Shown: positions 1 to 64,000 of the stretch, piece by piece
How positions within the stretch are numbered: the stretch's first letter is position 1
Layout of the letters: each line of letters starts with the position of its first letter
Assembly: GCA_035637655.1 (NCBI GenBank)
Contig: DASPWT010000198.1
Span: 2,840-66,839 of the forward strand
Source: Burkholderiales bacterium
GTDB lineage: Bacteria; Pseudomonadota; Gammaproteobacteria; Burkholderiales; SG8-39
DNA: 64,000 bases
Direction of reading: 5' to 3'
Translations under genes and position numbers: made by a program
Notes under the pieces: model-generated
The model's input: only the letters and a program-made list of their open reading frames with translations
Databases searched by the model: none
Told to the model about the DNA's origin: nothing

Positions 1-568
1 GGGCGCGATGGGTCTCCACGGTCTTCACCGAAAGCTCAAGGCGATAGGCGATTTCCTTGGTGCTGTGACCCCCGGCGATGAGCTGCAGGACTTGGCGCTG
101 CCGCGGCGTCAGATTGTCAGTCGCGGGCTGCTCGGCCCCGACTCTCTGCACGTAGCCTTCCACCATCTGCCTCGAGATGCGCGGGCTGAGATAGGTTTCG
201 CCCTGCATCACGGCGTACAGCGCGAGTTCCAGTTCAGCGGTCGCGGAATCCTTGAGCATGTAGCCTGCAGCTCCCGCGCGCAGCGCCTGCAGCACGTATT
301 CCTCGTTGGCGTGCATGGAAAGCATCACCACGCGCACCTCCGGAAGCTGCTGCTTGAGCTGAGCGCTCGCCTCGAGCCCCCCGAGTCCCGGCATGGAAAT
401 GTCAAGCAGCACGACGTCCGGACGATGCTTGCGCGCAAGCTCCAGCACTTCGCTGCCGTTGCCTGCTTCGGCCACGACCGTGACCCCTTCCAGACCTCCC
501 AGGAGCGCGCGTATTCCGGCGCGCACCAGTGCGTGATCATCCGCGAGAAGTACGCGTACCGGGGTCAT
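1..568 (-). CDS. NarL/FixJ (LuxR)-family response regulator; C-terminus cut by the window edge
   Basis: My own minus-strand translation from ATG at 568 gives MTPVRVLLADDHALVRAGIRALL...VVLLDISMPGLGG (receiver domain), then LTPRQRQVLQLIAGGHSTKEIAYRLELSVKTVETHRA (LuxR-type HTH). The ATG overlaps the upstream kinase's TGA (ATGA). It is absent from the ORF track because no stop lies inside the window. Confidence 0.85.
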   Translation of the reverse strand, partial: MTPVRVLLADDHALVRAGIRALLGGLEGVTVVAEAGNGSEVLELARKHRPDVVLLDISMPGLGGLEASAQLKQQLPEVRVVMLSMHANEEYVLQALRAGAAGYMLKDSATAELELALYAVMQGETYLSPRISRQMVEGYVQRVGAEQPATDNLTPRQRQVLQLIAGGHSTKEIAYRLELSVKTVETHRA

Positions 569-1656
569 GCTTGTCCCGCACCGACCCGGACCAGGGGGAG
601 CGCAAGGCTCAACCGAGTCTCCCGCCCGAGCGCCGAGTCGATCGCAAGCCGCCCGCCGGCGAGCGTCGCGCGTTCTTCCATGCTCAGCAGCCCCATGCTC
701 CTGCCGACCGTCGCCCCCAGTCGCGCGGCCGCGACGTCGAAACCCCGTCCGTTGTCGCGCACCTCCAGACGCAATTCCTCCTGCGTGCCGGCGAGCGTAA
801 CCCAGACTTCGCTCGCTTGCGCGTGGCGCGCGATATTGGTGAGCGCCTCCTGCGCGATGCGAAAGCACGTGGTCTCGATCTCGGCGGCGAGATGCAGGGG
901 CACCCTCTCCTGCATGAAATTCGGCTTGAATCCGGCGCTGCCTGCCTGCTGGTCGAGATGCGAGCGCAACGCCGCCACCAGCCCAAGATCATCCAGTTGC
1001 GAGGGTCTCAGGTCGCGCGACACGCGACGCACTTGCTCGAGCGCGTCGTCGATCGCCGCAACGCATTCGCCCCGGCGCGAGGCGTAGTCGGCTGAGGAGG
1101 GCTTGAGGCCGGCGAGGCGCAATTTGACCGCAGTGAGCAGCTGTCCGACGCCGTCGTGCAGTTCGCGCGCGATGCGGCGCCGCTCGGTTTCTTCGACCTG
1201 GAGGAGTCGTACCGAAAGCGCCTGCAACCTGCGATGAGCATCTTGCAGGGCCTGCTGCGCGGCTCTGCGCTTGACGAGTTCAAGGCGGTCGTTCAAGGCG
1301 CGGGCGACCACCGGCGCAAGGCGCTCGAGCCTTTCTTTCATCACGTAATCGGTGGCACCCGCCTTGACGCTCTCGATGGCGCGCTCCTCGCCGAGCGTGC
1401 CGGAGATGAGGACGAAGGGGATTTCCAGGCCGCGCTCCCTGAGCAGGCCGAGCGCGCTCAAGCCATCGAAATGCGGAAGATTGTAGTCGGCGAGGATCAG
1501 CTCGAATTCCGGGCGATCCAGACAGGCCTCGAACTCCTCCCGGGTCTGCACCCGCTGCCAGTCGCAAGCGTAGCCGGCGGCCTGAAGCTTCGCTACTTCG
1601 AGCTCGGCGTCGAGGGCGTTATCTTCCAGAATCAGGAGTTTGAGCGGCGTGGGCAT
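565..1656 (-). CDS. Cytoplasmic histidine kinase with N-terminal receiver domain (REC-HisKA_3-HATPase_c)
   Basis: 363-aa ORF. Receiver motifs are LILEDNALDAE...ILADYNLPHFDG. The H-box is ARELHDGVGQLL (HisKA_3 type). ATPase motifs are EALTNIARHA, RDNGRGF and GMGLLSMEERA. No hydrophobic TM segment is visible. Confidence 0.85.
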   Translation of the reverse strand: MPTPLKLLILEDNALDAELEVAKLQAAGYACDWQRVQTREEFEACLDRPEFELILADYNLPHFDGLSALGLLRERGLEIPFVLISGTLGEERAIESVKAGATDYVMKERLERLAPVVARALNDRLELVKRRAAQQALQDAHRRLQALSVRLLQVEETERRRIARELHDGVGQLLTAVKLRLAGLKPSSADYASRRGECVAAIDDALEQVRRVSRDLRPSQLDDLGLVAALRSHLDQQAGSAGFKPNFMQERVPLHLAAEIETTCFRIAQEALTNIARHAQASEVWVTLAGTQEELRLEVRDNGRGFDVAAARLGATVGRSMGLLSMEERATLAGGRLAIDSALGRETRLSLALPLVRVGAGQA

Positions 1657-1706
1657 GCGTCAATGAGGTGGGGCTCGGCCCACAATACGTCGAATTCACG
1701 GGACGG

Positions 1707-1782
<76 letters not shown>

Positions 1783-1793
1783 ACGTCGCGGTA

Positions 1794-1822
1794 ATTTTAG
1801 CCGCAATCTCCCTCTGCGACAA
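1794..1822 (-). promoter_or_regulatory. Putative sigma70 promoter for tRNA-Ala
   Basis: The minus strand reads TTGTCG-N17-TAAAAT, ending about 11 nt before the mature tRNA 5' end. Confidence 0.45.
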
Positions 1823-1907
1823 CGCGAACGACCCGGGCTTCGCCGCACTAAAACATTTGCGGGTGGCGAGAAAGGACGCCGCGGGCAAGCTCGCGTAAGA
1901 CACCCTG

Positions 1908-2876
1908 TCAGCCCGAGCGGGCGCGCCCAAGCCGGTCCCGGATTGCGGCCCATTCGGCCGTCGCGGGCGGCTCCTCCACCAGAATCCGATCGCAGCCGGA
2001 TGAATCCAGCGCGCGCAGGTTGGCGTAGAGATCGTGTCCATATCGCTGCGCCTGTCTGGACGCCTCGATCCACATCGTGCTCATGTCACCCTCCGGGGGC
2101 GAACGGAAGGACAGCACGCCTCGGCCGTGCGAAGTGCCCTGTACGCTTCGTTCCCATTGGTCCGATTCGATGAGCCGAAGCGGTTGCCGGGGCGCGTAGT
2201 GAGCTGCGAGCGTCCCGGGCGCGCGTGGGGCATCCGAATCGCGCGACTGGAGCGCGACGCCGAGCGTTGCTGCGATATCCCCTGTGCCGATCCGGCCGGG
2301 GCGAAGCAGCACGGGCCTCCCGCGAGAGAGATCCACGATGGTGGATTCGATGCCGATCTCGCAGGGCCCACCGTCAAGGACTAGATCGACTTCGCTCCCA
2401 AGATCGCTTCGCACATGCTCCGCCGTCGTCGGGCTGATCCGGCCGAATTTGTTGGCGGATGGAGCGGCGATCCCACCGCCGAATTCACGCAGCAGATCGA
2501 GTGCGACCGGATGGCCAGGGACGCGCAGGCCGATCGTGTCCTCGCCGCCGGTCAGGTAATCGCCCACGCCAAGGGCGCGCTTCAGCACCAGGGTCAGCGG
2601 TCCCGGCCAGAAGCGCTCTGCGAGTCTCGTCGCGGTCCCGGGAATCTCGCGTGCCCAACGATCCAGTTGCCCGACATCGCCGATATGAACGATGACGGGA
2701 TGGCCCGCGGGACGGCCCTTAACCTCGTAGATTCGCGCGACCGCTGCGGGGTTCGATGCGTCGGCGCCCAGTCCGTATACCGTCTCCGTGGGAAAGGCAA
2801 CCAAGCCGCCACGTTGCAATATCGCCACGGCATCCCGAATCGGAACGGATCGGGGCGCGTCGACTCTCGGGGGCAA
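1908..2876 (-). CDS. tsaC: L-threonylcarbamoyladenylate synthase, long Sua5/YwlC type (YrdC domain plus C-terminal Sua5 domain)
   Basis: The frame of track ORF 1908..3344 contains LVAFPTETVYGLGADA, KGRPAGHP, PGPLTLVL and APSANKFG, plus a C-terminal extension. There is no in-frame ATG downstream of the purE stop, so TTG at 2876 is proposed. The start is uncertain. Confidence 0.75.
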   Translation of the reverse strand: MPPRVDAPRSVPIRDAVAILQRGGLVAFPTETVYGLGADASNPAAVARIYEVKGRPAGHPVIVHIGDVGQLDRWAREIPGTATRLAERFWPGPLTLVLKRALGVGDYLTGGEDTIGLRVPGHPVALDLLREFGGGIAAPSANKFGRISPTTAEHVRSDLGSEVDLVLDGGPCEIGIESTIVDLSRGRPVLLRPGRIGTGDIAATLGVALQSRDSDAPRAPGTLAAHYAPRQPLRLIESDQWERSVQGTSHGRGVLSFRSPPEGDMSTMWIEASRQAQRYGHDLYANLRALDSSGCDRILVEEPPATAEWAAIRDRLGRARSG

Positions 2877-2899
2877 GGGGAAGCGGGACGAAGCCCGTG

Positions 2900-3400
2900 T
2901 CAACCCGGCAGCTTGGCGTTCTCTACCGCTTCGACCAGACCCGCGCGGAACTGAGCGAGACGTTTGGCGAGTTTTGGGTCTCCCTGGGCAAGCATCGCGA
3001 CGGCAAAGAGTCCAGCGTTGGCGGCGCCCGTCTCGCCGATCGCAAAAGTCGCGACCGGGATGCCCTTGGGCATCTGTACGATCGACAGCAGTGAATCCAA
3101 CCCCTGCAGATACTTGGAGGGCATCGGTACCCCAAGCACGGGAACGGTCGTTTTCGCCGCGATCACACCGGCCAGATGCGCCGCACCGCCTGCACCGGCG
3201 ATGAAACAGCGGGCACCCTTCGCGCTCAAGCGTTCCACCCATTCGGCGAGCGCGTCGGGCGAGCGGTGCGCCGAGAGTACCCTGGCTTCGTAGGATACGG
3301 AAAAATCGGTGAGCTGCTTTGCCGCTTCGCGCATCACCTCCCAATCGCTTGGGCTTCCCATGACGATCCCGACAAGAGGTGAGCGCCTGGCCATTTTCAT
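2900..3400 (-). CDS. purE: N5-carboxyaminoimidazole ribonucleotide mutase
   Basis: 166 aa from [20 protein letters not shown], with [10 protein letters not shown]... and PVLGVP. The ATG overlaps the purC stop (ATGA). The longer track ORF (to 3901) is an upstream read-through artefact. Confidence 0.93.
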
Positions 3401-4296
3401 ATTCCCAGTTTTTGCCCGGTCAGACGCTGAAGGGCTTCGCGATATTTTTCGGAGGTCTTTGCTATCACTTGCGGCGGAAGCCTTGGTGCGGGCGGAGTCT
3501 TGTTCCAGTCGAGCGTCTCGAGGTAATCGCGCACGTACTGCTTGTCGAAGGAGGGCGGACTCGATCCCGGCCGATACTCCTCCGCGGGCCAGAATCGCGA
3601 GGAGTCCGCGGTCAGCGCTTCGTCGATCAATACGAGATTTCCCTTGTCGTCCGTCCCGAACTCGAATTTGGTGTCGGCGATGATGATTCCGCGTTCTCTC
3701 GCGTAGTCGGCCGCCTCGAGGTACAGGCGCACACTCAGGTCGCGCACTTTGGCCGCCAGCGCCTTGCCGATCATCTTCTCGACCCGGGCGAACGAGATAT
3801 TCTCGTCGTGGGCGCCGGCCACGGCTTTGGTGGCCGGCGTAAACAGAACTTCCGGCAGCTTGTCGGCCTGCTTTAACCCCTTCGGCAAGGGAATGCCACA
3901 AACCGCTCCGGTCTTTTGATAGTCCTTCCAGCCCGAGCCGATGAGATAGCCGCGCACCACCGCCTCGATCGGCAGGGGCTTCAGCTTCCTCACGACGACC
4001 GAACGGCCTTTTACTTGCGCCGCTTCCACGTTGTCCTTGACCACTTTTTCAGGAGTGAGGCCGTCCAGATGATTCGCGACGATGTGGCCGAGCTTCCCGA
4101 ACCAGAAGTTGGACATCTCGTTCAGCACTTCGCCCTTGCCTGGAATAGGGTCGGGTAGCACGACGTCGAAAGCCGATAGGCGATCGGTCGTGACGATGAG
4201 CAGGCGGTCATCGCCCACCGCGTACATATCGCGGACTTTGCCGCGCCCCACGAGCGGCAGGCTCCGGATGCTCGATTCGTAGAGCGGGGCTGCCAT
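3397..4296 (-). CDS. purC: Phosphoribosylaminoimidazole-succinocarboxamide (SAICAR) synthase
   Basis: 299-aa ORF containing GKVRDMY...[13 protein letters not shown] and [10 protein letters not shown], which are typical long-form PurC motifs. Confidence 0.93.
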
Positions 4297-4298
4297 TC

Positions 4299-5324
4299 CT
4301 ACGCCGCCTGCTTCTCCAGGTCCGGACGGTATTTACCCTGCGCCGCAAGCCCGTTCATGCGAGCCCGGTGGTGGAACGCCCGCTGCGCGGCAGCGACGCT
4401 ACCGGGCGCCCCGCGCCAAGCCTTGAGCGCGCAGTTCTGCAGCGCGCGGCTGAAGGAGAAGGTGAGCGGCCAGGGGAGCCCGGGCTTCCTCGCCATTTCG
4501 TTGAGGTGTGCGGTGGCTGCCTCGTCGGCCTGGCCCCCGGAAAGGAACACGATCCCCGGCAGCGCCGCCGGGACGGTCCGCTTGAGGCAACGCACGGTTT
4601 CCTCCGCGACGCGCTCCACGCCGGCTTGTTTCGGACAATCCTTGCCCGAGACCACCATGGACGCTTTCAGAATGGTGTGCTCGAGCGACACGTTGTGGGC
4701 GCGCAGGGCGGCAAACACTGCGCAGAGCGTCGCCTCGGTCGCCTCGTAGCAGCGTTCGATCGTGTGGTCGCCGTCGAGCAGGACCTCGGGCTCGACGATG
4801 GGAACGATCGAGGCTTCCTGGCACAGCGCAGAATAGCGAGCCAAGGCGTGCGCGTTGGCATAGAGGCAAGCGTGGCTGGGAATACCGGGACCGATGGTGA
4901 TGACCGCGCGCCACTTGGCGAAACGAGCGCCGAGCTTGAAATATTCCTCCAGCCGGCCTCGCAGGCCGTCCAGCCCCTCGGTGACCTTTTCTCCTGGTGA
5001 GAGCGCAAGATCGTGTATGCCTTTGTCCACTTTGATGCCGGGGATGATGCCCTTGCCTGCGAGAAATTCCGGAAACGGCTCGTTGGCGGTGAGCGTGCTT
5101 TGCCGGACCGTCTCGTCGAAAAGGATCACGCCGCTCACGAATTCCTCGAGGCCCTTGGTGGTGAAGAGCAGGTCGCGGTAGGCACGGCGGTTCCGCTCGG
5201 TGCTCTCGACGCCGACCGATTTGAAGCGCTTCTCGCAGGTACCGCTCGATTCGTCTGCTGCGAGCAACCCCTTGCCTTTGGCGACCATTGCTGCGGCAGT
5301 CTTGGAAAGCAGGTTTCGGTCCAT
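4299..5324 (-). CDS. fba: Fructose-bisphosphate aldolase, class I
   Basis: 341 aa from [26 protein letters not shown]. It resembles class I (Schiff-base) aldolases along its whole length. AGGAAG lies 6 nt upstream of the ATG at 5324. The track's earlier ATG (5420) adds an implausible N-terminus. Confidence 0.88.
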
Positions 5325-5421
5325 GGAACACTTCCTGTTGCTGGGTGAGAAAGCCGAGGGCCGTGATTTTACCCTGCCTGGCGCCTGCTCGGCCAAACCC
5401 GGGCAACTCGAAAAGCGCAAC

Positions 5422-6267
5422 CTAGCAGGCAGTTTGATGCCGCACGCGACAGCTCGCGAGCACCTCGTCCGGGTCCCGCCGCCACCAATTGCGCGAAGAC
5501 AGGATCTCGACCTCGTGGAAACCGCGGTACCCGGCCCCCTCCATCCACGAGCGCATGAGCGGAAGATCGATCACGCCATCGCCCATCATTCCCCTGTCGG
5601 TGAGCAGGTCCGTGGTGGGCACCAGCCAGTCGCAGATATGGAACGCAAGCAGGCGCTTGTCGCCCGCGCGCTCGATCTGAGTCTTGAGCAGGGGGTCCCA
5701 CCAGACGTGGTAAGCATCCACCACGACACCGAGGGCCCCGCTTGCATTGCGGTCCAGCTGGTCGCACAGATCGAGCGCCTGCGCCAGCGTGTTCACGCAG
5801 GCCCGGTCGGCGCAGTACATCGGGTGCAGCGGCTCGATCGCAAGCGGGACGCCTGCTGAGCGCGCGTGATCGAACACTTCGCCGATGCCGTCCCTCACCA
5901 TCTGTCGCGCGCCCGCCAAGTCCTTGGAACCGGGGGGAAGCCCGCCGACCACGAGCACCAGGCACCTTGCCTCGAGCGTCGCAGCGTCGTCGATCGCGCG
6001 CAGGTTGTCGTCGATCGCGGCCTGACGCGCCCTGCGGTCCGCGCCCGGGAACATCCCTCCGCGGCAAAGCCCCGTCACCGCGAGCCCGTTGTCGCGGATC
6101 GCCTTGGCCGCTTCCTTCGCGCCCATCTCGGCGAGTTTGTCGCGCCAAGGCGAGATTCCCCGGATGCGGTGGCGCGCGCAACCCTCGATCATCTGGCGCA
6201 GGTTCCACTTTTCCCGCAGCGTGGCGGTATTGAGCGAAAGCAGTTCGGGATCGGGCGGATTGCTCAT
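5422..6267 (-). CDS. Sugar phosphate isomerase/epimerase (xylose-isomerase-like TIM barrel) family protein
   Basis: 281-aa ORF whose pattern (LAIEPLHP..., VVVDAYHVWWD, HICD) is typical of AP-endonuclease-2/xylose-isomerase-like TIM barrels. There is a 4-nt ATGA overlap with the upstream DUF993 gene. Confidence 0.8.
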   Translation of the reverse strand: MSNPPDPELLSLNTATLREKWNLRQMIEGCARHRIRGISPWRDKLAEMGAKEAAKAIRDNGLAVTGLCRGGMFPGADRRARQAAIDDNLRAIDDAATLEARCLVLVVGGLPPGSKDLAGARQMVRDGIGEVFDHARSAGVPLAIEPLHPMYCADRACVNTLAQALDLCDQLDRNASGALGVVVDAYHVWWDPLLKTQIERAGDKRLLAFHICDWLVPTTDLLTDRGMMGDGVIDLPLMRSWMEGAGYRGFHEVEILSSRNWWRRDPDEVLASCRVRHQTAC

Positions 6268-7451
6268 CCACCGATGCCGTTTACAGCGAGAAAATGCCTC
6301 ATCCTGGATGCCGCGAGCTCGGGATCGCGCAGCAACCCGGCTGCGTCGGCCAGCCGGAAAGTTTCCGCCAGATCGGCGACCGAGCGGGCCGACTGCTGGC
6401 CGCCGACCATGACGAAATGTTCCTGGTGGCCGTTCAGCCAGGCGAGGAACACGAGTCCCGTCTTGTAGAAGCGCGTCGGCGCGGCAAAAATCTGACGCGC
6501 GAGCGGCAGCGTCGGCGCGAGGATGTCGTGAAAACCGCGCGCGTCTCCCGAAGCCAGGCGTCCCAGCGCTGCAGAGGCGGCCGGGGCAATCGCGTCGAAA
6601 ATGCCGAGCAGCGCGTCGGAGCGGCCTTCCCGGTCGCCTTCGATCAGCTCCGGGTAGTTGAAATCGTCCCCGGTATACATGCGCACCCCCTCGGGGAGAC
6701 GCCTGCGCATGTCGATTTCCTTTTGTCGATCGAGGAGCGAGATCTTGATGCCTTCTACTTTGGCGCGGTTTGCTTCGATCACGGCCAGTGCCACGTTCAT
6801 CGCCCTGCCGTGATTCTCCTCGCCCCAGTAGCCGGCGAGTTGCGGGTCGAACATCTCGCCCAGCCAGTGAATGATCACGGGACGCTTCACCTGGGAGAGG
6901 ATGCGCGAGTAGACCGCCTGATAGTCGTCGGGCGAGCGGGCGCAGGCGGCTAGCGCGCGGCTCGCCATGAGCACGATCCGTCCGCCGAGCCTTTCGATCG
7001 CTTCACACTGCTCTTCGTACGCGGCGACGACCTCATCGAGTGTCGCTTCGCTAGAGGGCGCGAGTTGATCGGTACCCGCGCCGCTGAAGAGCACCGCGCC
7101 TTCGATGTCTCCTGAGGCCTCGATCGAGCGGCGGATCAGCTCAAGGGAACTCTTCCAGTCAAGCCCCATTCCGCGTTGTGCCGTGTCCATCGCTTCGGCC
7201 ACGCCGAGACCCAGTGACCACAGGTAGCGCCGGTAGGCAGTAGTCGCATCCCAGTCGACTGCGGCATCGAGCCATGGATTCCCTCGGGCGAGAGGATCGG
7301 CGACCACGTGGGCCGCGGCGAGCGCGATGCGGTTGAACGCTTTCCTTCCGGTTGCGCCGAAATCGCGCGGCGCGCTCAGTCGGAATTCCTCGAGCTTCCC
7401 GGCTCCGGATGGAAGCTTGATGCGCACCGCCACCTTTTCAGGCGCATTCAT
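6264..7451 (-). CDS. DUF993 / dihydrodipicolinate-synthase-like family protein, function unknown
   Basis: 395-aa ORF. I recognise the sequence as the DUF993 family that accompanies Gfo/Idh/MocA and TIM-barrel isomerase genes. This is recognition by eye with no HMM run. Confidence 0.7.
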   Translation of the reverse strand: MNAPEKVAVRIKLPSGAGKLEEFRLSAPRDFGATGRKAFNRIALAAAHVVADPLARGNPWLDAAVDWDATTAYRRYLWSLGLGVAEAMDTAQRGMGLDWKSSLELIRRSIEASGDIEGAVLFSGAGTDQLAPSSEATLDEVVAAYEEQCEAIERLGGRIVLMASRALAACARSPDDYQAVYSRILSQVKRPVIIHWLGEMFDPQLAGYWGEENHGRAMNVALAVIEANRAKVEGIKISLLDRQKEIDMRRRLPEGVRMYTGDDFNYPELIEGDREGRSDALLGIFDAIAPAASAALGRLASGDARGFHDILAPTLPLARQIFAAPTRFYKTGLVFLAWLNGHQEHFVMVGGQQSARSVADLAETFRLADAAGLLRDPELAASRMRHFLAVNGIGG

Positions 7452-7457
7452 GCCGCT

Positions 7458-8609
7458 CTACGCTTTCAGTCTGGGAACGTCGACCCAGCGCCGCGATCGC
7501 CACGATTTCATGGCGCAATCGACCAGTTGCAGGCCCTTCGCACCCTCCAGGAGGTTCCATCTGAACGGCGCGTCTTCGCATACATGGCGGATGAAGAGTT
7601 CCCATTCGGCCTTGAACGCATTGTCGTAAGGCTTGTCGTCCGGAACCTCCTTCCAGTCCGCGCCAAAATCGTGGGTTTTACGCACGTCCGGGTTCCATAT
7701 CGGCCGGGGCGTTTCGGCGAGCGATTGGGTAAAGCAGCGCGTCAGCCCCGCCACGGCCGAACCACGCGTGCCGTCAACCTGGAATGTCACCAGATCGTCG
7801 CGGCGCACGCGCACGCACCAGGAACTGTTGAAATGCGCAACGACGTCGCCCGCGAGCCGGAAAGTCGCGTACGCGGCATCGTCTGCGGTCGCCCTGTACT
7901 TGCCGCCGCTTTCGTCCCAGCGCGCCGCGATGTGCCGCGCCCCGAGGCAGGAAACGCTCTTCACTTCTCCGAACAGGTTGTCGAGCACGTAGCGCCAGTG
8001 GCACAGCATGTCGAGGATGATTCCGCCGCCGTCCTTTCTCCGGTAATTCCAGGAGGGCCGCTGCGCGGGCTGCTCATCGCCCTCGAATACCCAGTAGCCG
8101 AACTCGCCCCGGACCGAGAGGATCCTGCCGAAGAAACCGGCGTCACGCAGCGCCTTGATCTTCAAGAGCCCCGGCAGCCACAGCTTGTCCTGCACCACTC
8201 CGTGCCGGACGCCTGCTTGTTTCGCCGCGCGACAAAGTCCGAGCGCCTGCGCGAGGGAAGTGGCCACAGGTTTCTCGCAGTAGATGTGTTTCCTCGCGGC
8301 GATTGCCCTCTTGAGCACGGCGGGCCGGAGCTTTGTCGAAGCGGCGTCGAAAAAAACCGCATCGTCGGGGTTCCTGAGCGCCTCATCCAGGTCGGTGGTC
8401 CAGCGCTCGACGCCGTGCTCGGCGGCGAGCTTCTTCAGCTTTTCGGCGTTGCGCCCGACCAGGATCGGGTCGGGGATCACCCGCGTGCCGTCGGCAAGCC
8501 GCACCCCGCCCTCCTTGCGGATGGCCATGACGGAGCGCGCCAGGTGCTGGTTCGTGCCCATGCGGCCCGTCACTCCATTCATGATGACGCCGAGTCTTTG
8601 CTCAGCCAT
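7458..8609 (-). CDS. Gfo/Idh/MocA family NAD(P)-dependent oxidoreductase
   Basis: 383-aa ORF with an N-terminal Rossmann segment (LGVIMNGVTGRMG), an EKP motif (IYCEKPVA) and the C-terminal alpha/beta domain typical of the family. Confidence 0.85.
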   Translation of the reverse strand: MAEQRLGVIMNGVTGRMGTNQHLARSVMAIRKEGGVRLADGTRVIPDPILVGRNAEKLKKLAAEHGVERWTTDLDEALRNPDDAVFFDAASTKLRPAVLKRAIAARKHIYCEKPVATSLAQALGLCRAAKQAGVRHGVVQDKLWLPGLLKIKALRDAGFFGRILSVRGEFGYWVFEGDEQPAQRPSWNYRRKDGGGIILDMLCHWRYVLDNLFGEVKSVSCLGARHIAARWDESGGKYRATADDAAYATFRLAGDVVAHFNSSWCVRVRRDDLVTFQVDGTRGSAVAGLTRCFTQSLAETPRPIWNPDVRKTHDFGADWKEVPDDKPYDNAFKAEWELFIRHVCEDAPFRWNLLEGAKGLQLVDCAMKSWRSRRWVDVPRLKA

Positions 8610-8626
8610 TTGCTTCTTATCCTCAA

Positions 8627-10066
8627 TTATCCCTTCCGGTGCTCCCCGACTCGAACGATCTTCATCGTGTTGGTTCCGCCGGCCTTGCCGATCGGCTCGC
8701 CGATGGTGAGCACGATGAGGTCCCCCTTCTGCACCACGCCGTTCCTCACCAAGACGTTTTCGGCCTCCTCCAGCAGCTCCTCGCGGTCGTTACCGACGTA
8801 CTTCACCATCAGGGGATAGGTGTCCCGAAACAGCGCGCAACGATAGCGGGTCGAGGTCTGCGAAGTGAGGGCGTAGATCGGAACGCCGCAGTTGATGCGC
8901 GACATCCACAGCGCGGTCGACCCCGACTCGGTGAGCGCAGCGATCGCTTTCACCTTGAGATGATAAGCGGTGAAAAGCGCGGCCATGGCGATCGACTGGT
9001 CCACGCGGGTAAAAACGCGATCGAGGAAGTCGCGGTCGAGCGTCACCTCGGCCGAGTCTTCCGCGACTGCGCAGATGCGGCTCATGGAGGCGATGGTCTC
9101 GACGGGGTACTTGCCGCTTGCGGTTTCCGCGGACAACATTACCGCGTCGGTCCCATCCAGCACGGCATTGGCGACGTCCGACACTTCGGCGCGCGTGGGT
9201 ACCGGGCTCGAAATCATCGACTCCATCATCTGCGTGGCGGTGATAGTGAGCTTGTTCTGCTCGCGCGCATGTCGAATCATTCGCTTTTGCAGCGCCGGGA
9301 CCGAGGCATCGCCGACCTCCACCGCCAGATCCCCGCGCGCCACCATGATGCCCTCGCAGGCCGACATGATATCGGTGAGCGCATTCGGCTCGACGGCTTC
9401 GGCGCGCTCGATCTTGGCGATGAGGAAAGCCTCGCCGCCCGCGGCGCGCAAAAGCTTCCTTGCCATCTCCATGTCGGCGCTCGACTTGGGGAAGGAAACG
9501 GCGAGGAAATCCACCTTGATTTTCGCCGCGGTGCGGATGTCCTCCATGTCCTTCGGCGGAAGCGCGGGAGCGGTGAGGCCGCCTCCGAGGCGGTTGATGC
9601 CCTTGTTGTTGGAGAGCACTCCTCCATGACGGACGCGGCAGTGCACCTCGTTGCGCACGACCTTTTCGACTTCGAACTCGATCTTGCCGTCGTCGAGAAG
9701 CAGCACGTCTCCGGGCCGCACGTCGCGCGGCAGCTCCTTGTAGTCCAGGCCGACGCGGCCGTCGACCCCAAGCTCGCAGTCGGCATCGAGCACGAAGGCA
9801 TCCCCTGGATTCAGAGCGACCTTGCCGTCCTTGAACTTGCCGATCCGGATCTTGGGACCCTGCAGGTCGCCCATGATGCCGACCGTACGCCCGGTTTTGC
9901 GGCAAGCCTCGCGCACCAACTCGGCACGGCGCTCGTGGTCGCCGGCAGTGCCGTGCGAGAAATTCAAGCGCACGACGTCCACTCCGGCGAGGAACATCCG
10001 CTCGAGCGTTTGAGGATCGCTCGACGCGGGGCCGAGTGTGGCGACGATTTTGGTGCTTCTGCTCAT
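8627..10066 (-). CDS. pyk: Pyruvate kinase
   Basis: 479-aa ORF: MSRSTKIVATLGPAS...VRLNFSHG...GDLQGPKIR...MVARGDL. A GGAGGG Shine-Dalgarno precedes the ATG. Confidence 0.95.
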   Translation of the reverse strand: MSRSTKIVATLGPASSDPQTLERMFLAGVDVVRLNFSHGTAGDHERRAELVREACRKTGRTVGIMGDLQGPKIRIGKFKDGKVALNPGDAFVLDADCELGVDGRVGLDYKELPRDVRPGDVLLLDDGKIEFEVEKVVRNEVHCRVRHGGVLSNNKGINRLGGGLTAPALPPKDMEDIRTAAKIKVDFLAVSFPKSSADMEMARKLLRAAGGEAFLIAKIERAEAVEPNALTDIMSACEGIMVARGDLAVEVGDASVPALQKRMIRHAREQNKLTITATQMMESMISSPVPTRAEVSDVANAVLDGTDAVMLSAETASGKYPVETIASMSRICAVAEDSAEVTLDRDFLDRVFTRVDQSIAMAALFTAYHLKVKAIAALTESGSTALWMSRINCGVPIYALTSQTSTRYRCALFRDTYPLMVKYVGNDREELLEEAENVLVRNGVVQKGDLIVLTIGEPIGKAGGTNTMKIVRVGEHRKG

Positions 10067-10362
10067 TGACCCTCCGGGAAAACCGTTCTACTTTACCAGA
10101 TGCGTATGAGGCTACTTTCTTCCCCGGAAGGCGTTGCGCATGGAACATCCCGGCAGCGGACGCGGGCCGCGCCGCCTTTGGGCTGCGCCCCCTGGAGCGG
10201 CCCAAAAGCCGCTCAATGCACGGAACCCGCGCAAGGAGCGGCTCCGGCGTGACCTGGCCGAGGGACAGGCCTCCAAACCCGGTTTTTCGCAGCGAGCGGC
10301 CGGTTTCGGCTATATTTCCGGTCTGCGCCAGCGGCTGAGCCATACTTACAAGGGAGGACCCC

Positions 10363-11487
10363 GTGCTTGCCACGCAGATTCGCCAGAAGGATGGCATCTT
10401 CTACTTCGGCAGCGTCCGCGCTCCCGAGCTGCTCGCCAAGGTTCGTTTTATCAGCCGTTTTTACGGCGAAGGCGAGGAGATCGCCCCGGCGCGCGTCTCC
10501 CAGGAAGACGAGATCGCCCAGTTCATCGCTAAAATCGAGCGCAACGACCGCGCCTTCCAGAGAACCTTGTCCCGGGCCAAGGTGCGCCAGCTCAAGAATT
10601 TCTATGAGACGGCGATCACCCAGCCGCCGATCCCCGGAACGGTATTGCTGTTCACCTCCGAGAAGCTGCGCTTCCAGCCGGTCGCGGGCGCGGAGGGCGC
10701 GGGCCATCTGTCCGAGCCGCAGGCGAAATTCCTCATCATCGACGGCCAGCACCGGCTCGCCGCGCTGCGCTTCTATCTGGACGAACACCCGGACGATGCC
10801 AAGACCATCAATGTGCCGTGCGTGATTTTCGACGGCAGGAGCGAGGACTTTGCCACCGAGATGTTCGTAATCATCAATTCCACACCGACGCGCATCAACA
10901 AGAGCCACCTGATCGACTTGTACGAGCGCGTGTCTTGGGCCGAACCCCACCGCAAGTTCGCCTCGCGCGTGGTCGGCAGCCTCTACAGCGAGGGCGACAG
11001 TCCGCTGCGTTATCGCATCAATCGCCTCGGCGGGCGCAGCGCGCAGGACAAGTGGATCCTCCAGGCGGAACTGTTCAACGAGCTGCACCGCTGGGTCAAC
11101 CGCGACTGGCGCAAGATCCAGCTGGCCGGGGGGAGCCGTACCCAGGTGCCGAACTATTACGGCATGGTGCGCGACTTTTTCAAGGCGGCCGAGCGCGTCT
11201 GGGGCGAGGCCTGGGGCCACGACAACTACATGGTCACTAGGCCAGTGACTCTTAAGGCGATGCTGCGGGTGTGCGCCGACCTCGCACGCGAGGACGCCGA
11301 GCCTGCCGAGGGTCGCGTCAAGCGCTGGGAAGAGCGGCTTGCCTCTTGGCGCGATCAGGTGAAGGCGTTCAAGTCGGAGGGCTTCTACGAGCGCTTCGCC
11401 GCAAAGGGCGAAGTCGAGCGTGTGAGCCGCGTGCACCGCGAGCTTGCGCGCGCCGCCGGAATCGAGGCTCGCGGGGCCAAATTCTAG
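10363..11487 (+). CDS. DGQHR-domain protein (DndB-like, ParB/Srx-type fold); orphan
   Basis: 374 aa. The literal DGQHR motif is at nt 10741-10755 ([11 protein letters not shown]) and the upstream FQR motif at nt 10555-10563. The start is GTG, preceded by GGGAGGA. The antisense 407-aa ORF has no recognisable motifs. Confidence 0.8.
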
Positions 11488-12662
11488 GCCTTGGCGCGCT
11501 GCTCCAGCACCTCGATCGCGGGCAGTTTCTTGCCTTCAAGGAACTCCAGGAAAGCCCCGCCGCCGGTCGAGATGTAGGAAATCCTGTCGGCGACTCCGTA
11601 TTTCGCGATGGCGGCGAGCGTCTCGCCGCCGCCGGCGAGCGAATACGCACCCGATCCGGCAATCGCTTGCGCGATGGCCTTCGTTCCCTGCCCGAATTGA
11701 TCGAACTCGTACACGCCGAGCGGACCGTTCCAGACGATGGTACCCGCCTCGGAAAGCCGCTTTGCGAATGCCGCAGCGGTACGCGGACCGATATCGAGGA
11801 TCATGTCGTCGTCGCCGATTTCGGCCGCAGGCGTGATCACGGCCTTGGCCGCTGCCGAGACTTCTTTCGCGCAGACGACATCCACCGGCAGCGGCACTTC
11901 GCTGCCTTTGTCGCGCAGGCTCGCCGCGATTTTCTTCGCCTCGCCGATGAGGTCCGGTTCGGCCAGAGACTTGCCTACCTTCATGCCAGCCGCGAGCATG
12001 AAAGTATTGGCAATCGCTCCGCCCGGGATCAGCCGGTCGACCTTCTCGGCGAGAGCGCCGAGAACCGCAAGCTTGGTCGAGACTTTCGCTCCGGCGACGA
12101 TCGCCACTAAGGGACGAGCCGGTCGATCGAGCGCCTTGGACAGCGCCTCGATCTCCGCCGCCATCAGCGGCCCGGCGCACGCCACCGGGGCGTACTTCGC
12201 GATGGCGTGAGTGGTCGCTTCGGCGCGGTGCGCAGTGCCGAAGGCGTCGTTGACGTAGACGTCGCATAGCGCAGCCATCTTTTTTGCCAGGACATCGTCG
12301 TCCTTCTTCTCGCCTTTGTTGAAGCGGCAGTTCTCAAGCAATACCCCCCGGCCTGGCTCCACGGTGACCCCCTCCAACCAGTCTCGCTTAAGGGGGACTT
12401 CCTGACCCAGCAGCTGCGATAGGTGCTTTGCAACCGGCGCGAGCGACTCTTTCTCATCGAATCGGCCTTCTGCCGGCCGGCCGAAGTGCGACACGAGCAT
12501 CAGCCGCGCGCGCTGCGCAAGCGCTTCGCGGATCCCCGGTACCGCCGCGCGGATGCGCGTGTCGTCCGAGATCCTACCGTCCTGCATGGGAACGTTGAAG
12601 TCGACGCGGACCAGCACACGCTTGCCGCGCAGATCCACGTCCGACATCCGGAGAACGTGCAT
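11484..12662 (-). CDS. pgk: Phosphoglycerate kinase
   Basis: 392-aa ORF: RVDFNVP...ISDDTRIRA..., FGTAHRA, STGGGA. Confidence 0.95.
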
Positions 12663-12665
12663 GAG

Positions 12666-13679
12666 CTACTTTGCGTTCATCAACGCAACCGTTGCGTCCA
12701 GCATCCGATTGCTGAAGCCCCACTCGTTGTCATACCAGCTCGAGACTTTCACCAGCGTGCCGTTCGACACCCGGGTAAGGGTGGCATCGAACACGCTGCT
12801 CGCGGCGCTGTGGTTGAAATCGGAGGACACGAGCAGCTCGGTGTTGTACTCGAGAATACCCTTCAGATCCGTTTGCGATGCCTGCCTTGCCGCGTCGTTG
12901 ACTTCCTCCACCGTCGTCGGCCTCTTCGCCACGAAGGTCAGGTCCACGATCGACACATTGATAGTCGGCACGCGGAACGCGAACCCGTCGAGCTTACCGT
13001 TGAGGTGCGGCAATACCAAACCGATCGCCGCCGCGGCGCCGGAGCTCGCCGGGATCATGTTGTGTGTCGCCGACCGCGCGCGGCGCAGGTCCTTGTGGTA
13101 GACGTCGGTCAGCACCTGGTCGTTGGTGTAGGCGTGGACCGTAGTCATGAGGCCGGAGACTACGCCGATGCGATCGTCAACCGCCTTAACCAGCGGGGCG
13201 AGACAATTGGTAGTGCACGAGCCGTTCGAAATCACCGTATCGGAGGCCTTCAGCGTCTTGTCGTTGACGCCGATGACTACGGTGCGATCCACATCCTTCT
13301 CGCCCGGCGCCGAGAGAACCACTTTCTTCGCGCCCGCAGCGAGATGCGCCGAGGCCTTCTCCTTGCTCGTAAAGAGCCCCGTGCACTCGAGAACCACGTC
13401 GACCTTGAGGTCCCTCCACGGCAACTCGGCCGGATTGCGCTTCGCGCAGACCTGGATGCGATCGCCGTTCACGATCATCGATTCGCCTTCCACGGCGATC
13501 GTTCCGGGGAATTTTCCGTGCGTGGTGTCGTAGCGCGTCAGATGCGCGTTGGTCTGCGCATTGCCGAGGTCGTTGATCGCGACAAACTGGAGGTCGTGTT
13601 TTTTCGCGCCTTCATAGTGGGCTCGCAGGATGTTGCGGCCGATGCGGCCGTAGCCGTTGATGGCGACTCGAATGGTCAT
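12666..13679 (-). CDS. gap: Glyceraldehyde-3-phosphate dehydrogenase
   Basis: 337-aa ORF: INGYGRIGR, the catalytic [12 protein letters not shown], and WYDNEWGF. Confidence 0.95.
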
Positions 13680-13702
13680 GCAAGGCTCCTTCGGGTTTTC
13701 CT

Positions 13703-15685
13703 TTACTTCAATACGCTTTTCACGGCCTTCACCACATTGTCCACGGTGAAGCCGAAGTATTCGAATAGTTTCGCGCCGGGGGCCGATTCGCCGTAGCGGT
13801 CGATCCCGACCACCGCACCCTCAAGTCCGACATACTTGCGCCAATACTCACTGACACCGGCTTCGACGGCGACCTTGGGCAAAGTCGGGATCAGCACCAC
13901 GTCCCTGTACATCGGCGGCTGGCGGTCGAACGCCGAGGTGCAGGGGATCGACACGACCCGAACCGAAACGCCCTCCTCGGCAAGTTTTTGCTTCGCGCCT
14001 AGAGCCAGCTGCACTTCCGATCCGGTGGCAAGGATGACAGCCTTGGGTTCCTGCGCGTCCGCGAGAACGTAGCCGCCGCGGCGGATCGCCGAGACCGTAT
14101 GAGCATCGCGTTTTTGAAACGGTACGTTCTGCCGCGTGAACAATAGCGAGGTCGGCCCATCCTTTCGCTCGATCGCGGCCATCCAGGCCACCGCCGCTTC
14201 GACGGAATCGCAAGGTCGCCAGACGTCCATGCCCGGGATCAGGCGCAGGGCTGCGGCGTGCTCGATCGACTGGTGCGTGGGGCCGTCCTCGCCCAGGCCG
14301 ATCGAGTCGTGGGTAAAGACGAAGATCGAGCGGATCCTCATCAGCGCCGCCATGCGCAGCGCGTTTCTGGAGTAGTCCGAGAAGGTGAGGAAGGTGCCGC
14401 CGTAAGGAATGATTCCGCCGTGCAGCGCCAAGCCGTTCATGACCGCGCTCATGCCGAATTCGCGCACGCCGTAATAGATGTAGTTGCCGCCCCCCTCCCG
14501 CCCGATCGGCTTTGACCCCGACCACAGCGTGAGGTTGGAGCCGGTCAGATCGGCCGAGCCACCGACCCACTCGGGCAGCACCGGGGCGAGGCCTTCTATC
14601 GCGTTCTGCGAGGCCTTGCGAGTAGCGATGGATTCTGTCCTGGCAATGATTTTTTCGAGCAGCACCTGGCAGTGGGTACTCCAGTTCGCCGGCAGTTCGC
14701 CGGCGACGCGGCGGCGGAACTCGCGCGCAAGTTCCGGTTGTGCTTTCTCGTACGCGGCGAACTTGTCATTCCAGGCCCGCTCGAGCGCCGCACCGCGCTT
14801 TTTCGCGTCCCAGCCGTCGTAAATGTGCTGAGGGACCTCGAACGGCGGGTAGCGCCAGCCGATCGCCGCGCGCGTCGCCGCGACCTCTTCGGCCCCAAGC
14901 GCTTCCCCGTGCGCCTTTGCCGTCCCGGCGCGCTTGGGGGCCCCCTTGCCGATCACGGTCTTGCAGCAGATGAAGCTGGGTTTGTCCGCTACCGCCTTCG
15001 CGGCTCGGATCGCGCGGTCAACCGATTCGACGTCGTGGCCGTCGACGTTCGAGATTACGTGCCAGCCATAGGCCTCGAAGCGCTTGGGCGTGTCGTCTCG
15101 GAACCAGTCCTTGACCTCGCCGTCAATGGAGATCTTGTTGTCATCGTAAAGGGCGATCAACTTTCCCAGGGCGAGGGCTCCGGCGAGCGAGCAGGCCTCG
15201 TGCGAAATTCCCTCCATCAGGCAGCCGTCACCGACCGACACGTAGGTATGGTGGTCGACGATGTCGAAGTCCGGGCGGTTGAATTCGGCGGCGAGTATGC
15301 GTTCGGCGATCGCCATGCCGACCGAGTTCGCCAAGCCCTGCCCCAAGGGACCCGTGGTCGTCTCAACGCCGGGAGTGACGCCGAGTTCGGGATGACCTGG
15401 CGTCTTCGAATGCAGCTGGCGGAAGCGTTTGAGCTCGTCCATCGGCAGGTCGTAGCCGGTGAGATGCAGGAGCGCGTACAGCAGCATCGAGCCGTGGCCG
15501 TTGGAGAGCACGAAACGATCGCGGTCTGGCCACTTCGGGTTTGCCGGGTTGTGCCGCAGGTGCCGCCCCCACAGCGCGAGCGCGATTTCGGCCATTCCCA
15601 TGGGCATTCCAGGGTGACCGGAGTTCGCCACCTGCACGGCGTCCATGGCCAACGCACGGATCGCGTTGGTCAGGTCCTGGCTCAT
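13703..15685 (-). CDS. tkt: Transketolase
   Basis: 660-aa ORF: [34 protein letters not shown]. Confidence 0.95.
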
Positions 15686-15775
15686 TTACTCGGAAAATTC
15701 AGGAGGGTAGGTGGAAACCTTATAATTATCGGCGAATCTCGCTCGCTTGGCGAGAAAAACCGCAACGGAGGAGCA

Positions 15776-16648
15776 GTGAGCAAACTCGCATTCATCGGGC
15801 TCGGCGTGATGGGCTTTCCCATGGCCGGACATCTCGTGACCAGAGGCGGCCACGAGCTCACTGTGTACAACCGCAGCCGCGCCAAGGCCGAAGCCTGGCT
15901 AGGCAGGCACAAGGGACGCCTCGCGGACACTCCGGCCAAGGCGGCCGAAGCGGCGGACATCGTGTTCTCCTGCGTCGGCGACGATCCGGACTTGCGCGAA
16001 GTCACGCTGGGGCCGAACGGCGCTTTTCAGAAGATGGGCAAGGGCGCCGTCTTCGTCGACCATACGACCGCCTCGGCGAAAGTGGCGCGGGAGCTCTCCT
16101 CCGAGGCAAAAAAGCGCGGTTTCGATTTCCTCGATGCGCCGGTATCGGGAGGTCAGGCCGGCGCCGAAAACGGACAGCTCACCGTCATGGTGGGGGGCGA
16201 CGCCGCTGCTTTCGAGCGGGCGAAACCAGCCATCGCGCATTTCGCCAAGGCGGTGACGCTGATGGGGGGCTCGGGCGCCGGCCAACTCACCAAGATGGTC
16301 AACCAGATCTGCATCGCAGGCCTTGTTGAGGCCCTAGCGGAAGGTCTCAATTTCGCCATCAAAGCCGGGCTTGACGCCAAGCTCGTTCTAGACGTTATCT
16401 CCAAAGGCGCTGCGCAGTCCTGGCAGATGGAGAACCGCGGCAAGACCATGGTCGACGATAAGTTCGATTTCGGCTTCGCAGTGGACTGGATGAGAAAGGA
16501 CTTGCGCATCTGCTCCGAGACGGCACGGGAGATTGGCGCTCAGCTCCCCGTCACCCAGATGATCGCCGGCTTCTACGACGAAGTATCGAAGATGGGCGGC
16601 GGCCGCTGGGATACCTCCAGCCTGATCCGGCGCCTGCGCCGCACCTGA
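15776..16648 (+). CDS. NAD(P)-dependent beta-hydroxyacid dehydrogenase family oxidoreductase (3-hydroxyisobutyrate/2-hydroxy-3-oxopropionate reductase-like)
   Basis: 290 aa from the GTG at 15776, preceded by GGAGGAG. Motifs are FIGLGVMGFPMAGHL and DAPVSGG. The long track ORF (14672..) is an upstream artefact antisense to tkt. Confidence 0.82.
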   Translation: MSKLAFIGLGVMGFPMAGHLVTRGGHELTVYNRSRAKAEAWLGRHKGRLADTPAKAAEAADIVFSCVGDDPDLREVTLGPNGAFQKMGKGAVFVDHTTASAKVARELSSEAKKRGFDFLDAPVSGGQAGAENGQLTVMVGGDAAAFERAKPAIAHFAKAVTLMGGSGAGQLTKMVNQICIAGLVEALAEGLNFAIKAGLDAKLVLDVISKGAAQSWQMENRGKTMVDDKFDFGFAVDWMRKDLRICSETAREIGAQLPVTQMIAGFYDEVSKMGGGRWDTSSLIRRLRRT

Positions 16649-16674
16649 CCGCGTTTGCGGGGCCGAGCCCCGTC

Positions 16675-17529
16675 ATGCGCATGCCCTTTCAATGGCCGGC
16701 CGATTACGTGCCGGGCATCCAGCCCCCGCTCGAGCCGCCTGAACGCTCGCTCTGGTTCGTTTTCCGCGGCGCCGAGCTCCTGGTCGCCGCTGCGCCTGGC
16801 GCGGCCGCACTTCCCCATTGCAATCACCCCAATACTTTGGGTATGATGCCGCAACGAACACAATATCTTGGGGTTCTCGGCGAGCAGCATTGTTTCTCGG
16901 CCGAGCTTGCGGTGGATACCGTAGCGCCGCAAGGCTGGATCTGGCAAGGGCTGCGGGCGCTATTCGGTGCCCTTGATGAGGCGCAGTTTGCGCTCGCCGG
17001 ACGGGCGTTGCAGATCGTCGATTGGGACCGCACGCACCAGTACTGCGGCGCGTGCGGAAGGGCAACGGCGGCGCGCGTAAACGAGCGCAGCCGCGAATGC
17101 CCGGGTTGCGGGCTGGTGGTGTATCCCCGGCTCGCTCCCGCAGTGATGGGGCTGGTGCGGCGCGAAAAAGAGTTGCTTTTGGCGCGAGCGCCACGGTTCC
17201 CCAAGGATATGTATAGCGCTTTGGCCGGATTCGTCGAGCCGGGTGAGACGCTGGAGCAGTGCTTGGAGCGCGAGGTATATGAAGAAGTCGGGATCAAGGT
17301 GAGCAATGTGCGCTACTTCGCCAGTCAGCCTTGGCCGTTCCCGCATTCGCTCATGATCGCGTTCTTCGCCGATTATTGCAGCGGCGAAATCCGCATCGAT
17401 GGCGCGGAAATCGAAGATGCGCGGTGGTTCGACGTGAGAAATCTTGAAAATTTGCCGCGATTGCCTGCTAGAATCAGCATCGCTCGCACACTGATCGATG
17501 CGGCAAAAGGGGAGATGCTTGCATCGTAG
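16675..17529 (+). CDS. nudC: NAD+ diphosphatase (NADH pyrophosphatase), Nudix family with zinc ribbon
   Basis: 284 aa with CGACG...CPGCG (zinc ribbon), the Nudix box GFVEPGETLEQCLEREVYEEVGI, and SQPWPFP. Confidence 0.88.
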   Translation: MRMPFQWPADYVPGIQPPLEPPERSLWFVFRGAELLVAAAPGAAALPHCNHPNTLGMMPQRTQYLGVLGEQHCFSAELAVDTVAPQGWIWQGLRALFGALDEAQFALAGRALQIVDWDRTHQYCGACGRATAARVNERSRECPGCGLVVYPRLAPAVMGLVRREKELLLARAPRFPKDMYSALAGFVEPGETLEQCLEREVYEEVGIKVSNVRYFASQPWPFPHSLMIAFFADYCSGEIRIDGAEIEDARWFDVRNLENLPRLPARISIARTLIDAAKGEMLAS

Positions 17530-17571
17530 TTCGGCATCTCAGTTATTAAACAGAGTGGGGATGTATGCAAA

Positions 17572-18828
17572 TTGGACGGACTGCATGTTGTCGCCAATCT
17601 GTACCGCTGCAGGGGGAACGCACGGTACTTGACTGACGCAGCCGAGCTGCGTCGTTTTTGTCACGACTCCATCAACAGGGCCGGTCTCACGATACTCGGC
17701 GACCTGTTCCACGAGTTCGACGGGGGCGGAGTCACGGGCACGGTGGTGCTGGCGGAGTCGCATCTCGCCGTCCATACCTGGCCGGAGCTCCAGAGCGTCA
17801 CCCTCGACGTCTACGTGTGCAATTACACCCAGGACAACAGCGCCAAGGCGCGCCAGGTCGTCACCGACCTGATGGAGCTTTTTCGCCCTGAGGAGCACGT
17901 CCAGCACGATGTGCCGCGCGACAAGCGCCTCATGTACGAGTCGCTGAACGGGGACTACGGGTTCTTCCTGCGCTCCTCCAAGCTGATCGAGTCCTCGAAG
18001 ACACGCTTCCAGGATCTCGAAATCCACGACACGCCCCAGTTTGGAAAGCTGTTTCGCTTGGACGGCTGCTTCATGACGTCCGAGCGCGAGGAATTTGTCT
18101 ACCACGAGACTCTAATCCACCCGGCGCTCACCGCCCACCCTTCGCCAAAGCGGGCCCTCGTGATCGGCGGCGGCGACGGCGGCGCGGCGGAAGAAGCACT
18201 CAAGCATCCGTCGATCGAGCAGCTCGTCCTGGTCGAGCTGGACGGGAAGGTGGTCGAGATCGCCAAGGAGCACTTCGGCGCAATTCACCGCGGCGTATTC
18301 GACAATCCGAAACTGAAGCTGCTGGTCGAGGACGGGCTGAAGTACCTCGCGGAGACCAAGGAAAGGTTCGATTACATCGCGCTCGATTTGCCCGACCCGA
18401 TCGGCCCCGCGACCGCCCTCTACGAGGAAACGTTCTTCCGCGATTGCAAGCGGGCGCTTGCCGCAGGCGGTGTGCTCACCTTGCACATGGGTTCGCCCTG
18501 GTCGCGCCCCGACCGAGTGAAGATGCTCTATGGGCGGCTGGCTAAAATGTTCAAGATTGCCCGGTCGTATACGATGTTCATCCCCTTGTACGGCTGCCTG
18601 TGGTCGATGTGCGCCTGCTCGGATTCGACAGACGTCGCGGCCGTCAATAGCGGGGAGATCGATATTCGAATCGGCAACCGAGGTCTCAGCCATCTGCAGT
18701 ACTACAACGGCGCCACCCACCAGGCGTTGTTCGCATTGCCGAATTTCGTGCGCGAACTCACTGTGGACGCGGTGCCCAAGCCCAGACTCGTGGCAACGAA
18801 AAAGCGCGCCGCAGTCGGCGCGAAGTAG
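17572..18828 (+). CDS. Fusion protein: pyruvoyl-dependent S-adenosylmethionine decarboxylase (SpeD/SpeH type) plus spermidine synthase (SpeE type)
   Basis: 418 aa. The N-terminal part, VVLAESHLAVHTWPE...DVYVCN, carries the self-cleavage Glu-Ser (Ser codon at 17758-17760). The C-terminal part has FVYHE, VIGGGDGG and LDLPDPIGPA (aminopropyltransferase). TTG at 17572 is the first start codon after the in-frame TAG at 17527. Confidence 0.8.
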   Translation: MDGLHVVANLYRCRGNARYLTDAAELRRFCHDSINRAGLTILGDLFHEFDGGGVTGTVVLAESHLAVHTWPELQSVTLDVYVCNYTQDNSAKARQVVTDLMELFRPEEHVQHDVPRDKRLMYESLNGDYGFFLRSSKLIESSKTRFQDLEIHDTPQFGKLFRLDGCFMTSEREEFVYHETLIHPALTAHPSPKRALVIGGGDGGAAEEALKHPSIEQLVLVELDGKVVEIAKEHFGAIHRGVFDNPKLKLLVEDGLKYLAETKERFDYIALDLPDPIGPATALYEETFFRDCKRALAAGGVLTLHMGSPWSRPDRVKMLYGRLAKMFKIARSYTMFIPLYGCLWSMCACSDSTDVAAVNSGEIDIRIGNRGLSHLQYYNGATHQALFALPNFVRELTVDAVPKPRLVATKKRAAVGAK

Positions 18829-18838
18829 ACCTTAGACT

Positions 18839-20146
18839 TCAGCCGGTTGGCCGGGGGGTGACCGAGGGGGTCGCCCTCTTCGCTTTAACCTCCGACCCGA
18901 GGAAACCGAACGCGGGTTCCGGCTTTCGGCCGCTCACGATATCGGCAAGTGCCCGGCCCGAGCCGCACGCAAGCGTCCATCCGAGCGTACCGTGCCCGGT
19001 GTTGAGAAAGAGGTTGGAGTACTTCGAACGTCCAATGAGCGGCAGATTGCTGGGTGTGGCAGGTCGCAGGCCCGTCCAGAATTTTGCGTGTTCCGCACGC
19101 CCTGCCTTCGGGAACCATTCGAAGCATCGCCTGACGAGGGCCTCACAGCGAAGCTCGTTCATCTCGGTGTCGTAGCCGTTCAACTCGGCGGTACCCGCCA
19201 CGCGCAAGCGTTCGCCCAGCCGCGAAATCACGATCATGCGGGCGTGATCGGTCAGGCTCGTCTTGGGGGCTTCATCACCGGGCTCAAGGGGCAACGTTAT
19301 CGAATAGCCCTTTACCGGATACACCGGAACCGAGACGCCGACCGGCGCGAGCAGGAGCGGACTATAGCTCCCCAGCGCAGTAACATAGGCATCGGCGCGC
19401 AATGATTCCTCGATTCCTTTTTCGTCGTCGATGACCACGCGGTCGATCGCTCCCCGCGCGGCTTCAAGGCGCTTCACGCTCACGTTGAACCGGAAGGTCA
19501 CGCCTTGGGCACCGCAGAGATCGGACAGGGCCCGGGTGAAAAGCTGCGCGTCGCCGCACTCGTCGGAAGCCGCATAGGCGCCGCCCACCAACCGGCCTAC
19601 CGAATGCTCGAGCGCAGGTTCGATCGCAAGGCACTGCCGGGGCGTCCTGATTTCAATGTCCAGGCCGCGAGCTCTGAGCAGCTCGGCCTGTCTCTTCGCG
19701 TGTTCGAATTGACCTCTGTCTTCGTACAGGTGCAGGATGCCCCGCGTATCGAAATCGTAGCGAATGCCGGTATCGCGCCGCAGTTGGTGCAGCTGCTCGC
19801 GGCTGTATAGCGCAAGTGCGAAAGCGGATTCGGTGTTGCGACGGGTCCGACCCGGCAAACATTCATAGAGAAAGCGCAGACCCCAAAGCCATTGGGCGAG
19901 GTCGGCGCGCGGCCGGAAGAGCAGCGGGGCGTCCTCGCGCCCCAACCACTTCAGGATCGTCAGCGGAGCGGTCGGATTGGCCCAAGGCTCGGAGTGGCTG
20001 ACCGAAATCTGTCCCCCGTTGGCAAAGCTCGTCTCGAGCGCAGGTTCGGGCTGGCGATCCACCACCGTCACCTCATGGCCGCTCTGCGCGAGATACCACG
20101 CGCTGGTCGTACCGATGACGCCGGCCCCGAGGACGACCACTCTCAT
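18839..20146 (-). CDS. dadA: D-amino acid dehydrogenase (FAD-dependent)
   Basis: MRVVVLGAGVIGTTSAWYLAQSGHEVTVVDR (FAD fold) with full-length DadA similarity. The ATG at 20146 has GGAGG 6 nt upstream. The track's earlier ATG (20167) would lie inside the terminator T-tract. Confidence 0.85.
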   Translation of the reverse strand: MRVVVLGAGVIGTTSAWYLAQSGHEVTVVDRQPEPALETSFANGGQISVSHSEPWANPTAPLTILKWLGREDAPLLFRPRADLAQWLWGLRFLYECLPGRTRRNTESAFALALYSREQLHQLRRDTGIRYDFDTRGILHLYEDRGQFEHAKRQAELLRARGLDIEIRTPRQCLAIEPALEHSVGRLVGGAYAASDECGDAQLFTRALSDLCGAQGVTFRFNVSVKRLEAARGAIDRVVIDDEKGIEESLRADAYVTALGSYSPLLLAPVGVSVPVYPVKGYSITLPLEPGDEAPKTSLTDHARMIVISRLGERLRVAGTAELNGYDTEMNELRCEALVRRCFEWFPKAGRAEHAKFWTGLRPATPSNLPLIGRSKYSNLFLNTGHGTLGWTLACGSGRALADIVSGRKPEPAFGFLGSEVKAKRATPSVTPRPTG

Positions 20147-20157
20147 GCCTGCCTCCG

Positions 20158-20196
20158 ATAAAAGCAAAAGGGGGAAAGCTTGCGCTTTACCCCCCC
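20158..20196 (-). terminator. Intrinsic terminator downstream of the FAH-family gene
   Basis: The minus strand reads GGGGGTAAAGC-GCAA-GCTTTCCCCC, a roughly 10-bp stem with one bulged A and a tetraloop, followed by TTTTGCTTTT. Confidence 0.7.
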
Positions 20197-20351
20197 ATTT
20201 TCTCTGCCCGAAAGCTGCGGCTTGTATTTGAAACGTCTATGAGTTGATTCTTCGGCAGCGATTCGCCTGTTGCGCCATCGGCACAGCACCCTGTTACGAG
20301 AGAACGAATCTACACTTTTGACCTTCGCACAGCAAGCAAGCCCTTCCGCGT

Positions 20352-21203
20352 TTATTTCCCCGTGTAAGGAATCACTTTTTGCCGCTGCTCACCCAGGCCC
20401 TTGATGCCGAGGGTGACGACGTCACCCGGCTTCAGCCACGCCTGGGTCGGCTTCATCCCCAGCGCCACCCCGGCCGGTGTTCCGGTGGTAATGATGTCAC
20501 CCGGGAGCAGCGTCATGTAGTTGCTCACGTATGAGACAAGCTTCGCGCAGGAGAAAATCATGTTCTTGGTATTGGACGATTGCCTGCGTTCGCCGTTGAC
20601 GTCGAGCCAGACGTCAAGCACCTGAGGATTGGTGATCTCGTCGGTCGTGACGAGCCATGGCCCGATCGGTCCAAAGGTGTCGCAGCCCTTGCCCTTGTCC
20701 CACTGAGAGGACTGCAGCTGGAAAGCACGCTCGGATACGTCATTCACGATCGTGTAGCCGGCAACGTGGTCCAGAGCCTCGTCTTCCGACACATATTCGG
20801 CGCGTGTCCCGATAACGATTGCGATCTCGACCTCGTAATCCAGCTTGGTGGAACTGCGCGGCTGCTGGATGTCGTCATTCGGGCCGCTGATGCACGTCGT
20901 CGCCTTCATGAACACTACCGGCTCGGCGGGTATTTGCAGACCCGCTTCGTGCGCGTGATCGGAGTAATTCAGGCCGATGGCGACGAACTTGGAGATGCCC
21001 GTATAAGGCACGCCGAAACGCGGGTTACCGCGCACCAGGGGCAGCGACTCCGGACGAATCTTGCGCAGCTTCGTCAGACCTTTGGAGGAAATCGTGTCCT
21101 GGTCAATGTTGGAAATGACTCCTGACAAATCGCGCAACTGGCCTTGCGCGTCGATGACGCCCGGTTTTTCGAATCCGTTCCTGCCGTAACGACAAAGCTT
21201 CAT
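20352..21203 (-). CDS. Fumarylacetoacetate hydrolase (FAH) family protein
   Basis: 283 aa from MKLCRYGRNGFEKPGVID. The FAH C-terminal domain pattern is present (GLNYSDHA, DYEVEIAIVIG, TGTPAGV). GGAAAGGAAG lies upstream of the ATG at 21203. Confidence 0.85.
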   Translation of the reverse strand: MKLCRYGRNGFEKPGVIDAQGQLRDLSGVISNIDQDTISSKGLTKLRKIRPESLPLVRGNPRFGVPYTGISKFVAIGLNYSDHAHEAGLQIPAEPVVFMKATTCISGPNDDIQQPRSSTKLDYEVEIAIVIGTRAEYVSEDEALDHVAGYTIVNDVSERAFQLQSSQWDKGKGCDTFGPIGPWLVTTDEITNPQVLDVWLDVNGERRQSSNTKNMIFSCAKLVSYVSNYMTLLPGDIITTGTPAGVALGMKPTQAWLKPGDVVTLGIKGLGEQRQKVIPYTGK

Positions 21204-21553
21204 TTTTGGCTTCCTTTCCAAATCATCATGCGGCCGCTCAAGCAAATCGCAACCCATGGAGCAAGCGCGAGCTGGGTGCAAGCGAGGGTGCTCGATATCG
21301 CCGCAGTCTTGGGCCGCCCATTTCTTGCCTGGGCGGCGGCGCGACGAGAGCAATTGGTGCGGCCGGTCTCCTGCGTAAGCCGTTCTCCCCAGAGCTATTC
21401 TTATTGCCCGGCGATTATAACAGCGCAACGCAGAAAAAAGCCGTAGTTTCATTTAAATCATGGGGTTACAGGAGTGGTGAAGCCCAGAGGTCCGAGGGGC
21501 GTGGGCACCGGCTGCGGGCCGCAACCGCGCGCACTCCCGGATAAAATCGTGGC

Positions 21554-22297
21554 ATGAAAGGCCTTGCATCTCGCGTTGTCCCGCGGTTTTTTGCACCGGT
21601 GCAGATTTCCCTCGGCGCCGAGATCGAACTGCCGGAGCGGGTCGCGCGTCATTGTGCGGTACTGCGCTTGCGCCGCGGCGACGCGGTCGTCTTGTTCAAT
21701 GGGGAGGGCGGGGAATTCTCCGCGAAGCTGACGCGGGCTTCCCGCGGCGATTTGCGCGCCTGCGTGATATCCAGGCAGACGCCGGAGCGCGAGTCGCCTC
21801 TCGCCATCGCGCTCGCTCAGTGCATATCGAGCGGAGACCGGATGGACATCACCTTGCAGAAATCTACGGAGCTTGGCGTCTCCAGGATAGTGCCGATCGC
21901 GAGTGAGCGCTCCGTAGTGAAACTCTCGAGCGACCGTGCCGACAGGCGCGTCGCCCACTGGCGCAATGTGGTCATCGCCGCCTGCGAGCAATGCGGGCGC
22001 AACCACGTACCCGAAGTGGCGGCGATCACCGCCTTCGCGGCTTTTCTGAGCCGGGCAGCCAGCGATGGGCTACGGCTGCTTCTGGCGCCGGATTCGGATC
22101 GACACTTGAAGCAGCTCGAACCGCCCAGCAGGGTGACGCTGCTGGTCGGACCGGAGGGAGGGCTCGCGCCTGGGGAGCGGCAGCGCGCTGAAAGGAGCGG
22201 GTTCGTGCCGATCCGCTTCGGGCCACGGGTGCTCCGCACTGAGACCGCGCCGCTCGCAGCAATCGCGGCGATGCAGGCGCTGTGGGGCGATTGTTAG
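21554..22297 (+). CDS. rsmE: 16S rRNA (uracil1498-N3)-methyltransferase
   Basis: 247 aa with the RsmE pattern: PRFF..., LFNGEGGEF, QKSTELGV, LLVGPEGGL, LGPRVLRTETA. Confidence 0.88.
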   Translation: MKGLASRVVPRFFAPVQISLGAEIELPERVARHCAVLRLRRGDAVVLFNGEGGEFSAKLTRASRGDLRACVISRQTPERESPLAIALAQCISSGDRMDITLQKSTELGVSRIVPIASERSVVKLSSDRADRRVAHWRNVVIAACEQCGRNHVPEVAAITAFAAFLSRAASDGLRLLLAPDSDRHLKQLEPPSRVTLLVGPEGGLAPGERQRAERSGFVPIRFGPRVLRTETAPLAAIAAMQALWGDC

Positions 22298-22374
22298 GCT
22301 CTGCAGACCGGGCAGCGCTGTATCTGCCGGGGGCAACTGGCTAGAATCGGAGTTCCTCAAGAACAACGACACTC

Positions 22375-23691
22375 ATGCCGCCCCATCCCAACGCCCAGTT
22401 CATCAGCTGGTTTCGCTCGGTCGCGCCGTACTTCCACGCTTTTCGCGGCAAGACCTTCGTGATCGCCTTTGGGGGGGAGATCTTGGTTGAAGGCAGGTTC
22501 GTCGAGCTTGCGCATGATATCAACCTGCTGCACAGCGCCGGAATACGCGTGGTGCTTGTGCACGGCTCGCGCCCGCAGATCGAAGCGCAGCTCAAGCGCC
22601 GCAAGACGCGTTCGCGCTACGCCAAGGGCCTGCGCATCACCGACCCGGTGGCGCTCGAATGCGTCAAGGAGGCGGTCGGGTTGCTGCGGGTGGAGATCGA
22701 CGCACTGCTCTCGCTCGGACTCCCGAATTCACCTATGGCAGGCGCCGTGATCAACACGGTCTCGGGAAATTTCATCACCGCGCAGCCGATGGGTGTGCAC
22801 GACGGCATAGACTTCCAGTACACCGGCTCGGTGCGCAAAGTCGATGCGCAGGCAATCGCGGGGTGTCTGGACGCGGGCAACATCGCAATCGTATCGCCGG
22901 TCGGCTATTCGCCCACCGGCGAGGTCTTCAACCTCGCCATGGAAGACGTGGCAGTGGCAACGGCGACGGCGCTCCAGGCCGAGAAGCTGATCTTCTTCTC
23001 CGACGCGCCCGTGCAGGACAAGGAGGGCGAGTTGCTCCCAGAGCTCACGGCGGAGGAAGCGACCGGGCTGCTCGCAAGCGGCAACCGCCTGTCGGACGAT
23101 ACGCGGCTCTATCTCGCACATGCCGTCGAGGCGGTGCGTGGAGGGATGCAACGCGCCCACCTCATCAGCCGGACGGTCCCCGGCGCTTTGCTGATCGAGT
23201 TGTTCACCCATGAAGGCTCGGGCACCATGATCACCGCCGACAAGGTGGTGAAGCTGCGCCCGGCCAAGATCGACGACGCGGGGGGGATCCTCAAACTGAT
23301 CGAGCCGCTCGAGGAAGACGGGACGCTGGTGCGCCGCGGGCGCGAACTGCTCGAACGCGAGATCGGGCGCTTTTCGGTGATCGAGCACGACGGGGTGATC
23401 GTCGGCTGCGCCGCGCTCTACCCTTTCCCCGGCGCACGCGCCGGCGAGCTTGCCTGCCTCGCGGTGCGGCCCGATTACCGCGACGCAGGCTATGGCGAGC
23501 GCCTGCTGCGGCATATCGAGGCACAGGCGCCCGCCCGCAACCTGAAAAAGCTGTTCGTGCTCACCACGCGCGCGACCCATTGGTTCATAGAGCGCGGGTT
23601 CGCCGAAACGAATGTCACCGTGCTGCCGAGGGAAAAGAAGGCGCTGTACAACTATCAGCGGCGTTCGAAGATTTTAGTGAAGCAGATTTGA
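22375..23691 (+). CDS. argA: Amino-acid N-acetyltransferase (N-acetylglutamate synthase)
   Basis: 438 aa. An N-terminal amino-acid-kinase fold (FVIAFGGE...VLVHGSRPQI) is followed by a C-terminal GNAT domain (GYGERLL). Confidence 0.9.
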   Translation: MPPHPNAQFISWFRSVAPYFHAFRGKTFVIAFGGEILVEGRFVELAHDINLLHSAGIRVVLVHGSRPQIEAQLKRRKTRSRYAKGLRITDPVALECVKEAVGLLRVEIDALLSLGLPNSPMAGAVINTVSGNFITAQPMGVHDGIDFQYTGSVRKVDAQAIAGCLDAGNIAIVSPVGYSPTGEVFNLAMEDVAVATATALQAEKLIFFSDAPVQDKEGELLPELTAEEATGLLASGNRLSDDTRLYLAHAVEAVRGGMQRAHLISRTVPGALLIELFTHEGSGTMITADKVVKLRPAKIDDAGGILKLIEPLEEDGTLVRRGRELLEREIGRFSVIEHDGVIVGCAALYPFPGARAGELACLAVRPDYRDAGYGERLLRHIEAQAPARNLKKLFVLTTRATHWFIERGFAETNVTVLPREKKALYNYQRRSKILVKQI

Positions 23692-23724
23692 AATCGACTT
23701 GATACCAGAATCGAGGTTGCGAAA

Positions 23725-23997
23725 ATGGCAAGGATGGTGAAATGCATCAAGCTCGGCCGCGACGCGGAAGGACTCGACTTCCCGCCCTACCCGGGCGAAC
23801 TCGGCAAGCGCATCTACGAGAATGTCTCCAAGGAAGCCTGGCAGGCCTGGATCAAGCACCAGACCATGCTCATCAATGAAAACAAGCTGAACCTTGCCGA
23901 CCCCCGCGCGCGGAAATATCTCGCCGAGCAGATGGAGAAGCATTTTTTCGGATCCGGGGCCGACGTGGCCTCCGGCTACGTGCCTCAGGACAAATAG
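23725..23997 (+). CDS. yggX: Fe(2+)-trafficking protein YggX
   Basis: 90 aa: [52 protein letters not shown], a near-textbook YggX sequence. Confidence 0.9.
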
Positions 23998-24002
23998 GCG
24001 CT

Positions 24003-24665
24003 CTACTTCCGGACGATCGTCCTCACGCCCGTCTTGGTTCCGAGTAAAAGCACATCCGCTCCGCGCCGGGCGAACAATCCGTTGGCAACGACGCCGGCGA
24101 TGTTGTTGACCGCCGTTTCCAGTTCGACCGGGTCGAGGACGGACAGGCCCCAAACATCGAGAACGATATTGCCATTGTCCGTGGCAAAGCCCTCGCGCAG
24201 CGAGGGCTGGCCGCCGAGCTTCACCATCTGGCGCGCGACATAGGCACGCGCCATCGGAATCACTTCGACCGGCAGCGGAAATTTTCCGAGCACCGGCACG
24301 AGCTTCGATTCGTCTACGATGCAAACGAACTTTTTTGCCACCGCGGCGACGATTTTCTCGCGCGTGAGCGCGCCGCCCCCGCCCTTGATCATGGCGAGAT
24401 GCTCGGTAATCTCGTCCGCACCGTCAATGTAGACCGGCAGCTCGTTGACGCTGTTGAGATCCATGACGCGAATGCCGCGACCCTTCAGCCGCTCGGCGGA
24501 TCTTTCCGAGCTCGCCACTGCGCCGGCAATGCGATTCCTCATCTTGGCCAGCTCGTCGACGAAGAAATCGGCGGTGGACCCGGTTCCGACGCCGATCACG
24601 GCGTCTTCCACCACGTGTTTGATCGCCTCGCGGGCGACTGCCTGCTTGAGCTCGTCCTGGGTCAT
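24003..24665 (-). CDS. rpiA: Ribose-5-phosphate isomerase A
   Basis: It starts [10 protein letters not shown], as enterobacterial RpiA does. Motifs include GVGTGST, DGADE and [11 protein letters not shown]. The ATG overlaps the lpdA stop (ATGA). Confidence 0.93.
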
Positions 24666-26416
24666 CGCCGTTTCGACGGAGGCAGGTCCGTACACACGCC
24701 TTCATACAGCTCTGCTGCCATTCCAACCGATTCGCTCGTGGTCGGATGCGGATGGATGGTCTTGCCGATGTCGACCGCGTCGGCGCCCATCTCGATCGCA
24801 AGCGCGATCTCGCTAATGAGGTCGCCCGCTCCCGCGCCGACGATGCCCCCGCCGATCACGCGATGCGTTTCCTCCGAGAAAATCAGCTTGGTGAACCCTT
24901 CGTCACGCCCATTGGCGATGGCGCGTCCGGAAGCTGCCCAGGGAAATTTGGCAACCCCGAACTTGATGCCCTGTTTCTTCGCTTCCTCCTCGGTCAGCCC
25001 CGCCCAGGCAATCTCGGGGTCCGTGTAAGCCACAGACGGGATGACGCGGGCGTCGAAGTGGGACTTCTGCCCCGCGGCGGCTTCCGCGGCGACGTGACCT
25101 TCGTGCACCGCCTTGTGCGCGAGCATCGGCTGACCGGCGATATCGCCAATGGCAAAGATGTGCGAAACGTTGGTGCGCATCTGCGAATCGACCGGGATGA
25201 AGCCGCGCTCGTTGACTGCGACACCCGCGGCTTCCGCTCCGATTTTCTTGCCGTTCGGCGTGCGTCCAACCGAGACCAGAATCATGTCGTAGAGAAGCGG
25301 CTTGAATGGGGCGTTTTCGCCCTCGAACGACACTTGCAGTCCCTCCTTCAGGGTTTCGATCCTGGCGGTCTTGGTTTTGAGCATCACCTTGTCGAAGCGG
25401 GGCGCGTTGAACGTTTGCCAAACTTTGACGAGATCGCGGTCCGCCTCCGCCATCAGCGTATCGAGCATCTCGACCACATCGAGCCTCGCGCCCAGCGTCG
25501 AGTACACCGTGCCCATTTCCAGCCCGATGATGCCGCCGCCAATCACCAGCAGGCGTTTGGGCTTCGAGCGCAGCTCCAGCGCGCCGGTGGAATCGACGAT
25601 GCGCGGATCTTCGGGAATGGAGGGAAGCTTTGCCGACTGTGAGCCGGCGGCGATGATGGCGCTTCTGAATGAGACGACCTTGCGCCCGTCCTTGGTTTCC
25701 ACCGCGAGATGATTCGGCCCGGCGAAAGCTCCGGCGCCCTGCAGCACCGTCACCTTGCGCATGCGCGCCATGCTGGCAAGCCCGCCGGTGAGCTTGCCAA
25801 CCGCTTTGCCTTTCCAGGCGCGCAAGGCGTCGAGGTCTACCTTCGGCTCGCCAAACGCAATGCCGCGCTCGGAGAGATGCTTCGCGTCGTCCATGACCGC
25901 CGCGACATGCAAAAGCGCTTTCGACGGGATGCAGCCCACGTTCAGGCAGACGCCACCGAGCGTCGGATAGCGCTCGACAAGAACGGTGTTCATGCCGAGA
26001 TCGGCCGCCCGGAAGGCGGCCGAATAACCGCCGGGGCCGGAGCCCAGGACCAGCATGTCGCAAGTCACGTCGGCCGCACCCTTGAACGCCGCTGTCGCGG
26101 GCACCGGCGCAGCGGGCTTCGCGGGTGCAGGTGTTACTGCGGCGGCAGGCACCCGTTTGGAAGGCGGAGCCGCGGCAGCACCCGCGCTCTCTTCAAGCAG
26201 GAGAATCGGCGATCCTTGCGAGACCTTGTCGCCCAGCTTGATGCGCAATTCCTTCACGATCCCCGCTTGCGGCGACGGAATTTCTATCGTCGCCTTGTCG
26301 GACTCGAGCGTGACGAGGGAGGTCTCTTTTTCCACCTTGTCGCCGGGCTTCACCAGGACTTCGATGATTTCGACGTCCTTGAAATCGCCGATGTCAGGCA
26401 CCTTGACTTCGATCAT
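24662..26416 (-). CDS. lpdA: Dihydrolipoyl dehydrogenase (E3) with N-terminal lipoyl domain
   Basis: From [12 protein letters not shown]...[11 protein letters not shown] (lipoyl-lysine motif), through an Ala/Pro linker, to [30 protein letters not shown] and the C-terminal dimerisation domain. Confidence 0.92.
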
Positions 26417-26432
26417 CTGCGCCACGCCGGCC

Positions 26433-27746
26433 TCACAAAAGGGTGCGGCGAATGTCGGAGAGGACCGAGGCCAGATAGGTCGTGAAGCGCGCCCCGGCGG
26501 CGCCGTCGATGACGCGGTGGTCGTACGCAAGCGACAGCGGCAGCATCAGCCGCGGAACGAACGCGCCGTCCTTGTACACCGGCCGCATCTGCGATCTCGC
26601 CACGCCGAGGATCGCGACTTCGGGCGCGTTGATGATAGGCGTGAACGCCGTGCCGCCGATGCCCCCGAGGCTGGAGATGCTGAAGGTACCGCCGCGCATG
26701 CTGTCGGGCTTGAGCTTCTTCTCCCGTGCGAGTTTGGAGATTTCCGCCAGCTCGCGGGCAAGATCGAAGACGCCCTTGCGGTCCGCGTCGCGGATCACGG
26801 GCACGACCAAGCCATCGGGCGTGTCCACCGCGACGCCGATGTGGTAGTACTTCTTGACGATCAGGTTCTCGCCGGTCTTGTCGAGCGAAGCGTTGAAATC
26901 GGGAAACTGGCGCAGGGCGTTGACCGAAGCCTTCACCAGGAAGGCGAGCATGGTGAGCTTGAAGCCTTCCTTTTCCGCCACCTGCGTGTTCTCCTTGCGG
27001 AAAGCCTCGAGCTCGGTGATGTCGGCTTCGTCGTGCTGGGTGACGTGCGGAATCGAGACCCAGTTGCGGTGCAAAAAACCGCCCGAGAGTTTCTTGATGC
27101 GCGACAAGGGCTTCGTTTCGACCGGACCGAATTTGGCGAAATCCACCTGCGGCCACTCGGGCAGGTCAAGGCCGAAGCCGCTTCGCGCGACGGGCGCCGG
27201 TGCCGCTTGCGCACCTTTCATCACGCCCTTGACGAACGCTTGCACGTCTGCCTGCGTGATGCGGCCCTTCGGGCCGGAGCCTTTCACTTTGACGAGGTCG
27301 ACGCCGAGCTCGCGCGCGAACTTGCGCACCGACGGGCTCGCGTGCGGCGTGAAACCGGGGGCCGGCCCGGGCTCGTACGGGACCGGATCGTGCTTGCCGG
27401 CGAGCGGCACTGTAGGCGGCGGCGCGGCGCGCGCCGGTGCAGGAGCGGGAGCAGGAACCAGCGCCGGAGCCGCGGCGGGTTTCGCCACCGGGGCAGGCGT
27501 GCCTTGCGCCGCCTCGAGCATCAGCAGCAGACTGCCGGTGGACACCTTGTCGCCGACCTTGACGCGGAGCTCTTTCACCGTGCCCGCCGCGGGCGATGGA
27601 ATCTCCATGGTCGCCTTGTCCGATTCGACCGTGATCAGCGACTGCTCGGGCTGGATGGCGTCCCCCGGCTTCACCAAAACCTCGATGACATCGACGTTCT
27701 TGAAGTCGCCGATGTCAGGGACGACGATCTCTCGGATAGTTCCCAT
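26433..27746 (-). CDS. aceF: Dihydrolipoamide acetyltransferase (E2) of pyruvate dehydrogenase; single lipoyl domain
   Basis: 437 aa with one lipoyl domain (VESDKATMEIP), a Pro/Ala linker, an E3-binding domain (SPSVRKFARELGVDL) and a catalytic domain ending DHRVIDGA. Confidence 0.93.
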   Translation of the reverse strand: MGTIREIVVPDIGDFKNVDVIEVLVKPGDAIQPEQSLITVESDKATMEIPSPAAGTVKELRVKVGDKVSTGSLLLMLEAAQGTPAPVAKPAAAPALVPAPAPAPARAAPPPTVPLAGKHDPVPYEPGPAPGFTPHASPSVRKFARELGVDLVKVKGSGPKGRITQADVQAFVKGVMKGAQAAPAPVARSGFGLDLPEWPQVDFAKFGPVETKPLSRIKKLSGGFLHRNWVSIPHVTQHDEADITELEAFRKENTQVAEKEGFKLTMLAFLVKASVNALRQFPDFNASLDKTGENLIVKKYYHIGVAVDTPDGLVVPVIRDADRKGVFDLARELAEISKLAREKKLKPDSMRGGTFSISSLGGIGGTAFTPIINAPEVAILGVARSQMRPVYKDGAFVPRLMLPLSLAYDHRVIDGAAGARFTTYLASVLSDIRRTLL

Positions 27747-27794
27747 GCTTGTTTTCGTTCCGGGTCGGGAGCCAGGCCGTGGCTCTCGAACGCG

Positions 27795-30479
<2,685 letters not shown>

Positions 30480-30679
30480 GACGTTTCCCTCTAGGCGCGA
30501 AGGTGTGGACGGAAGCGTGAGACTTGCGGAGAATCGCTCGAAGCTTACCCTGACGGCCCTATAGGATCAATTGCACCTTGTTCCATATTATGAAAGGGTA
30601 TTTCGCATTATACGAAAACGCCCCTCGCCTGAAAGAGGTCGGAATTCAGCTTGGCTGAACCAGGGCCAGGAAACTACGG

Positions 30680-31591
30680 ATGCTAGAATGCGCGCCTTCC
30701 GTGTTCGCCGCGCCGATTCTCCCCGTGCAGACCCGCACCATTGACGGCAACGCCATTGCGCGCGAGTTGCGCGCAGGGCTGATTCGGCGTGTCGCGGCCC
30801 TTGCCGCGAGAGGTGTGCGCCCCGGCCTCGCGGCGATACAAGTCGGGAATCACCCGGCATCGAGGGTCTATGTACGGAACAAGATCAAGGCATGCGGCGA
30901 AGCGGGACTCTATTCAGAGCACATCGAATTGCCGGCCGACGCGGATGAATCGACGCTCCTCGGGCGCATCCGGATCCTCAACAACGACCCCCGCATCCAC
31001 GGCATCCTCGTGCAGCTTCCGTTGCCACTGGGATTTTCGGCGGAACGGGTGCTCGAAGCCCTGTCCCCGGCGAAGGACATTGACGGCTTTCATCCGACCA
31101 ACATGGGCCTGCTTGCCATCGGCAATCCGCGCTTCGTGCCCTGCACGCCCCTTGGAGTGATGAAGATCCTCGAGCACGAGGGAGTGGGTCTGCAGGGCCG
31201 GCATGCCGTCGTAGTGGGCCGCAGCAACATCGTCGGCAAACCGGTGGCCTTGCTGCTCTTGCAAAAAGGCGCCACGGTCACCATCTGCAACTCGAGCACC
31301 CCCGATCTGCGCGCGATGGCCAGCCAGGCTGACATTCTCGTGGTCGCCGCGGGCAAACCCAAGCTCGTCACGGCTGGCATGGTGAAGCCCGGCGCCGTCG
31401 TCATCGACGTCGGCATCAACCGGCTTGCGGACGGGAAACTCACGGGCGATGTGGATTTCCAAAGCGTACTCGGAACCGCTTCGTGCATCACACCAGTGCC
31501 GGGCGGGGTTGGGCCCATGACGATCGCAATGTTGCTTGAGAACACGGTGATGTCCGCCGAGCGCGCCTTGGACACTCGCAGCAGCACCTGA
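30680..31591 (+). CDS. folD: Bifunctional methylenetetrahydrofolate dehydrogenase/cyclohydrolase
   Basis: IDGNAIA..., [38 protein letters not shown]. The start is ambiguous. ATG 30680 is the longest option. GTG 30725 (MQTRTIDG) fits the usual FolD N-terminus better. Confidence 0.88.
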
Positions 31592-31647
31592 CACGGCGGA
31601 GCAAAGTCCGGCGATCTCAACCGGAGAACTTAGGCGTTGAACGTGAA

Positions 31648-33684
31648 ATGACTGTCAATCCGCTGCTCGATTTTTCCGGCTTGCCGCGCTTTACCTCGGT
31701 ACGGCCCGAACACGTCGGGCCGGCAATCGACCAGCTGCTCGCGGAGAACCGCGCCCTGATCGTCCGGCTCACGGCCGAGGGCACGGCTGCGTCCTGGAAC
31801 GAGTTCGCCGAGCCGCTGGAAAACGCCAATGAACGGCTGTGGCGCGCTTGGGGCGCGGTCGCTCACCTGCACGCAGTGGACGACAACGCTGCGATCCGCG
31901 ATGCCTACCATGCCAGCCTGCCCAAAGTCACCCATTTCAGGACCGAACTCGCTCAGAATCTCGACCTGTACGAAAAATTCAAGCTTCTGCGCGCTTCGAG
32001 TGGTTTCGAGGGCTTGTCTCAAGCGCAGCGCAGGATTGTCGAGAACAGCTTGCGTGACTACCGTCTCGGAGGAGCCGAGCTGGCGCCCCGGGAAAAAAGG
32101 CGCTTCGCCGAAATCCAGGAAGAACTTGCAACGCTCGAGGCCAAGTTTTCCGAGAATCTGCTCGACGCGACCAATGCGTTTTCGTTGCTGATCACCGACC
32201 GCGGGGAGCTGCTCGGGATGCCGGAGGACGTGCTGGAGGCTGCCAAAGAAGCCGCACATGAGGACGGACAGGAAGGTTGGAAGTTCACGCTGCAGGCACC
32301 GTCGTACGGGCCGGTGATGCAATACGCCGAAAATCGCGGGTTGCGGGAAAAATTCTATAGAGCGCACGTCACGCGAGCGAGCGAACTCGGAAAGCCGGAA
32401 TTCGACAACACTTCGATTATCGTTCGTGAGCTTCGCCTGCGAAAAGAAAAGGCGCGACTGCTCGATTACAAGAGTTTCGCAGAATTCTCCCTTGTGCCGA
32501 AAATGGCCGGATCGCCCGACGCCGCACTCGATTTCCTCAATGATCTTGCCGGAAGGGCGCTGCCTCACGCGCGCAGGGATTATGCCGACCTGGAGGAGTT
32601 CTCCCACACGGAGCTCGGAATCCATGAGCTCCAGGCTTGGGACATCGCGTTCGCGTCGGAAAAATTGCGCACGAAACGTTACGCATTCTCCGACCAGGAA
32701 GTGAAGCACTATTTCCCGGAGCCGAAGGTCCTGGAAGGCATGTTCCGGCTGGTGGAGGCCCTCTATGGCATTCGCATTCTCCCGGACGCGGCTGAAACCT
32801 GGCACCCGCAGGTGCGTTTTTTCCGGATTGTCGACTCGGACGAGAGCCTGATCGGCCAGTTCTATCTCGATCTGTACTCACGGGAAGCCAAGCGTGGCGG
32901 AGCGTGGATGGACGAGGCGATCACGCGGCAGCGAATCCCCGGAGGTCTCCGGACCCCGGTTGCCCATCTCATCTGCAACTTTCCGGCACCGGTCGGGAAC
33001 AAGTCCGCGCTATTTACGCATGACGAAGTGATGACCCTGTTTCACGAATTCGGTCACGGGTTGCACCATCTGCTCTCGCGAGTCGACGATCTGGGTGTCT
33101 CCGGAATACGCGGCGTCGAATGGGACGCGGTCGAGCTGCCTTCGCAGTTCATGGAGAACTTCTGCTGGGAATGGAACGTGCTCGCCGGCATGACGGCTCA
33201 AGCAGAAAGTGGAGAGGTCTTACCGCGCAGCTTGTTCGACAAGATGTTGGCTGCAAAGAACTTCCAAAGCGGCATGCAGACCGTGCGCCAGATCGAATTC
33301 GCGCTGGTCGACATGCACCTACACCATGACTACGATCCCGCGGAGGCAAAGACGCCACTGCAACTGCTCCACGAAATCAGGGCGAAAGTCGCCGTGGTCA
33401 TGCCGCCGGAGTACAACCGCTTCCTCAACAACTTTTCGCACGTTTTCTCGGGAGATTACGCTGCCGGTTACTACAGTTACAAGTGGGCGGAGGTGCTCTC
33501 CGCCGACGCCTATAGCCTGTTCGAACAGAACGGCGTGCTCGATTCCGGCACGGGTGCGCGATTCCGCGACGAGATTCTCGCAGTCGGCGGCAGCCGCCCG
33601 GCGCTCGAATCGTTCAAGGCGTTTCGCGGCCGCGAGCCGAGAATCGACGCTCTGTTGCGTCACAATGGTATGATCGCGCCCTGA
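31648..33684 (+). CDS. prlC: Oligopeptidase A (M3 family zinc metallopeptidase)
   Basis: 678 aa with the HEFGH zinc site (TLFHEFGHGLHH) and M3-family similarity throughout. Confidence 0.9.
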   Translation: MTVNPLLDFSGLPRFTSVRPEHVGPAIDQLLAENRALIVRLTAEGTAASWNEFAEPLENANERLWRAWGAVAHLHAVDDNAAIRDAYHASLPKVTHFRTELAQNLDLYEKFKLLRASSGFEGLSQAQRRIVENSLRDYRLGGAELAPREKRRFAEIQEELATLEAKFSENLLDATNAFSLLITDRGELLGMPEDVLEAAKEAAHEDGQEGWKFTLQAPSYGPVMQYAENRGLREKFYRAHVTRASELGKPEFDNTSIIVRELRLRKEKARLLDYKSFAEFSLVPKMAGSPDAALDFLNDLAGRALPHARRDYADLEEFSHTELGIHELQAWDIAFASEKLRTKRYAFSDQEVKHYFPEPKVLEGMFRLVEALYGIRILPDAAETWHPQVRFFRIVDSDESLIGQFYLDLYSREAKRGGAWMDEAITRQRIPGGLRTPVAHLICNFPAPVGNKSALFTHDEVMTLFHEFGHGLHHLLSRVDDLGVSGIRGVEWDAVELPSQFMENFCWEWNVLAGMTAQAESGEVLPRSLFDKMLAAKNFQSGMQTVRQIEFALVDMHLHHDYDPAEAKTPLQLLHEIRAKVAVVMPPEYNRFLNNFSHVFSGDYAAGYYSYKWAEVLSADAYSLFEQNGVLDSGTGARFRDEILAVGGSRPALESFKAFRGREPRIDALLRHNGMIAP

Positions 33685-33697
33685 GGAGCATCACCGC

Positions 33698-34288
33698 ATG
33701 CGCATACTGCTCGTCGCCGCAGCGATCCTCTCGACTGTCTGTACCGACGCCTTTGGGCAGGCCTATCGCTGGGTGGATCAGGACGGCAGGGTCCACTATA
33801 CGCAGACGCCCCCGCCACCCGGTGCGAAAGGGGTGCAAAGAAAGAGCTTCCAACACGGGCCGATCGGCACCGTCGACCTGCCTTACGCCACGCAGGTGGC
33901 GGCGAAGAACTTTCCGGTAACTCTCTACACCCTCCCGGATTGCGGGCCCCCCTGCGACCAGGCTCGCGCGTTGCTCGTCAAGCGCGTGGTACCCTTCAGG
34001 GAAGTCAGCGTCGTCACTCAAAAGGACGCCGATGAGGTGAAGAGGCTGTCCGGCAAAAACGATCTGCCGTTGCTGGTCGTCGGCACCCAGGTGCAAACCG
34101 GATTTCAGGAAGGCCTCCTCAACGGCCTGCTCGATTCCGCCGGCTATCCGTCTTCCGGGCCTCCCGCGCCGATCGAAACGCTGCGAAAGATGGACCGCGC
34201 AGCTCCGGCACCGGCTACAGCCCAAGCGCAGTCACAGCAGGGCGCGGGCGCCGGTACGGAGCCGGCGGCCGATGCCGCTGCCAGATAG
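33698..34288 (+). CDS. Secreted DUF4124 plus glutaredoxin-like fold protein
   Basis: 196 aa. A signal peptide (MRILLVAAAILSTVCTDAFG) is followed by YRWVDQDGRVHYTQTPPP (DUF4124 signature), then a thioredoxin-fold-like segment VTLYTLPDCGPPCDQARALL...LPLLVVG. The tail is low-complexity and Ala/Gln-rich. Confidence 0.65.
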   Translation: MRILLVAAAILSTVCTDAFGQAYRWVDQDGRVHYTQTPPPPGAKGVQRKSFQHGPIGTVDLPYATQVAAKNFPVTLYTLPDCGPPCDQARALLVKRVVPFREVSVVTQKDADEVKRLSGKNDLPLLVVGTQVQTGFQEGLLNGLLDSAGYPSSGPPAPIETLRKMDRAAPAPATAQAQSQQGAGAGTEPAADAAAR

Positions 34289-34321
34289 AGCGGGGGCGTT
34301 GTCTTTCCGAGCAGCGCGTCA

Positions 34322-35101
34322 ATGAAGTTTGCGTCATGGAACGTCAATTCGCTCAAAGTGCGCCTGCCTCATCTGCTCGAATGGCTGGCGCAGCAAGCCC
34401 CGCAAATCGTGTGTCTGCAGGAGATCAAACTCGAGGACGCCAAGTTCCCGATGGAGGAAATCGAGGCGGCGGGATATCACTGCGTCTGGTCGGGGCAAAG
34501 GACTTATAACGGCGTCTCGATCTTGTCTCGCGCAAGCCTGGCGGACGTCGCGGCAGGAATGCCTGCATTTCCCGACGAACAAAAACGCGTCATCGCCGCA
34601 ACCGTTGGGAAGGGCGCCGATGCGATCCGCGTTGTGTGCGCCTATGTTCCAAACGGGCAGGCGGTCGATTCCGAGAAATATGAGTACAAGCTCAAATGGC
34701 TTGCGGCTTTCCGGCACTGGCTTGAGGAAGAGCTAAGAGCAAATCCGCGGCTCGCGGTGCTGGGCGACTACAACATCGCGCCCGCCGATGAGGACGTTCA
34801 CGATCCCAAGGCCTGGCAAGGTCAGATCCTGTGCAGCCCCAAGGAGCGGGAGGCCTTCCGGAAGCTTCTCGCCCTGGGATTGAAAGACAGCTTCAGGATG
34901 TTTACTCAGCCGGACAAATCCTTCACCTGGTGGGACTACCGCATGAATGGGTTCAAGCGCAATCTCGGGTTGCGCATCGACCACATCCTGCTCAGCCCCG
35001 CGCTCGCTTTGCGGTGCCGCACGTGCGCAATCGATCTCGGGCCGCGGCGACTGCAACGCCCATCTGATCATGCGCCGGTGATCGCTAAGCTCGAGCTTTA
35101 G
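34322..35101 (+). CDS. xthA: Exodeoxyribonuclease III
   Basis: 259 aa: MKFASWNVNSLKVR...CLQEIK...SDHAPV. Confidence 0.92.
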   Translation: MKFASWNVNSLKVRLPHLLEWLAQQAPQIVCLQEIKLEDAKFPMEEIEAAGYHCVWSGQRTYNGVSILSRASLADVAAGMPAFPDEQKRVIAATVGKGADAIRVVCAYVPNGQAVDSEKYEYKLKWLAAFRHWLEEELRANPRLAVLGDYNIAPADEDVHDPKAWQGQILCSPKEREAFRKLLALGLKDSFRMFTQPDKSFTWWDYRMNGFKRNLGLRIDHILLSPALALRCRTCAIDLGPRRLQRPSDHAPVIAKLEL

Positions 35102-35182
35102 TCGCTATAATCGAGGCACCCGCAGAGGGGAAAAGGCCAGGCGCTGGGCACAGTCACCGCATCCAATTAGGAGGATGGAATT

Positions 35183-36160
35183 ATGGCTTTCAACAAGTTG
35201 CTGCGCGAAATCGCCGGACTTGTCTTGGCTGTTTGCGTCGCGGCTGACGTGCTCGCTCAGGCCGCCTATCCTGCGAAGCCGGTGAAAATAATCGTGCCCT
35301 ACTCCGCCGGAGGCCCGGCGGACATCTACGCGCGCTTTATCGGCGACCGTCTGCAAAAGACTCTCGGACAAGCTTTTGTAATCGAGAACCGGCCGGGCGC
35401 CGGTGCGATGATCGGCACCGACGCGGTGGCGAAATCTGCCTCCGACGGGTACACGCTGCTCATGATGTCGAATACACACACTGTAAACGAATCACTTTTC
35501 ACGAAGAAATCCTACAGCCTGATGCGGGACCTCACGCCGATCTCGCCGATCAACTATTCCGACCTCCTTCTTGTGGTTCACGCTTCGGTACCGGCGAACA
35601 ATCTGAAGGAGCTCATCGCGCTCGGCAAATCGAAGCCGGGCGCTCTCAATTACGCTTCCTCCGGACCGGGCACGCCCTATCACATGGCGGGCGAGTTGTT
35701 CAAGGCGATGGCCGGAGTCGACGTGGTACACGTGCCCCACAAGGGAAGCGCTGAAGCACGCACCAGTGTCCTCGCAGGCGACGTGCAGATGATGTTCGAC
35801 GCAATTACCACGATGGCGCCGCTCGCGCAGGCGGGCAAGGTTCGCGCCATCGCCACCTCCGGAAAGACGCGTTCCTCGATCACGCCGGGAGTGCCGACCC
35901 TGGACGAAGCCGGCCTGCCCGGTTACGACGCCGTCATCTGGCTGGGGATGATGGCCCCGACCGCGACCCCGAAACCGATCGTCGACATGCTGAATTCCGA
36001 GATTCAGAGAATCGCCGGCTTGCCAGACGTGAAGGAAATCTGGGCCAAGCAGGGCGCAGTTCCGATGCGCATGACCCCGGCAGAATTCGGCAAATTCATG
36101 GAGCAGGATATCCAGAAGTGGGCGAAGGTCGTGAAATTCTCGGGGGCAAAGGTCGATTAG
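35183..36160 (+). CDS. Bug-family (TctC-like) tripartite tricarboxylate transporter substrate-binding protein
   Basis: 325 aa with a signal peptide and then YPAKPVKIIVPYSAGGPADIYARF...VENRPGAGA, the hallmark Bug N-terminus. A GGAGGA Shine-Dalgarno is present. Confidence 0.85.
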   Translation: MAFNKLLREIAGLVLAVCVAADVLAQAAYPAKPVKIIVPYSAGGPADIYARFIGDRLQKTLGQAFVIENRPGAGAMIGTDAVAKSASDGYTLLMMSNTHTVNESLFTKKSYSLMRDLTPISPINYSDLLLVVHASVPANNLKELIALGKSKPGALNYASSGPGTPYHMAGELFKAMAGVDVVHVPHKGSAEARTSVLAGDVQMMFDAITTMAPLAQAGKVRAIATSGKTRSSITPGVPTLDEAGLPGYDAVIWLGMMAPTATPKPIVDMLNSEIQRIAGLPDVKEIWAKQGAVPMRMTPAEFGKFMEQDIQKWAKVVKFSGAKVD

Positions 36161-36207
36161 GGTAGACGGACGAAGCGACATATTTTTGCCGAGGAACCTA
36201 GACACCC

Positions 36208-36678
36208 GTGGCTGAGCGCTTCCAGTTCACCGTCAACGGTGCCGAATCCGACCTCGAGGCGGGGTCGGACACGCCGCTTCTCTACGCGCTCCGCAACGAC
36301 CTTGGGCTGAAAGGCACGCGCTTCGGCTGCGGCAACGCCCAATGTGGCGCCTGCTTCGTGTTGATCGACGGACATCCGGCGCCCGCATGCGACACCCCTC
36401 TGTGGTCTGTGGTCGGTAAGAGTATTACCACGGTCGAAGGCCTGGGTACCGGCGGCCGCCTGCATCCCCTTCAGAACGCTTTTCTTGCAGAGCAGGCAGC
36501 CCAATGCGGCTATTGCACCAGCGGCATCCTGATCAGTGCCGCGGCGCTCTTGGCGAAAAATCCCAGGCCGACCGAAAGCGAAGTGCGCACAGCGCTGGAC
36601 CGCAACCTGTGCCGCTGCGGCTCGCACAACCGCATGGTGCGCGCGGTGTTGCGCGCGGCGTCGGAAATCGCGCCATGA
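36208..36678 (+). CDS. (2Fe-2S)-binding small subunit of a molybdopterin aldehyde/isoquinoline oxidoreductase
   Basis: 156 aa with two Cys clusters, GCGNAQCGACFV and CGYCTSG...CRCG. The start is GTG. Confidence 0.85.
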   Translation: MAERFQFTVNGAESDLEAGSDTPLLYALRNDLGLKGTRFGCGNAQCGACFVLIDGHPAPACDTPLWSVVGKSITTVEGLGTGGRLHPLQNAFLAEQAAQCGYCTSGILISAAALLAKNPRPTESEVRTALDRNLCRCGSHNRMVRAVLRAASEIAP

Positions 36679-38804
36679 ACACCGTTGCCGAGGGCCGACT
36701 CAAGCGGCCGGGAAGCCTGGAGAAAAACTCGAGACTGTCGCAGTGGGTGCGCCTGCACCGCGACGGTACGGTTTCCATTTACAGCGGAAAGGTCGAGCTA
36801 GGCCAAGGTATCCTGACAGCCCTTGCGCAGATTGCGGCGGAAGAGCTCGGGGTCGCGCCGGAACGCATTCACATGGTTGCCGCCGATACATCGGTAAGTC
36901 CCGATGAGGGCGTCACATCGGGCAGCCTCTCGATACAGGATTCCGGTACTGCGCTGCGTCGTGCCTGCGCGCAGGCACGCGCATTGCTCGTGGAGCGTGC
37001 CGCGTCGCGTCTCGGCGTATCGCCCGGCGATTTGCGCGTAGAGGACGGTGTTGTCCGAGCCCTGGGCCGTAGCGTCAGTTTTTGGGAATGCAGCGATGAC
37101 GCATTGTTCGACTGCGAGGTCGACGGGGCGATCGCAGTGAGCCCGCCGGGTGATTACCGGGTGGTCGGCAAAGCTGCTCAGCGGCGTGACCTGCCCGACA
37201 AGATCGCCGGCCGGCCCCGCTTCATCCAGGACATGGCATTACCCAGGATGCTCTACGGCCGCGTGGTTCGCCCGCCGCACAGCTTCGCGGGGCTCGTTTC
37301 TCTGGACGAGAGTAAGGTCAGATCGATGCAGGGACTTACGGCGATCGTACGCGAGGGCGGTTTTGTTGGCGTACTCGCCGAGCGCGAGGATACGGCGATC
37401 TCCGCCCAGCAGGCGCTTCGGCGGGCTGCGTCGTGGAGCGACCGCGGCTCGCTGCCCCGAGACATCCATTCATGGCTCAAAGAGCATTCTGTCGAACACC
37501 GCGTCGTCAGCCAAAAGGAAGACGCCGCAGCAAGATCCCGGGCAGCGAATACGCTCGAAGCCGTCTATTCCAAGCCCTACCTATCGCACGCTTCAATCGG
37601 TCCGTCCTGTGCGATCGCCCGGTTCGAGGGCGACAAGCTCACAGTTTGGAGCCACAGCCAGGGGATATTCAATCTGCGCCGCGACTTAGCCATCGTCTTG
37701 GGAATGCATGAAGAGGCGATCGTGGTTCGGCACGCGGAAGGCGCGGGCTGCTATGGACACAACGGCGCCGACGATGTGGCGCTCGACGCAGCGCTGCTCG
37801 CGCGGGCCGTGCGCGGGCGCCCGGTCCAGGTGCAATGGGCGCGAGACGACGAATTCGCATGGGCTCCGTGCGGGCCCGCCATGGCGTTCACGTTGCGCGC
37901 GGCGCTCGATTCGCAGGGCGACATCGTCGATTGGCAGCACGAGCTCTGGAGCAATGGACACAGCAGCAGACCCGGACGCGCGGAGAATCCGGCACTCCTG
38001 GCGGCATGGCACTTGTCGAGACCGTATGAGCGACCTTCGGCGATCAACATGCCGCTTCCCGCGGGAGCTGCGGACCGCAACGCCATTCCGATATACGATT
38101 TTCCGAACCAGCGCGTCGTCAACCACTACGTACGCGAGATGCCGGTGCGAACCTCGGCGCTGCGCTCCCTGGGTGCCTACGGCAACGTGTTTGCGATCGA
38201 ATCCTTCATGGACGAGCTCGCTCAGGCGGCAGGAATGGACCCGATCGCCTTCCGCCTGCGGCATCTCGGGGATCCACGGGGTCGTGCGGTCATAGACGCA
38301 GCGGCGCGGCGCGCCGAGTGGAGCCGCTGGAAACCCGCCGAAGGCCGCGGTCACGGCATCGGATTTGCGAAATACAAGAATCTTGGCGCTTACTGCGCAG
38401 CGGTCGCCGAAGTAGAGGTCGACCACGAGGTGCGCGTGAATCGCCTGGTTCTTGCGGTCGATGTGGGGCTCGTCATCAACCCAGACGGCGTGATCAATCA
38501 GATCGAGGGTGGCGCGATTCAGTCGACCAGCTGGACGCTCAAGGAACAGGTGAAGCTTGGCGTACGCGGCATTGCGAGCCTCGGTTGGGAGGATTACCCC
38601 ATCCTGAAATTCAGCGAGGTACCGGTCGTTGAAGTCGAGTTGATCGACCGACCCGAACTCCCTGCCGTCGGCGCGGGCGAAGCCGCGCAGGGTCCCACGG
38701 CGGCGGCAATCGCCAATGCGGTGGCGCACGCGCTCGGATTGCGCATGCGCGATCTTCCGCTTACGCACGAGCGGATTGCCATGGCGATAAGTCAGTCGAC
38801 GTAG
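36675..38804 (+). CDS. Molybdopterin-dependent oxidoreductase large subunit (IorB/aldehyde oxidase beta-like)
   Basis: 709 aa from [13 protein letters not shown]. The ATG overlaps the small-subunit stop (ATGA). Family motifs include [23 protein letters not shown] and GAGEAAQGP. Confidence 0.85.
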
Positions 38805-40342
38805 TGGTATGCAGGCAAGGTAAGGAACTCGACGTAGAGATCGTCAGTCGTGATTCGGTCGAAGAGCTTCGCGCCTTCTTCGTACTTACCCGCTTTCCAT
38901 GCCTCGTCACCGAGGTAGGTTTTCACCTTGGGCAATTCTTCGGCAAGGAGCTTTTTGAACAGCTCCTGGGTGACTTTACGGCCGTCTTGCAGCTTGCCTT
39001 TGGGAGAGCGCATCCACTGCCAGATCTGAGAGCGCGAGATTTCTGCGGTGGCCGCGTCCTCCATCAGGTTGAATACGGGCACGCAACCGTTACCCGCGAG
39101 CCACGCCCCCAAATACTGGATTCCGACTGAGATATTGTTGCGCAGGCCGGCCTCGGTGATCGGTCCCTCGGGCCGGAAATCGAGCAGGTCCTTTGCGGCG
39201 ACCACCACGTCCGGGCGCTGCCTGTCGTACTGGTTGGGTCGGGGCATGTGCTCATCGAATACTGCTTTTGCGATCGGCACCAGACCGGGATGCGCGACCC
39301 AGGTTCCGTCGCAACCGTCGGTCACTTCGCGAAGCTTGTCCTCGCGAACTTTCGCGAGCGCGGCATCGTTGGCTGCGGGATCGTTCTTGATCGGGATCTG
39401 CGCCGCCATTCCACCCATCGCCGGGGCTCCGCGGCGATGGCAGGTCTTCACGAGGAGCAACGCATAGGCGCGCATGAACGGCGCGGTCATCGTCACCTGC
39501 GCGCGGTCGGCAAGGCAAAAACCCCGGTTCGCGCGGAACTTCTTGATGCAAGAAAAGATGTAGTCCCATCGACCGATGTTGAGTCCGGCGGAGTGCTCGC
39601 GCAGCTCCCACAGGATTTCGTCCATTTCGAACGCGGCAACTACCGTCTCGATCAGCGCTGTGGCCTTGATCGATCCCTGCGGTACGCCCAATTCCTCCTG
39701 GGCGAAGTTGAAAATATCGTTCCAAAGCCGCGCCTCGAGATAGGACTCCATCTTCGGCAGGTAGAAGTACGGCCCCGTGCCGCGTGCAAGCAGCTCCTTT
39801 GCATTGTGAAAAAAATACAGCGCGAAGTCGAATATCGCGCCTGAAACGGGCTTCCCGTCGACAAGCAGATGTTTCTCATCCAGATGCCAGCCGCGCGGGC
39901 GCGGAATCAGAACCGCCACCTTGCTCTTCAACCGGTATGTCTTTCCCTCCTGTTCGAACCCGATGTTCCCGCGCACGGCATCGTGCAGGTTGATCTGACC
40001 TTCGACCATATTGGCCCAAGTCGGGCAGTTGGCGTCCTCGAAGTCCGCCATGAACGTGGAAGCGCCCGAGTTGAGTGCGTTGATCACCATTTTTCGGTCC
40101 GTCGGCCCGGTGATCTCCACGCGGCGGTCCAGCAAATCCTCTGGTTGCAGGCCGATCGTCCATTCCTCGGCGCGAACCCGCTCGGTTTCTGGAATGAAAT
40201 CGGGGAACTTTCCGGCGTCGAATTCTTTCTGGCGCGCCGCACGCCGGGCAAGCAGCTCATGTCGGCGAGGTTCGAAAGCGCGATGCAACTTGGCGACAAA
40301 ATCCAAGGCCGCGGGTGTCAGAACCTGTGCCGCTCCGGACAA
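38792..40342 (-). CDS. aceB: Malate synthase A
   Basis: About 516 aa: [59 protein letters not shown]. Only a TTG (40342) is available as a start after the in-frame ntrC stop, and no clear SD is visible, so the start is uncertain. Confidence 0.88.
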
Positions 40343-40447
40343 GGCGAGCGCGCGGATTTCGACTCCCGCCGGAAGAGCTGCCTTCTGGATGGCAACTGAA
40401 GGTGCAATGCTCAGGGCGTTCCCCAGATCAAGCTTATTCCATTCTAC

Positions 40448-41857
40448 CTATTGCGCGTCGGCGGAGGTCCCGTCTCCGATGCCCAGCTCGCCGATCTTTC
40501 GGGTAATCGTGTTACGGCCTATGCCCAGCAGACCCGCCGCCTCGATGCGCCGGCCGCCGGTATGCGCGAGGGCCTTTGCGATCAGCGTCTTCTCGAAGCT
40601 TTTCGAGAGGCTTTCCATGATGTTCGTTTCACCGCTTACCAGCCTGCGATCCGCTTCCCGTGCCAGCGCAACGAGCCACTCGCCGGAGGGCGCTGCGGCA
40701 TCCTCGCGGAGTTCCGGCGGAAAGTCACCGAACTCGATGACCTGCGTGGGTGACATCACGGTGAGCCAGTGACACACATTTTCGAGCTGACGTACGTTTC
40801 CAGCAAGATTCTGAGCCGAGAGGTGGGCCATCGCCGAATCCGACAGGCGCTTGGGCTCTACGCCGAGCTCTCTGGCTGATTTGGCGAGGAAGTGCCGTGC
40901 AAGCAGCGGGATATCTTCGCGGCGTTCACGCAGCGAGGGCAGCCGCAACCGGATTACGTTCAGCCGGTGATACAGGTCCTCACGGAACAGGCCTTCGCGC
41001 ACCCGTGTTTCTAAGTCCTGATTGGTCGCGGCTATGACACGGACACTCGCGCGAATAGGCTGATGGCCGCCGACCCGATAGAAATTTCCATCAGACAACA
41101 CGCGCAGCAAGCGGGTTTGCAGTTCGGCCGGCATGTCGCCGATCTCATCCAGGAACAGGGTACCGCCTTCGGCCTGCTCGAAGCGACCCCGCCGCAGAGC
41201 CTGTGCCCCCGTGAAGGCGCCGCGCTCGTGCCCGAAGAGCTCCGATTCCAGAAGGTCTTTTGGCATTGCCGCAGTATTTATTGCGATGAATGGCTTGTCT
41301 GCGCGCGGACTATGGCGGTGCAACGCTCGCGCCACGAGTTCCTTGCCTGTTCCGGACTCGCCAGTGATCAGGACCGTGGCGCTCGACTGCGACAAGCGGC
41401 CGACCGCGCGGAACACCTCTTGCATCGACTGTGCTTGGCCGAGGATATCCGGCGTCCCGGTCAACAACTCCGCGGCTTCGCCCTCCCGCATGCTCTCGCC
41501 CAGTGCCCGGCGGATGAGTTCGACCGCCTGGTCGACGTCGAATGGCTTTGGCAGATACTCGAACGCACCACCTTGGAACGCCGCCACCGCCGACTCCAAA
41601 TCAGAGTACGCGGTCATAATAATGACCGGAAGACTGGGGAAACGTTGCTTTAGAGTTTGCAACAGCTCCAGACCTGACGCGCCGGGCATGCGGATGTCTG
41701 AAACGAGCACCTGCGGGGCGCCAGCCGCGTCGAGCGCCTCCATAGCCTCAGTCGCCTGAGCAAAGGTCTTGAAGGGAATGCCTTCGCGAGCAAGTGCCTT
41801 CTCGAACACCCAGCGGATGGAGCGGTCGTCATCGATGACCCAGACAGGTCTCATCAT
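40448..41857 (-). CDS. ntrC: Nitrogen regulation protein NR(I), sigma54-dependent response regulator
   Basis: 469 aa: a receiver domain (VWVIDDDRSIRWV), an AAA+ domain (GESGTGKE, GAFTGA, the ESELFGHERGAF loop) and a C-terminal Fis-type HTH. Confidence 0.93.
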   Translation of the reverse strand: MMRPVWVIDDDRSIRWVFEKALAREGIPFKTFAQATEAMEALDAAGAPQVLVSDIRMPGASGLELLQTLKQRFPSLPVIIMTAYSDLESAVAAFQGGAFEYLPKPFDVDQAVELIRRALGESMREGEAAELLTGTPDILGQAQSMQEVFRAVGRLSQSSATVLITGESGTGKELVARALHRHSPRADKPFIAINTAAMPKDLLESELFGHERGAFTGAQALRRGRFEQAEGGTLFLDEIGDMPAELQTRLLRVLSDGNFYRVGGHQPIRASVRVIAATNQDLETRVREGLFREDLYHRLNVIRLRLPSLRERREDIPLLARHFLAKSARELGVEPKRLSDSAMAHLSAQNLAGNVRQLENVCHWLTVMSPTQVIEFGDFPPELREDAAAPSGEWLVALAREADRRLVSGETNIMESLSKSFEKTLIAKALAHTGGRRIEAAGLLGIGRNTITRKIGELGIGDGTSADAQ

Positions 41858-41863
41858 GGTCTT

Positions 41864-42937
41864 TCAGCGAAGCGGCAGAACGATGCGAAAGCTGGTTCTT
41901 CCCGGCTGGCTATCGCATTCCACCACCCCGTGGTGCTGCTGCACGAAAGTCTGCGCGAGCGTCAGGCCGAGTCCGGTCCCACCCTCACGGCCGGATACCA
42001 GCGGATAGAAAATCTGGTCGCGGATTTCCGCCGGCACGCCCGGTCCGTTATCGACCACTTGCAATTCTAATGCCAGCCTGCGCAAGCGCCGGGCGAGCGT
42101 TACTTGGCGGGCAACCCGGGTGCGCAGGACGATTTCGCCCTGGCTTTGAAGCCCAGCCGCTGCGGTAGCACGGACTCCCAGTATGGCTTGCGCGGCATTC
42201 CGCGCGATGTTGAGGACGGCCTGGATGAGTTGCTCCGGATCGCCGCGAAACTCGGGCAGACCGACGTCGTAATCGCGTCTTACCCGTATGCCTTCCGGAA
42301 ACTCGGCAAGAATAAGGCTGCGCACCCGTTCACATACCTCATGGATGTTCATCGGCACGTGGTTCGGTGGGCGATGTGGGGTAAGAAGTCGGTCCATGAG
42401 AGCCTGCAGACGGTCGGCCTCCTTGATGATCACCCGAGTGTATTCGCGCAGGCTCGGCCGGTCGAGTTCACGGTCGAGGAGTTGAGCTGAGCCGCGCAAA
42501 CCTCCCAACGGATTCTTGATTTCATGAGCGAGGTTGCGGATCAGCTCCCGATTGGCCCGATGCTGGCTCATGCGTTGCTCTTCTCGTTCGATGCGGAGCC
42601 TCTGGTCGATCGGCCGCAGCTCAAGCAGCAGCGCAGCCTGCGGCAGCTCGACTGGCGTAACGATGCAGTCAAGGTGCAGGGGCTCCTGGCCCGTTGGCAC
42701 GAGGATCAAGTCCTGATCAGCAAAGCCACGCTCCTCGCGAATCGCTTGATGCAGGAGGCCTGCCAGGGAGCCCGAGTCTGCAAAAAGTCCCGGAAAAGGC
42801 TGGTCGAGGATGACCTTGCGGCTGGCGGCGAATAGCGTTTCCGCCGCAGGATTGACGTACTTCACATGGAGTGCCCGGTCCAAGAGCACGACGGCCGTGG
42901 CAAGCCAGTCCAGGCCCGGTGAGGCTGCCGGATTCAT
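41864..42937 (-). CDS. ntrB: Nitrogen regulation sensor histidine kinase NtrB (NR-II)
   Basis: 357 aa with a PAS-like N-terminus, the H-box LAHEIKNPLGG, and an ATPase domain (NIARNAAQA, DNGPGV, GTGLGL). Confidence 0.92.
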   Translation of the reverse strand: MNPAASPGLDWLATAVVLLDRALHVKYVNPAAETLFAASRKVILDQPFPGLFADSGSLAGLLHQAIREERGFADQDLILVPTGQEPLHLDCIVTPVELPQAALLLELRPIDQRLRIEREEQRMSQHRANRELIRNLAHEIKNPLGGLRGSAQLLDRELDRPSLREYTRVIIKEADRLQALMDRLLTPHRPPNHVPMNIHEVCERVRSLILAEFPEGIRVRRDYDVGLPEFRGDPEQLIQAVLNIARNAAQAILGVRATAAAGLQSQGEIVLRTRVARQVTLARRLRRLALELQVVDNGPGVPAEIRDQIFYPLVSGREGGTGLGLTLAQTFVQQHHGVVECDSQPGRTSFRIVLPLR

Positions 42938-43052
42938 ACGCTGGAACCCGTTTCGGAGACCGGGGTGGCAGTCGTGCGGCGCCGCGCCAAGGGAGCGCCG
43001 GCCCCCTGCCCGAGCCAGGCTGCCTGATTCGCGGAAGCAGCGCGAGTCGCCC

Positions 43053-43514
43053 TTACTTGAGGCGGCCGAGCTCGCCGCGAAGCTGCTCGATGTTCTTGGT
43101 GTGCTGGCTGACCGTTTCCTGGTATGGCTTCAATCGCTCCAGCACCCGAGCGTAGTTGCGCTCGTCGCCGTCGCGAATTCCTTCCTGCTCGACGAGCTTC
43201 TGCCGGGCGTCGGAGAGCAGTTGCTGCTCGTTCCGAAGCTCCGACTCTAGAATCCTGCGACGGTTCTCGTTGCGCACCGAGGCGGGGTCCGATACGGCTG
43301 AAGATTGCAGGGCGCGCGCGGGAACCTGAGCCGGCACAACGGACACTTCCTTGCTCACCAAGGTGCAGTTCTTGCCCACCGTGTCGCGTTTGACATTGGT
43401 GTAAGTCGGACGCCCACTCGCGTCGGGGCACTTGTACACCTCGCTCTGAGCGTGACCACAGGGCGCCGCCAGCGCGAGAAAAACCCAGCCGATCAATCGC
43501 TTGTTCAGTGCCAT
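43053..43514 (-). CDS. DUF4124 domain-containing secreted protein
   Basis: 153 aa: a signal peptide, VYKCPDASGRPTYTN (DUF4124 signature), and a coiled-coil-like C-terminus. It lies between glnA and ntrB. Confidence 0.7.
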   Translation of the reverse strand: MALNKRLIGWVFLALAAPCGHAQSEVYKCPDASGRPTYTNVKRDTVGKNCTLVSKEVSVVPAQVPARALQSSAVSDPASVRNENRRRILESELRNEQQLLSDARQKLVEQEGIRDGDERNYARVLERLKPYQETVSQHTKNIEQLRGELGRLK

Positions 43515-43575
43515 CGCCCCCCCGGACCCTAATGGGAGTTTTAAGTGTAGGCCAAAACAACCCTGATTTCAAATG

Positions 43576-43615
43576 AAAAAGGGACGAACCAGCCGACGGT
43601 GGGGCGCTCCGTCCC
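43576..43615 (-). terminator. Possible intrinsic terminator after glnA
   Basis: The minus strand has GGGACG...CGTCCC followed by TTTTTC. The loop is long (about 23 nt), so confidence is modest. Confidence 0.4.
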
Positions 43616-43683
43616 TCCGCGCCAGTAAAAAATCAATTCCCGATCCGGACCTACCGGGTCCTTCGAGACGTCCGTCCCCCGTC

Positions 43684-45099
43684 TTACGAACTGTAGTACA
43701 TGTCGAATTCAACCGGATGGGTTGTCATGCGGAAGCGCGTGAGTTCTTCATGTTTCAGGGCACAGTAGGCGTCGAGCATGTCGTCGGAAAACACACCGCC
43801 CTTGGTCAGGAAGTCACGATCCTTGTTGAGGTGCTCGAGGGCCATCTCCAAGGACGAACAAACCTGCTGGATCTTTTTCGCCTGCGCCGGGGGCAAGTCG
43901 TACATGTTCTTGTCAATCGGGTCGCCAGGGTGGATCTTGTTCTGCACGCCATCCAAGCCCGCCATCAGCATCGCCGAGAAGGCGAGATAGGAATTGGTGG
44001 TCGGGTCCGGGAAACGCACCTCAACTCTACGCGCCTTCGGATCTGTGACCAGCGGAATTCGGCAGGCTGCGGAACGATTGCGTGACGAGTAAGCCAGGTT
44101 GATCGGCGCCTCGAACCCAGGCACCAGCCGTTTGTACGAATTCGTGCCAGGATTGGTGATCGCGTTGAGCGCTCTTGCATGCTTGATAATGCCGCCAATG
44201 TAATACAGGGCAAAATCGGATAACCCGGAGTAACCGCTGCCCTGAAACATGTTCTTACCTTCCTTCCAAACTGACTGGTGTACGTGCATGCCCGAGCCGT
44301 TGTCGCCGACCACGGGTTTCGGCATGAACGTCGCGGTCTTCCCGTACGAATGCGCCACGTTCCAGATCGTATATTTCAGGATCTGCATCCAGTCGGCGCG
44401 TTTCACCAGGCTGTTGAACTTGGTACCGATCTCGTTTTGGCCCATCGCTCCCACCTCATGGTGGTGCACCTCACACTCGACACCCTGCTGTTCCAGCGCG
44501 AGCACGATGGCGTTGCGGATGTCCTGCAGCGTATCGATAGGGGGGACCGGGAAATACCCCCCCTTGATGGGCGCGCGGTGCCCCATATTGCCCCCCTCGA
44601 ACTCTATCCCCGAGGACCACGGCGCCTCCTCGGACTTGATCTTGCAGAAGCAACCGGACATCTCCACACTCCAAGTCACGGAGTCAAAAATGAAGAACTC
44701 GGGTTCCGGGCCGAAGTAGGCGGTATCGCCGAGGCCGGTGGATTTGAGGTACGCCTCGGCGCGCCTGGCAATGGTGCGCGGATCGCGGTCGTAGCCCTTG
44801 CCGTCTGAAGGTTCGACGCAGTCACAGGTGATGTTCAGCACCGGCTCGTCTGTGAAGGGGTCCATGCGTGCCGAATCCGGGTCGGGCATCAACAGCATGT
44901 CCGAGGCCTCGATGCTCTTCCAGCCCGCGATCGAAGACCCGTCGAAAAAATGTCCGCTTTCGAATTTGTCCGTAGTGAAGGCTTTGACCGGTACGGACAC
45001 GTGCTGCTCCTTGCCTCGCGTATCGGTAAAGCGCAGGTCCACGAATTTGACCTCCTTCTCCTTGATCATTTTCATGACGTCAGCGGCAGACGTTGCCAT
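43684..45099 (-). CDS. glnA: Glutamine synthetase, type I
   Basis: 471 aa with [22 protein letters not shown] and the adenylylation-loop region NMYDLPP. Confidence 0.95.
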
Positions 45100-45171
45100 C
45101 TCGGAATCTCCTCAGGTTGCGGATTGTTGGTTGGTTAAAGAAGGGAAAACCGCGCCAAATCGGGGGAGTAT

Positions 45172-45188
45172 CTGCAGATTCCATGCCA
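45172..45188 (-). promoter_or_regulatory. sigma54 (-24/-12) promoter for glnA
   Basis: The minus strand reads TGGCATGGAATCTGCAG. GG and GC have exactly the canonical spacing (consensus TGGCAC-N5-TTGCA). It lies about 70 nt upstream of the glnA ATG. Confidence 0.7.
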
Positions 45189-45241
45189 TCCGGCGCAAAA
45201 AAGGCAGGCCATTGTGCCATAAGCGAGGACCTTGGGGTGTG

Positions 45242-45258
45242 GCGCACCAAATCGGCGC
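45242..45258 (-). promoter_or_regulatory. Putative NtrC binding site (proximal)
   Basis: GCGCACCAAATCGGCGC has GCAC-N7-GCGC, one mismatch from the GCAC-N7-GTGC core of the NtrC consensus TGCACC-N5-GGTGCA. Confidence 0.45.
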
Positions 45259-45272
45259 GAACCCGTAAATAT

Positions 45273-45291
45273 CCGCACTACGCCAGTGCGG
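45273..45291 (-). promoter_or_regulatory. Putative NtrC binding site (distal)
   Basis: CCGCACT-ACGCC-AGTGCGG is a perfect 7-bp inverted repeat with the GCAC-N7-GTGC core, about 85-100 nt upstream of the -24 element. Confidence 0.55.
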
Positions 45292-45365
45292 AACAACTCC
45301 CGATCCGGTAGCCGGCGAGTTAAACTATCACGCGTCCCATACTTCGCGTCCATACGGGGAGCCCT

Positions 45366-45827
45366 ATGCCCACGGAATCCGCAAATGAAATCCTCGCCCG
45401 AGCCAAACAACGTGCGGACGCGATGAAACTGCCCTACGCGGGCGCGCTGCTCCCGTCAGAAGCGCGCGCGGTCATGCAGCAGATTCCGGGGGCGAGATTG
45501 ATCGACGTGCGCACCCAGGCCGAGTGGGAATACGTCGGTCGCGTTCCCGATTCGGTATTGATCGAGTGGAATTCCTATCCGAGCGGTCAGCGCAACCCGC
45601 AATTCTTGGAGGAGCTCCAGACCAAGGTGGCAAAGACCGAGGCGCCGGTGATGTTCTTGTGCCGTTCCGGGGCGCGCTCCCACCAGGCCGCGATAGCGGC
45701 AAGCCAGGCCGGTTATCCGAACAGCTACAACATTCTCGAGGGCTTCGAAGGCGACAAGGACGGGCACGGACATCGCAACACCGTGGGGGGCTGGCGCGTT
45801 GCCGGGCTGCCCTGGGTACAAGGGTAG
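45366..45827 (+). CDS. Rhodanese-like domain protein (sulfurtransferase)
   Basis: 153 aa: LIDVRTQAEWEYVGRVP..., with the active-site loop FLCRSGARS. Confidence 0.82.
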   Translation: MPTESANEILARAKQRADAMKLPYAGALLPSEARAVMQQIPGARLIDVRTQAEWEYVGRVPDSVLIEWNSYPSGQRNPQFLEELQTKVAKTEAPVMFLCRSGARSHQAAIAASQAGYPNSYNILEGFEGDKDGHGHRNTVGGWRVAGLPWVQG

Positions 45828-45888
45828 CCGCCCTAATTCCGCGCGACGGCGGAACGGATCCGCGATCCGACTGTAGCGTTTTCGCCTC

Positions 45889-46713
45889 TTAGCCCCCCGA
45901 CCAGCTCACCAGCCCGGTCCAGGCCGTCACTAGCACGACGGCGCCGAAAGCGACGCGGTACCAGGCAAACGGTGTGAAATCGTGGCTGGCGATATAACGC
46001 AACAGCCAGCGCACGCAGAGGAACGCCGATGTGAATGCCGCGACCGAGCCGACCGCGAACATGCCGAGGTCGCCCGAATCGAACAGCGCGCGGTTCTTCC
46101 AGAAATCGTAGGCGCCGGCGGCGACCAGCGTCGGCACCGCAAGAAAAAACGAGAACTCGGTCGCCGCGCGGCGCGAAAGCCCGAAGATCATTCCACCGAT
46201 GATTGTGGCCCCGGAACGCGAAGTGCCCGGGATCAACGCGAACGCCTGGGCGATGCCGACTTTCAGGGCATCCTTCCAGGTCATATCGTCCACGCTTTGA
46301 ACCACCACGTTGCGTCGACGTCTTTCCACCCAAAGAATAATGAATGCGCCGACGATGAAGGCGACCGCAACGGGCACGGCGTGGAAAAGATAGGTCTTGA
46401 TTAGCTTGCCGAAGGCAAGTCCCAGCACGGCGGCAGGAATGAACGCAACGAAGAGATTCATCGTGAAACGCTGCGCGGCGCGATCCGAAGCGAGTCCCGC
46501 CAGTACGCGATAGAATTTGGCGCGATATTCCCAGACGATCGCGAGCATCGCGCCGGCCTGGATCACGATTTCGAAGACTTTGGCCTTCTCGTCGTCGAAG
46601 CCGAGCAGATCGCCCGCGAGAATCAGGTGGCCGGTAGAGGAGATCGGCAGAAATTCCGTCAGACCTTCGATGACGCCGAGAACAAGCGCTTTCGCGAGCA
46701 AAGCCAGGTCCAC
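45889..46713 (-). CDS. uppP: Undecaprenyl-diphosphate phosphatase
   Basis: 274 aa with a GTG start: [28 protein letters not shown]. It is polytopic and hydrophobic. Confidence 0.92.
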
Positions 46714-46724
46714 GCGGACCCCCC

Positions 46725-46753
46725 AAAAAGAAAGAGCGGCAATTTCTTGCCGC
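46725..46753 (-). terminator. Intrinsic terminator after thiC
   Basis: The minus strand has a perfect 7-bp stem with a GAAA tetraloop (GCGGCAA-GAAA-TTGCCGC), followed by TCTTTCTTTTT. Confidence 0.8.
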
Positions 46754-46772
46754 CCCGAGTTTAGCGGAAGGC

Positions 46773-48692
<1,920 letters not shown>

Positions 48693-48693
48693 T

Positions 48694-48788
48694 CAACGCT
48701 TCCCTGCGGCGGCATTATCCGCATCAGGTTCGAAGGGTTTGCTCTCACCCGGCCAGGCAAGTTTGCTTTGGTCAGGACCCCTACGTTG
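48694..48788 (-). promoter_or_regulatory. TPP (THI-box) riboswitch controlling thiC
   Basis: The minus strand reads CAACG-TAGGGGTCC...GGGTGAGAGCAAACCCTTCGAACCTGATGCGGATAATGCCGCCGCAGGGAAG-CGTTG. It matches the conserved TPP aptamer cores (C)UGAGA, ACCCUU.GAACCUGAU..GGAUAAUGCC..GCAGGGA, with a P1 of CAACG/CGTTG. Confidence 0.85.
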
Positions 48789-48797
48789 CTCGAAAGG

Positions 48798-48826
48798 ACC
48801 TTACTCCAAGCGGTGGGGCTTGGCAA
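48798..48826 (-). promoter_or_regulatory. Possible sigma70 promoter for the thiC leader
   Basis: The minus strand has TTGCCA-N17-TAAGGT, which would place the transcription start a few nt before riboswitch P1. The -10 match is weak. Confidence 0.3.
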
Positions 48827-48831
48827 GCCTA

Positions 48832-49260
48832 TCAACTGCGGGGGCGTATTGCGAATGTTATCCGGATGCAGTTGCGCTCGCCTTCGCGGCTGTAGGCCGC
48901 GTTCCTGGCAAGCGATCTAATTAGTTTTAGGCCGAGACCACCCACCGGTTTCTGAGTGATGAGGGCGCCGGTATCCATGGGGCGATATTCGCCGAACGGA
49001 TTGTGAGGCGGGGCTGCGTCCTCGTAGCGCAAAGTAAATCCCGTATCGCATGGATCAAATGCGATCCAGACTGGGGATTCGCTCTCCTCGCGATAGCCGT
49101 GGGTGACCGTATTCGTGAATAGTTCCTCGACGATAAGGAGGAGCTTCAGGCAATCTTCCCGACCTATCCCGGCCGTGATACACGCGCCCTCAACAAAGGT
49201 CCGGATTTCGACCATGGAGTCCATCCTGGCTGGGAACCGTGCAAGCGGGGCGTTAGCCAT
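48832..49260 (-). CDS. RsbW/SpoIIAB-like anti-sigma-type serine kinase (HATPase_c_2) protein
   Basis: 142 aa with an N-box EELFTNTVTHG, a G1-like segment YEDAAPPHNPF and a G2 box GGLGLKLI. No clear SD is visible, so the start is uncertain. Confidence 0.72.
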   Translation of the reverse strand: MANAPLARFPARMDSMVEIRTFVEGACITAGIGREDCLKLLLIVEELFTNTVTHGYREESESPVWIAFDPCDTGFTLRYEDAAPPHNPFGEYRPMDTGALITQKPVGGLGLKLIRSLARNAAYSREGERNCIRITFAIRPRS

Positions 49261-49369
49261 CGGGGATGAGCCAGAAGAAGGCCGTTTGGGCTATTATAGG
49301 AACAAAGGCGCGCTCGCAGGCGCTGGCCACCTCCGGAATTGCAAGGCGGGCAAATTATGGGGGGTTACT

Positions 49370-49825
49370 ATGCAGTCAACGCGTTTAATCGTCACTCGTC
49401 GATTTCTTCTTGTGTGCGCGTGCAGCATTGCGCCGATTGCAGGCTGGGCAAATGACATAGCCCAGTTTAGGGTCGCCAGAGGCTCGGTATATCTCGAGCG
49501 GAGCGGGCAGCGCCTCCCGGCACGCGTGGGAACGCATCTGCAGGCGACCGACACTGTGGTAACCGGATCGGACGGATCGGCCGGTATTACCTTCGTCGAC
49601 AATTCGCTACTGTCAGTCGGCCCCAACAGCGTGCTTGCCATCGAGCGATACGCGTTCAACTCGACCACGCACGAAGGTGCTTTCGAATCCTCTCTCCGCA
49701 AGGGAACTCTGTCGGTAGTGTCTGGGAAAATAGCCAAGCAGTCTCCCGACGCAATGAAAGTGAAGACTCCTTCTTCGATACTCGGGGTGCGCGGAACCGA
49801 GTTCCTCGTTCGCTCCAACGACTGA
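49370..49825 (+). CDS. FecR-domain periplasmic protein
   Basis: 151 aa from MQSTRLIV... A signal peptide ends in AGWA. The FecR-type segment is GSVYLERSG...ARVGTHLQATDTVVTGSDGSAGITFVDNSLLSVGPNSVLAI. The part of the track ORF upstream of 49370 is discarded. Confidence 0.75.
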   Translation: MQSTRLIVTRRFLLVCACSIAPIAGWANDIAQFRVARGSVYLERSGQRLPARVGTHLQATDTVVTGSDGSAGITFVDNSLLSVGPNSVLAIERYAFNSTTHEGAFESSLRKGTLSVVSGKIAKQSPDAMKVKTPSSILGVRGTEFLVRSND

Positions 49826-49840
49826 GCCCTAAAGGACCTC

Positions 49841-50434
49841 ATGCGCCGGAATTACGCTGCGCTCATCGCGGCCCTGGTCCTGGGCGGCTGCGCTACGCCG
49901 AGCCAAGACCTCGTTGTGCTGTTGCCGGACAAGGAGGGCAAGGTCGGAACAGTCCTTATCCAAGGCCAGAAGGGCAGTGCCGTGCTCAACACCGCTTACG
50001 CCACAGCCAGGACGACATCCGATGGCAGTGTGCAACGCGGCGCCGCAAGTCAGAGCGAAGTAAAGGACGTTTTCGGCAGTGCGCTGGCAGCCCAGCCGCC
50101 ACGCCCGATTTCCTTCACCCTCTATTTCGAGAGCGGCAACGACGAATTTACCGAGGAATCGAAGCAGGAAGTAAAGCGTTTGCTTGCCGAGATGGCGCGC
50201 AGACAGGCACCGGATATTACGGTTATTGGCCACACCGATGTGGTCGGCCCGGATCCGTCCAACGATGCGCTTTCTCTTCAGCGAGCCGAGCGCGTGAAGT
50301 CGATCCTGGCGGGAATGGGCATCCCCGCCGAGCGGATCCTGACTGCTGGCCGCGGCAGACGCGAGCCTCTGATCCCCACAGGCGACGGGGTTTCCGAGCC
50401 GCGGAATCGGCGCGTAGAGGTCAACGTGCGCTAG
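49841..50434 (+). CDS. OmpA-family (OmpA_C-like, peptidoglycan-binding) lipoprotein
   Basis: 197 aa with a lipobox (LVLGGC) and a C-terminal OmpA-like motif ITVIGHTDVVGPDPSNDALSLQRAERV...NRRVEV. Confidence 0.82.
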   Translation: MRRNYAALIAALVLGGCATPSQDLVVLLPDKEGKVGTVLIQGQKGSAVLNTAYATARTTSDGSVQRGAASQSEVKDVFGSALAAQPPRPISFTLYFESGNDEFTEESKQEVKRLLAEMARRQAPDITVIGHTDVVGPDPSNDALSLQRAERVKSILAGMGIPAERILTAGRGRREPLIPTGDGVSEPRNRRVEVNVR

Positions 50435-52527
50435 GGTCCGTTCCAGCGCAGCACCAGGAGCGTAAGGTCGTCCGCAGCTTCGGCACCTCCGACGAATTGC
50501 GCGACGTCGGCACGGATCGCGTCAACGAGCGCTGCCGGATTTTCGGCGTTCCGCGCGCGCTCTAGTGCGTCGCGCAACCGACCAGCCCCGTAGAACTCCC
50601 CTGCTGGATTCATTGCCTCGGTCACCCCATCGGACACAACACACACAATCCCTCGTCGGCTCATCCAATGCTCGGCGGCGACGTAGGAAAATCCGTCTAG
50701 CACGCATAACGGCGGCCCACCGCCTTCCTCAAGTCGGGCAATTTCACTATGAGGAGCCAGAACGTAAGGCGGTTCGTGCCCGGCGCTGCAATATTCCAGG
50801 CGACCGCTCAGCACGTCGAGTACTCCTGCAAAAACAGTCACGAAGAAAGATTCGGGATTTTCTCGCGCGATTTCCGCGTTGGCCTCACGGAGCAATCCAT
50901 CGATTCGACGCCCGCTTCGAAGGGCGGCACTCTTGCACAGAGCTTTGCTGACCGCCATGAAGATGCTGGCAGCCAAGCCCTTCCCGGAAACGTCGCCTAC
51001 GAGAAAGAATAGGCGTTCGGCGTCGAGCATAAAGAAGTCGTATAGATCCCCTCCTACTTCCCGCGCGGGCTCCATAGAGGCGAAAATCTCGAAGCGATGT
51101 TCCGCGGGGAACGCCGACTCGGGCCGCGGGAGGCTGCCGATCTGGATGCGTCGCGCCGCGTCAAGCTCACCTGCCAGGCGCGCCGCCGCTTCGCGCTCGC
51201 GTTGCAGGCGCTCCTGCAGCAATCTCCGCTGAGCGTTTGCCTCGGCAAGCGTCTCGACAAGCATCGCAGCAAACAGGAAGGCAACAGCGGCGCTGGGAAC
51301 CGAAGCGTCGATCAAAAGTCCCGCGGCCCGGTATGCTCCGAAGCCAGCCGCACCCAGCATGATCAGTAGCAAAACGAATAGAACCGTCGAACGCCCCGGC
51401 GAGAGGCGAGGCACGGAACAGACGACTACCAAGCCCACGACGAAAAGGGCCAGCCCCTCAACCCAGGCTGCCCATCGCGGGCGCATCAACAGTGCGGCGT
51501 CAAAAATGTTCTCAAGCACCTGTGCGTGAATCTCGATCCCGGGCATGCGTTCGCCGAGCGGCGTCGTTTGGTAGTCGATGAGGCCTAGTCCGGTAACCCC
51601 GACGAGCACGAGCTTGCGCTCAAGTTGAGCGTGGTCAGCTTTCCCGGCCAGCACATCCGCAGCCGAGATGAATCGACTTGCATCATGAGACGTGTAGTGG
51701 ACCCACAGGCGTCCGTCCGATTGGGTGGGTACGGTCACGTCGCCGATTCCCACGGCTTCGACCCCGGCTGCGCCGCCGCGCACGAAGAAGAGCGGTTCCC
51801 CACTCGCCAAACGAAGGGTCTCCAGACTCAAGGGCAGCACCGGAGTCGTACCGACAAGTGCCACCATCGGCATGCGCCGAACAACGCCTGCTTCGGTATC
51901 GGCGCTGAGTAGTCCGTGTCCTCGCGCGGCCACGTCGATTTCCGGGAGACTCCGAAGGGCAGAACCGTAGCGACGCAGGGTCCCCCGCGCATCGGTTCCC
52001 CTTTGCACGGACGGCGTCAGCGTTGCCGCCTCAGAAGCCGCGCCGGTCTCAAGCCCTGCAATGCCCAGTACGACCGGAGCGGCCTTGATCGACGCGGCGA
52101 GTATCGCATCGTGGCGCGGCAGCTTTCCGAGACGCGCCGCCAATTGCGGATCGGCGTCGGCCACTGAAGGTGCAAGCCACTCGGGGGAAAGACGGTCGGG
52201 CTCCGGAAACAGTATGTCCACCCCGATTGCCGCGGGGCGGGCTGTGCCGAGCTTATCGATCAGCTGTGCAATCAAAGTGCGCGGCCACGGCCATTGACCG
52301 AATCGGTCCAGACTTACCTCGTCTATGGCGACGATGACCGCAGGCGCCGAGTGCCTTTCGCGCGGAGACAGTTCCTGGTAGCCGTCGAGCCACGCAAGAC
52401 GCATTGCAGCGACGACGGGCATGTCCTGCCACAGGATCGGTACAAAAAGCAGTGCAAGCAAGACCAGACCGTGACGAACCCCACGTGAATCGAACATGCC
52501 CACCAGACGATCTGCTCCGGCACCCAA
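50431..52527 (-). CDS. Membrane sensor phosphatase: periplasmic CHASE2 domain, TM segments, and a SpoIIE/PP2C serine phosphatase
   Basis: About 690-698 aa. An N-terminal TM segment is followed by CHASE2-like VIVAIDEVSLDRFGQWPWPR...IGVDILFPEPD, then hydrophobic helices (WAAWVEGLALFVVGLVVV..., FVLLLIMLGAAGFGAY..., AVAFLFAAMLV). The PP2C part has VGGDLYDF, LVGDVSGKG, CSAGHEPP and SDGVTE. Start options are TTG 52527, GTG 52503 and ATG 52497. Confidence 0.8.
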   Translation of the reverse strand: MGAGADRLVGMFDSRGVRHGLVLLALLFVPILWQDMPVVAAMRLAWLDGYQELSPRERHSAPAVIVAIDEVSLDRFGQWPWPRTLIAQLIDKLGTARPAAIGVDILFPEPDRLSPEWLAPSVADADPQLAARLGKLPRHDAILAASIKAAPVVLGIAGLETGAASEAATLTPSVQRGTDARGTLRRYGSALRSLPEIDVAARGHGLLSADTEAGVVRRMPMVALVGTTPVLPLSLETLRLASGEPLFFVRGGAAGVEAVGIGDVTVPTQSDGRLWVHYTSHDASRFISAADVLAGKADHAQLERKLVLVGVTGLGLIDYQTTPLGERMPGIEIHAQVLENIFDAALLMRPRWAAWVEGLALFVVGLVVVCSVPRLSPGRSTVLFVLLLIMLGAAGFGAYRAAGLLIDASVPSAAVAFLFAAMLVETLAEANAQRRLLQERLQREREAAARLAGELDAARRIQIGSLPRPESAFPAEHRFEIFASMEPAREVGGDLYDFFMLDAERLFFLVGDVSGKGLAASIFMAVSKALCKSAALRSGRRIDGLLREANAEIARENPESFFVTVFAGVLDVLSGRLEYCSAGHEPPYVLAPHSEIARLEEGGGPPLCVLDGFSYVAAEHWMSRRGIVCVVSDGVTEAMNPAGEFYGAGRLRDALERARNAENPAALVDAIRADVAQFVGGAEAADDLTLLVLRWNGP

Positions 52528-52580
52528 CCTCTTTCCGGAATATCCGCCGGAATCTTCGGCACTCGGCGAGCTTTCGCCGC

Positions 52581-53546
52581 TCAGAGCTCGATCTCCAAGC
52601 CGTCGTAGGCGACCGAGATGCGCAGCGGTTCACCCGTTCGCGAGATTTCTTCGTAACGCAAGGTTTCCCGCCAAATCTGGGCGATGCGTTCGTCGTTGTT
52701 GGCCGGTTCGTGGTGGAAAAGCACCAGGTGTTTCACATTGGCAAGCTGGCAAAGTTCGACCCCGACCACGTTGCTCGAGTGGCCCCAGTCCTCCTTCACC
52801 GACACCGCTTCCGCGAGCGAGTACATGGCGTCGAAAATCACCAAGTCCGCGTCAGCAAAAAAAGTGGCGGCGCCTTCAACCGCATCCGGGACGTCCAGCC
52901 GATGCTCCGAATCGGTCGAATAGACAATGATCCGGCCGTCGCGGACGAATCGATAGCCATAGGAATCACCGGAATGGCTCTGCAGCTTGGCAGTCACGCT
53001 CCATCCGGCGAGCTCGTAGCTCCGGCCAGGCTGGAGCGTGACGAATTCTATCGAGGCACGGAGGCGATCAAACGGCACAGGGAAACTGGGCGGGTCCTGT
53101 TGGCGGCGAAAGGCTTCTTCGAGGTTGCTGTGACAGCCGTAAATCCGAATCTTGTTTCCAGGGACATAGGCCGGAGCAAAAAACGGAAAGCCCATGATGT
53201 GGTCCCAGTGAAGATGGGATTGGAACACGTGGAAGACGTTGGCCTTGGTGGGACCGTCCCGGGTAATTACATGGTTTCCGAAGGCGCGTACGCCGCTCCC
53301 GAGGTCGCACAATATATGCTCTTCGTCACCCGCGTCGAGCTGCACGCAGGCGGAATTGCCTCCGAAAGTGTGCGAAACCGCAAAATCAAGTTCAGAGTCG
53401 ACCCATGTCCGCGCCTTTTCCTGCGTGTCCAGGCGCTTGCCCGAAGCCGCGACTATCGCATGGGCAAGCTTGTCCCTGATCGACGCGGAGTCCAGAGAGA
53501 CGGGGATGGAACCGCGCGTTCCCCAGAACGTGACCCACAGCGCCAT
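52581..53546 (-). CDS. MBL-fold metallo-hydrolase (Lactamase_B_2/PhnP-like)
   Basis: 321 aa: MALWVTFWGTRGSIP, the HxHxDH motif (SHLHWDH), and later His/Asp ligand positions (YSTDSEH, DWGHSS, LFHHEP). Confidence 0.8.
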   Translation of the reverse strand: MALWVTFWGTRGSIPVSLDSASIRDKLAHAIVAASGKRLDTQEKARTWVDSELDFAVSHTFGGNSACVQLDAGDEEHILCDLGSGVRAFGNHVITRDGPTKANVFHVFQSHLHWDHIMGFPFFAPAYVPGNKIRIYGCHSNLEEAFRRQQDPPSFPVPFDRLRASIEFVTLQPGRSYELAGWSVTAKLQSHSGDSYGYRFVRDGRIIVYSTDSEHRLDVPDAVEGAATFFADADLVIFDAMYSLAEAVSVKEDWGHSSNVVGVELCQLANVKHLVLFHHEPANNDERIAQIWRETLRYEEISRTGEPLRISVAYDGLEIEL

Positions 53547-53549
53547 CGG

Positions 53550-53933
53550 TCAGGTGCCATGGGCGGAGTCGTAGGCCGCCAGAGCAGTCGGCGAAACTTT
53601 GGCCAGAGCCTCGCGCACGGACTCAAAACACTGGAAGACGAGATTGAAGCGGCTGATCTCGAAGATTTCGCGCACCACGGGCTGGAGCGCCGCTACCACA
53701 ATGGAGCCTCCCTGCTCACGAATTTGTTTGCCCGCCAGCATCAAGACGCGCAACCCGACACTGCTAATGTAGTCCACCTTCGAAAAATCCAAGACCAGGC
53801 GATCCCCCCCTGCGAGGCAGGTGGCTAAATAGCCGTCAAGCCCGGACTTCAGCCCGTCGGTGGTGCTGTTGTCGACTCGCCCGATAGGGGCGAGCACCAG
53901 TGCGTCGCCATAACGTTCTTGGGATACATGCAT
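53550..53933 (-). CDS. STAS-domain anti-sigma-factor antagonist (RsbV/SpoIIAA-like)
   Basis: 127 aa from MHVSQERYGDALVLAPIGRVD, with the phospho-acceptor context LDFSKVDYISSVGLRVL. The stop lies 3 nt before the MBL gene's ATG. The 66-aa upstream extension in the track is not supported by family architecture. Confidence 0.78.
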   Translation of the reverse strand: MHVSQERYGDALVLAPIGRVDNSTTDGLKSGLDGYLATCLAGGDRLVLDFSKVDYISSVGLRVLMLAGKQIREQGGSIVVAALQPVVREIFEISRFNLVFQCFESVREALAKVSPTALAAYDSAHGT

Positions 53934-54423
53934 GAAACGGATAGGCCCCCGGACGGTTAAATGCGCTTGCGGCGCATCGATAATGGTACCCTCATTTCGT
54001 TTCAGGCTCACGAGAGCGACCCCTTGAGCGCGGAGCGTTATCTCGATAGTTACCTTACGCTGGTCCTGGAAGGTTCGTGTGCCCCGACTCCCGCGGAGGC
54101 GGCCGGATGAAACGCTTCGAAGCGGTTGCACCTTACCGCTAGCGGCCGGAACTCCAGTGGCGGCGCGTTCCCGCGGGGCTCGAGGATGCGTTCATCCGAC
54201 TCATGAACTTAGCACAGGACCGCCTCCAGTGAGGGGATCACGCAGTACAACATCGTTCCCGGCCTGGTCGGCACGATTCTGACAATGACCGGTGGCGCTC
54301 GTCGTTTTCATCGCGGCCAATTGCGGTAGTGCTCGCGCTACCGCGAGACGCTCGACTGAATGTTTGCCGGAACGCTCCGTAAACAGTGCTAGAATCGGCG
54401 CCTTTCGCGCGCCTTCCCCTTTT

Positions 54424-55089
54424 ATGAATGTCGAGCAAGCCCGTTTCAACATGATCGAGCAGCAGATCCGCACGTGGGAGGTGCTCGACCAGGAGGTGCT
54501 CGATCTTTTGTACGTGGTGCGCCGCGAGGAATTTGTCCCCGCCGAGTACCGGGCGTTTGCCTTCTCGGACCTGGAAATTCCTCTGTACGAGGGCGCAGAC
54601 GAGGGCGAACGCATGATGCAGCCCAAGGTCGAGGCGCGCATTCTGCAGGAACTGGCGGTTAAAAAAAACGAACAAGTACTCGAAGTGGGCACCGGCAGCG
54701 GCTATCTCACCGCGCTTCTCGCCGCCCGGGCGCATCATGTATGTTCGGTGGAGATCAATCCAAGGTTGAAAGCCTTCGGAGAGGGGAATCTTCGGCGCGG
54801 CGGCGTGGAGAACGCCACTGTCCAGCTTGGCGACGCGGCGCAGGGCTGGCAAAGACATGCGCCTTACGACGTCATCGTACTCACTGGCTCGACGCCGATC
54901 TTGCCGCAGACATTGGTGCTGCAGCTCAAGGTAGAGGGGCGGCTTTTCGCGGTCGTGGGCGATCCGCCCGTGATGGAAGCGCGGCTCCTAACCTGCGTTG
55001 GCGAAGGCTCATGCCATGCCACCGATCTATTCGAGACCTGTCTCGCTCCGCTCAAGAACGCGCTGCAGCCGGCGCGTTTCGAATTTTAG
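54424..55089 (+). CDS. Protein-L-isoaspartate O-methyltransferase family protein (the tolC-linked Pcm-like type)
   Basis: 221 aa from MNVEQARFNMIEQQIRTWEV, with SAM motif I VLEVGTGSGYLTALLA. Confidence 0.78.
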   Translation: MNVEQARFNMIEQQIRTWEVLDQEVLDLLYVVRREEFVPAEYRAFAFSDLEIPLYEGADEGERMMQPKVEARILQELAVKKNEQVLEVGTGSGYLTALLAARAHHVCSVEINPRLKAFGEGNLRRGGVENATVQLGDAAQGWQRHAPYDVIVLTGSTPILPQTLVLQLKVEGRLFAVVGDPPVMEARLLTCVGEGSCHATDLFETCLAPLKNALQPARFEF

Positions 55090-55117
55090 CGGTAACCCCT
55101 CCCAAGCTGCATCGGTC

Positions 55118-56458
55118 ATGCCACGGTTTTTTTTCGCAGTGTCATTGACCGTTGCATTTTTTGCGGTGCCCGCGCGCGCAGCGGACCTTTTGCAGATCTA
55201 CCGCGACGCTCTCGCGAACGATGCCACTTACGCCTCGGCGCGCGCTGCGCGAGACGCGGGACTCGAGAACCTGCCGCAGGGCCTTGCCCAGATCCTGCCT
55301 ACCGTCAACGCCACTGCGTTCACCCAATACAACGACATCGCCATAGCGTTCCGAGGCGCAACCCCGGAGCAATATCAATATCGTCTGGGCAATTCGAACG
55401 GATATACCGTGACGCTCACGCAGCCTCTCTTCAATTGGCAGAACATTCAGGTGTACAAGGAGGCCGGATTCAAGGCGGTACAAGCCGAAGCCACATTCGG
55501 CCAGGCGACGCAGGATCTGATTGTCCGCGTCGCGCAGGCTTATTTCGACGTGCTCGCTTCGCAGGACGGGCTCGCTTTCATCCAGGCGCAAAAAATTGCG
55601 ATCTCCGAACAGCTCGCCCAGGCGAAGCGCAATTTCGAAGTCGGCACCGCAACGATCACCGATACTCACGAAGCGCAGGCCCGCTTCGACCTCGCGACCT
55701 CTCAGGAGATCGCAGCTCAAAGCGATCTCGAAATCAAGAAGCGCACTTTGCAGCAGATCGTGGGAAAGTTTCCAGAGCGGCTCGAGCCGCTGAAGGCGAA
55801 CATCGAGCTCAACCCGCCCAAGCCGAACTCGATGGAAGACTGGGCCACCGCTGCCGCGAGCCAGGGTTATCCGGTGCGCGCCCAGGAGGCCGCGCTCGAA
55901 ATCGCTGTACGTGAGATCGAGCGTATTCGCGCCGGTCATTTACCTACCTTGAGCATCGTCGGCAGCGCGGGCCAAAACTCAACGAGTATCAACGCCACCG
56001 CCGCAAGCAACGCGGCCTCGGACTCGATCAACCGCACTATCGGATTGCAGCTTGCGATCCCTCTCTACGCGGGAGGCAGCGTCAGCTCGCAGGTTCGACA
56101 AGCGGTCGCCAATCGCGAAAAGACGCAGCAGGATCTGGAAAGCACGCGGCGCACCGCCGCGTTGTCCGCGCGCCAGTCCTACGTCGGCGTGACCAACGGA
56201 ATGGCCCAGGTGAGGGCTCTGGAGGCGGCGCTTGTTTCCAGCCGGAGCGCGCTCGATTCGAACAAGCTCGGCTATGAGGTCGGCGTGCGCATCAACATCG
56301 ACGTCTTGAACGCCCAGCAGCAGGTCTTCAGTACCTTGCGCGATCTCTCCAGAGCGCGCTATGACACGATCCTGAATGGCCTGCGGTTGAAATCGGCTTC
56401 GGGGACTCTCGGCGAAGCTGACCTCGAAGAGGTGAACCGCCTACTGGGGACGAACTGA
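55118..56458 (+). CDS. tolC: TolC-family outer membrane channel
   Basis: 446 aa from MPRFFFAVSLTVAFFAVPARA (signal peptide), then ADLLQIYRDALANDATYASA and a duplicated OEP repeat structure. Confidence 0.88.
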   Translation: MPRFFFAVSLTVAFFAVPARAADLLQIYRDALANDATYASARAARDAGLENLPQGLAQILPTVNATAFTQYNDIAIAFRGATPEQYQYRLGNSNGYTVTLTQPLFNWQNIQVYKEAGFKAVQAEATFGQATQDLIVRVAQAYFDVLASQDGLAFIQAQKIAISEQLAQAKRNFEVGTATITDTHEAQARFDLATSQEIAAQSDLEIKKRTLQQIVGKFPERLEPLKANIELNPPKPNSMEDWATAAASQGYPVRAQEAALEIAVREIERIRAGHLPTLSIVGSAGQNSTSINATAASNAASDSINRTIGLQLAIPLYAGGSVSSQVRQAVANREKTQQDLESTRRTAALSARQSYVGVTNGMAQVRALEAALVSSRSALDSNKLGYEVGVRINIDVLNAQQQVFSTLRDLSRARYDTILNGLRLKSASGTLGEADLEEVNRLLGTN

Positions 56459-56468
56459 CCGCCCGGGG

Positions 56469-57719
56469 TCACTCCAGCAACCGCTCGCAGATCGCGAGCG
56501 TCCGCTCGGTGGCACCTCGATGCGCCGCACAAAAAGCGACCCCAGCCTTTCCCATGCGCTCGCGCAGCGCCGCATCCTGAAGTATTGATCGTGCCAGCCA
56601 TATCACTTCTTCGGCACTGCTGACCCGGATCGCCGCGCCGGCAGCGATCGCGCTCTCGGCCGCCTGCGCGAAATTGTAGGTGTAGGGTCCGATCAGCACC
56701 GGCACGCCCGCCGCGCAAGCCTCGATCAGGTTCTGACCGCCGTAGGCAAGCAGGCTTCCCCCGACGAAGGCAAGGTCGCAGGCCCGATAATAGGCCGCCA
56801 TTTCACCCATACTGTCGCCGAGCACGATGTCGCAGTCGGCATCGAGCCGCGTGTTCGCACTGCGTCGGATAAACTTCAGACCCCGGGATGCAAGAAGCTG
56901 CGCTACCGTGTCGAAGCGTTGTGGGTGCCGCGGCACAATGACCAGAATTGCGTCCCGGAGAACGTTGTGTTCCAGAGCTTCAAGCAGCAACTCTTCCTCA
57001 CCCTCGCGAGTGCTTGCGGCAAGCAACACTGCTCGAGTGCCAAACCGGCGCCGGAATTGCGCCGCGAGTGATTCGCTCCCGGCGCTCGGATCAGCGTCAA
57101 ACTTGAGGTTCCCGGTGACTTCCACGGCGCGCGCGCCAAGGGATCGAAGCCGTTCGGCGTCTTCGGTGGTTTGCGCCGCAACCGCGCTCAGACCCCCGAG
57201 AGCGACCCGTACGAGTGGCCCGACCGCGGCGTAGCCGAGCGCCGACTTAGCCGACATTCGGGCATTGGCAAGCAAGAGCGGCACGCCGGAGCGTTGACAT
57301 TCGTTCACGAGGTGAAACCAGATTTCAGTTTCCATCAGAATGCCAAGCCGCGGCCGGAAGTTGCGCAGGAACCGCCTGACGGCCGAGGGATAGTCGTAGG
57401 CGAGCCACGCAACGCGCACGGCGCCGCCAAAAAGTTGCTGCGCCGCCTCCCGGCCGCTTGCGGTCATCTGGGTAATCAACAGATCGCAGTCAGGATGACT
57501 GGATCGCAGCGCGTGCAGCAGCGGCTCCGCGGCACGCGTCTCACCCACCGATACCGCGTGCAACCAGATCACCGGCCGCGCGGGCCGCGTAGGGTAGAAG
57601 CCGAATCGCTCCGCTATGTTCTGCCTGTATCCCGGCTCGTGCCGCCCACGCCACCACAGGCGCGCGAGAACCAGGGGGAAAGCGAGCCAGAGGAGCAGCC
57701 TATAGCCGGCCCGCCACAT
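56469..57719 (-). CDS. waaA: 3-deoxy-D-manno-octulosonic acid (Kdo) transferase
   Basis: 416 aa: IWLHAVSVGE, GGSLLAYGGQNLIE. Typical of WaaA/KdtA. Confidence 0.9.
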   Translation of the reverse strand: MWRAGYRLLLWLAFPLVLARLWWRGRHEPGYRQNIAERFGFYPTRPARPVIWLHAVSVGETRAAEPLLHALRSSHPDCDLLITQMTASGREAAQQLFGGAVRVAWLAYDYPSAVRRFLRNFRPRLGILMETEIWFHLVNECQRSGVPLLLANARMSAKSALGYAAVGPLVRVALGGLSAVAAQTTEDAERLRSLGARAVEVTGNLKFDADPSAGSESLAAQFRRRFGTRAVLLAASTREGEEELLLEALEHNVLRDAILVIVPRHPQRFDTVAQLLASRGLKFIRRSANTRLDADCDIVLGDSMGEMAAYYRACDLAFVGGSLLAYGGQNLIEACAAGVPVLIGPYTYNFAQAAESAIAAGAAIRVSSAEEVIWLARSILQDAALRERMGKAGVAFCAAHRGATERTLAICERLLE

Positions 57720-57830
57720 CAGAACGCCGCGACGGCTTCAGGCACCTGGAGCCGCCAGGCGCGGAAAGCGGTTAGAATGCCGCACATAAGCCGCTGATTA
57801 TACGGGTTTGCCGTCTCTCCCCTCGCGCCC

Positions 57831-58577
57831 ATGCCCTTGTCCGTAGCCATCATCACCCGCAACGCCGCCAGCCAGCTGGAACGCTGCCTTGCGAGCGTCG
57901 CCTTTGCCGAGGAGGTCGTCGTGGTGGACTCGGGCTCGACGGACGGCACGGTCGAGCTCGCCGCCCGCCACGGCGCTCGCGTCGTGCGGAAGGAATGGCT
58001 CGGGTTCGGCGCGCAAAAGCAGTTCGCTGTCGACGCCGCGAGCCACGAGTGGCTATTGTGCGTGGACGCGGACGAATGCCTGAGCCCTGAGCTTCGCGAG
58101 GCTATCGTCGCCGAGCTCAAGGCACCGCGCGGCTTTGTCTACGCCATGCCGCGCCGCAACCGCTTTTTGGGACGCTGGCTCAAGCACGGCGAGGGCTACC
58201 CCGACTGGAACGTGCGCCTGTTCCACCGCGGGCATGCGCGCTGGGGCAACGAGTCGGTGCATGAAAAGATCGTAACCCGGTCCCCGGTGCTCAGGCTCCG
58301 GGGCGATCTCCTGCACGATTCGGCGGAAACGCTGGAGAAGTATCTCGACAAGCAGAACCGCTACACGAGTCTGCAGGCCGAATCGCTGCGCGCCGCGGGC
58401 CGCCGCGCGAATGCCTTGCAGCTGGTGCTCTCACCCACCCTGCGCTTCATCAAGTTCTACCTGTTGCGGCTCGGTTTTCTCGACGGGGTGCCGGGCTTGG
58501 TGCACGTCACGATCGGCTGTATGAACAGTTTCAACAAGTACGCGAAACTGAAGGCGCTGGAGCGCGCCTCGGAATGA
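57831..58577 (+). CDS. Family 2 glycosyltransferase, LPS core-associated (KdtX/WaaE-like)
   Basis: 248 aa: LSVAIITRNAASQLERCL...VVVDSGSTDGT...CVDADE. It is divergent from waaA. Confidence 0.8.
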   Translation: MPLSVAIITRNAASQLERCLASVAFAEEVVVVDSGSTDGTVELAARHGARVVRKEWLGFGAQKQFAVDAASHEWLLCVDADECLSPELREAIVAELKAPRGFVYAMPRRNRFLGRWLKHGEGYPDWNVRLFHRGHARWGNESVHEKIVTRSPVLRLRGDLLHDSAETLEKYLDKQNRYTSLQAESLRAAGRRANALQLVLSPTLRFIKFYLLRLGFLDGVPGLVHVTIGCMNSFNKYAKLKALERASE

Positions 58578-59644
58578 CCGTTCTGGTGACGGGGGGTGCC
58601 GGTTTCATAGGCTCGAATTTTGTGCTGGACTGGTTCGCGCAGGGCGCGGAATCCGTGATCAACCTGGACAAGCTCACCTACGCGGGCAATCCCGCGAATC
58701 TCCGTGCCCTCAAGGACAACCCGGCGCACGTGTTCGTCCACGGGGATATTTGCGACCGGAACCTGGTGCGGCACCTCCTGGAACGACACGCGCCGCGCGC
58801 CGTCGTTCACTTCGCCGCGGAAAGCCATGTCGATCGTTCCATTCACGGGCCCGCCGAGTTCGTCCAGACCAATATCCTGGGCACTTTCGGCCTGATCGAG
58901 GAAACACGGGTCTGGCTGGAAAGGCAAGCGCCTCCTCAACGCGCGGATTTCAGATTCCTGCACGTCTCGACCGACGAGGTATTCGGTTCGCTCGGTCCCA
59001 ATGATCCACCTTTCAACGAGTCGACTCCTTTCGCGCCGAACAGCCCTTATGCAGCTTCGAAGGCGGCCGCCGACCACTTGGTGCGGGCGTACCATCACAC
59101 CTACGGACTTCCGACGCTGACCGTCAACTGCTCGAACAACTACGGACCCTATCAGTTTCCCGAAAAGCTCATTCCCCTCATGATCCTGAACGCCATCACC
59201 CACAAGCCCTTGCCGGTCTATGGTGAGGGTGGCAACGTGCGCGACTGGTTGTACGTGCAGGATCATTGCACGGCGATCCGGCAAGTCCTGGAACGCGGCC
59301 GCGTCGGCGAGAGTTACAACGTCGGCGGCAACAATCAGAAGACCAATCTGGAGGTGGTGAACGCGATCTGCGCCCTGCTCGACGAGGCGAGGCCCAATCG
59401 CAAGAGCCTGCATTCCATGTTGATTTCCTTCGTGAAGGACCGCCCGGGACACGACCGTCGTTACGCGATGGACGCGACGAAGATCACCATTGAAATCGGG
59501 TGGGTGCCTTCCGAGAGCTTCGATTCCGGATTGCGCAAGACCGTCGCCTGGTATCTGGACAACCCGGATTGGGTCGCGCGTGTGACGAGCGGCGCCCACC
59601 GCCACTGGATCGAGAAGAACTATGCCAATCGAGGCGAGGCGTGA
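58574..59644 (+). CDS. rfbB: dTDP-glucose 4,6-dehydratase
   Basis: 356 aa: [26 protein letters not shown]. Confidence 0.95.
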
Positions 59645-60522
59645 AGGGCATCATTCTTGCCGGGGGCAGCGGCACGCGCCTCTTCCCGGTGACGCAGGTC
59701 GTATCCAAGCAGCTTCTGCCGGTCTACGACAAGCCGATGATCTACTACCCCCTGAGCACCCTGATGCTGGCCGGCATCCGCGATTTGCTCGTGGTCTCCA
59801 CGCCGCAGGACACACCGCGCTTCGAGCAGCTGCTCGGTGACGGCGCGCGTTGGGGACTCGACCTCCAGTATGCCGTCCAACCGAGCCCGGGCGGCATTGC
59901 ACAGGCTTTTCTCGTCGGAGAGCGCTTCGTGGGGGAGGAGCCCTGCGCGCTGGTTCTCGGGGACAATATTTTCTACGGCCACGACCTGCAACCCACATTC
60001 GGGCAGGCGGCGAAGAAATCCTCGGGCGCGACGGTATTCGCCTACCGGGTGCAGGAGCCGCAGCGCTACGGCGTGGTCGAGCTCGATGTGAAAGGCCGTG
60101 CCCTCAGCATCGAGGAAAAGCCGGCGAAGCCCAAGTCGCACTATGCAGTGACGGGTCTTTATTTCTACGATAACCAAGTCGTGCGCATCGCGAAATCGCT
60201 CAAGCCTTCGGCGCGCGGGGAACTGGAGATCAGCGACGTCAATCGCCATTACCTCAAAGAGGGCATGCTTCACGTGGAAACGCTGGGGCGGGGGCACGCG
60301 TGGCTCGACACCGGCACCTACGAATCGCTGCTCGAAGCCAGTCATTTCATCGAGACGCTGGAGCGGCGGCAGGGTCTCAAGATCGGCTGCCCCGAAGAGG
60401 TCGCCTGGCACAAGATGTGGATCAACGACGCGCAGCTCGAGGCGCTGGCGGCGCCGCTCAGGAATAGCGGTTACGGGGAGTATCTGCTGTCGCTGCTGCG
60501 GGACAGCCCACGCGACAAATGA
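59641..60522 (+). CDS. rfbA: Glucose-1-phosphate thymidylyltransferase
   Basis: 293 aa from the GTG at 59641 (GTGA overlap with rfbB): [17 protein letters not shown]...[17 protein letters not shown]. Confidence 0.94.
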
Positions 60523-61064
60523 AGGTCACGCCGACCGGACTCTCCGGAGTGTTGCTCCTCGAGCCCCGCGTATTCGGCGACGCGCGCGGGTTCCTCTTCG
60601 AGAGCTGGAACGAACGGGAGTTCGAGCGCGCAGGAATCCGGGCTCGTTTCGTCCAGGACAACCACTCGCGCTCAGGACGAGGCGTGCTGCGTGGGCTGCA
60701 TTATCAGATCCGCCAGCCGCAAAGCAAGCTCATCCGCGTTGTCGCCGGCGAAATCTTTGATGTAGCGGTGGACATCCGCCGCAGCTCGCCCACTTTCGGC
60801 CGGTGGGAGGGCGTTCGCCTGAACGCGGAATCGCACAAGATGCTCTGGATCCCGGTCGGTTTTGCGCACGGCTTTTGCGTATTGAGCGACTTTGCCGAGG
60901 TCCTGTATAAGGCCACGGAGTTCTACGCGCCCGAGGACGAGCGCTGCATCCTCTGGAACGATCCGGACCTTCGCATCGATTGGCCCCTCCCCGGCGGCGC
61001 GCCCGCACTATCGGCCAAAGACGCCGCGGGGGCGCAGCTGCGGGATGCCGAAGTGTTTCAGTGA
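60519..61064 (+). CDS. rfbC: dTDP-4-dehydrorhamnose 3,5-epimerase
   Basis: 181 aa: [18 protein letters not shown], and the cupin core. Confidence 0.94.
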
Positions 61065-61936
61065 AGATTCTGCTGACCGGAAAAGCCGGGCAGGTCGGCT
61101 GGGAGCTCGAACGGCGCCTTCCGCCTCTCGGGCAGGTAGTCGCCTTCGATCATGCATCGCTCGATCTGGCAGACCCGGATCAGATCATCGCGCGAGTCCG
61201 CGAGGTGAGACCGGGACTCATCATCAATGCCGCGGCCTACACAGACGTGGACCGCGCGGAGTCCGAGCCGGAGCTCGCCATGCAAATCAACGCGGCGGCG
61301 CCACAGACTCTCGCCGAGGAAGCGAAGCGCCTTGGTGCACTGCTGATCCACTACTCCACCGACTATGTCTTTGACGGCACGAAGCCCACCCCGTATCTCG
61401 AGACCGACCCCCCGAATCCGATCAGCGCCTACGGCAGAAGCAAGCTCGAGGGCGAGCGGGCAGTCCAGGCGAGCGGCTGCCGGCACCTGGTCCTGCGCAC
61501 GAGCTGGGTGTACGGCTTGCGCGGCAGGAACTTCCTACTCACGATTTTGCGTCTCGCGCGCGAGCGCCGCGAGCTGCGCGTGGTGGACGACCAAGTCGGA
61601 GCGCCGACGTGGTGCCGCGACATCGCGACTGCGACCGCGCAATTGACCAAGGAGGCCGAGGCCGGAAAGACGGGCAGCCTGTATCACCTCACGGCGGGTG
61701 GCGCGACAAGCTGGTATGGCTTCGCGTGCGAAATCCTCAAGGCACATGGGATCGATACATCGGTCAGAGCCATTTCTACCAGGGAATATCCGGTCCCCGC
61801 CAGGAGGCCGGCAAATTCGGTACTGTCCAGCGCGGCGATCTCGGCGCGCTGGAAGGTGGACCTGCCGGAATGGCAGGTCTCTCTGGCGATATGTCTTCGC
61901 GAAGCAAGCTCGGCTGCTGGCATCACCTCGTCTTAG
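61061..61936 (+). CDS. rfbD: dTDP-4-dehydrorhamnose reductase
   Basis: 291 aa from the GTG at 61061 (GTGA overlap): [32 protein letters not shown]. Confidence 0.92.
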   Translation: MKILLTGKAGQVGWELERRLPPLGQVVAFDHASLDLADPDQIIARVREVRPGLIINAAAYTDVDRAESEPELAMQINAAAPQTLAEEAKRLGALLIHYSTDYVFDGTKPTPYLETDPPNPISAYGRSKLEGERAVQASGCRHLVLRTSWVYGLRGRNFLLTILRLARERRELRVVDDQVGAPTWCRDIATATAQLTKEAEAGKTGSLYHLTAGGATSWYGFACEILKAHGIDTSVRAISTREYPVPARRPANSVLSSAAISARWKVDLPEWQVSLAICLREASSAAGITSS

Positions 61937-62094
61937 GTGTCAGCCGCGTACCGATCGCCATCGCATACGGCAAGGGCCGCCCGCTTTTCGATTCAGTCTG
62001 AAGCGAAGTCACGCGTGTGCGTCCGGCAAGGAAGATGAGATCGCCCCGTCAGGGAACGCGGTCGCAGTGCCGTTTTGTCATTAGAATCCGCTTC

Positions 62095-62949
62095 ATGAGC
62101 GATCGGAGAATCCGCACGCCGCTGGTCACGTTCATTGTTGCCGTGTTCAACGGAAAAAGTACTCTGCAGCGCTGCATCGACAGCGTGGCACGCCAGACCT
62201 GCGCGTCCAGAGAGCTGATCGTTATCGACGGGGGCTCTACGGACGGCAGCGTGGAGGTCATAGAGGCGAACCGGGGCGCCGTCAAAGATTGGGTGTCCGA
62301 GCCCGATCGGGGGATTTATCACGCCTGGAATAAGGGTCTGGCCCGGGCCAAGGGAGACTGGGTATGTTTTCTCGGCACCGACGATTACCTGCACGATTCC
62401 ACGGTATTGGAGAAAATCTCTCCGCACCTTGCCGCGCCCGCGCAGCAGCGCATCGTCTACGGACAGGTAGCTATGGTGGACAGGAATGGAGTGGAAGTGG
62501 ACCGTCTCGGAATGTCCTGGGTGAACGCGCGCAAGCGCTTCATGCAGGGGACCTATTGCCTGCCGACTCCGGGGTTGATGTTTCATCGGAGCATTTTCCA
62601 GCGGCTCGGACTTTTCGACGAATCGAATCGCATCGCGGGAGATTACGAGCTTCTCCTGCGGGAATTGAAGGCGGGCGAACCGCGCTACCTGCCGGAAATC
62701 ATCGTCACCGACATGCAGCATGGAGGCATCAGCAGCCGTCCGGAAAATACCCTCATTTCGCTGCGAGAGATGCAGGCGGCGCGCATGAAGCACGGGTTAC
62801 CTGCCGTCAATCTTCATTTTGTCGCGGCGCTCGCCAGGGCCTACATACGCCTGCTGCTGTGGCGCGTGCTCGGCGAGAAGTCTGCCCGGCGCGCCATGGA
62901 TTGGGGCAGGCGGCTTGCGGGAAAGCCCGCCTACTGGACGAAAACCTGA
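62095..62949 (+). CDS. Family 2 glycosyltransferase
   Basis: 284 aa from MSDRRIRTPLVTFIVAVFNG...LIVIDGGSTDGS...FLGTDD. Confidence 0.82.
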   Translation: MSDRRIRTPLVTFIVAVFNGKSTLQRCIDSVARQTCASRELIVIDGGSTDGSVEVIEANRGAVKDWVSEPDRGIYHAWNKGLARAKGDWVCFLGTDDYLHDSTVLEKISPHLAAPAQQRIVYGQVAMVDRNGVEVDRLGMSWVNARKRFMQGTYCLPTPGLMFHRSIFQRLGLFDESNRIAGDYELLLRELKAGEPRYLPEIIVTDMQHGGISSRPENTLISLREMQAARMKHGLPAVNLHFVAALARAYIRLLLWRVLGEKSARRAMDWGRRLAGKPAYWTKT

Positions 62950-62958
62950 AGGCCGGCG

Positions 62959-63798
62959 ATGCCGATTGCGACTTTACCCGAAGAACGCGTGCCTGTAAGC
63001 GCAGTGATCCCGTGCTACCGGTGCGGCGATACTGTCCGGCGCTCGATCCGTTCGATCGCGGCGCAGACCGCGCTGCCGCGCGAAATCATACTGGTGGATG
63101 ATTGTAGCGCCGACACCACGCCGGAAACTCTCCGTCAGATTGCCTCGGAATATCCGCCGGGTTGGATCAAGGTACTGGAACTAACCGTGAACGGCGGCGC
63201 CGGGCAAGCGCGCAATGCCGGGTGGAACGCGGCGACCCAGCCCTATGTGGCGTTCCTCGACGCGGATGATGCCTGGCACGCTAAGAAGCTGGAAATCCAG
63301 CACGGCTGGATGCAAGTCCACCCCGAAGCGCAATTGACGGGGCATCCGACCACATGGGTCCGGGACGGGAAGATTCCGACGGACGAGCCCGGTTCTGCGA
63401 GAATCGCGCGCATCGACCCGCGCCGGCTTCTGCTCGGCAACTGCTTTTCCCTGAGGTCCGTCATGGTCAGGAGGGAATTCCCGATTCGCCTTCATCGGGA
63501 AAAGCGCTACATGGAAGATTACTGGTGGGTGCTGCAGGCGGCGTTTTCCGGATACGACATATACAGGATCGAGTTGCCGCTCGCCTGCATGTTCAAGGCG
63601 CCCTATGGCGCCGGGGGCCTGAGCGGCAGGCAGTGGGAGATGGAAAAGAGCGAGCTCGACAACTATTGGGGTCTGAAAAGGGCGGGCAAGCTGGGACTGT
63701 TCCCTGCACTGGCGTTGACGATCTATTCGCTGCTCAAGTATGCGAAGCGTGTGGCCGTGGCGGCGTGCCTGCGTCGACCCGATGGGCAGGCGTATTAA
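62959..63798 (+). CDS. Family 2 glycosyltransferase
   Basis: 279 aa: VSAVIPCYRCGDT...ILVDDCSAD...NGGAGQARNAG...FLDADD. Confidence 0.82.
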   Translation: MPIATLPEERVPVSAVIPCYRCGDTVRRSIRSIAAQTALPREIILVDDCSADTTPETLRQIASEYPPGWIKVLELTVNGGAGQARNAGWNAATQPYVAFLDADDAWHAKKLEIQHGWMQVHPEAQLTGHPTTWVRDGKIPTDEPGSARIARIDPRRLLLGNCFSLRSVMVRREFPIRLHREKRYMEDYWWVLQAAFSGYDIYRIELPLACMFKAPYGAGGLSGRQWEMEKSELDNYWGLKRAGKLGLFPALALTIYSLLKYAKRVAVAACLRRPDGQAY

Positions 63799-63807
63799 GC
63801 CAGGAAA

Positions 63808-64000
63808 ATGGGCAGGGTCGAAGAAATGATTATTTCCGAGAAGAACAAGCGACTGATCAAGAAATTCCTCGATGCAGTCCGTTACGACTACGGCCACTGG
63901 GCGCGCACCGTGATGTACCAGGAGTGCTTCAAGCTGGTCCGAAAGCTCGAACCTTCGCAGCTGGAGGTGCTGGAGATCTCGGCCGGCCACGTCTGGCGCG
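63808..64000 (+). CDS. Hypothetical protein, 5' fragment (possibly a SAM-dependent methyltransferase); runs off the window
   Basis: My own translation gives MGRVEEMIISEKNKRLIKKFLDAVRYDYGHWARTVMYQECFKLVRKLEPSQLEVLEISAGHVW. AGGA lies upstream. LEVLEISAG resembles methyltransferase motif I. It is not in the track because no stop is in the window. Confidence 0.4.
   Translation, partial: MGRVEEMIISEKNKRLIKKFLDAVRYDYGHWARTVMYQECFKLVRKLEPSQLEVLEISAGHVWR

Follow-up and report, generated by a model that had tools for sequence, protein, structure and literature searches.

In Agrobacterium tumefaciens, the oxidative hexuronate pathway comprises Udh, Gli, Gci, KdgD and KGSADH, KdgD being a DHDPS-family protein, while the E. 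coli glucarate/galactarate pathway employs GudD/GarD, GarL, GarR and GarK, its final part running through tartronate semialdehyde and glycerate to glycerate kinase. Carboxylates are the substrates of enolase-superfamily enzymes. In a further group of systems, YcjS/YcjR, LgdA/LgdB and IolG with IolE/IolI, the ketone made by an NAD-dependent Gfo dehydrogenase is used by a metal-dependent TIM barrel in an epimerisation, isomerisation or elimination. Glycerate-pathway operons carry a C3 keto acid or aldehyde via glycerate into lower glycolysis. In Pseudomonas such an operon has the order gcl-hyi-glxR-ttuD-ttuE, in which ttuE encodes pyruvate kinase (PMC8601165), and the tartrate-utilisation cluster of Agrobacterium vitis is a further example with a pyruvate kinase gene (PMC2063504). 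Hydroxypyruvate, tartronate semialdehyde and glyceraldehyde all feed into glycerate as the hub (PMC2063504). The non-phosphorylative branch of the Entner-Doudoroff pathway combines an NAL/DHDPS-family KDG aldolase with a class II glycerate kinase, producing pyruvate and an unphosphorylated C3 aldehyde which, once oxidised to glycerate, is phosphorylated, such that no sugar kinase is needed (PMC2063504).

We have analysed a triad of genes coding for a Gfo/Idh/MocA-family oxidoreductase (Gfo), a DUF993 protein and a xylose-isomerase-like TIM-barrel protein (TIM), which very probably constitutes a conserved, functional and co-acting catabolic core. The larger module to which it belongs is regarded as inducible and catabolic because a TetR gene and a transporter usually adjoin the triad, an enolase-like gene often does and glycerate kinase recurs. 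Like the hexuronate and glucarate pathways, the module would combine a dehydrogenase, an enolase-superfamily cycloisomerase or dehydratase and an enzyme acting on a keto-deoxy acid, and the carboxylate substrates of those pathways fit its TTT transporters and enolase-like partner. KdgD, the last enzyme of the Agrobacterium pathway, is of the DHDPS family, as is the fold of DUF993, and the glycerate kinase of the E. coli branch is matched by that recurring beside DUF993 here. However, no enzyme is orthologous, with Gfo in place of the SDR-type Udh, the enolase-like protein is without a PDB or NCBIfam relative, DUF993 matches neither the Pfam DHDPS nor the KdgD models, the xylose-isomerase-like barrel is obligatory, no aldehyde dehydrogenase is conserved with the triad and the window (the whole 64-kb stretch of DNA analysed) holds the three core genes only.

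The glycerate-pathway operons are similar in that genes for pyruvate kinase, an oxidoreductase and the AP_endonuc_2-type isomerase Hyi stand together in one operon. The window cluster does not correspond to a gcl-hyi-glxR-ttuD-pyk operon, as gcl, glxR and ttuD are absent and TIM scores below the Hyi model, while the role of carbon-carbon enzyme would fall to a DHDPS-fold protein of the Schiff-base type rather than a thiamine-diphosphate carboligase; the likeness is therefore in operon logic only. The aldolase of the non-phosphorylative Entner-Doudoroff branch shares its DHDPS/NAL fold with DUF993, which is nevertheless a separate family with altered motifs and ∼12–16% identity to DHDPS-family structures. 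The Gfo/Idh/MocA plus AP_endonuc_2 pair is common to YcjS/YcjR, LgdA/LgdB and IolG-IolE/IolI; in contrast, those systems are without a DHDPS-type third enzyme, their substrates are neutral sugars or cyclitols and the window proteins are only remotely similar to theirs.

Gene layout and promoter-like elements in the window

The window originates from a Burkholderiales bacterium (contig DASPWT010000198.1). As described in the earlier note, the three reading frames lie on the minus strand between pyk, coding for a pyruvate kinase of 479 aa (8627..10066; Pfam PK and PK_C; NCBIfam pyruvate kinase, 647 bits), and fba, coding for a class I fructose-bisphosphate aldolase of 341 aa as read from the ATG at 5324 (4299..5324, minus strand; Pfam Glycolytic, E 8e-134; NCBIfam FrucBisAld_I, 504 bits). 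In the direction of transcription, Gfo (383 aa, 7458..8609) is followed by DUF993 (395 aa, 6264..7451) and TIM (281 aa, 5422..6267). The reported junctions of 17, 6, −4 and 97 nt were all re-read from the sequence: 17 nt containing GAGGA separate the pyk stop from the Gfo ATG, 6 nt lie between the Gfo stop and the DUF993 ATG, DUF993 stop and TIM start share ATGA in a 4-nt overlap, and 97 nt extend from the TIM stop (5422–5424) to the fba ATG, which is preceded by an AGGAAG ribosome-binding site. The same pyk-Gfo-DUF993-TIM-fba-purC layout is found in related metagenome and MAG contigs with DUF993 identities of 82–98%. A cognate transporter, regulator, enolase-like gene and glycerate kinase are absent from the window, which counts against the explanation preferred below.

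Upstream of pyk, a conserved block, CATCTGGTAAAGTAG (10088..10102, minus strand), contains TGn and TAAAGT, resembling an extended −10 element, the hexamer ending 23 nt ahead of the pyk ATG. The block is invariant in the window and in loci L001, L004 and L005 amid diverging intergenic flanks, and we infer that it is a promoter-like element of pyk, the gene with which the transcription unit holding the triad probably begins. A second block, GGTAAAATCACG (5362..5373, minus strand), lies in the TIM-fba spacer with a putative −10 hexamer, TAAAAT, at 5366–5371 and is invariant in the window, L001, L002, L004, L005 and L006; it likely represents the −10 element of a promoter belonging to fba itself. 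In L007, where the triad does not immediately precede fba, GCAGGTAAAATTGC is located upstream of this gene. Thus, of the co-transcription initially proposed for the triad with both neighbours, that with pyk is likely given the 17-nt gap, whereas that with fba is not required because a conserved −10-like element precedes fba, even in L007. The designation as a glycolytic operon holds for the gene cluster but not for a single operon, since a convergent plus-strand DGQHR/DndB-like gene (10363–11487) interrupts pgk and pyk. purC, purE and sua5 come after fba, and adjacency in this cluster is consequently not proof of shared function.

The three proteins and selection on their genes

The Gfo protein possesses the N-terminal Rossmann and C-terminal alpha/beta domains of the GFO_IDH_MocA family (PF01408, PF02894, PF22725), with Pfam scores far over threshold, and the family motifs EKP, as CEKP, and D-x3-H, as LDMLCHW, are present in its translation. 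The nearest PDB entry is 3oqb (E 3e-180), a structural-genomics 'oxidoreductase'. Characterised relatives are all remote, the best named NCBIfam models being IolG (69 bits versus a cut-off of 355) and levoglucosan dehydrogenase (64 versus 650), both below the equivalog cut-offs. TIM matches PF01261 (AP_endonuc_2; E 5e-38, 132 bits versus a cut-off of 31) and is by sequence a putative metal-dependent isomerase-type barrel. Its PDB relatives 3qc0 ('sugar isomerase'), 3ju2 (SMc04130, uncharacterized) and 7vpf ('xylose isomerase') were detected with E values of 1e-105 to 6e-80, and none has a defined function. The best named model for TIM is IolO, 5-keto-L-gluconate epimerase (38 bits versus a cut-off of 300), and the best named PDB relative is IolI; no match to the NCBIfam Hyi or IolE models or to Pfam UxuA was obtained. 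Myo-inositol catabolism was rejected on the IolG and IolO scores, the missing IolE match and the absence of other iol gene types among recurrent neighbours. The levoglucosan/3-keto-glycoside pathway (LgdA/B) was also rejected, on the 64-bit score and because the triad has one TIM barrel, with DUF993 in the place of the second.

DUF993 matches PF06187 (E 4e-183, 609 bits versus a cut-off of 24), residues 11–393 spanning positions 1–382 of the 382-position profile, and its PDB relative is 4dnh (SMc04132, 'uncharacterized'; E 8e-157). No PF00701 (DHDPS) match was obtained even at E ≤ 10, nor any NCBIfam match, including the DapA and KdgD equivalog models. PDB DHDPS sequences were matched only via the DUF993 family profile (E 0.005–0.012), and DHDPS-like neighbour proteins gave no significant match in a profile-profile comparison. 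An AF2 model (pLDDT 81) superimposes on 4dnh with a TM of 0.92, and Foldseek returned 217 matches at E ≤ 0.001, of which those listed at ranks 2–50 are all DHDPS entries (E ∼1e-10, probability 1.00, target TM ∼0.8). Profile alignment to P. aeruginosa DHDPS places GIK(236)ISLL on GIKEATG and TGDDF on SGDDA; Lys236, falling in predicted strand 232–238, and D262-D263 are invariant in 69 sequences. This alignment and the fold match bear out the suggestion that DUF993 is DapA-like, and indicate that it is a divergent protein of the DHDPS/NAL class I aldolase fold in which Lys236 is the conserved candidate Schiff-base lysine. At the DHDPS GxTGE/GTTGE site DUF993 has MDTAQR, in which Thr (T90) is kept and the remainder altered, and strand beta-5 reads IIHWLG, with His195-Trp196 in place of the DHDPS Tyr-Asn (Tyr133 in E. 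coli DHDPS). Like the profile-profile result, these altered carboxylate-binding and Tyr motifs count against the explanation that we prefer.

That the triad has no assigned function, as the earlier note stated, was confirmed: no NCBIfam equivalog exists for any member, 3oqb, 4dnh and 3ju2 are labelled merely as oxidoreductase or uncharacterized, and none of the papers searched mentions DUF993, PF06187 or these PDB entries or gives the triad a function. In S. meliloti, SMc04132 and its neighbour SMc04133 ('putative oxidoreductase') are both detected as proteins and co-vary within one proteome module (PMC12542648). The triad is genuine, and purifying selection on it is strong and comparable to that on its glycolytic neighbours: against two relatives at dS ∼1, dN/dS is 0.09–0.11 for Gfo, 0.10–0.14 for DUF993 and 0.05–0.09 for TIM, with ∼0.055 for pyk and fba in the same comparison.

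The module across genomes

Neighbourhoods were surveyed in 80 genomes of Alpha-, Beta- and Gammaproteobacteria and Verrucomicrobiota, and neighbours were counted in the 61 genome loci that had sufficient flanking sequence. The order Gfo-DUF993-TIM is the same in nearly all of the 80 genomes, and the wide recurrence proposed for the triad is upheld, DUF993 being adjoined by Gfo in 57 and by TIM in 53 of the 61 loci. A transporter is located near the triad in 53 loci (TTT in 27, NMT1/SsuA-type ABC in 29), a TetR gene in 46 and an enolase-like gene in 39. The enolase-like neighbour, for which no relative was found in PDB or NCBIfam, retains KxK, D, E, D and K invariantly in 27 sequences. No kinase or phosphatase is present in the conserved module. 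The usual cargo of NMT1/SsuA-type binding proteins, pyrimidine precursors or sulfonates, is a point against our preferred explanation. The TetR gene of Devosia-type loci is the first of a divergently transcribed operon that also codes for a CUT1 sugar ABC transporter and two additional Gfo proteins, an arrangement suggestive of a neutral sugar and thus a point against the preferred explanation. In one locus an aldose 1-epimerase gene follows TIM and TctC.

Glycerate kinase genes, of two unrelated classes, occur in 13 DUF993-holding loci. They recur near a DUF993 and TIM pair, mostly beside a more distant DUF993 paralogue, and directly follow a complete Gfo-DUF993-TIM triad in two loci, a Paracoccus yeei plasmid and metagenome locus L175. 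The paralogue group (53–59% identical) beside which most of these kinases lie belongs to another type of cluster, one containing genes for CoA-transferase, acyl-CoA dehydrogenase, GMC oxidoreductase and aldehyde dehydrogenase, which again weighs against the preferred explanation. A Rhodococcus paralogue is adjoined by a LacI regulator and a sugar ABC transporter. One deep DUF993 branch has the operon UxaC-Gfo-DUF993-DUF6807 with UxaE divergent and upstream; it is only beside this branch that UxaC/UxaE occur, and the hexuronate isomerase pathway (UxaC, UxuB/UxaB, UxuA/UxaA, KdgK, KdgA) does not account for the module. The UxaC/UxaE and mutarotase links are each confined to a single lineage, a further point against the preferred explanation.

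In almost all genomes the triad lies outside glycolytic clusters. Among the relatives, locus L086 has the order gap-pgk-pyk-TetR-TctCBA-triad followed by a convergent fba-like gene, and L007 has TetR-ABC-enolase-triad, ∼3 kb and fba-purC. Since the pyk/fba site of both is occupied by the complete module together with its regulator, the position in the window is inherited from an insertion and says little on function. The earlier argument that this placement hints at function is therefore weak, the module being TetR-regulated (46/61) and transporter-linked (53/61) elsewhere.

Proposed route and competing explanations

The explanation that we prefer, and consider to have about an even chance of being correct as a whole, is that the triad forms the core of a TetR-repressed, transporter-coupled catabolic module. 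Gfo would oxidise or reduce a hydroxyl or carbonyl group with NAD(P) as cofactor, the metal-dependent TIM barrel would enolise beside that carbonyl as an epimerase, isomerase or beta-eliminating dehydratase, and Lys236 of DUF993 would form a Schiff base with the resulting keto acid, leading to cleavage or to dehydration and decarboxylation. The output would be pyruvate, a C3 compound (aldehyde or keto acid) or both, the C3 compound passing via glycerate into lower glycolysis ahead of pyruvate kinase. Oxidation, isomerisation or dehydration, and cleavage to pyruvate or a C3 pool stays the most plausible chemistry, as initially envisaged, although gene placement lends it little support. The substrate would be a small compound resembling a sugar; an acidic one (uronate, aldonate or aldarate) is the leading but tentative choice, somewhat short of an even chance, and output via pyruvate and/or glycerate is likewise possible rather than probable. 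In the window lineage, an uncultured soil Burkholderiales, the module occupies an ancestral pyk/fba insertion site and has lost the TetR gene, transporter and accessory enolase-superfamily enzyme, pyk-Gfo-DUF993-TIM being most likely read from the pyk promoter while fba keeps its own.

In a neutral glycoside or cyclitol route, a 3-keto (or 2-keto) sugar or inosose would be generated by Gfo; TIM would act beside the ketone as an epimerase or by elimination, and the product would be opened or cleaved by DUF993. Such a route has precedents in E. coli YcjQRS, levoglucosan LgdA/B1/B2/C, 3-keto-glycoside lyases and the iol pathway. Gfo with AP_endonuc_2 is the classic pairing of such systems, the best named relatives of Gfo (IolG, levoglucosan dehydrogenase) and TIM (IolO, IolI) come from them, and the Devosia-type CUT1/Gfo operons and the LacI regulator and sugar ABC transporter in Rhodococcus are consistent with this reading. 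We nevertheless judge it unlikely, as scores fall far under the equivalog cut-offs (69 vs 355, 64 vs 650, 38 vs 300), we know of no keto-sugar route using a DHDPS-type enzyme, carboxylates are indicated by both of the dominant partners (TTT transporters and the enolase-superfamily enzyme), and iolC, iolD, iolB and iolJ are absent from the neighbourhoods. An organosulfonate or pyrimidine/ribose-related substrate (sulfo-sugar, DHPS, sulfolactate or hydroxymethylpyrimidine salvage) would agree with the NMT1/THI5-like ABC binding protein, whose nearest relatives are the ThiY, SsuA and TauA families, with the TauE/SafE exporter gene directly ahead of Gfo in Devosia, with a PfkB kinase nearby in Bradyrhizobium and with one source labelling a DUF993 protein 'potentially related to ribose or hydroxymethylpyrimidine metabolism'. 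TauE, however, is confined to Devosia loci, PfkB is limited to a single genus, where it lies on the other strand, desulfonating enzyme families and thiamine genes are missing from the neighbourhoods and the enolase-superfamily partner needs a carboxylate, making such a substrate decidedly improbable.

Integration of the triad with glycolysis, by co-regulation with pyk and fba and conversion of a sugar or sugar phosphate to triose phosphate, is favoured by the retention of the pyk-fba position across relatives at dS ∼1, by the 17-nt gap after pyk and by the absence of a same-strand terminator-like site inside the triad. It is improbable in view of the triad having its own TetR gene and transporter elsewhere, mostly outside glycolytic clusters, the occurrence of the module together with its regulator at this very site of the chromosome in L086 and L007, the separate conserved promoter-like element of fba and the presence of purC, purE and sua5 in the cluster. 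Nothing points to the sugar-phosphate substrate originally suggested, the conserved module having no kinase, no phosphatase and no feature hinting at a phosphate-binding enzyme. The absence from the window of the TetR, transporter and enolase-like genes present in its nearest relatives might imply that the triad is a functionless, decaying remnant, left after loss of transporter and regulator. This is scarcely credible, as every reading frame is intact, the conserved residues are all kept and the arrangement is retained in several divergent relatives; dN/dS of 0.05–0.14 at dS ∼1, on par with the housekeeping neighbours, largely refutes it.

Within the preferred explanation of a catabolic core, a bolder version, which we think doubtful, is that Gfo-DUF993-TIM constitutes a new kind of self-sufficient three-step route, in which oxidation is followed by elimination and cleavage and no phosphorylation takes place. 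A new functional class of Schiff-base lyase would then be represented by DUF993, an abundant soil acid sugar would be converted directly to pyruvate and a glycerate precursor, and the route would have escaped substrate-specific repression and come under the pyk promoter. If true, it would be an effectively constitutive extension of lower glycolysis in this Burkholderiales lineage.

The locus and its transcription

On the minus strand of the window, tkt (13703-15685), gap (12666-13679) and pgk (11484-12662) are followed by pyk (8627-10066), the Gfo/Idh/MocA oxidoreductase gene (Gfo, 7458-8609), the DUF993 gene (6264-7451), the xylose-isomerase-like TIM barrel gene (TIM, 5422-6267) and a class I fba (ATG at 5324, end at 4299), downstream of which lie purC and then purE and sua5, also on the minus strand. 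Direct reading of the sequence gives a 17 nt pyk/Gfo gap containing a GAGGA ribosome-binding site, a 6 nt Gfo/DUF993 gap, an ATGA overlap between DUF993 and TIM and a 97 nt TIM/fba gap, and the position, order and junctions assigned to the triad in an earlier note are exact. The glycolytic operon described there is, conversely, a cluster and not a single operon, as a convergent DGQHR-domain, DndB-like gene (10363-11487, +), overlapping the pgk stop by 4 nt, splits pgk from pyk. The DGQHR protein gives weak DndB and DpdB matches (PADLOC DpdB E 8e-15) and its gene is kept at the same spot in the related loci L001 and L004-L006, while no further dnd or dpd genes are found near this solitary gene. 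The cluster runs on into purine and tRNA-modification genes and adjacency here is thus no proof of a shared pathway. Elsewhere in the window, tRNA-Ala(CGC) is located at 1707-1782 (-) and a TPP riboswitch (60 bits) at 48683-48792 (-), directly upstream of a 629-aa ORF (46773-48662, -) which, from its position and size, we take to be a putative thiC.

Sequence comparison indicates that the triad genes are real and functional. Pfam scores of the three proteins are far over threshold, and the order pyk-Gfo-DUF993-TIM-fba-purC is retained in related contigs with DUF993 identities of 82-98%. Comparison of the window with two related contigs, at dS of ~1, gave dN/dS values of 0.09-0.11 for Gfo, 0.10-0.14 for DUF993 and 0.05-0.09 for TIM, with values of about 0.055 for pyk and fba and about 0.10 for pgk. 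Combined, the Pfam scores, kept gene order and low dN/dS exclude a decaying remnant. The three proteins match exactly the MAG proteins HYU70240-HYU70242 from an uncultured 'Burkholderiales bacterium', in which the names are generic only.

Co-transcription of the triad with both pyk and fba, as previously proposed, is likely for pyk but need not extend to fba. Comparative alignment reveals a conserved promoter-like block, CATCTGGTAAAGTAG (10088-10102, -), ending 23 nt ahead of the pyk ATG, and a second, GGTAAAATCACG (5362-5373, -), in the TIM-fba spacer. In L007, the closest genome match (71-78% identity), a similar GCAGGTAAAAT is present ahead of fba, although the triad is not immediately upstream there. 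The blocks before fba and pyk both contain GGTAAA(A/G)T and resemble -10 elements from a promoter type particular to the lineage; a scan inside the cluster for standard sigma-70 consensus promoters and terminators returned nothing useful and did not call the conserved blocks. These sequence features lead us to infer one transcription unit made up of pyk-Gfo-DUF993-TIM, with possible read-through, and another that starts at a separate promoter before fba and continues through purC.

Placement between pyk and fba, which had been taken as a functional clue, loses much of its force when related loci are compared. In L086, a Casimicrobiaceae MAG, the order is gap-pgk-pyk-TetR-TctCBA-Gfo-DUF993-TIM, followed by a convergent gene (12039-12980, -) in a position mirroring that of fba in the window; its 313 aa product matches class I aldolase weakly (E 5e-7). 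In L007, a second TIM barrel, TetR, ABC and enolase-like genes precede Gfo-DUF993-TIM, followed by endonuclease V and dinB and then fba-purC. These layouts indicate that a full regulated module sits in the pyk/fba interval in this part of the Burkholderiales. The window lineage carries a stripped version of that module, and the location of the triad is inherited and tells little about function. When TetR, the enolase-like gene, glycerate kinase and components of ABC or tripartite tricarboxylate transporters (TTT) were sought in the window by tblastn, the only match was a generic Bug/TctC-family binding protein gene (35183-36160, +), 26% identical to triad-linked TctC proteins and probably unrelated to the triad.

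A recurrent module in other genomes

A scan of one genome per species, using a query alignment of seq­uences from 7 members, detected 80 loci with DUF993 identities of 62-72% in Alpha-, Beta- and Gammaproteobacteria and in Candidatus Udaeobacter. Almost everywhere, DUF993 is flanked in the same order by orthologues of the window Gfo (59-74% identity) and TIM (54-78%), Gfo adjoining DUF993 in 57 and TIM in 53 of the 61 loci with enough flank. The DUF993 family comprises >8000 sequences at E <= 1e-10, forming 1981 clusters at 50% identity, from soil, rhizosphere and marine bacteria including Bradyrhizobium, Sinorhizobium, Devosia and Burkholderiales. It has been a Pfam entry for years, with a crystal structure since 2012. 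No NCBIfam equivalog is reached by any of the three triad proteins, and their closest structures, 3oqb, 4dnh (SMc04132), 3ju2 (SMc04130), 3qc0 and 7vpf, carry no label more specific than 'oxidoreductase', 'uncharacterized protein', 'sugar isomerase' or 'xylose isomerase'. In one source a DUF993 protein is named 'potentially related to ribose or hydroxymethylpyrimidine metabolism', wording that was evidently taken from its context. Full-text literature searches gave no mention of DUF993, PF06187 or PDB entries 4DNH, 3OQB, 3JU2, 3QC0 and 7VPF, and nothing relevant on glyceryl-CoA or DUF6807. A search on Sinorhizobium meliloti locus tags gave, as the only relevant match, a proteome table in which SMc04132 and SMc04133 are both detected, in one co-varying module (PMC12542648). 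The view that the triad is a recurrent unit lacking a defined substrate is therefore upheld by its 80 loci, near-constant order and absence of any equivalog or functional label.

Clustering of neighbouring ORFs, followed by Pfam and NCBIfam annotation, defined the usual operon as TetR (TetR_C_29), a transporter, sometimes a second, IolO/psicose-epimerase-like TIM barrel (14/61 loci), an enolase-like gene, Gfo, DUF993 and TIM. A transporter of any kind is found in 53 of the 61 loci, a TctC/B/A TTT in 27 and an ABC transporter whose binding protein is NMT1/SsuA-like in 29, with TetR in 46 and the enolase-like gene in 39. The latter, directly upstream of Gfo in L007 (7216-8643) and 38 more loci (for example L023, L030 and L082), encodes an enolase-superfamily protein of ~475 aa with a weak Pfam MR_MLE_C match; searches for a PDB relative or NCBIfam equivalog found neither. 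Its KxK motif, Asp/Glu/Asp metal ligands and beta-6 Lys are invariant in 27 sequences, so that an active site of muconate-lactonizing type is intact. Enolase-superfamily enzymes with such a site act on carboxylates. Minimal operons consisting of a transporter plus the triad also occur (for example L017, L060 and L086) and the three core enzymes thus appear to be a sufficient unit.

DUF993 fold and proposed chemistry

The description of DUF993 as DapA-like is borne out by structural comparison and HMM-to-PDB alignment, on which the claim of homology to the class I aldolase DHDPS rests. An AlphaFold2 model built from a 69-sequence alignment (pLDDT 81, pTM 0.82) was used for Foldseek, a model from a shallow alignment (16 sequences, >=79% identity; pLDDT 57) having been discarded. 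Foldseek gave 217 matches at E <= 0.001, the best being 4dnh (TM 0.92), and among the matches listed ranks 2-50 are all DHDPS (E ~1e-10, probability 1.00, target TM ~0.8, 12-16% identity). Searching with the family profile picks up DHDPS sequences from Pseudomonas (E 0.005-0.012) in a collinear alignment, placing GIK(236)ISLL opposite GIKEATG, the site of the DHDPS Schiff-base lysine, TGDDF opposite SGDDA and AMDTAQR opposite VGTTGES. The Pfam DHDPS model does not match the window DUF993, and hhalign of DUF993 with the DHDPS-like family found among its neighbours gave no significant score (E 0.09). Lys236, Thr90 and Asp262-Asp263 are invariant in the DUF993 alignment, while the carboxylate-binding motif and catalytic Tyr of DHDPS are not kept. 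We accordingly class DUF993 as a divergent enzyme of the DHDPS/NAL fold that lies outside every characterised subfamily and very probably forms a Schiff base with a keto compound.

It can be firmly inferred that the triad serves catabolism, its three enzymes working one after another on a single small molecule. Plausibly, Gfo would make or remove a carbonyl, beside which the metal-dependent TIM barrel would enolise, acting as an epimerase, isomerase or beta-eliminating dehydratase. The mannonate dehydratase UxuA belongs to the same superfamily as this TIM barrel. Lys236 of DUF993 could then form an imine with the resulting keto acid, followed by cleavage, or by dehydration and decarboxylation, plausibly yielding pyruvate and/or hydroxypyruvate, tartronate semialdehyde or glyceraldehyde; the last three would be converted in cells via glycerate to 2- or 3-phosphoglycerate. 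Near analogies are the Agrobacterium oxidative uronate route, in which an MLE-type cycloisomerase of the enolase superfamily is combined with KdgD, a member of the DHDPS family, and the E. coli glucarate route, with glycerate kinase as its end step. The triad is a long-standing orphan module and not a new kind of system: its parts come from known superfamilies and its logic resembles known non-phosphorylative acid-sugar routes, but its lyase family and its enolase-superfamily partner are both uncharacterised. Documented operons couple a pyruvate kinase to glycerate formation through an oxidoreductase and an isomerase of AP_endonuc_2 type, as in gcl-hyi-glxR-ttuD-ttuE (PMC8601165) and in the tartrate cluster and glycerate hub (PMC2063504). 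Given such operons, retention of the triad beside pyk is at least compatible with the proposed output. The earlier suggestion that the triad feeds triose-phosphate or pyruvate pools stands in part, recurrence and fold being sustained and the argument from placement not.

Substrate and significance

We favour an acid sugar, for example a uronate, aldonate or aldarate, as substrate, based on the carboxylate-type partners, the association with glycerate kinase and hints from UxaC and mutarotase genes. A glycerate kinase gene is found in 13 loci with DUF993, two unrelated kinase classes being represented (MOFRL/TtuD and GarK types); in two cases, a Paracoccus yeei plasmid and the metagenome locus L175, it comes immediately after an entire Gfo-DUF993-TIM triad. 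Most of the 13 loci, though, concern a DUF993+TIM paralogue pair, 53-59% identical, found in L087 (S. meliloti pSymA), L088 (Rhodococcus plasmid), L093 (Rhizobium plasmid) and L114-L167 (metagenome). This pair lies with CoA-transferase, acyl-CoA dehydrogenase, enoyl-CoA hydratase, SDR, GMC oxidoreductase, ETF, glycerate kinase, aldehyde dehydrogenase and two aldo/keto reductase genes, accompanied by a LacI or LysR regulator and a sugar ABC transporter, and is a second conserved, uncharacterised cluster, distinct from the triad module. A deep DUF993 branch (40% identity; L099 6049-13688 and L100) has the operon UxaC-Gfo-DUF993-DUF6807-Gfo with UxaE divergent upstream, the function-unassigned DUF6807 filling the TIM-barrel position, and a Pseudoroseomonas plasmid carries TetR-Gfo-DUF993-TIM-TctC followed by aldose 1-epimerase (mutarotase). 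The UxaC/UxaE and mutarotase links each occur in a single lineage and serve only as hints.

Contrary hints also exist. At Devosia-type loci TetR is the first gene of a divergent operon that also encodes a CUT1 sugar ABC transporter and two further Gfo proteins, and the nearest relatives of the NMT1/SsuA-like binding protein bind pyrimidine precursors or sulfonates; no close liganded structure was found for either the NMT1-type or the TctC-type binding protein. One Devosia lineage has a TauE/SafE exporter gene, divergent from TctCBA-TetR, directly before Gfo-DUF993-TIM (L089 7830-8570, L090). TauE/SafE was not found beside the triad in loci other than Devosia, and this sulfite-exporter lead was downgraded as Devosia-restricted.

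In the window, the glycolytic neighbourhood is a historical insertion site and therefore should not be taken to argue for an additional step in glycolysis. DUF993, long an orphan family, is firmly tied to two partner enzymes, dedicated transporters and a repressor, and its function is thus a well-posed problem. Each of the three core proteins has a close relative of known structure, culturable hosts exist, and the binding proteins and TetR repressor offer handles for ligand fishing. Solving the module would probably improve genome annotation and fill a gap in carbon-cycling models with a route for an acid sugar or for a related compound of plant or microbial origin.
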